A stretch of DNA of 41,135 bases. Source: Cercozoa sp. M6MM. Its lineage: Eukaryota > Protista > Endomyxa: Ascetosporea. This document shows, piece after piece, positions 1 to 41,135 of the stretch (the stretch's first letter is position 1; the number at the start of each line of letters is the position of its first letter). The notes beneath the pieces were generated by a model. It saw nothing but the letters and a program-made list of their open reading frames with translations. It searched no databases and was not told the DNA's origin. The position numbers were made by a program, and so were the translations under genes. The stretch is taken from the NCBI GenBank assembly GCA_040357565.1, contig JBDODJ010000100.1; one strand, given 5' to 3'.

Positions 1-46
<46 letters not shown>
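1..46. repeat. (GT)n microsatellite at window start, probably intronic
   Basis: Pure GT dinucleotide run, followed by a candidate acceptor (GGAG) and coding-like sequence. Confidence 0.95.
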
Positions 47-48
<2 letters not shown>

Positions 49-1397
49 AGGGCGTTTGACCGTAGAACAAACTTCGTGAAGTGTCTGATCGAAGAGTACG
101 CCGATGTTGCGTTTCCTGCAGTCGACGATACGAAAGGGTTTGTCCTTTTTGACTGCGCTGTATCGATAAGTTCATTGTATACCTACACAATGCATCAACT
201 GCAGGTGGGAATACGTGTTGCGACTTGTCATCAAGCACTGCAACAGGGGTGCAAACGACCTAATCGATATGCTGCTAGAACACGCATTGAACACACTTGG
301 TGTCGATACCGTTATTGTGCGCAACGCTCTGCTCTACCTTGCACGCACGCAATGTACCGCTACCCTTTCCTCCAAGTTTCCCTTTGACACCGTGTCATAG
401 TTTTTTTTTTTTTTGAAGACAAGACAGACGATCCTCGAAAACCAGTTTGGTGCTTCAGCATTGTGCTGAAATACTATGTCTGCCAGATCGATGACCCTGT
501 ACTATCACTGTTGGTTCTTTGTTTGTGGTAAGTATCCGTGTTTGTGATGCAGTTCCTGGAAGAAATCTGGCAACTCGCAACAGCGCGTTTACACTCAGCG
601 TCCAACTCAAGTATTTCTCTACCTTGATGCTTTTTGTTACTTTTTAATGGCGGCTGTGTCTAGACTTGCAAGCAGTAGGCCGTCTGCTGACTTACCTACT
701 GTTGAGTGATAACGTGGCTTCGCAAAAAGGCGCAGTTGTGTAAATATCTTCGTTTGCGCACGTTTTAGTCTATCGAAATGTGCGCTGTTTGTCATTATCA
801 CAGAGAACTCAAGAAAGAACACATTCAACGCGGATTTGCGCGAGCATTGCCGTACAACAACACGCAACACCGACTCGGTCACCCGGTTTGGTTGTGCAGA
901 GGCGTTGTTGCTCTCGCTTGTGCTCCCTGTGGTACCGAGACATCATTGTCACGGTTACCTTCTTGCACCGCAAGCCAGTTCGTATAGGATTGGAAGTGAT
1001 GCAATCAACGCTGCCGCAGGCAGTGCAGGTATCTTTGTGTCACTGCAACTCACACTTTAGAATATCCTTTGTGCTTGTAGTGCATGCATTGCGTGCTCAG
1101 TGGCGCATTGGCCAATGTGCAAAACATGGTGAAAGTTCGGACACAGGCTCAGCACATTAAACAGCGTATCACCGAGTACTACAGCACGTATGATCCTCTT
1201 GCTTGCTCAAGTACATTGGCATACCGGGACGCGACATCGACGTGACTCACATCACGCGAGGCCGTGACGGTTTCGTGCAGTACCGAGTCGCGTTGTTGGC
1301 GTTGGCTCGAGTCAATGAATACTCAAAATCTACTCGGACTGCAAATTTACTTATTTTCGCACGTACGTCATTATTAGTTAGAATAAACTTAATCTAG
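47..1397 (+). CDS. Partial multi-exon hypothetical protein (5' end outside window, 3' end uncertain)
   Basis: Short coding-like blocks separated by GT..AG introns, e.g. AFDRRTNFVKCLIEEYADVAFPAVDDTKG / WEYVLRLVIKHCNRGANDLIDMLLEHALNTL / FLEEIWQLATARL / LQAVGRLLTYLLLS. Leu-rich and helical in character; no family recognised. Confidence 0.4.
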
Positions 1398-1663
1398 AAT
1401 ATCGCGTCGGTGGACGGGGTCGTCGGTCTCAACCGCGGCCGCTCAAATTCATTGACTCGGATTGCCCACGAACCGGAACGACGACTCTTACAGCGCGGAT
1501 CTCGGCGCCGGAGATCTCTTCACACCGCTTATTTACGACGGATAGAATTCGACGCAAGAAGATCAAGTTGCTGGCTATTTCGCACTATCTTCTTAAAGTA
1601 AATCCAAATCAAGTTCAAACAAACCATGCAAAAAAAGCGTCGCGACGGTAGGCAAACATCGAA

Positions 1664-2202
1664 TTACAGACCAAGATTCTGGTCTACACCTTATATTTTA
1701 TACAGTCACTGCAAAAACTGAGAAACGTACTCGTCACTACAAACAATTGATCAAGTTCTCCAGCTGGTAGCTGGCGTACAGAGTTTACCGAGCATGCACC
1801 ATGCTTGTTGGTGCATGGTGCTAGTGTACCCGACGCGCTTTTTCCTTTGCCGAAATTCTGTCACCGACAATGTGCTTGCTTGGACCAAGTGCATCGCTTG
1901 CATAGTTCTTCTATACATCGAAAGGCAATATCCAAGTGACGCGATGCCAACCAGCGATACTATGGCCTGTTCAGTGATGTTCAGCACACGTCCTACTTTC
2001 CCTTTCACCAGCGGCTGCAAAATCTAAATTTATCGCGAAAAGCAATTGACTGCTGTGAATTTAAATTTACCGTACCCCAAACAGGTCACGATAGTACTGG
2101 TCCGCTTCGTTCATCTGTCTCTCAATTCCTCCTCGGGTGACGACGCACTAACTCCTTGGCAAAGGACAATTTTATTTCATATTCGGGGGTGCAGTCAGCC
2201 AT
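1664..2202 (-). CDS. Small spliced hypothetical protein (~87 aa)
   Basis: Phase-consistent GT-AG model: MADCTPEYEIKLSFAKEL|MNEADQYYRDLFG|ILQPLVKGK|KNYASDALGPSKHIVGDRISAKEKARR|LPAGELDQLFVVT|NQNLGL*. The first intron (2115-2148) is 34 nt. Confidence 0.45.
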
Positions 2203-2760
2203 CCTGCATATTGACTGTAGCACTCAGGGGGGATCCGCGCGGATAATAAATTTAAAATTTTACAGTAAACCTAATTCGAGCTGGCAGTGGTGCTGTACTT
2301 TACTTAGGCCAATGACAACATGGGTGGAGTGGTACCTGGTACGGTATACCCTGTAAGCAGCTGGATACAGTGTCTTTCATTTGATGTCCGGCACGAGGCA
2401 AGAGGCAAGAGGCTCCTCCTTCAATTGGGATTTTAGGGCACGAATTGCACGAGATTACATGTGCATGTACATCGCATTAACTACACTCCCAACTTTTACA
2501 GCAACAATTAACCGAATGAACTGAAGGAATATGTTAATATACGTATGTGCGGTGCAGTAATTCACGCACTTCGTCAGTTTACAGTACTCTGTAGTCCCTG
2601 CGCGTGCGCTGAACGGAACGGCAGTGCGTGCAGTGAGTCGGGTCCGTCCGTACGCGTCTAATTATACGATATATCGTCTTATGCTACGCTGCCCCTAGCC
2701 TGGACGTAGCTATGGCGATCACCTTGCGTTGGTCACGTTCAGTCCTCAAGCTCGCTCGGC

Positions 2761-5278
2761 TCATTGAACCTTCTTGGCGTCTTGAAGCGTTTCGACTTTG
2801 TCACTGCTGGCGACGGTTTGGATGTTGCGACGCTTCTTCTTGCGACGAAAGAGGCGCGGTAGCGCTACAACGAGCAGCGGGCACAGCCAGTGTCCCCACC
2901 AGCCCAGCGTGCCCCACGCAGCGACCGATCGACGCCAGTCAAGGAACTGCACACCAGGGACACCAGGGAATAACACTACTCTGCACTCATTTTGTCCAAA
3001 GGGACCTCAAACGCAACGCCAAAGTAGTTCACGCCAGTGTAGGTGAACACAAAGCCGACGAAATTGTACAGCCAGCGCAAGTGTTCGAGTGGTGCCTTGT
3101 TCTGTTCAAACACAGGCAGAATCAAAGCGAGCAACTCCAGGCACTTACAAGAATACCTCCTTCTCAGTCACAAAGAAGCGACGCAGTGTGGCACGTCCCA
3201 CGCCGTCGGCAGCACTCAGAAGTGCCGACGAGACAAAGAAAAGATAGTAGCCCGGCTAAGGAACGAGAGAATATCAAGTGGCAAGCACTGAAGCAAAGAT
3301 AAAGTACGTAGAAGCCGTGCCAGAAAGCAGATGTCACACGGGTCGCCATTGTGGCAAAGCCTGCGTTTGACAATACACGAAAGTCAAAGCAAGTGGAACA
3401 CACAAACACACAAACACACAAACACACAAACACACAGACACACACAGACACACACAGACACACACACAGACACACGATCTCACCCTTGTGCGACATGACG
3501 CCCTTCATAAACGACGGGCGCTGCACACGCAGGTACACGCAGTCCTTCAACCAGGCGTTGATGCTGACGTTCCAGTTCGACGTCAGAGCTAACACATTGG
3601 TCACTTTGCCAGCACCCAGATAAAAGAGCAAAACAAGAAAGTACCAGGCACGGACTGCGCCAACTCCGCACGAAGCAAATTGCCGTTGCTCGAGCGATCC
3701 CAAACCGCAACGAGCGGCGCGTTCGCTGTAATTTCAGAACAGAAAACTCATCACTCGGACCAAAAAAGACGAGAGTGAAGGAACCTTCGTCGTTGTCAGC
3801 TTCGGCCGGAACGAGACGCATGCCGAAACCCGCAGCCACACAACCGGCTTCAGCGAGATACCACGCAAAATAATACTTCCAACTGAACAAAAGAAAACAC
3901 ACACCGTATCAAACACCAACACAACGCACTTTGTGTAACAGTAGTCCTACCGGTAAAGGGATACAGCGAGGGCAGTGAACACAATCTGAACGATTCGCGA
4001 AACCAACGCATTCACGAAGGCGAGCACCGGCACAGCTGCCACTGTCGAAGCTCCAAAAATCGCCGACTTTGCCGGCAGAACCTCAGTGAACCTAGCCAGA
4101 GATGCAACGTTTCTCAGATATAGATATTTGAGCATAGGAGAAAGCAGTACCAAGAAGTTTCAAGCCACGAGTTCGAGAAGTAGTCCATGCTAAGGAATAC
4201 GCCAACGAAAGCGCAACCCGCCTTGAAAAGACATTTGAGAGCCGCCGCCATCGTAGGAACCTGTGTACGCAAGTAAATTTCGTTGACTGACAGAACAGCA
4301 AGTTAAAACGGTACCTGTGAACCCTTTGAGGCCTTGAAGTTCGTCACACGCTTGAGCGTGGCAGGAGCCCAGTCGCCGGTACCGTCCATGAACTCAATGT
4401 ACTCACGAATGCGGAAAGCTGCCCAAACGTTGTAACTGAAGAAAAGAATGAAAGGTCAATCAAAGCTACCAGGGCCTGCGAGAGCACCGCCGAAGAAAAA
4501 CACGAAACTGAAGAACTGCAGAATCGTCACATCCTGGTTCTGAACGAACGAAAGCAAACAAATACAGCAAAAAGGAACATCAACAGTGAAAGCTTGCAAA
4601 AGCAAAATACGTAAGCGGTCTTGACACGCTGCTCGTGAATGTGTGGTTTTGCGGCGAGCTGCTCCTTCTTTTGCATCTTGCGGCCATCGCTCAGATCAAA
4701 AGCACACGTGATGTACTTCGCAGTGAAGATCATCAACGGAGCTGACAGATCAACTTTCCAGCCCATCCTAAAGAAGAGCAACCTTTCCTCAACGGCAGTT
4801 CAAAGGTATTCAAGCTGAGGAAGTACCAATCAACCTTCATTCGGTAAATGTGCACTGTGCTCAGCACCGCCATCGTGAAAAAGCTCACGATTCCCGGCGA
4901 CACCTACAAAAAAAAAGCGTGTGCACCCAATTCAAAGCAAGAGGAAAACTTACACGAAGCTTAGCAATCAGACAGTAGACACATGCGGTGAGTGCGAGCA
5001 GCAGCAGCGTCGATTCATGACCGAGCAGCAGCCACTCAAACAGCACACCCGTCGAGAAGGCCAGGAGGTTCCGCGCGGAAGCGTTTTTCACTTGCTTGAG
5101 CAACCAGCCTAACCGAAACCAACGGGGTTACACGCTTGTGGGTCGCCGACAACATCAGAGTACCAAGCGGCACGGCACTGACGAGGCACAGAAGCAAAAC
5201 GATCTGATCTGATGGGAAGCCCGCCGCCTCAGACAAGCCCTCAAGTGGCTCTCGCACGAAACCAGGCAGGTGGTCCAT
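2761..5278 (-). CDS. MBOAT-family lysophospholipid acyltransferase (LPCAT/ALE1/MBOAT1-2-like), multi-exon
   Basis: Spliced motifs SAPLMIFTAK, FFGGALAGP, KYYFAWYLAEAGCVAAGFG, WNVSINAWLKDCVYLR, ATRVTSAFWHGFY (catalytic His) and GYYLFF. C-terminal KKVQ* is a KKxx ER-retrieval signal. Canonical introns, e.g. 5109-5163. Confidence 0.93.
3399..3476. repeat. Degenerate (CA)n microsatellite in an MBOAT intron
   Basis: cacaaacacacaaacacaca... tract lying between MBOAT exons. Confidence 0.85.
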
Positions 5279-5705
5279 GCTACTCTACACCTAAACACAC
5301 CAGCGCACAATGATGCGTCACAGCATCACTGGTTCAGTCAAAAACAGGAGTGGCTATAGGCGGTGGTGGACGAGCTAAACAACAGAAAGAATAAAGAGAA
5401 AATAATAGCGTGCACGGTGCCGCGCTCAGCACAGGAGCGGAGTCACTCGCATGTGGGGCATTCAGCGCTCCAGCCCTGGCCTGTTCGCCGTTCTGGCAGG
5501 GGGTATAAATGATCCTATCTGAAACGAGACCACCAACCGACCACGTGCGATCACACACCAAAATAATATCGAATAAAATATTATTTGGAACGTATCCCAG
5601 GGGAGATATGATGTATGTGCGTATGTATTGCATATGTGTGTATGTGTATTGTACCGGTATACAGTACAATATAGTTGTTGTCTCAAAAATAATGCGGTGT
5701 CTCTG

Positions 5706-8014
5706 ATGTCAGTGGTCGTGTTCACCACCTATGCGGCAACTTATTGCATTCGGTTTCCCACGTTTGTTCCGACCTACAAGGACAGGACTGCTGTACAAAT
5801 ACCACTGCCTGCATAGACCTGTGAGATTATTTAATCAAGCTACACATGGTATATACAGTTCGGTGTGGAACTGAAAAGCGCGCTCACGATCGCGCAGTCG
5901 TTTGGTTAGTACGTGTGTTCAGCAGTGACTTTGTACTGCAGTCCATGTGTCTGTGTGGCACTCACAGCATTCTGTTCAAGATCCCGACGGTCGTATACTT
6001 CCCGAAACTGCCGAAACGAGCCTGGATGCCTGCGTTGATAGCTGTACCCATCGTGCCACACACAGGGCCAAAAGATGTCGTATCTTGTGTATCCTGTGTC
6101 TTGTTTGCTTGCTACAGTGCTACGCGTGGTCCACGGTGTGTCTGGCTCTCATGGGCTGGTTCACTAGCGGCGAAGGCAAGGTGGTGATGACCTTCCTCTG
6201 TGCCGCTGGGTTGACGCCAGTGTACGCACTTATTGTTCGGTACACGAGCACCATCGATTCACAGAACACTGGAAATAAAAGGCAACTTGTCTTTCTGTAG
6301 TTTCCTGGAGGGTCGCAAGATCACGGAACCCCTGACGGCGATGCTGCTGTTTGCGACAGTTGTGACAGGAGGCATGGCGCGTTCCATTGGTACCTAGCCA
6401 AGATGTGAGCTTGTATCACCCTGCTGACTGACTCTTGTTGTCATGTCCACCAGGCGCATGGTTTCTGACACTTGGCGTGGCCGAGGCTTGGATGCCCTTG
6501 GTGGTGGCCTTGTGTGCCGCACCTGTGTACTGCCTGTCGTCCTACTTGCTACACACGCTGCCTCCGCCGACCGAGGAGGACCGCTCGCTGCGACAGGCGC
6601 GACTGCCCATGACGATTGGTCAGCAGAAGCAGTGGTCGCTCAAATTCTGGCAGCCGCTGTCAGTGTGTGCAGTGTGGTACATTGCCGCCGTTGGCTACCG
6701 CATGTTCCGTGACTGTACGTCTGTGTCCACTTTGTACCAGTGTCCAAGATGCACTGTCCGTTTTGTTTTCTGCCATAGACTTCCAGACGGACATTATGGA
6801 GGAACTCATGTGCGACGTGGGACAGGACCCGGACGAGTGCAGTCCATCTCCTTTGGTGGTACTGTGCGTGTACCTTTGTGTACCCATATCGACCCTATCG
6901 ATATCCTGTTGGCTTGCAGTACACACTTACTGAGTTCGCATGCGGCTCTGTTGTCCTGGCCGCTGTTGTGTCATTGACGCCTCTGAAGAACAACTACAAG
7001 GGTGCTTGTTGGTCCTCTTAAGGAACTTGCCTGTATCATATGCTTGTGATATGTGTAGCCTTCTTCCTCACGATGTTGTACATGGCCATCGGAAGCGGTC
7101 CTTTGGTGACTTTGAGAACAATTGGCGGATAAAGTGACTTTCTGTGTGACCTCTGCTCTTGTACAGCTGATTGGCGGCACGGCTTTGCTCAGTGGTTCGT
7201 CGCCACTGGGTTGGATGGTCTCTTCCGGCACTGGCGTTTCCTTGGTACGTTTGATCAGGGGGTTGCAGCTTAATAGAATATTGCAAGCACCTGTGTAGGG
7301 TGGCAGCATGCTCATCGGTGCCCCTTGGTGGGACCGTCTCATGGCCGGTAAGTGTGAGTATTTTGAGACTTCGGTCTCTTGTGTAATGGGTGTGTGCTGC
7401 ACAGCTGCTGGCGACTCGTACACCGTGTCGTTCCTGTGCTACTGGAGTGACTGTACTTCTTGCTTTGTTCTGCATCCGAATCGGGTTTCGCAAGCAACGT
7501 GTTCTGGCAGTTTTCGGTCACTCGGGCACCATCGGTGTCGTGTTCTACAAGGAGTTCTTCACTTCCGATGATGTCTCATTCGCCTCGTTTTTCGGTAAAT
7601 TCGCATCAGCCTTGTTGTATTTTTTGTGCTTGCTGTTTGAATTGGCTATCGGAGAGTATGTGAGTAGAATCGATCTCGTATGTTGCCGGAGCCTTCATGT
7701 TGTTCTGCTGCATGCTGGCTAGTGCGCTTTGTCCTGTCTGCTCTTTTCTGTTGTGTTTGCACTACTGTGTGTGTGCGTGTGTGTGTACAGCCGTGTTGTT
7801 CCGGTGGAAGCTGCCGAAACCCGACGGCGACAGCGAAGCGACAGAAGCGCTGCTGCCGGCGAGTGTGTCCAAGGACGCCGACAGCGACAGCGAGGTCGTC
7901 GACATTCACGACATGCACGCCCACATCGGCATCGGTTCCGACGTTCGCGACTTCCAGAATACTGGCGCGCGAGGTGTCGACGGCGACAATCAGGATGTCT
8001 CTGTCAACGCGTAA
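5706..8014 (+). CDS. DUF5690-family multi-pass membrane protein (MFS-like putative transporter), multi-exon
   Basis: Spliced blocks follow the recalled DUF5690 consensus in order: FTTYAATYCIRFPTFVPTY, FGVELKSALTIAQSFG, FLEGRKITEPL, AWMPLVVALCAAP..LPPPTEEDRSLRQARLPM, YRMFRDFQTDI, WWDRLMA, TVSFLCYWSD, GHSGTIGVVFYKEF. Acidic C-terminal tail ends at TAA 8014. The start codon could lie further upstream. Confidence 0.8.
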
Positions 8015-8363
8015 ATTCTGCGCTGACCTGCGCTGACGCTACGCTACCTACGTCCGCAGTCGAATGTACACGCGATGTCGGTATTGGGGGTTGTAAAGAA
8101 CTGAAACTCGTATTTACACGCGTACATGTCAAGAAACGCGGTTGGATTCCGTTCCCTCGGCCAACGTAGCCTCTTGTATTGCACTAGCCTCTGACTGCGG
8201 GAGTTTTAAGGGTCACGGGAGCCCCGCATGCATTGTTGCTTAGTACTTTGTGCATTCAGTTTTGTCACAGCAATACCACAGCAATACCACAGCAAGCCGC
8301 CACATTCGCGACGTTAGTGGCATCCGACGCTTAGTTGTTTAAATAGAAGCATGAATCAATCAC

Positions 8364-11300
8364 TCAATCAAGGAGTTCGGCAACGCGCTGCGTGACGGCG
8401 AGCAGCAGCTCGTCCTTGTGTCGTTGCGCACGCAGTCGCAGCAACGCGTTCTCGCGCGAGAGGCACGACAGCGCGCGCGCATGCTGTGAAGACACGGCGG
8501 CCTGCGTGAGTCGCACCAGCAGTGCACACGAGGCACGCGAGGTGCGCAACTCACGCGAGACAAAGGCGAACACTCGCATGGCAGGCAGTCTGAGTGCAAC
8601 AAGGGTTAGGCTGATAGAGCTAGAAGGGAGGAGGGGATGGGTACCCTTGTTCCTTGGGCGGCATCAGAGACAGCGAGCGCATTAGCATGGTGAGAGCGTT
8701 GTGAATCACCTTGTGCGACTCGTCGTTGAAAGCAGGGTCGCCGTAGTACAGCTCGCGGTTGCTGACGCCAGTGCTGCCATTGCGTGCAGTGTCGCGGTGC
8801 TGCGACGTGACAGCGCTGGCCACGGCCGTCAGCAGCGACACACGCTCGCCTGGCGACAGTGCCTCGTGGTTTGCAAAGTCGCCCAGTGTGTCCGTGATCT
8901 AGGGAGGAAACCTTACATGATAACACAAAGGTACGGGGGTAAAGCCTACGTTATCCAGATCGTCGGGGTCCTCGCTTTCTTCCTTCGCCTTGTCAGTCGC
9001 ACTCAGCAGTCGCAGCAAGGCCACGTGCAAGTACAACGGTCCACGGGTGGCATGACCCGGCGCATGTGCGCACACGTGCGTCAGCTGCAGCAGCTGACGG
9101 TGCAGCCACGTGCGCACCGTGTGACGCGACCACTGGCGCACGCGACACTCGCGCGAACGCAGTGCCATGCTCATCAGCGTAGACACACTCGGCGCTGCCT
9201 CCTCTGACAGGGGGATAAAGAGGAGATAAAGAGGAGATAAAGAGGGAAGTAAAAAGGTAAGTAAAGAGGGGGAAACGGGGGGGGGTAACATGCGTAATAC
9301 CACTCTCCTTGGCCTGTCGCAGCAGCGTCAAAAACAGTCCCTCGGACTGTCCGAACAGTTCGCACTGCTGCGCCACTGTTGCTCCGCGAACCAGGCACTC
9401 CAGCTGCCCGGGGTAAAGGGGTAAAGGGCTAAAGGGCGAGGGGGCAGAATGCGGGTGTACCAAAGTGAGCGGCATCACAGGAACGCCGTCCTCCAAATGC
9501 GCCAAACTCGGCAGTGTCACGTGCAGGAACGCCAGCGCCGCCGCCACTTGCTGCTTGAGTTGCTTGCTGCGCGGGGGGGGGGGGGGAAAAAGGGAGAGGG
9601 GCACAGGGGGGGGGGGGGGGAAAGGGAAGTACGACAGCGCGCCACTGACGCAGCCGCGCACGTGCTCGACCGTGTCCAGCGCGAGTTTGCACAGCGTGGC
9701 CGTCACACCCTGTCAGTGTTCAACAAATACAGACAGGCTTGTTTGTGTGGGTAGGGTAGCATAAGTAGAATAGGTAGTAGGATAGATAGTAGGGTAGGTA
9801 GTAGGGTAGGTAGTAGGGTAGGTAGTAGGGTAGGTAGGTAGTAGGGTAGGTAGGTAGTAGGGTNNNNNNNNNNTAGTAGGGTAGGTAGGTAGTAGGGTAG
9901 GTAGGTAGTAGGGTAGGTAGTAGGATAGGTAGGATCCCTACGTCCAGAGCAGCCGAGAAGGCGCGTCGACACTCGCAGAAAAAGAGCAGTCGCGCGTCGA
10001 CAAAGTCGCTCAGTTTCGTGTGGCGCAGGCGGTGCCGCTCCGAGCGCTGCAGCACCTGTCGGCACAGCGACGATGCCATGTTGCCCACCTCGGTGCGCTT
10101 CGTCGCTGGCGCCATCACATCGTCCCTATGCGCGGGGTAAATGGGGGTGGTAAGAAGGGTATGGGGGGGGGGGTAAACATGGTAGTACAACGCGTCGTGC
10201 AGGATACGCATCGTGCTCAGCAACGATGACACTGTCGGAGTGTCCCACTGATGTCACACACACACCGACACACGTGTCAAACCGTCAGTCACTCAGTGAT
10301 CACTGTGCGATCAGTGTAGGTGCAGGTACAGCAGACTGATCTTTTAGCGCGTTTCGCAGCAGATCGGTGCACACGGCGTGCTGCATACCGGCCGGCAACA
10401 GGTCCACCAGGGGCAGAAACGCGTCCATCTGGAACACCTGTCGACAACGCACACTCAGGTATCTTCCGCGCGCAAACAATGACAGTAGCACATGTGACAG
10501 TGGCACATGGTACTGTGGACAAGTCGGACGCGCAGATTTCGACAATCGTGTTGACGTAATCATCGCCGCCGTCGCTCTCCTTGCGACGTCGCAGCACGTC
10601 TCTGCGTATAGATGGAGTGGGGATATAAAGGGCAATGGGGTAAGAAGTAAAGCTCAATCGGTACTGCAACAGAATGTTAGCACGTCGCGCAGAAAAGTTG
10701 CGTCGCACGAACGGCATCCACACACTCGCGACTGCATGTACTCATGCCTCTTTTGTCTCACTCTCACAAGAAAGTTGGGCGGGGGGGGGGTGTGCTACCT
10801 TCGAGATAGCCGACATGACTGGCGAGCTGCTGTGCCTGCTTCCACGCCGTGTTGAGCAAGTCGATCGCTGCCTTCTCCTTGTGACTAAAACAGAAAGCAA
10901 CCACCTTAAATGATCGATCTAAAACCTGTGTGCCTAAGAGTCCACCGAACTTACATATCGGCCAGTGTCACTGCTTTTCCGACCGCACACAACAAAGCTG
11001 CCTTCTCCGTGTCAGTTCCACTGTTTGAAAACAAGGATACTAACTACACAGATTTCAAAGAAACACTTACTCGCTGAACTGAAGCAAGCTTCCCGCGCTC
11101 TTGGCCTGCACAAGACTCGAAAAATGAGCACAGAAAAAAACTCAAGAATATTAGAGAAAAGCGCACAACGACATCTGGCGGAAAGTGAGTCGCCACAAAC
11201 ACCGCAGCCCGCGTGCTTTCGACTTTCTTGAGAATCTCGGCAAAGTCGTTGTCTGTGGTGAATTGCATTTGTTATTTGTTGCGTTGCACAAAACTGAAAG

Positions 11301-13165
11301 CAACAAGCAAAAACGCTTACCGTAATTGCGCCAGCCAAAGTTCTCGGCAATCCAGTGCAACGCTGGGTCCGTAATGTCCTCTTTCGGTGCCTCGATCGTT
11401 GTCTCGGTCGAGTTTTGCTCAACATTGCCTTTTGGTGGCGGGTTTTCGGCATTTTCACCGTTTTCGAAATTTTCGGAGCTTTGACTGTCATTTTTGGTTT
11501 TCGTCAGGCCACTTGTGTATTTTTCGAGTGACAACTGGTCGAAAAACAGGTGCTCACAGACTCCGCGCGGATCCTCCAGCACTAAGCAAGATAGTCTCAG
11601 TCGCTGCTCGCACAAAAATCAAGCAGCAGGCACCGATGAAAACTCGCATTGCACAGTACGCGCGAACGAAAGCTGCGACCTGCAAGAAACGTTAGAACAA
11701 AAGGCAGAAACAATTTCAAGAAACAAACCTGAGGGTCCGCGATGCCTCGGATAGCATCAGCCACTCGCCTGTTGAAAGCACGGGCACATTGAGCAACCAC
11801 TGCTGAAGCAAAGCTTGGGTACAGGCAGGTCTCTAGCATGGCATCCTTCCCAGGCGAAACGAACAGGTAGCACGGCAGCAGTGCCAGCTCAATCAGAATT
11901 CGCGGTAGCAGTTCGCGAATGCACACAACCTGTCACAAAAAAAGTGTTTCAGGTACAACACAATCAACGAAACTGTCTCGAAACTTGCACCTTGAAAAAC
12001 CAATTGTCGCACAGCACACGTGCACGTGGATGCACTTGCTCCGGGCGCACGCACCACTGCCGTCGCTCCTGCGTCTGCTCGGCATCGATATCGCACACGC
12101 CACACAGTCGCGCAAACACGCGATCGCCGAAACCTGCAGCGTTAATTATTTCTCTTTCAAAAAGTGGAGAATGAAAAAGACGAGAAAACGCACTGTCCAA
12201 AATTCGAGCTGCCAGGCAAAATAGCGACGGAAGAAGCGATTTTGGAACACGAGCGTCGCCCAACTGAACAAAGACAAAGGACTTCCACACTAGCTCAGTT
12301 ACTCATATTTAAACTGAACTCGAAACCTGCTTGGCGATGCGAATGGCCACCTTCAACGCAGCAACTCGATCACCTACAAGTAAAACAAATTAATTCGCCT
12401 CCCAGTCCCAGGAAGGCTTCCGCGCGGATACAACATTTCACAAACCTCGTTCGTCCCAGGACTTGCGAAGAGACGTGTCGTGGTGACGCAACAGTGAAAT
12501 GAACTGCGTCTGTGACATCGAAACGCCCGATTTGCTCATCAGTTGCTTTTGACGTCGCTTGAGACGGGCCTCTTCGTTCTCCCTGCAGTTTTGATTCAAA
12601 AAAGTTTTTTCATGCAAAGAACAACTCAGTCAAACAAAAGCCCACATTTGCAGGAACGACGCATCAACAGCGATGTGTTCTTTGCTCTTGTAGTTGCGAA
12701 GAATCTCCTCTGTGCGCTTCTCGAAACTGCGCAAGAAATAAAAAATAAAAAGAAAACTGCCGCTGAAGGAGGCAAAAGTTGCGTACTTGGGAGTTTCAGA
12801 GTGGAACGGGAGCGTTTCGGAGGTATCTGCATCGGTCGCCGTGTGTATCGTCGCCTGCAAAGGATCGTGTTCTTGAAGCGGATCATCACGTGGACTCGTC
12901 GTCTTGCTTTCGCCGCTCGACGAAACTTCGACACGAAGTGGATCCTCGTCAGCAGGCACAAAACCTGACACGTGCTGCCATGGCGTTTCGGGGCCACCAC
13001 GCGGCAGCAACTCCATCCTCGCGGACGATCGCAGTTGTCGCGCGTCTGCCTGAAACATGCAACAAAACGCTCGAAGATAAGATAACAATATGTTCAGTAA
13101 TGAATTACTGCAACGTTGGCACTGGACCACTGTACAATGTGGTGTGTGGGAAGCACACTGCTCAT
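8364..13165 (-). CDS. VPS35L: VPS35 endosomal protein-sorting factor-like (Retriever subunit, C16orf62 homologue), multi-exon
   Basis: Spliced motifs LKVAIRIAKQLGD, LLPSLFCLAARILD..FGDRVFARL, ARVLCDNWFFK..IRELLPRILIELALLPCYLF, RGIADP and GVSNRELYYGDPAF match VPS35L signatures (CLNWFFKIASIRELIPR, RGIGDP, VDSNDSLYGGD). Start at 13165, or alternatively 13016. Confidence 0.88.
9750..9935. repeat. Compound (GGTA)n/(GGTAGTAG)n simple repeat in a VPS35L intron, containing N-gap 9864-9873
   Basis: gtagggtaggtagtagggtagg... units visible directly; 10 Ns inside the tract. Confidence 0.9.
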
Positions 13166-13496
13166 GCGTGCTGCATACTTTTATCGGCTCATACTGGGCT
13201 CAGCGTGATTCCCAGTGTTTCTGTAAAACAGAACGTCGTCGCTGCAGCTTCTTGCTTTGCTTCGCGCACTGTCCACGAAAGCCACGCTCTGGGTACGCTC
13301 TCTGTTAGAGTGATATAATCATGGTGCTGCAAAAGCGATCAAAAGCAAGCTGGCTGTTGTTGCAGTCGTTCTGGTGCAAAAAATCAGTTGGAGCCAGCTA
13401 CCACCTCTACTTCGTGCAACACACTCTCGATCGATGCGTAATCTGTGTCGTACCGTTCAAGGGATCGCGCCGCAATCGCGCAGCTTCTCGGTTGGA

Positions 13497-14414
13497 ATGG
13501 AGCCGTCGAGTCTCCTGCAGCGCAATCGGTGAGACCGCGATCTTGATCTCACATGTCAGATCTGCACAACATCCCAGCACTGCGCACGCCTTGTGTTGTT
13601 GTTTTTTCTTGTGCCTTGCGTGACTTGTTGTTGTTGTTGCTGTCGCAGCGAATGGGCCTCCAAGCAGGAGCCCGAGCTGTTCGAGCAAATGTCGTCTGGA
13701 CAGGCACCCGAGTTCCTGTGGATCGGATGCGCCGACTCGCGTGTGCCGGCAGCTTCGCTGATGCAGCTCAAGCCAGGTATGATGTGCCACTTTAGCCACC
13801 CGTGTGTTTCTCCGAAACGTTGCTGCTGCGTGGGACAGGCGATGTCTTTGTGCACCGCAACGTGGCCAACGTCATCGTTCCGAGTGACCTCAACTCGCAG
13901 GCGGTGCTGCAGTACGCCGTGCACACTCTCAAGGTGCGCCACATCATCGTGTGCGGGCACCACCAGTGCGGTACTTTGATTTGTAATCTTTCGAGGAGTG
14001 GGAAGGGCACAACTAGGACGTGCCTGTATGTGTGTCCAGGTGGTGTGCAAGCCGCCATGGACGATGCGTGCGACCACGGCGTGATCGACATCTGGCTGGA
14101 CCATGTGCGCGAGGCACGCAACGCCGTACAGGACCGACTTGATGCTGTAGTTTTTCCTTTTCTGCCTTCTTTGATGTTGTATTGCTTGCATCATGCCGGT
14201 GCTGTGTGGACAGCTGCCTGAGAAGGAGCGCTGGCAGGCCATGTGCGAACTGAATGCGCTGGCTCAGGTGCATTTTGTCTCTTTTTTTGTGACAGGGCCT
14301 CTGACATTTCCTTGCTTACAGGCGCGCAATGTGGCACGAACCACGGCCGTGCGTTCTGCCTGGCGTAAGAAGCAACCCCTTGCCGTTTACGCCGTACTGC
14401 CTTCAGAAACTAGG

Positions 14415-14475
<61 letters not shown>

Positions 14476-14758
14476 GTGTGTGTATCACTTCAATCGTACA
14501 GTGGTGCTACGGTCTCAATGACGGCCTTTTGCGGTATCGTTTTAACTGTGTGTCTGTGTGCCTGTGTTTCTGTGTCTGTGTCTGTGTGTGACCATTCTTG
14601 TTCGTCTGCCTGTACCACTGTCTGTGTGAAGTGATCTCGGGTGTACACTCGAGTCGCGTGAGGACATTGATGAGGTGTTCGCCAAGGCCGTCGATTCCGT
14701 GTTTGCTCGGTACGCTCCCGCCCCCGACTCGGCGTCCACTCCCACACAGTGCCAGTGA
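13497..14758 (+). CDS. Beta-class carbonic anhydrase, multi-exon
   Basis: [73 protein letters not shown] (Zn ligands Cys, His-xx-Cys) and WCYGLNDGLLRDL. First intron 13529-13648; stop TGA at 14756-14758. Confidence 0.96.
14418..14482. repeat. (GT)n microsatellite in a carbonic anhydrase intron
   Basis: GT run between the LAVYA and WCYGL exons. Confidence 0.9.
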
Positions 14759-15105
14759 GCATTGCGTCCGCCGTCGGTGGCGTTCTACTGTCGCGCTTGC
14801 CTGATTGGTTTCGAGTAGGCAACTGGTGAATACAGTTGCCGTGCTGCCGCCTGGCCACTTGACCTACGTTACAGACCTGAACGTACGCGTATAACCTAGC
14901 CTAGCAACACAATTGCAGCCATTACGACCATTGACAGTTACTAAGGATGCATAGACTTTTTTCCGTGCCAGAACCGATTTGATTCCGTTTAGTTTGACTC
15001 AGGCTCAATTTTCTTACTCGTAATCTGCGCTGGCAGACGTGTCTTGGCACCCAACTCAACAAGACACACGGATTCGCCGGAGTCGGACGCGGAAGACTCG
15101 CTTCT

Positions 15106-15748
15106 TTAGTTCGCCATCATCACTGCTCATACAAGGACAGATTCGGCAAGTTCACAAGAGCCAGAAAACACGGTACTCTTCACAAACTCCTCGTAGTTGA
15201 TCTGGCCATCACCATCGGCGTCGGCCTCGCGGATCATGTCCTCGACCTCCTCCTCGGAGAGCTTCTCGCCAAGGTTGGTCATCACGTGGCGAAGCTCGGC
15301 CGCCGAGATGAAGCCGTTGTTGTCCTTGTCGAACACCTTGAACGCCTCGCGGATCTCGTCCTCCGAGTCGGTGTCGCGCATCTTCTTGGCCATCATCGAG
15401 AGGAACTCCGGGAAGTCAATCGTGCCGTTGCCATCAGCGTCGACTTCGTTGATCATGTCGTGCAGCTCGGCCTCGCTCGGGTTCTGACCAAGCGAGCGCA
15501 TCACAGTGCCGAGCTCCTTCGTCGTGATCGTGCCATCGCCGTCCTTGTCGAAAAGAGAGAAGGCTTCCTTAAATTCGGCGATCTGGCCTTCGGTCAGCTG
15601 GTTGGCGCTCTGTGCACACAGCAACAAACATTTGTTCGATCCCACCAAATTGTAAAGCACAAAATCCAAAACGCAAAAAATAAACTCTACATGAAAACAC
15701 CGGCTATTACGGCCAAGCAATGGATCGGAGCAGTTGGTGAGGTACCAT
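15106..15748 (-). CDS. CaM: Calmodulin (3 exons: 15748-15746, 15609-15177, 15122-15106)
   Basis: M|[44 protein letters not shown]...[13 protein letters not shown]|MMMAN*, with four EF-hands. An intron directly after the ATG is seen in many calmodulin genes. Confidence 0.98.
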
Positions 15749-16086
15749 GGTTTATGGCACACGATTTGCAAAAAACAAGCGAGTTGTTCTCAGCCACAAG
15801 TTATCTGACAGGCGTTGTGCAGACTTATATAGCACTCGGTGTGCGCTCTGCAGCAAGGTTAACCTGTAGCGGTCCGTTTCGGCAGGACCTTTATTTTTAT
15901 TTTTTCCTGCCGTATTTTTTTTCTGTGGACAAAAGTAAAAGCAAAATGACTGAGATTTTGTCATCTTGTGGAGCTGCAGTAAAAGTGCCGCCGCACATCA
16001 TTATTTCGTGCGTTTGCTCAAGCGATTGTACGAACAAAACTATGTGCGTTCTGGATGCATCGATATCGGTGTGCGGTATTTTTTAA

Positions 16087-19000
16087 TTACTCCGCCAAGG
16101 CCTTCATCAGGGTCGCGAGGTGTCCGCTAAGTTCAGCGTCCAATGTGTCGCTCAGGCGAAGCTGCTTCAAGTTCGCCTGGGCGTGGATGCAAACGAAGTG
16201 AACCTACTCATAGAGGGGTGTAAGAGAGAGCACCAGAGCGAACAAAGCAGGTGTACCAATGCATGCTCGTCTGTGCCGTGGCCGTCACAGTAGCGCGCGA
16301 ATTGTTGCAGGAAGAACGCATTCGAGTCACGAGCGCAAAGCAGCGTGCGGTCAACGAACGCAGTGAGCCACTGCTTTTCGTGGCCGTCAGTGTTTTCGTC
16401 GGTGAGTGAGTCGACAAGAGCTGCCGCAATGTCACTTTGGTATGCAGAAGCAACACACCGCAGAGTCGAGCGCGCTTCTTTTGACAACAGTTGCAAAGCG
16501 TCCATGTTAGTCACGTGCTGCTCAACTTCATCCTACAAGCACATCGGACTGAAGATGCCTAGACAATTTAAAGAAATAAAAACTGACCTTTGTGAGTCCT
16601 CGTTCAGCGCTGCGAACCGAAGTTGCCGCTTGCAGCACACTCACAAGGCGGCGACCGTCGCTCTTCATCTCGGACTCAAGGTCTTTGAGAAGGTCACGAT
16701 TGAATTCTTGGTTGTAGGCACTTGCGACATCGCACTTAAAGGCGGCTGCGCTGATGAGTGTGTCCAAAACACTATTCTCGTTCGTGCCAGCGCCACTCAT
16801 TGCTTCACGTAGCATGTGAGCATGCAGTGTTGCGACGTCCTTGAACAAAGCAAGAGCTCCCATCTCAAGGTCGCCTGAGAGCTCACTCTTCAAATCAGTC
16901 AGTAGGTCACGGTTGAACTTCTCGCCGTACGCACGCTGGATGCCAATGCGTTGCTCAAAGGATCGCGACGACAGCAAGGAGACGATGGCATCTTCGTCAG
17001 TGCCAAGACCCTTCATGGCAGCTCGTAGCGTTTCGGCGTCAGTCTGGAAATCACCATTTTTTTCGCCAGCTACGACCGTGCAGAGTGTCATTTCGACTTC
17101 GTTTGGATCCGGGTACAGCCGCTCGCTCACCTCGGTGTCTGCGCTCTTTGACTCGCTTTGAGGCTTGGCTACGCTCGGTTTGTCCTGGGAACGACTCGTC
17201 TTCGTATCCGCAGGATTCTTCTTGTAAGTCGAAGTAGGTTGGTTCACTAGAGCAGCTTTGGGTTTTCTCGTCGCCTCTAAAACGCGGGGCTTCTCCAGTT
17301 TCACTGCACTCGCGGAGGAGTGCATCGGCGGCACTTCAAGTTTTTGAACTTGCGCATCTTTGTTCGAGTAATTGGCCACTGAGTTGGTGCTCAGCCAGAT
17401 CGAAGGTAGCTCTGTCGTCTTCTGTAACTTAATTTCGACAGAGAGATTTCCGGCGGTTTGTTCTTCGGCATCCTCATCTTCGAAGGTGAAGGAACGTTCC
17501 TGACATGGGGAAGCCAGGCGTTGGAGACCCATATTCCATCCGACGTCGCCTGTCGCACACTGCTCAGCCGTGTCGGTACCTGTGACACCGTCACCATTGA
17601 TCGCTTTGCTTGCACACTCAGCGGCATCTTTCGCCTTACTCTATGGATGATGCAAGTGCGGAAATGCACGGGGCAAACAAAGTCAGGTGCAAACTAAATT
17701 ACCTCAAGTGTGCGAACAATCTGCTGTAGAACTGCTGAATCGTTGTCCCTCGTACCGACGGGCAGTAGTCCTTGCGTTGCCTCTGCTGCTTTCGTTTTCG
17801 CCACGCGAAGTGCAAGAACTCGACGCATAAGCACATCACCGTGGCGTGAGGTGTCAGAGGCAAGACGTCGAACCCTCCGAACAGCTTGTGGTGACTTTGG
17901 ATTTGTTGCGCTTTCTTCGGTGTTGTGCTCGAAGGTTCTGTTCGAAAGTTCCTCGCGCAGACGCTCGGTGGTTGCCTCGTACTCCGACACGCGTGAGAAC
18001 AGTGAGTAGTTTCGTTTATCGGCAGTGTACAGTCGCGTGGTAAGCTCCTCCAAGGAAATCCCAATCCCTTGCTCGATTTGGCGCACGTGCTCGCGCAACT
18101 CCTCGCACCTTGTCTGGGTTTCGTCGAGCTGGGCTTGCTTCTGCTCGAGCTCACGCTGCTGTCTCAAGTAACTGCGCGAAGAATGGAAGCCACTACTCGG
18201 CCGAGAAGATCCGTTTGAAACGGCCTGAATTAAACAACGTATCCTCATTGCCTAGCGAACTGTAAATACATTGCGCATTCGAAAGTGAGTACCGACGCAG
18301 TGCGGCGAGCCAAGGCCTCTCCTTTCTTTCGAAGTGCGACACTTGCACGACGCTCGCGCTCGCGAAATTGCGCTTCAAACTCGGCTTGCTCTATATGCTG
18401 CTGCTTCTTGAGAGCAGTCACCTGTGTGTCCCAGTTGCGACCCAAGGCTTTGATGAGACGAACGCATTCCTTCTGGCGAGTCGTTACCTCCACAAAACAC
18501 TTGTCGCGCTTGAAGAAGGAATCATCACTCTCTGAGATGGCGGTTTGCATTAAAAGCTTCTTGCTCTCTAGTTCGGAAGTCAAATTTGCGACGACCTGAT
18601 CGAAAACCAAGCGGCCACGCTTCAAGGCGTCAATGACTTCAACGAGTTTCTTGCACTGACCGAGCTTGTTGTTGTAGGTGACCTTCGCTTTCTCAAGACG
18701 CGCTTCCAGCCGAGCCACATTTGCGGTACCTTTGCGAGCCTCAATCACAGGCGCGTTGTGCCCGCCGATGCGACGCTTGGTGTCCAAAAGCTCCTGCTCG
18801 GCCGCTTCTACCGCGTCATCGAGTCCGGCCAATTCACCTTCGAGCTTCATCGATTCGGCTCGAAGACGGATCTGCGCACGCTGAATTTTAAGCACCGTCT
18901 CTACTGTACTGCTTCGACCCTGTTCGCCTATCTCCACCGTGTCCGGAATCTGCATTGCCGGGATTTCTCTTCGTTCCGAAGGACCCTGAATTGAGATCGA

Positions 19001-19210
19001 AAGTTAAAATACCGACTGAGAAGATGCTTCAGCGACCGAAATGAGTTCAGCGGTGCGAAAACGAAAGCCGTCTCGCACAGCGTGCACCTTCTCCTTGTCA
19101 CTGCCAAGCACGAGCTTGTCTGAGTGCTTCAACTTACGCAGCTCCAATTGACGCATCTGCTGGTGTAAACCCCCGAGTCGCAGCGCCTTCGGTTGCGCTT
19201 TCTTGCCCAT
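16087..19210 (-). CDS. Fusion protein: ODAD1/CCDC63/ODA-DC2-like coiled coil, S/K/T-rich linker, annexin core
   Basis: The N part KRRIGGHNAP..ARLEARLEKAKVTYNNKLGQCKKLVEVIDALKRGRLVFDQVVANLTSELESKK..AISESDDSFFKRD resembles the ODA-DC2/CCDC114 consensus. The C part DAETLRAAMKGLGTDEDAI..DLKSELSGDLE, LREAMSGAGTNE and GHGTDEHAL..DAELSGHL are annexin repeats. Phase-0 introns 18986-19012, 18225-18292 and 17641-17702 join all ORFs in frame; stop TAA at 16089-16087. A further 5' exon from ATG 19447 is possible. Confidence 0.8.
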
Positions 19211-19775
19211 CTGTGGCTAATTTCCTCCTATCTCCGATGCTTATCGTTTAGTTCGCTCACTCGGTAACTACGCTCCGATTCCTATGACTTTACGTTTGAT
19301 TGAATTTGAAGTTGAAAAACGCTGCTTTCGCGTTTCTTTGTCTGCAGTGTTGACCGCCGACGGCGAACGTCGCGTCAAGTTTGAACGTTCGGTTAACCGT
19401 GACTTTTCGATCCAGGCAAGAATCGCTGACAACTCATGATCGTGCATCGTTTCAAACTGAACAAGTTGCCTGCGTCCAGTGGAGTCCCACATCGCATCGC
19501 ATCCAATCGCCCGGCCTGCCGTCGATGGATCGCGCGGCGGAATTCGAAACGAAATAGCGTAGAGTGATAAAATGAACATAACGTAACCAACCCAACACGA
19601 AACGACAGACGAGATGATCGGAGGCCCGCCGGCCGAGCAGAGTTGCCAGCCAGGTTTTAATTCATTGCAATTGCGTCAAATTGACCGGGACCTGGCTGCA
19701 AACTGAAATAAGACAGAAAACTGGATCGATTCGATAATTGAAGAGCTGGAAACCGGGGAGAGAAACAGTCATGCC

Positions 19776-20445
19776 TCAGATCTCCTGGTAGGAACCGTAG
19801 CCGTAGCGGGCATCGCCCGTGGCAGGTGTATCATTGCCAAGAGTGCTGTTGCCAACGATCTTGCCGTAGACACGACTGCGCGAAAAGGCAACGTCAAACA
19901 AACAGATAGATGAAAGCAAAGCAGAATTCGCACCGGTAGTGATCGATGCCAGGCAGAACCTCGATACCGCGCGCACCCTTCACTTGATGCTTGTAGCCGC
20001 AGCCCACAAAGCACAGGACGAGCGAGATGATAAAGACCGACAGGAAGAACTTCTCAGCACCGCTCATGCCATCCTTGCCTACGCACAACACACACATACA
20101 CACGCATACACACAGACACACAGACACACAGACACACAGACACACGCACACACACAATCACTGTTCTTGCATGCACGAGAAGAGTCCACAGAAACGCGTA
20201 CTTGGCTCCGGATTCGGTTCCTTGACAACGGCACTCGCCGGGCACACTTTGATTAGCTTCTACGGAGAAACGCTCATCCCAATTCTCAACACAGAAAACG
20301 AAAGTTTGCACGCACCAGCTGAAGGTCATCGTAGTTTTGCATATGCGACAGCTTGAGAGTCGACGCAAAGCTGCCTTCCTTGCGGCAAGTGAAATCCACT
20401 CGCAGATGACTAACCCACGAGCACAGGATCAAGGTGCGTGCGTGC

Positions 20446-20481
<36 letters not shown>

Positions 20482-20487
20482 GTGTGC

Positions 20488-20536
<49 letters not shown>

Positions 20537-20546
20537 NNNNNNNNNN

Positions 20547-20594
<48 letters not shown>

Positions 20595-22077
20595 AAAAAA
20601 GAGAAAATCACATCGACTGCGTCTCCGACACTTCGAGCGTGTGTTGCGACGGCGCTTTCACATCATAGACAGTAGTCGAGATGTCCGTAGCTGCAATGCA
20701 AACAACAAAGTATGAGTGAAAGAAGTGAACCATCAAGTCAGAGACCAAAAATGAAACGAACTTTCAGAGGCAACGGAAGCCTGGAAACGTTGCTTCTCGG
20801 GCAAATTGCTGTCGCCATCGCGCGGCTTGTAGTACACGAAGAAGTCAAGAATCGAGCTGTCCTTGCCAACCACGTAGCCCGAATGAGCAACTGTGAACGG
20901 CACAAGTAAACGTTGATATAGAACAGTTGCTATGCAAGTGAACAGAAAGCACCGTCGACATGAGCGACAGGCGACACGAGACCGTAATCGATCAAAGTGA
21001 CGGTCTGATCGGAGCCAACGGCATCGATGTGCATCGCTCGCTGCACGCTCTCCCGCAAACCCTGGTTTTGGCAAACAATGATTTCGCCGACCTGAAAGCG
21101 ACTGGGATAACAAAACTTACGTAGCATTCGGATCGGAAGTACGCCTCGCTCTTGTCGAACTCCTCACCGTCGATCTGCAGCGACACGTTTACGCCCATGG
21201 AACGAACACAAAGTAAAAGAACGAGCAAGCCTTACCGGTGTGTGTGACGCATGCAGGTGCATCACAAGACCGCCGAGACTACGACATTAGAGCATAGAAA
21301 CCAATAAAACAAAAACGATGCGGTTAGAATTTACGGGGTCGTGCGTTGGCAGGTGCGGCCGAGACTCACGGTATAGTTCTGAAAAACTCAAGGAATCTCA
21401 AAACCACCAAGTGTGCTAGCGAGGCACACTACCTCATGAACGCCGTCCAGGTAAAGAGTGTCGTGCTGGTAGGACACCCACTCAATGCCGTCATAGTCGT
21501 CATCATGCGCATCGTGCTGCATTCAAATTTCAAGAGTTTCAAATTCAAAATAGTTGTCGGTCAACAAAAGAATTACCAGCTGCTCGATCACAACAAAGGA
21601 CGTGTCCGACGTGTTGCACTGCGGAGGAACGATGGCTACAAACACACACACAAGCGTTTGTGTTGCGAGATGAGTGAAAATCAGTTGTGCAAAGTTACGG
21701 TTGTCTAGCGAGCACTGAGCCAAACCGCTGGTATCAAGCCACGCAGTCAGGTCAAAGTAGTCGTCATCGACAGCTTCCACATGCACGGTGCCGCTGTAAT
21801 CAAGTCAAGTCAAGTCAAATCAAGTCAAGTCAAATCAGCAGGTATTGGTGATAACAGATGTTGAAACTATACCCCAAGTTCACATTCTCGCGACGGAAAG
21901 CACGAGTGGGATCACCACCCTGCATGTGAAAGTGTTCTTTCTCTTTACAGACACAAGAAGAGAAGATACCTCAAAAATCAAGTCAGAGTCGTCCATTGCA
22001 CCGAAAAATGCCCTGCGCTCGCCGAGCTGCGCTTTGCAGAGCGAGATCGCCGACAGCAGCGTGCCGAGCAAGCGCAT
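19776..22077 (-). CDS. Type I membrane protein with M6PR/ATG27-like transmembrane segment and cytoplasmic tail, multi-exon
   Basis: Signal peptide MRLLGTLLSAISLCKA and a multi-exon luminal region. C-terminal GMSGAEKFFLSVFIISLVLCFVGCGYKHQVKGARGIEVLPGIDHYR matches the G.E.(I/L)P motif of M6PR/ATG27 tails. Ends YGSYQEI*, a YxxPhi sorting signal. Confidence 0.65.
20434..20593. repeat. (GT)n microsatellite with N-gap 20537-20546, intronic
   Basis: GT/GCGT run visible directly. Confidence 0.92.
21799..21836. repeat. (TCAAG)n pentanucleotide repeat, intronic
   Basis: aatcaagtcaagtcaagtcaaatcaagtcaagtcaaat. Confidence 0.8.
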
Positions 22078-22505
22078 CTTCACAACGAAACACGCATATG
22101 CATCAGAGAGCTCCACACGAACAAAGATCAGACAAATACAATAAAATCTTCGCTATTCTCGAAAAACAAACTAGTTGGGTGATGCTTTGATGCGTTTGAT
22201 CAAAATCACCGACAAATATACTGCAGCACACAACGCCAGGGGAGGCCAGGGGTCGGACCTGCCCCGATCGTTTATGCAACAAGCCCAGATCGCACTTACA
22301 ACCTTGGACAGTTTTTTACCTCTAGTTACTTCGCTACTCTCAATTCGTACTTAGCTGCAGCCGAAACCACCTTGCTTCGCCTTTCGAGCACGGTGGCAAT
22401 CTCCGGCTCTTGACGGATTCTGGATCTTCACGAGCCAGAAAAAACAGACGGATTTTCTCGTATCGTGTCTTTTGGCTTTATTGTGTGTGCTGAGGTGTAA
22501 CTATC

Positions 22506-29637
<7,132 letters not shown>

Positions 29638-29645
<8 letters not shown>

Positions 29646-30212
29646 CGTAGGGATCAGGCCTTGGGAAATTGAGGGTACTTTGCCAGTGATACAAAAAAAA
29701 ACTAAGGAACGTAATAAAGTCTTCTTGGAGGAAGAGTGGCCAAGTGTCAGTTTGAAAGAGTGAGTTACCCCAACGGTTCAGTTGGGCGGCAAAGCACTGA
29801 TGGACGGGAAAGTCACCCGTCAGATGGGAACTGTAGAAAGGACAGTCAGTATAAAGGGTCCTTGAGACGGAAAGGCGTCGTCAGAACTGAGTAGTGAGAA
29901 TTCAGAAGTACTGGGTTGGAAGTAAAGAAAAGAAGGGCCCCTGGAAAGGCAGAGGACAGGTAGGAGCGAAGACAACTGGTCCTGGAGAGATCAGATTACC
30001 TGGTCGAGAGAGAGCCCTTCTTTGAGTTCAGCTGCAAAAAGCTTGCTCAAGGCTTCCCTACTCAAACACAGGTGTTCCACAGTCTGGACTGAAGCTCTCA
30101 GTAGGTCAGGATACCAGCGAACACACGTCAAAATCTTCCACACCTCTCTTGAGGATTTTTTGTAAGTTGTAGGGTTGCTTCCGCGCGGATACAGGAGTTC
30201 GTGCTGTAACAT
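29638..30212 (-). CDS. Hypothetical spliced protein or gene fragment, convergent with SHPRH
   Basis: Phase-consistent model MLQHELLYPRG..LCLSREALSKLFAAELKEGLSLDQ|GPFFSLLPTH|SHLTGDFPVHQCFAAQLNRW|EDFITFLSFFLYHWQ..YAI*, with pyrimidine-rich acceptors. No family confidently recognised. Confidence 0.3.
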
Positions 30213-30386
30213 GTGATACCATAGTTTCTTTGCGGCTTGCGGTTAATGCAGTTTTAATTTTAGTCCACGCCACGCCAGCCATCACAGCGCAGTTTTAAGT
30301 TTAGTCTTCAGTTGAATTCGAACAACCCGCGTCGATATCGATTGCACGGCGGGCGATCGATCAAAAACTGCAGCTCGCCAGCGCAG

Positions 30387-30833
30387 TTATTCGGTGGGTG
30401 ATGGCGCGGGCAGCACGCGGGCCAGTTGGGAGCACACATGCTTGTCTCCTTGCTCCTTCAGCTGCCACATGTGCCGCCATCTCCACTCCTGCGGGTCAGA
30501 AGCGGGATAAAATATAAGTTTTCTTGACGTAGAGACGTTGAAAGTCAGGTGTGTAGTACCTCGTTCACGGCAGCGCTTTGTTTCTCACGCATCTTTTCCA
30601 CTGAGACACACGAACAGATCTTTTAATCCATCCTCGTCAGGAAGGAAGGCCCTACTTAGTCCCGTGCTGAGGACGTACAATTCAAGCCCGGCACCGATCA
30701 AGATGCCAACGCCAAACCTACGCTCACGTAAATACACTGAAGCCGTCGCAAAAAGAAAAGCAACAAAAACTCACATGCGCGCCGAAAAGCCCAGCGTCAT
30801 GCGCGGCCGCTTGAACTTGAAATCTTTAGACAT
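30387..30833 (-). CDS. Small single-TM protein, possibly SMIM4/UQCC5-like mitochondrial assembly factor (4 exons)
   Basis: Exons 30833-30775, 30717-30656, 30600-30560 and 30488-30387 splice in phase to MSKDFKFKRPRMTLGFSARMFGVGILIGAGLELYVLSTGLMEKMREKQSAAVNEEWRWRHMW...*. The basic N-terminus and the (I/L)GA.(L/M)EL motif recall SMIM4. Confidence 0.55.
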
Positions 30834-31243
30834 CCTTTCACGACCTACTAACTGCACAGTTCAAATGCAGGTTGATCAAGTAGAGCACACGTCGGCAGGC
30901 CCGCTAATGTAGCCGGGTTTTTAGAAACTTACGGAGCTCCAATAATTAATGCTGCAAGAGTTCAGCCTTGGGCAGGTCTCAACTTGCAAGGAATTAGGGA
31001 ATTGTATGTCCTTGAACAATATTGTAGGAAGCAACGTACTCTTTGTCTTTTACAAGAGACAGGTCTTTTGTCTATAGCGAGGGCCAGTGAACTCCACACG
31101 CCAAAGAGAATCTGTTATGGAACTTGTATTTTATCTCTCTCTCTCTCTCTCAAGGAGTCTCGGCGCTCCGTTAGTCAAGGTCGCGTTGTCCACGGGCGGT
31201 ACTTACAATGCAACCGAAGGGGCGTGGCAAAATGCAATATTTA

Positions 31244-34200
31244 TCATACAGTACTCGACAGCAAGGACGCGAGTGCCGGCAGCAAGAATGCGAGGGACGA
31301 TTGCACGCCGACTGCAGCGCCCGAAACGTCATCATCTGCGTTTGCATCACTCATTTAATTTACTGCACCTCCTGTCACGACACAAGACAGCTTGAAAATT
31401 ACCAGGCAGCGTGCTGGTCGGTTTAGGACACGCTATGCGCAAACTGGACGCAGGAAGCGTGTTCAGAATAGGAAGATGCGAGGGTATAGTAGAAAAAAGG
31501 TACATTTCGATCGGACTGGGAGGCAGACGTTCCGCATCGATATCCAGGCGCAGCGTGAGATTGCTGCCCGGTAGATCAGCGAGCGTGTGCAGTCGTGGCA
31601 TGTACACAACCACTTTATTGCTCGGAGTGTCGCATAAACTGTTCCAGCAGGTTTAGTGTAGTTCACAGCACATCCACATTGACCCAAAGTACCTCTTGTG
31701 CGAGTCAAGCAAGTCAAGTCCGTGCTGGCTTGTCAGCTGTGAATGTACATTGTTAAATTCTTCGTATCCTCCCAGTGAACCGACCGCGCGGACTTAGTTC
31801 AAGAAATGAAATTGGACAGACCTTGTAAATACAAAAACGACGCACGTAGTAAGAACTCTTGTTGTCATCGAGGCCTAAGAGTGTGTAGAGAATCCTTCAG
31901 TTTCACAGTTTTACAGAAAACGATTGACAACTGAGTTAAAAAAAAAAACTCACATTGTTCAGGCTGCAAAGTAACAGTGACTCCATCTGACAAATGCACG
32001 TCCACCTATACAACAGAAAATAGGTGTGAGTGCACGCTTCAAGTGCAATTTGTTGTACCTCTAGTGCCTGCAGCAAAAGCGGCGACATTTTGTCTTGGTT
32101 CATGCATACTTCTCGTCGAAAACCGACATGTAGTCGGCCTAGCAAAAGGTAGTAGTTTAGCCACTGCTGCTGCATCAAAGCACACAAGAAAACACGGGCA
32201 CCTTGTTGGGGTGCTTGCCGAACAACGAGTGAGCGGTGATCTTGGAAATTCCGATCGAAAACACGATGATGTCCTCATGGACTGCTTTGCCATTTCTCCA
32301 CTGCCAACAACTCAAGGTTAATATAACCCTCCACAGAAGTGAAAGTGTACATCGCCACGTCGTTGCAAGTCGAGTTGATTCACAACGTCTACGAAGCTCC
32401 AGCGACGCTCAGCTGACGCCAGCAGCTTAGCAAAAGTGCCCTACCATATATATACTGGCTATCTATGTGTATATGTTCAATTTAAATATACTTGTATCGT
32501 AAAGATAAAGCGGTACGTTTGCGGAGGCGTTGCGCAAGTCGATTTCGACATTGAAAAATCGGGTCAGTTTGTCCAAGCCCGGTAGTTCAAAGTCACAGAA
32601 ACCCTGAGACAACACAAACTTTCCTAGGTGAAGCTACTAACGAATAATGTTAATGGGGAGTTACGCTCGTATTAACAGGAACGGTGTGCTGCAGCACTGT
32701 GCCGTTGCCTACCACTCCAGTCAGACGGCATTCGATGCCTTTGCTAGTCTAAACAAACAAAACACACTCGCAAGGTGAATAATCGTGAATTTTAAAGCAA
32801 AAGTTGCTGTTTCTGGCAGTAAAAGGCAGCACTTAAAGTTTGTACCTCTGAATCGAGCGCAACAAAGTCTTGCGTCGGATACTCGAGTTCGAATCTCTCA
32901 AGCTGCAGCGTCGCCTGTCCAGTGAGTACACGTCTTGACCATCAATATAGAGACGAGTACCGGAAAAAGAAGGCGTTGCAATCTTACGGAAGCCACATCG
33001 TTATCGCGACGGTATTTCATCACCGTCGTCGACAGTGAAGGTTTCAAAGCGACCGACAAGCCGCTGTTTGAATCAAATTCAACACGACTAAAATCAAAAG
33101 CAAACTAATGAAGTGAATGAAGTGATTGATACGTGTCTGTGTTGAAGCTGGCTCGGCAGTTGCGACGTTCGATATCGTCGGTAGTGCGGAACAAGAATTG
33201 ATCCCAGTCTATATTTGTCATTGTTCAAGCATACTGGATTGGATTTAAATTTACAGTGCGGGGGGCAGCTTTTGAAAGCTAATTCATCTGGCAACGCCTG
33301 CACCGCGTCCTATGAATTTAATATGGTTCGTCAGTTCAGTTCAGTTGGAACATGTGACATATCAACGCAATGAGAAGTTACCTCAAAAGAGACAAACACT
33401 GACGCGAGTAGTGGACAAATGTTCGTACTCGTCGAAATTCCCCAATCCAGCACGCTTGCAACTACGTAGAAATAGGCGTGAAACGTCAATGATTCGAGTC
33501 TTAAATATTCAGCAATGGTATTACAGTTCAGACTGCACAATCGAAGTTCCAGATTAGAGCCACCATTGGCCAGTTGTTTCCTGTTGCATACACACAAGTA
33601 CAGTCCTTGCCAAAGATGAAACAGTTGGTGCGATGGATGATACAAGCCGTAGTCTTGCAAGGTAATTACGATTTTCTCCAGTTGTGTCAGTTTGCTGGCC
33701 GAAACAATGCCGCTCAGTTTGTTTTGTGAACGATCAGGCCTGGAGAACACATCTCAGTTTGTCCTTCTTCCGGACAGCTCACATCTTCATACAATACCAG
33801 CCACTGGCACCCGCCTTGTAGACTACGAATAGATTGCGTAAGGTGGTCACCTTGTCCAAGAGCACTTGAGCGGCCGGCGGAATGCCCATGATCATTACCT
33901 ATTAGTGAAAATTAAAGCAGAAACAAAAAAGCCACGGAATAGTTCTATAATTAAGTTTTTACACTGGACGGGAGAGCAGGACTCATCGTCTGCAATGGTT
34001 GCAAGAAACTACAAAAGAAGTACTGGTAGTATCATAGAATATGAAGAACAAGCGTCTATGCTAAACGCTTACGTTGTTTCAAAGAAATCTCGCCACGCAG
34101 CGACTACATGCGTGCCGTTCCAGTAGTCCGACACACCCTGCAATTCAACCACAAATCCCTTTGTGAAGAATATCAACACAAATGCAAAAACACTACCTTC

Positions 34201-35747
34201 ATTTCGAGTCGGTAGTCGACAGACTCAGTCGCATCCGAGGCAAGACGTGTCACCAAGCACTGCAGACCCTCGAGCATGTCCTCCGTGTAAGTCTGCACCC
34301 ATCGCATGAATCAAACTGCAAAAAAAAAGAACTATCGGTACATGGATTGGTACTATACCTCATTGGGCAAGCCCAACGGAAGGATGTCGTCGTGGTACAG
34401 CTCAAAATGCACCGAAGCATGCGAAGCGAGTTGAGTCTCGGGTGCGCAAAAGGCTGCTTTCACCAAGTGACCCACCTAAACAGTTGAAAAGAAAATGAAA
34501 ATAAATCGTAAATCTAAATGTAAGTTTACCGAGTTTGATATTTGTGTAAACTTACATTAGCGTCAGCGGCAAAAGGCGACGTAATGCTCAGACTCACATA
34601 GGAGAGGGTTCCCTTGGTAGAAGGGATCACTGTCACATTCGAAGGTACTGGCATTGTCATCTACGGTATTGAGGGGATTAAAACAGGTGCCAGGAGACAT
34701 GATGTGTTGCTTACGTTGGGATTGACGCCGCGAACATATAGGGTTTCCGTATGAGACAGGTCAAGATTCAAGCTCTGATTTTATATCAGTGCGATATACA
34801 AGTACTGAACATATAACTAATTATTCCCCGGATAAGTCTGAATTATACCTGAGTGATGGAGCTGGCCAGGTCGATGGTAGAACCTGAAAGCTCCGCGCGT
34901 TGCAACTCGCCATTCACCGACACGGTGCCCACATGCATCTGCCATCACACCATAAATTTACATTAATTTCTGAGGCACTGTTCATCATAGCTACTAAGTG
35001 AGTGTGTGTACTATGTACATGAGGAAGACGTAGCTCCTCCAACGGTGTCTTGGTTGACACCTCGAGAGACGACACCAGGCTCTGCACAACACTTGTTGCT
35101 GGTCGAAAAACCCAGGAAGCAAGCAGTATATAATTTACATCAAAGGCAAAGACTCCAAGTGGCGCATCGCCAAACGACAAGGACAGAGTTTGCGCCGTTG
35201 ATTCCAGAGACGTGTCAATTAGAGGCACCTGGACGTTTATGCAAATGCATTTTACTTTACAGTTCTTTTTTTATTGAGCTGTTTGAAGCGGTAAATTGTA
35301 CCTGCTGCAACAAGGCGCTAGTTTTGGCGTCGGCAGTCTCCAAAGCGAGGTCGTTCGGTAGTCCTAGTTGCTTCCATGTGAACTCTAGTGCCCCTAACGT
35401 GTCTTGAGCAGTCTCCAGTGGCAACTTGCAGTACCGCTATTAGAGTAAACTTAAATTAAATTTACTTGTACAAGTGAGTATTTTTTATTCGATGCAAACA
35501 ATTTGAGGACCTCACCGACAAGAAAAACGAGCTGCAGTCACTGCTGCGAATTCTCTCGAATGCAAGTGTCGACGATGCCACGTTGTTCTCCTGTGCTCAC
35601 ACACAAAGTTTTTAGTAGCGATAAAGTAAGTTTAATTTACATTGTCTCTAGTACCAGACAGAGTGCAATGCATTCGTCGGGCAGCGGCAGTTCCAGAGCC
35701 ATCGTATGCCCCGCTAGAGCAAGTATCACGAGTGAAAGCAGCGGCAT
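31244..35747 (-). CDS. Uncharacterised predicted GPI-anchored surface protein, paralog A (~31 exons; 1-nt deletion in one exon)
   Basis: Signal peptide MPLLSLVILALAGHTMA. Exons are homologous one-for-one to paralog B. C-terminal DDVSGAAVGVQSSLAFLLPALASLLSSTV* has small residues followed by a hydrophobic end and no cytoplasmic tail. Confidence 0.75.
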
Positions 35748-36183
35748 TCTATGTTTCTCGTTGCACAAACTTCAATTTCAAATCAACCTCACAAGTTTAG
35801 CTGTTGCAAGAAGGCGGAAAGGTTCTACACTGTTGCAAGGAGAGGAAAAGCAAACAACAGCCAAAAAGTATCAATAACTGAAATGACCATTTTAGGACAT
35901 CATTCATGGTGCAGTGAAGCGGTGCAGCCAGTCGTGACTTTGAACTGCAACTGGCTTCCGTTCTTTGGAATTGATTCTTCCGTGTTTCTGGCTGCAGTGG
36001 ATCAGCCGAGATGCTCTAACAAAGCGTACTAAGTACCTTAGAACGATAATACATCGCGAGAATCCAACCTTGATGCTGGATGGGAGAAAAGGACGCAGTG
36101 GTGTCTAGCGCACAGGCAGGGATCGCTTAGATCTTTACTCCGCGCCACTTCAATAGCTTTTATCACATGTACTATGTCCAATT

Positions 36184-39100
36184 CTAGTGGAGCAGTGACA
36201 GCAAGCACAAGAGCGCCGGCACAAGCGAAACCGCGAGCGACAAGGCTGCGTCGGGAACGTCGTCACCTGCATCAGTGATTTTGCATCAGGTGCGAGTAGC
36301 TTTTGTAAAAAACAAGTCTACCGGGCGACGTGCTGGTCGGCACAGGCGTCGTTGACGCCCCGCCGCGCTCGCGTTCGGGACACGCCGTGTTCAAACTAGA
36401 GCAACACAAGCAAGGTAAGGATCGAGCAGTGAAATGTTGGGGAAATAACGGAGAAAGGTACACTTCAACTGCACTGGGCGGCACAACGGTCGTGCGCAAT
36501 GCGAGACCGCTGCCCGGCAGATCAGCGAGCGTGTGCAGTCGTGGCATATGCACAACCACTTGATTACTCGGAGTGTCGCACAAACTGTTCAACAACTATA
36601 GTGTAGTCCACAGCACATCCACGTTGGCTTAAGTGTACCTCTTGTGCGATCCAAGCAGGTCAAGTCCGTGCTGGCTAGTCAACTGAGCAAAGTCATTATA
36701 TTTCCCAAGTGAACAGACTGTGCGGAATCGTTCACAGAAACGAGATTCAACTGACCTTGTAAAGGCAGAAACGGCCCACTTGGAAAGAGCTCTGGTTGTC
36801 ATCGATGCCTAAGAATACGATCAATCGTTAATTCTTAAACAACAACTGAATGAAAAAGATAAAAATTCACATTGCTCAGGTTGCAAAGTCACAATGACGC
36901 CATCAGGCAGATGTACGTCCACCTGGGTACAGTGTCGGCGAGACGTGAACACATCTACTTAATTGCACTGTGGTGTTTACCTCGAGTGCTTGCAGCAAAG
37001 GTGACGACATCTCAGTTCTGTTGACGACATACTTGTTGTCGAAAACCGACATATAGTTGGCCTAAACACCAACGTTAGGTTGATACTGCTGCAACACAAA
37101 CACCAAAAAAGGAAACCCGCGTACCGGTGTGGAGAACAGCAGGTCCTTTGTGATTGTGGCGATTCCAACTGAAAACACGATCGTGTCCTCGTCGGCCAAA
37201 TTGCCGTTTCTCAACTGAAAAATTTGACAGAACACAATGTTTTGCCTTCGTATTTTCAGCCAGCCAGGCGAGAACTGAAAGCAACACACATCGCCACGTC
37301 GCTGCAAGTCGAGTTGATTCGCGACGTTTCCTTGGCTCGTACGACTCTCAGTCGACGCATACAGCTTCGCAAACGTGCCCTGCCATAGATATGACAGCAA
37401 GAGTTACGTCACCTTAATTTATCAAAAGAAAACTGATACGCTTGCAGAGGTGTTGCGCACGTGCATTTCGACATCGAAAAGTCGAGTTGCTTTGCTCAGA
37501 CCGGGCAATTCAAAGTTACACTCACCCTGGGACAATACAGCAATCGATGATACATGGCAGGAAGAACAAACTGAAGTTTTACACTTGTCGTGTTGACAGG
37601 CACAGTGTGCTGCAGCACTGTGCCGTTGCCTACCGTTCCCGTCAGACGGCACTCGATACCTTCGCTGGTCTGAACAAACAAGTATGTTCATTGTACATTC
37701 GCACAGACCAAATCACCCGTTTTTCCGCTGTACCTCTGAATCGAGAGCAACGAAGGACAGCGTTGAAACAGAGTCGAATCTCTTGAGCAAAACGGTCACC
37801 TGTTTCACGTTGAAGAGTGTCGGAAACTCAGAATCGACATCGGATGTAATCTTACGGAAGCAACGTCTGCATCCTGACGGTACTTTGTCACTGTCGTCGA
37901 TAGCACAGGTTTCAAAGCGACCGACAGACCACTGTTTGATTCAAAAAAAGAAAATACCACCTAGGCAAAGTAGGGATATGAACACTGTACGTCTCAGAAT
38001 TGAAGCTAACACGACAGTTGCGACGTTCGGTGTCGCCGGCAGTTCGTTGCAGGAACTGATCCCAATCTGCACTCGTTTTTCGTGTGCTCTTTAGGCCCAC
38101 AAGTTGTTTACAGAAGTGATTTGTACAACTTGAGTCGCAATTTTCCGTTGCCAGTTCGTCCGGAGACGCTAGCTGCGCGTCCTGGAGGTCAAACACAGAT
38201 TCGTCAGTTCAAAGTCAAACGATGTTTAAGTGGCAGCATTCTTTGTTTGAGCTGACTACCTCAAATGACTCAAACACAGAGGCGAGTAGTGGGCAGATGT
38301 TTGAGGTTGAAGAGCTCCAATCCAGCACACTCGCAACTGCACGCATCAAACAAAGTTGACAATGCAAGCGGCGTTCAGATTCAGGTTGGTTTGCGTCTTA
38401 CTGTTCAGACTGCACAAACGAAGGTCCAGATTTGAGGCTCCGTTTGCCATTTGTTTCCTGTTCACGTGTAGAATTAAGGCAAGATTTAATGCAATAGCTT
38501 CGCGCCGGTCTGTGTGTCTGTGTGCAAGGTACAAATTCTGGCCAGCCAGGTAGATCTTGATTTTGTCCAGTTGTGTCGCTTTGCTGGCCGAAACAACGCC
38601 GCTCAGTTCGTTCAGCGAAGCATCAGGCCTGAATAAAAACACTGCGACCACACAAACACAATACGAGTCACGCAATGCAAACATACCAACCACTAGTATC
38701 TGCCTGGTAAGTGACACTCAACTCGTGGAAGGCAGGCACGTTGTCCAAGAGCACTTGAGCGCCAGGCGGAATGTACACAAGTTGCACCTATGTGCACGAT
38801 AATTGATGAAGACAAACTAGAGTAAGTCTGGGCAAACATACAGTCGAAGGAAGAGAAGGGCTCATCGACTCCAACGGTTGCAAGAAACTACAAAAAGAGT
38901 ATCAACAATATCTTAAATTGTACGTGGAATTACAACTAGGAAGCCGAAAGAGTAAATGTACGTTTCCTCAAAGAAGTTTCGCCACGCAGCAACGACGTTC
39001 GTGTCATTCCAGAAGGTCGACACACTCTGCAGCCGGCAAAGATATTCGTATCGACACCACTTCGTACACAGTTAAACCTTTATGTGCAGTACCTTCATTT

Positions 39101-40585
39101 CAAGTCGGTACTTGACAGACTCAGTAGCATCCGAAGCAAGACGCGTCGCCAAACACTGCAAACCCTCGCGCATGTCGTTCGTGTATGTCTACAAATATTG
39201 AAGTCGGCTATTTATCCGGATTTTGAATGCTATCAAATGTGTATGTACAGCACTGTACCTCATTGGGCAAGCCCGACGGCAGAACGTCGTCGTGGTACAG
39301 CATAAGTCGCACCGAGGTACGCGGCGCGAGTCGCATCTCGGGTGCGCAGAACACCGATTTCACCAGGTGCCCCACCTACAGTAAATTGGTAAGAACGTCT
39401 CCCGCAGTTGTAAAAAATTTGGAACAAGAAGTTAGAATTATGTACATTAGCATCAGCGGCAAATGGCGACGCAATGTTCAAATTAACAGAGGAGAGGATT
39501 CCCTTGGAGGGAATCACTGTCACGTTCACGGCAGCCGGTACTGTCATCTAAATTCGTCAATACGTTGCAAGTACAAAAGCCCTGAAATCTAAACATAAAA
39601 CGTCACTTACATTAGGGTTGGCCCCGCCAAGAGTGAAGCCGCGCGTATGGGACAGATCGAGTTTCAAGCTCTACAGCAGCAAACAAAAGTGTTTTCGGCA
39701 GCTGTTTTACAACACTGATACCCGAATTGATCACTTATCAATACAGTACTACCTCACTCACAGAATTCGCCAATTCGATGACAGAGCCTGAGAGCTTGGC
39801 GTGTCGCAAATCGCCCTTCACCGACACGGTGCCCACACGCATCTGTCATCCAAGTATCTCGTACATCATTTTCGACAGGCGCGTATACAACTTACATTGG
39901 GAAGACGCAGTTCCTCCAGCGGTGTCACGGTTGTTATCTTTACGGACGACACCAAGCTCTATCAACGGCACAGCATGTCCGTAACACGAGTTTTAAAAGG
40001 CAAAGCAGTGGCAGTACATCAAAGGCAAAGACGCCAAGTCGTACATCGTTGAACGAGAAGGACAGGGACTGCGCCGTGGATTCCAAAGGCGACTCCAGTA
40101 TTGGCACCTACCCAAGACCAATCGGAAACGATTCTCTCTGATACCTAACGTTTTTACCTGCTGCAACAAGGTGCTCGTGTCGGCATCATCAGTCTCCAAT
40201 ACATGACCGTAGTGCGACAGGCCTGGTCGCGTCAGTGCGAGATCCAGTGCGGCTACCGTGTCTTGTGCCGTTTCCAGAGGAAGCTTGCAGTTCCTCTGAA
40301 TGCGTAAAGCTTTTTACAGGTAAAACTGTCATTTAATCATAGCGAGCATGCGGATAACTCACCGACACGAAAAACGAGCTGCAGTCGCTGTTGCGTACGG
40401 TCTCAAATGCGAGAGTTGACGAAGCCACATTATTCCTCTGCACCCGCTGTTTGTTCCTACCTGGTGATAGATACGGATCCTGAATGTACCTGACAGAGGG
40501 CGACGCAGTCATCGGGCAGCGGCACCTTCAACGCCACCACGTGCGCCACGAGCGTTATGAGTGAGAGCCACAACATTTGCCTCAT
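36184..40585 (-). CDS. Uncharacterised predicted GPI-anchored surface protein, paralog B (~31 exons)
   Basis: Signal peptide MRQMLWLSLITLVAHVVA. Same exon series as paralog A (PLPDDCVALC, SSTLAFE..DCSSFF, CKLPLETAQDT, KQMANGASNLDLRLCSLN, GIECRLTG.VGNGTVLQHTVP, MPRLHTLADLPGS). C-terminal DDVPDAALSLAVSLVPALLCLLSLLH*. Confidence 0.78.
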
Positions 40586-40910
40586 CGCCTGCAGGATAAC
40601 TTGAACTACAACTGTGATTTTGTTGCGCAAAGTTAGCTGTGTCTCGTTCCTAAACAATCGATACTCCCTTTTGATCACTGCCATCATTTTTAAATTTACA
40701 CATATATTTTAAAAAGTTGTTACAAGAAATATAGTGCGTTGTGAGCGTTTCCAGTCGCTTTTTCGTGCTTAGGGCACTAACAAAAGAAAATGTCTCAGTG
40801 CAAGGGCAAGTCAAAGCTTGATAAAAATGCCTGCGTCGTGAAGCTTGCACATTGCTTTGGTAAAACAGACGAGAGTTCTGTATCGTTTGATGGACACACA
40901 TCGCTATCCA

Positions 40911-41135
<225 letters not shown>

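Follow-up and report, generated by a model that had tools for sequence, protein, structure and literature searches.

The window, the 41,135-nucleotide contig JBDODJ010000100.1, comes from Cercozoa sp. M6MM, a marine organism reported at sequencing as an amphizoic amoeba (Apofilosa, Rhizaria; PMC11069148) and now named Lemnamoeba sinaloensis and described as an amoeba (PMC13746701). On its minus strand, a series of open reading frames extends from an ATG at 19210 to a TAA stop at 16089-16087, with the last coding base at 16090. The upstream part of this series encodes a coiled coil of the DC2/ODAD1 docking-complex family and the downstream part an annexin core, and a proposed intron lies between the two. 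The features of the locus are the following.

19013..19210, minus strand: exon 1 of the DC2/ODAD1-like gene, starting at ATG 19210 (exact mapping of the public model P0121, and ORF)
18950..19012, minus strand: intron 1, 63 nt, phase 0, GTATTT...GCAG (P0121 mapping)
18293..18949, minus strand: exon 2, N-terminal part of the ODAD1 central coiled coil (Pfam ODAD1_CC, 1.5e-7)
18225..18292, minus strand: intron 2, 68 nt, phase 0, GTACTC...TCAG (P0121 mapping)
17703..18224, minus strand: exon 3, remaining coiled coil, ending ...IVRTLE (Pfam ODAD1_CC profile positions 133-236, 1.9e-5; P0121 mapping)
17641..17702, minus strand: proposed fusion intron, 62 nt, phase 0, GTAATT...CCATAG (sequence and P0121 mapping)
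17533..17640, minus strand: linker of 36 codons without stop and without ATG, strongly RNN-periodic (codon statistics)
17092..17532, minus strand: extension of 147 codons, probably disordered, from the first ATG at 17532 to the annexin core (open frame, coding-like codon usage)
16588..17091, minus strand: annexin repeats 1 and 2 with type II Ca2+ motifs (Pfam Annexin 9e-31; annexin VI 2e-62, A7 7e-42)
16533..16587, minus strand: intron, 55 nt, phase 0, GTCAGT...TGTAG (P0121 mapping)
16257..16532, minus strand: degenerate annexin repeat 3 and start of repeat 4, GHGTDE (weak Pfam Annexin match, E 0.0065; Atlas model alignment)
16177..16256, minus strand: last intron, 80 nt in the public model (P0121 mapping)
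16087..16176, minus strand: last exon with the TAA stop at 16089-16087 (sequence and P0121 mapping)

An identical spliced model is already present in GenBank as MES1910820.1 (P0121), a 931-aa 'hypothetical protein' assigned to locus MHM6MM_003349 of Cercozoa sp. M6MM; the spliced model is thus not new, merely undescribed. P0121 was the single near-identical match for exon 2 in a search of 1.84 billion representative proteins, and it is the sole spliced protein that we analyzed. Mapped back onto the window, it reproduced exactly the gene model proposed in the earlier note, intron 17702..17641 included, and all coordinates given there (the ORFs, the donor at 17702, the 62-nt phase-0 GT-AG interval and the 36 stop-free codons) proved correct. 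For the last intron, an acceptor at 16204 may be used as an alternative, which would give a 53-nt intron and keep nine more residues of repeat 4. The M6MM genome was annotated using funannotate trained with RNA-seq (PMC11069148, PMC13746701). Since MES1910820.1 is the output of a gene-prediction pipeline, it is no independent proof of the fusion. Its 90% cluster consists of one member and no same-species fragments of it were recovered in any of the protein-collection searches. The supplements of PMC11069148 mention neither locus MHM6MM_003349 nor ODAD1 nor annexin, and both dynein and annexin are absent from the main text of PMC13746701.

A coiled coil of the docking-complex family and an annexin core

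Profile searches of the spliced protein recovered both of the domains that the earlier note had read from the translation. P0121 matched Pfam ODAD1_CC (PF21773) at 40.9 bits, for a cut-off of 27, over profile positions 3-236, and Pfam Annexin (PF00191) at 9.3e-32. Exon 2 alone scored 31.2 bits against ODAD1_CC, and its best solved relatives were residues 97-258 of Chlamydomonas DC2 (2.3e-8) and a Tetrahymena docking protein (4.1e-8); a PDB search with exon 3 alone returned nothing meaningful. Over about 460 codons the coiled-coil frames are uninterrupted, and their codon usage is coding-like. Paired with DC1/ODAD3 on the protofilaments of doublets, DC2/ODAD1 anchors outer dynein arms. Like Chlamydomonas DC2 (ODA1), human ODAD1 (CCDC114) and CCDC63, this region exceeds the ODAD1_CC cut-off, with exon 2 in register. 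It differs from them in that it stops right after the central domain and is followed in the model by a C-terminal annexin, which is absent from every retrieved member of the family.

The M6MM genome carries three ODAD1_CC loci, among which 17703-19210 is the weakest. One of the others, on contig C697 (P0122, 596 aa), aligned with Chlamydomonas DC2 at 1e-51 and scored 146.5 bits against ODAD1_CC, and is the canonical DC2/ODAD1 orthologue. The coiled-coil locus of the window is thus not the best DC2 match of its own genome (2e-8 and 40.9 bits), and, like the third locus, C546, it is a divergent ODAD1_CC paralogue. The term 'DC2-like', which had been applied to this half, is consequently right for the family (ODAD1_CC, 40.9 bits) and wrong for the orthologue, given the canonical DC2 on C697.

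In the annexin half, the ORF matched Pfam Annexin at 9e-31 with two strong repeats totalling 106-109 bits. Counted in the translation, repeat 1 carries the type II Ca2+ motif GLGT-x38-E and repeat 2 carries GAGT-x37-E; these motifs, like the degenerate repeat 3 and the GHGTDE of repeat 4, had been reported in the earlier note and are all present. Repeats 1 and 2 align to annexins VI, A7, A4 and A5 (PDB annexin VI, 2e-62) and are 35-47% identical to animal annexins, with the K-G-x-G-T...D/E motif kept. Repeat 3 has neither GxGT nor a Pfam match and repeat 4 is weak (GHGTDE, E 0.0065), so that the core departs from the four-repeat cores of A4/A5 by a repeat 3 without Ca2+ loop and a weak repeat 4. 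In the Atlas model, 292 residues of the region 628-931 were aligned to annexin clusters with a TM of 0.66 (by hit), the mean pLDDT being only 0.54. By its sequence, the downstream half is a bona fide annexin in which two predicted Ca2+ loops are intact.

A variable head preceding a C-terminal core is common to the M6MM protein and vertebrate A7/A11. In A7/A11 this head is a low-complexity tail, whereas in the M6MM protein its place would be taken by a folded coiled coil of axonemal type, about 460 aa long. We searched for homologues of the 147-codon extension and found none. The annexin paralogue C40 has a Q-rich N-terminus. The alpha-giardins of Giardia are annexins found in flagella, and Ca2+ sensing at the docking complex relies on separate EF-hand subunits, DC3 in Chlamydomonas and calaxin in vertebrates. 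Both are conceptual parallels only: the alpha-giardins are free-standing and have no specific sequence relationship to the M6MM annexin, whose best matches are of the animal type, and DC3 and calaxin, which share with it the theme of Ca2+ sensing at the docking complex, are EF-hand proteins to which no specific sequence relationship was seen.

Geometry and coding signal at the junction

The last residues of the coiled-coil frame are ...IVRTLE, ending at 17703, and next comes GTAATTTAG, in which the GT of the donor occupies 17702-17701. Read-through past 17703 yields V-I-stop, the TAG at 17696-17694 lying 6 nt inside the proposed intron. The acceptor AG (17642-17641) is the end of an in-frame TAG at 17643-17641, and no stop interrupts codons 17640-17533, which share the frame of the annexin ORF, the first ATG of this frame being that at 17532. 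The gap between TAG 17694 and ATG 17532 measures 161 nt. It had been argued that this arrangement leaves no room for a separate promoter. This argument fails, as the median intergenic distance of L. sinaloensis is 162 bp, for a mean intron of 82 bp (PMC13746701, Table 1), and a calmodulin gene starts about 340 nt beyond the annexin stop.

The presence of an in-frame intron, likewise put forward for the fusion, carries little weight either. When 161-nt spacers were dinucleotide-shuffled with the donor fixed, an in-frame GT..AG was possible in 80% of them and a GTA..YAG in 56%, and the in-frame intron as such is no more than the chance expectation; a stop-free run of 36 codons would itself occur by chance in roughly 15-18% of cases. 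As a reference for the splice sites we used 22 introns backed by homology or annotation, of which 20 start with GTA and about 14 with GTAC; their acceptors are YAG and their lengths range from 50 to 163 nt. The proposed fusion intron has matching GTA and YAG ends, although GTAA is a minority donor type, and its 62 nt fall within the local range and are consistent with the published mean of 82 (PMC13746701). Its splice sites are acceptable yet not distinctive.

The composition of the linker is more informative. Purines occupy codon position 1 in 32 of its 36 codons (against 22 at position 2 and 15 at position 3), a count with p 4e-4 in mononucleotide and 6e-4 in dinucleotide shuffles, both conditioned on an open frame. 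At least 32 purines were reached by 0.38% of the open 36-codon windows across about 110 kb of genome, and those windows that are not repeats were either disordered-coding-like or antisense to coding sequence; the value is extreme even among validated coding windows (0/1952). When codon log-odds were scored after training on about 8 kb of validated exons, the linker obtained +8.7, coding windows having a mean of 13.7 (sd 7), and the maximum in windows of confirmed introns and of the annexin-calmodulin spacer was 3.1. Per-codon usage of the linker (-4.05) is that of the adjoining 147-codon extension (-4.06), whereas the four true 5' flanks of other genes lie below it in every frame (-4.33 to -4.79) and contain stops in all three frames. 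Tested alone against dinucleotide shuffles, the codon usage of the linker was not significant (p 0.10), and a second reading frame is likewise open across the region. As the linker contains no ATG, its translation needs joining to an upstream exon. Its coding-like character thus lends moderate support, at the level of sequence, to the predicted fusion.

A start at the methionine at 17091, just before the annexin core, was considered and rejected: the 183 upstream stop-free codons would then be noncoding, with a chance of about 1e-4 to 4e-4. Long antisense ORFs were common across about 110 kb of M6MM sequence.

The proposed combined architecture and other annexin composites

We found the combination of ODAD1_CC and annexin nowhere else in the searches run (the best 150 ODAD1-like proteins, 120 long annexins, Atlas, metagenomes and literature), in agreement with the earlier note, whose author knew of no described protein with this architecture. 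Among the best 150 ODAD1-like representatives out of 1.84 billion, none, the self match aside, was better than 9e-11 or longer than 751 aa, and the 8-9 non-self ODAD1-family proteins that were scanned contained ODAD1_CC only, with no annexin domain. P0121 was the only protein to combine both domains among the 120 best long annexin proteins listed (512-1629 aa). The architecture was also absent from the Atlas clusters, metagenome contigs and literature searched, and scans of metagenomes with the annexin ORF and with exon 3 yielded no relatives.

Annexin cores attached to other modules were found within the M6MM genome itself. Contig C46 encodes fascin/FRG1-type trefoil blades (1e-8, 2e-6) followed by one uninterrupted ORF in which a third blade motif and a linker rich in Q, P and M precede annexin repeat 1 (3e-7), and contig C181 displays a similar-looking arrangement. 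Composite proteins that end in an annexin core thus do occur in this lineage, which raises the prior for a coiled-coil-annexin fusion. The fascin-like trefoil-annexin proteins and the model studied here are alike in placing a cytoskeleton-related module at the N-terminus and an annexin at the C-terminus, with a low-complexity linker between them. They differ at the junction, which lies inside a single ORF in C46, where no splice is needed, and rests on a predicted intron in the coiled-coil-annexin model. C509, the only Pfam CFAP97 match, had no annexin match listed there.

Competing readings and possible function

The reading that we favour, with a probability of roughly 0.6, is that the locus is a single gene encoding a spliced ODAD1_CC-annexin fusion. 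On this reading, splicing of 17702-17641 from the mRNA would produce one protein of about 931-940 aa, in which an N-terminal divergent DC2/ODAD1-family coiled coil is connected by about 185 disordered linker residues to a four-repeat annexin core at the C-terminus. The main competitor, doubtful on balance and still to be taken seriously, supposes two tandem genes in a compact genome: a DC2-like paralogue ending ...TLEVI at the TAG 17696-17694 and an annexin, its N-terminus long and disordered, starting at ATG 17532, the two being merged by the gene finder and by the earlier note alike through a chance in-frame GT..AG. Much of the geometry would suit such a pair. The 161-nt gap matches the median intergenic distance of 162 bp (PMC13746701), chance in-frame introns arise in 56-80% of shuffles, the upstream frame reaches a stop of its own two codons beyond the donor, both halves look complete, and ATG 17532 is well placed, with A at -3 and G at +4. 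A stand-alone protein of about 460 aa would be normal when set beside the 463-aa ORF of C546 and the 552-aa Chlamydomonas DC2, long low-complexity N-termini such as the Q-rich one of the C40 paralogue are usual for annexins, the GTAATT donor departs from the GTAC type of about 14 of the 22 local introns, and a fused orthologue was found nowhere in the searches run. Two observations weigh against tandem genes. The 36 codons ahead of the ATG are stop-free and RNN-periodic with extension-like codon usage, from which the four genuine 5' flanks differ; moreover, any transcription start upstream of about 17627 would place two out-of-frame ATGs (17627 and about 17597) ahead of the annexin ATG.

It is also conceivable, if highly improbable, that the locus makes both products, splicing giving the fusion and intron retention a stand-alone DC2-like protein, possibly with an internally initiated annexin transcript in addition. 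The stop 6 nt into the intron, a minority-type donor (GTAATT) that could be weak and the good context of ATG 17532 would all permit this, but the proposal is speculation built on geometry. Hardly more probable is a fourth account, which sees in the DC2-like half a paralogue that is decaying or has been repurposed and has no axonemal role, the fusion being unrelated to flagella. It draws on the rank of this locus as the weakest of the three with ODAD1_CC, on the description of the species as an amoeba (PMC13746701), for which we found no report of a flagellate stage, and on the lack of a tektin match in the M6MM assembly. Against it stand the frames kept intact, with coding-like usage, over these 460 or so codons and the retention in the genome of at least five dynein heavy-chain loci, RSP3 and IFT57; the protein may act in the axoneme in a stage not yet observed.

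Should the spliced fusion be made, its coiled coil may bind microtubule doublets as DC2 does and its annexin end may bind acidic phospholipid membrane upon a rise in Ca2+, the net effect being a microtubule-bound coiled coil tethered to a membrane. Such a Ca2+-gated tether between axoneme and membrane is physically reasonable; as we infer it in its entirety, we propose it only tentatively and consider it unlikely on present evidence. Slightly less likely is a broader scheme in which the annexin cores of Lemnamoeba act as a general Ca2+-switched membrane anchor carried by cytoskeletal modules (a fascin-like actin-bundling trefoil in some genes, a docking-complex-type doublet coiled coil in this one), the linker of about 185 residues connecting doublet and membrane in an unobserved flagellate stage.

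Where genes lie a median of 162 bp apart, adjacent ones will more often than not have an in-frame GT..AG pair between them, and if the fusion proved false it would be a useful warning that novel architectures in the public annotation of M6MM require transcript support. A real splice would make this the first docking-complex-family protein encountered here with a Ca2+- and membrane-binding domain of its own. It would suggest a direct Ca2+-dependent link between doublets and flagellar membrane, and would add to the evidence for a cryptic flagellar apparatus in a species known only as an amoeba.

Gene model and immediate surroundings of the annexin

In the public GenBank model of the DC2/ODAD1-like coiled coil and annexin locus (MES1910820.1, 931 aa), the last intron spans 80 nt (window 16177-16256, minus strand) and cuts out nine residues, VHFVCIHAQ, that align with a helix of annexin repeat 4. 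With an alternative acceptor at 16204, which also keeps the frame, the intron shortens to 53 nt and annexin repeat 4 is better, so a slight error at the 3' end of the GenBank model is possible. Across 22 introns from the window and from seven further stretches of the same genome assembly (L015-L021), GTAC was the dominant 5' splice site (approximately 14 introns) instead of the usual GTAAGT or GTATGT, and acceptors were YAG, mostly with G as the next nucleotide.

Approximately 340 nt beyond the annexin stop lies a calmodulin gene in the same orientation, whose product ends in ...EEFVKMMMAN. A TATA-like sequence, CTATATAAG, is located about 80 nt upstream of its ATG.

Calmodulin gene in the window
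15106-15748 (-), calmodulin gene
15748-15746 (-), exon 1, ATG only
15745-15610 (-), intron 1, 136 nt
15176-15123 (-), second intron, 54 nt

On the other side of the locus, an ORF of 103 aa (window 19268-19579, minus strand) lies within the 565 nt of "intergenic" sequence that precede the DC2-like start. It includes 36-codon windows whose codon scores are coding-like and reach 17.5, and the ORF could correspond to a small unannotated gene or exon.

Related loci elsewhere in the genome

Two further loci bear an annexin core, and two further loci carry the coiled-coil domain ODAD1_CC.

Annexin-bearing and ODAD1_CC loci on other contigs
L019 4719-7154, contig C46 24719-27154 (+), fascin/FRG1-like beta-trefoil blades, linker and annexin core
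L018 3290-5453, contig C181 (+), fascin/FRG1-like beta-trefoil blades, linker and annexin core
L015 3273-5162, contig C697 (+), ODAD1_CC gene, canonical DC2 orthologue, 596 aa, MES1914764.1
L016 4342-5730, contig C546 (-), ODAD1_CC gene, second divergent paralogue, single ORF of 463 aa

The linker joining trefoil blades and annexin core is Q/P/M-rich or polyQ in the C46 and C181 loci, and on C46 the final blade motif lies in one uninterrupted ORF (L019 5225-5806) together with the linker and annexin repeat 1.

CFAP97 match and axonemal gene set

Pfam CFAP97 (PF13879) matches the genome at a single place, on contig C509 (4879-5199, minus strand), where annexin is absent among the matches listed. 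Whole-genome searches of the assembly detected no tektin match; they located RSP3 on C310, IFT57 on C38 and at least five dynein heavy-chain C-terminal loci, on C284, C46, C10, C144 and C124. Axonemal genes are kept in this species although it is described as an amoeba.
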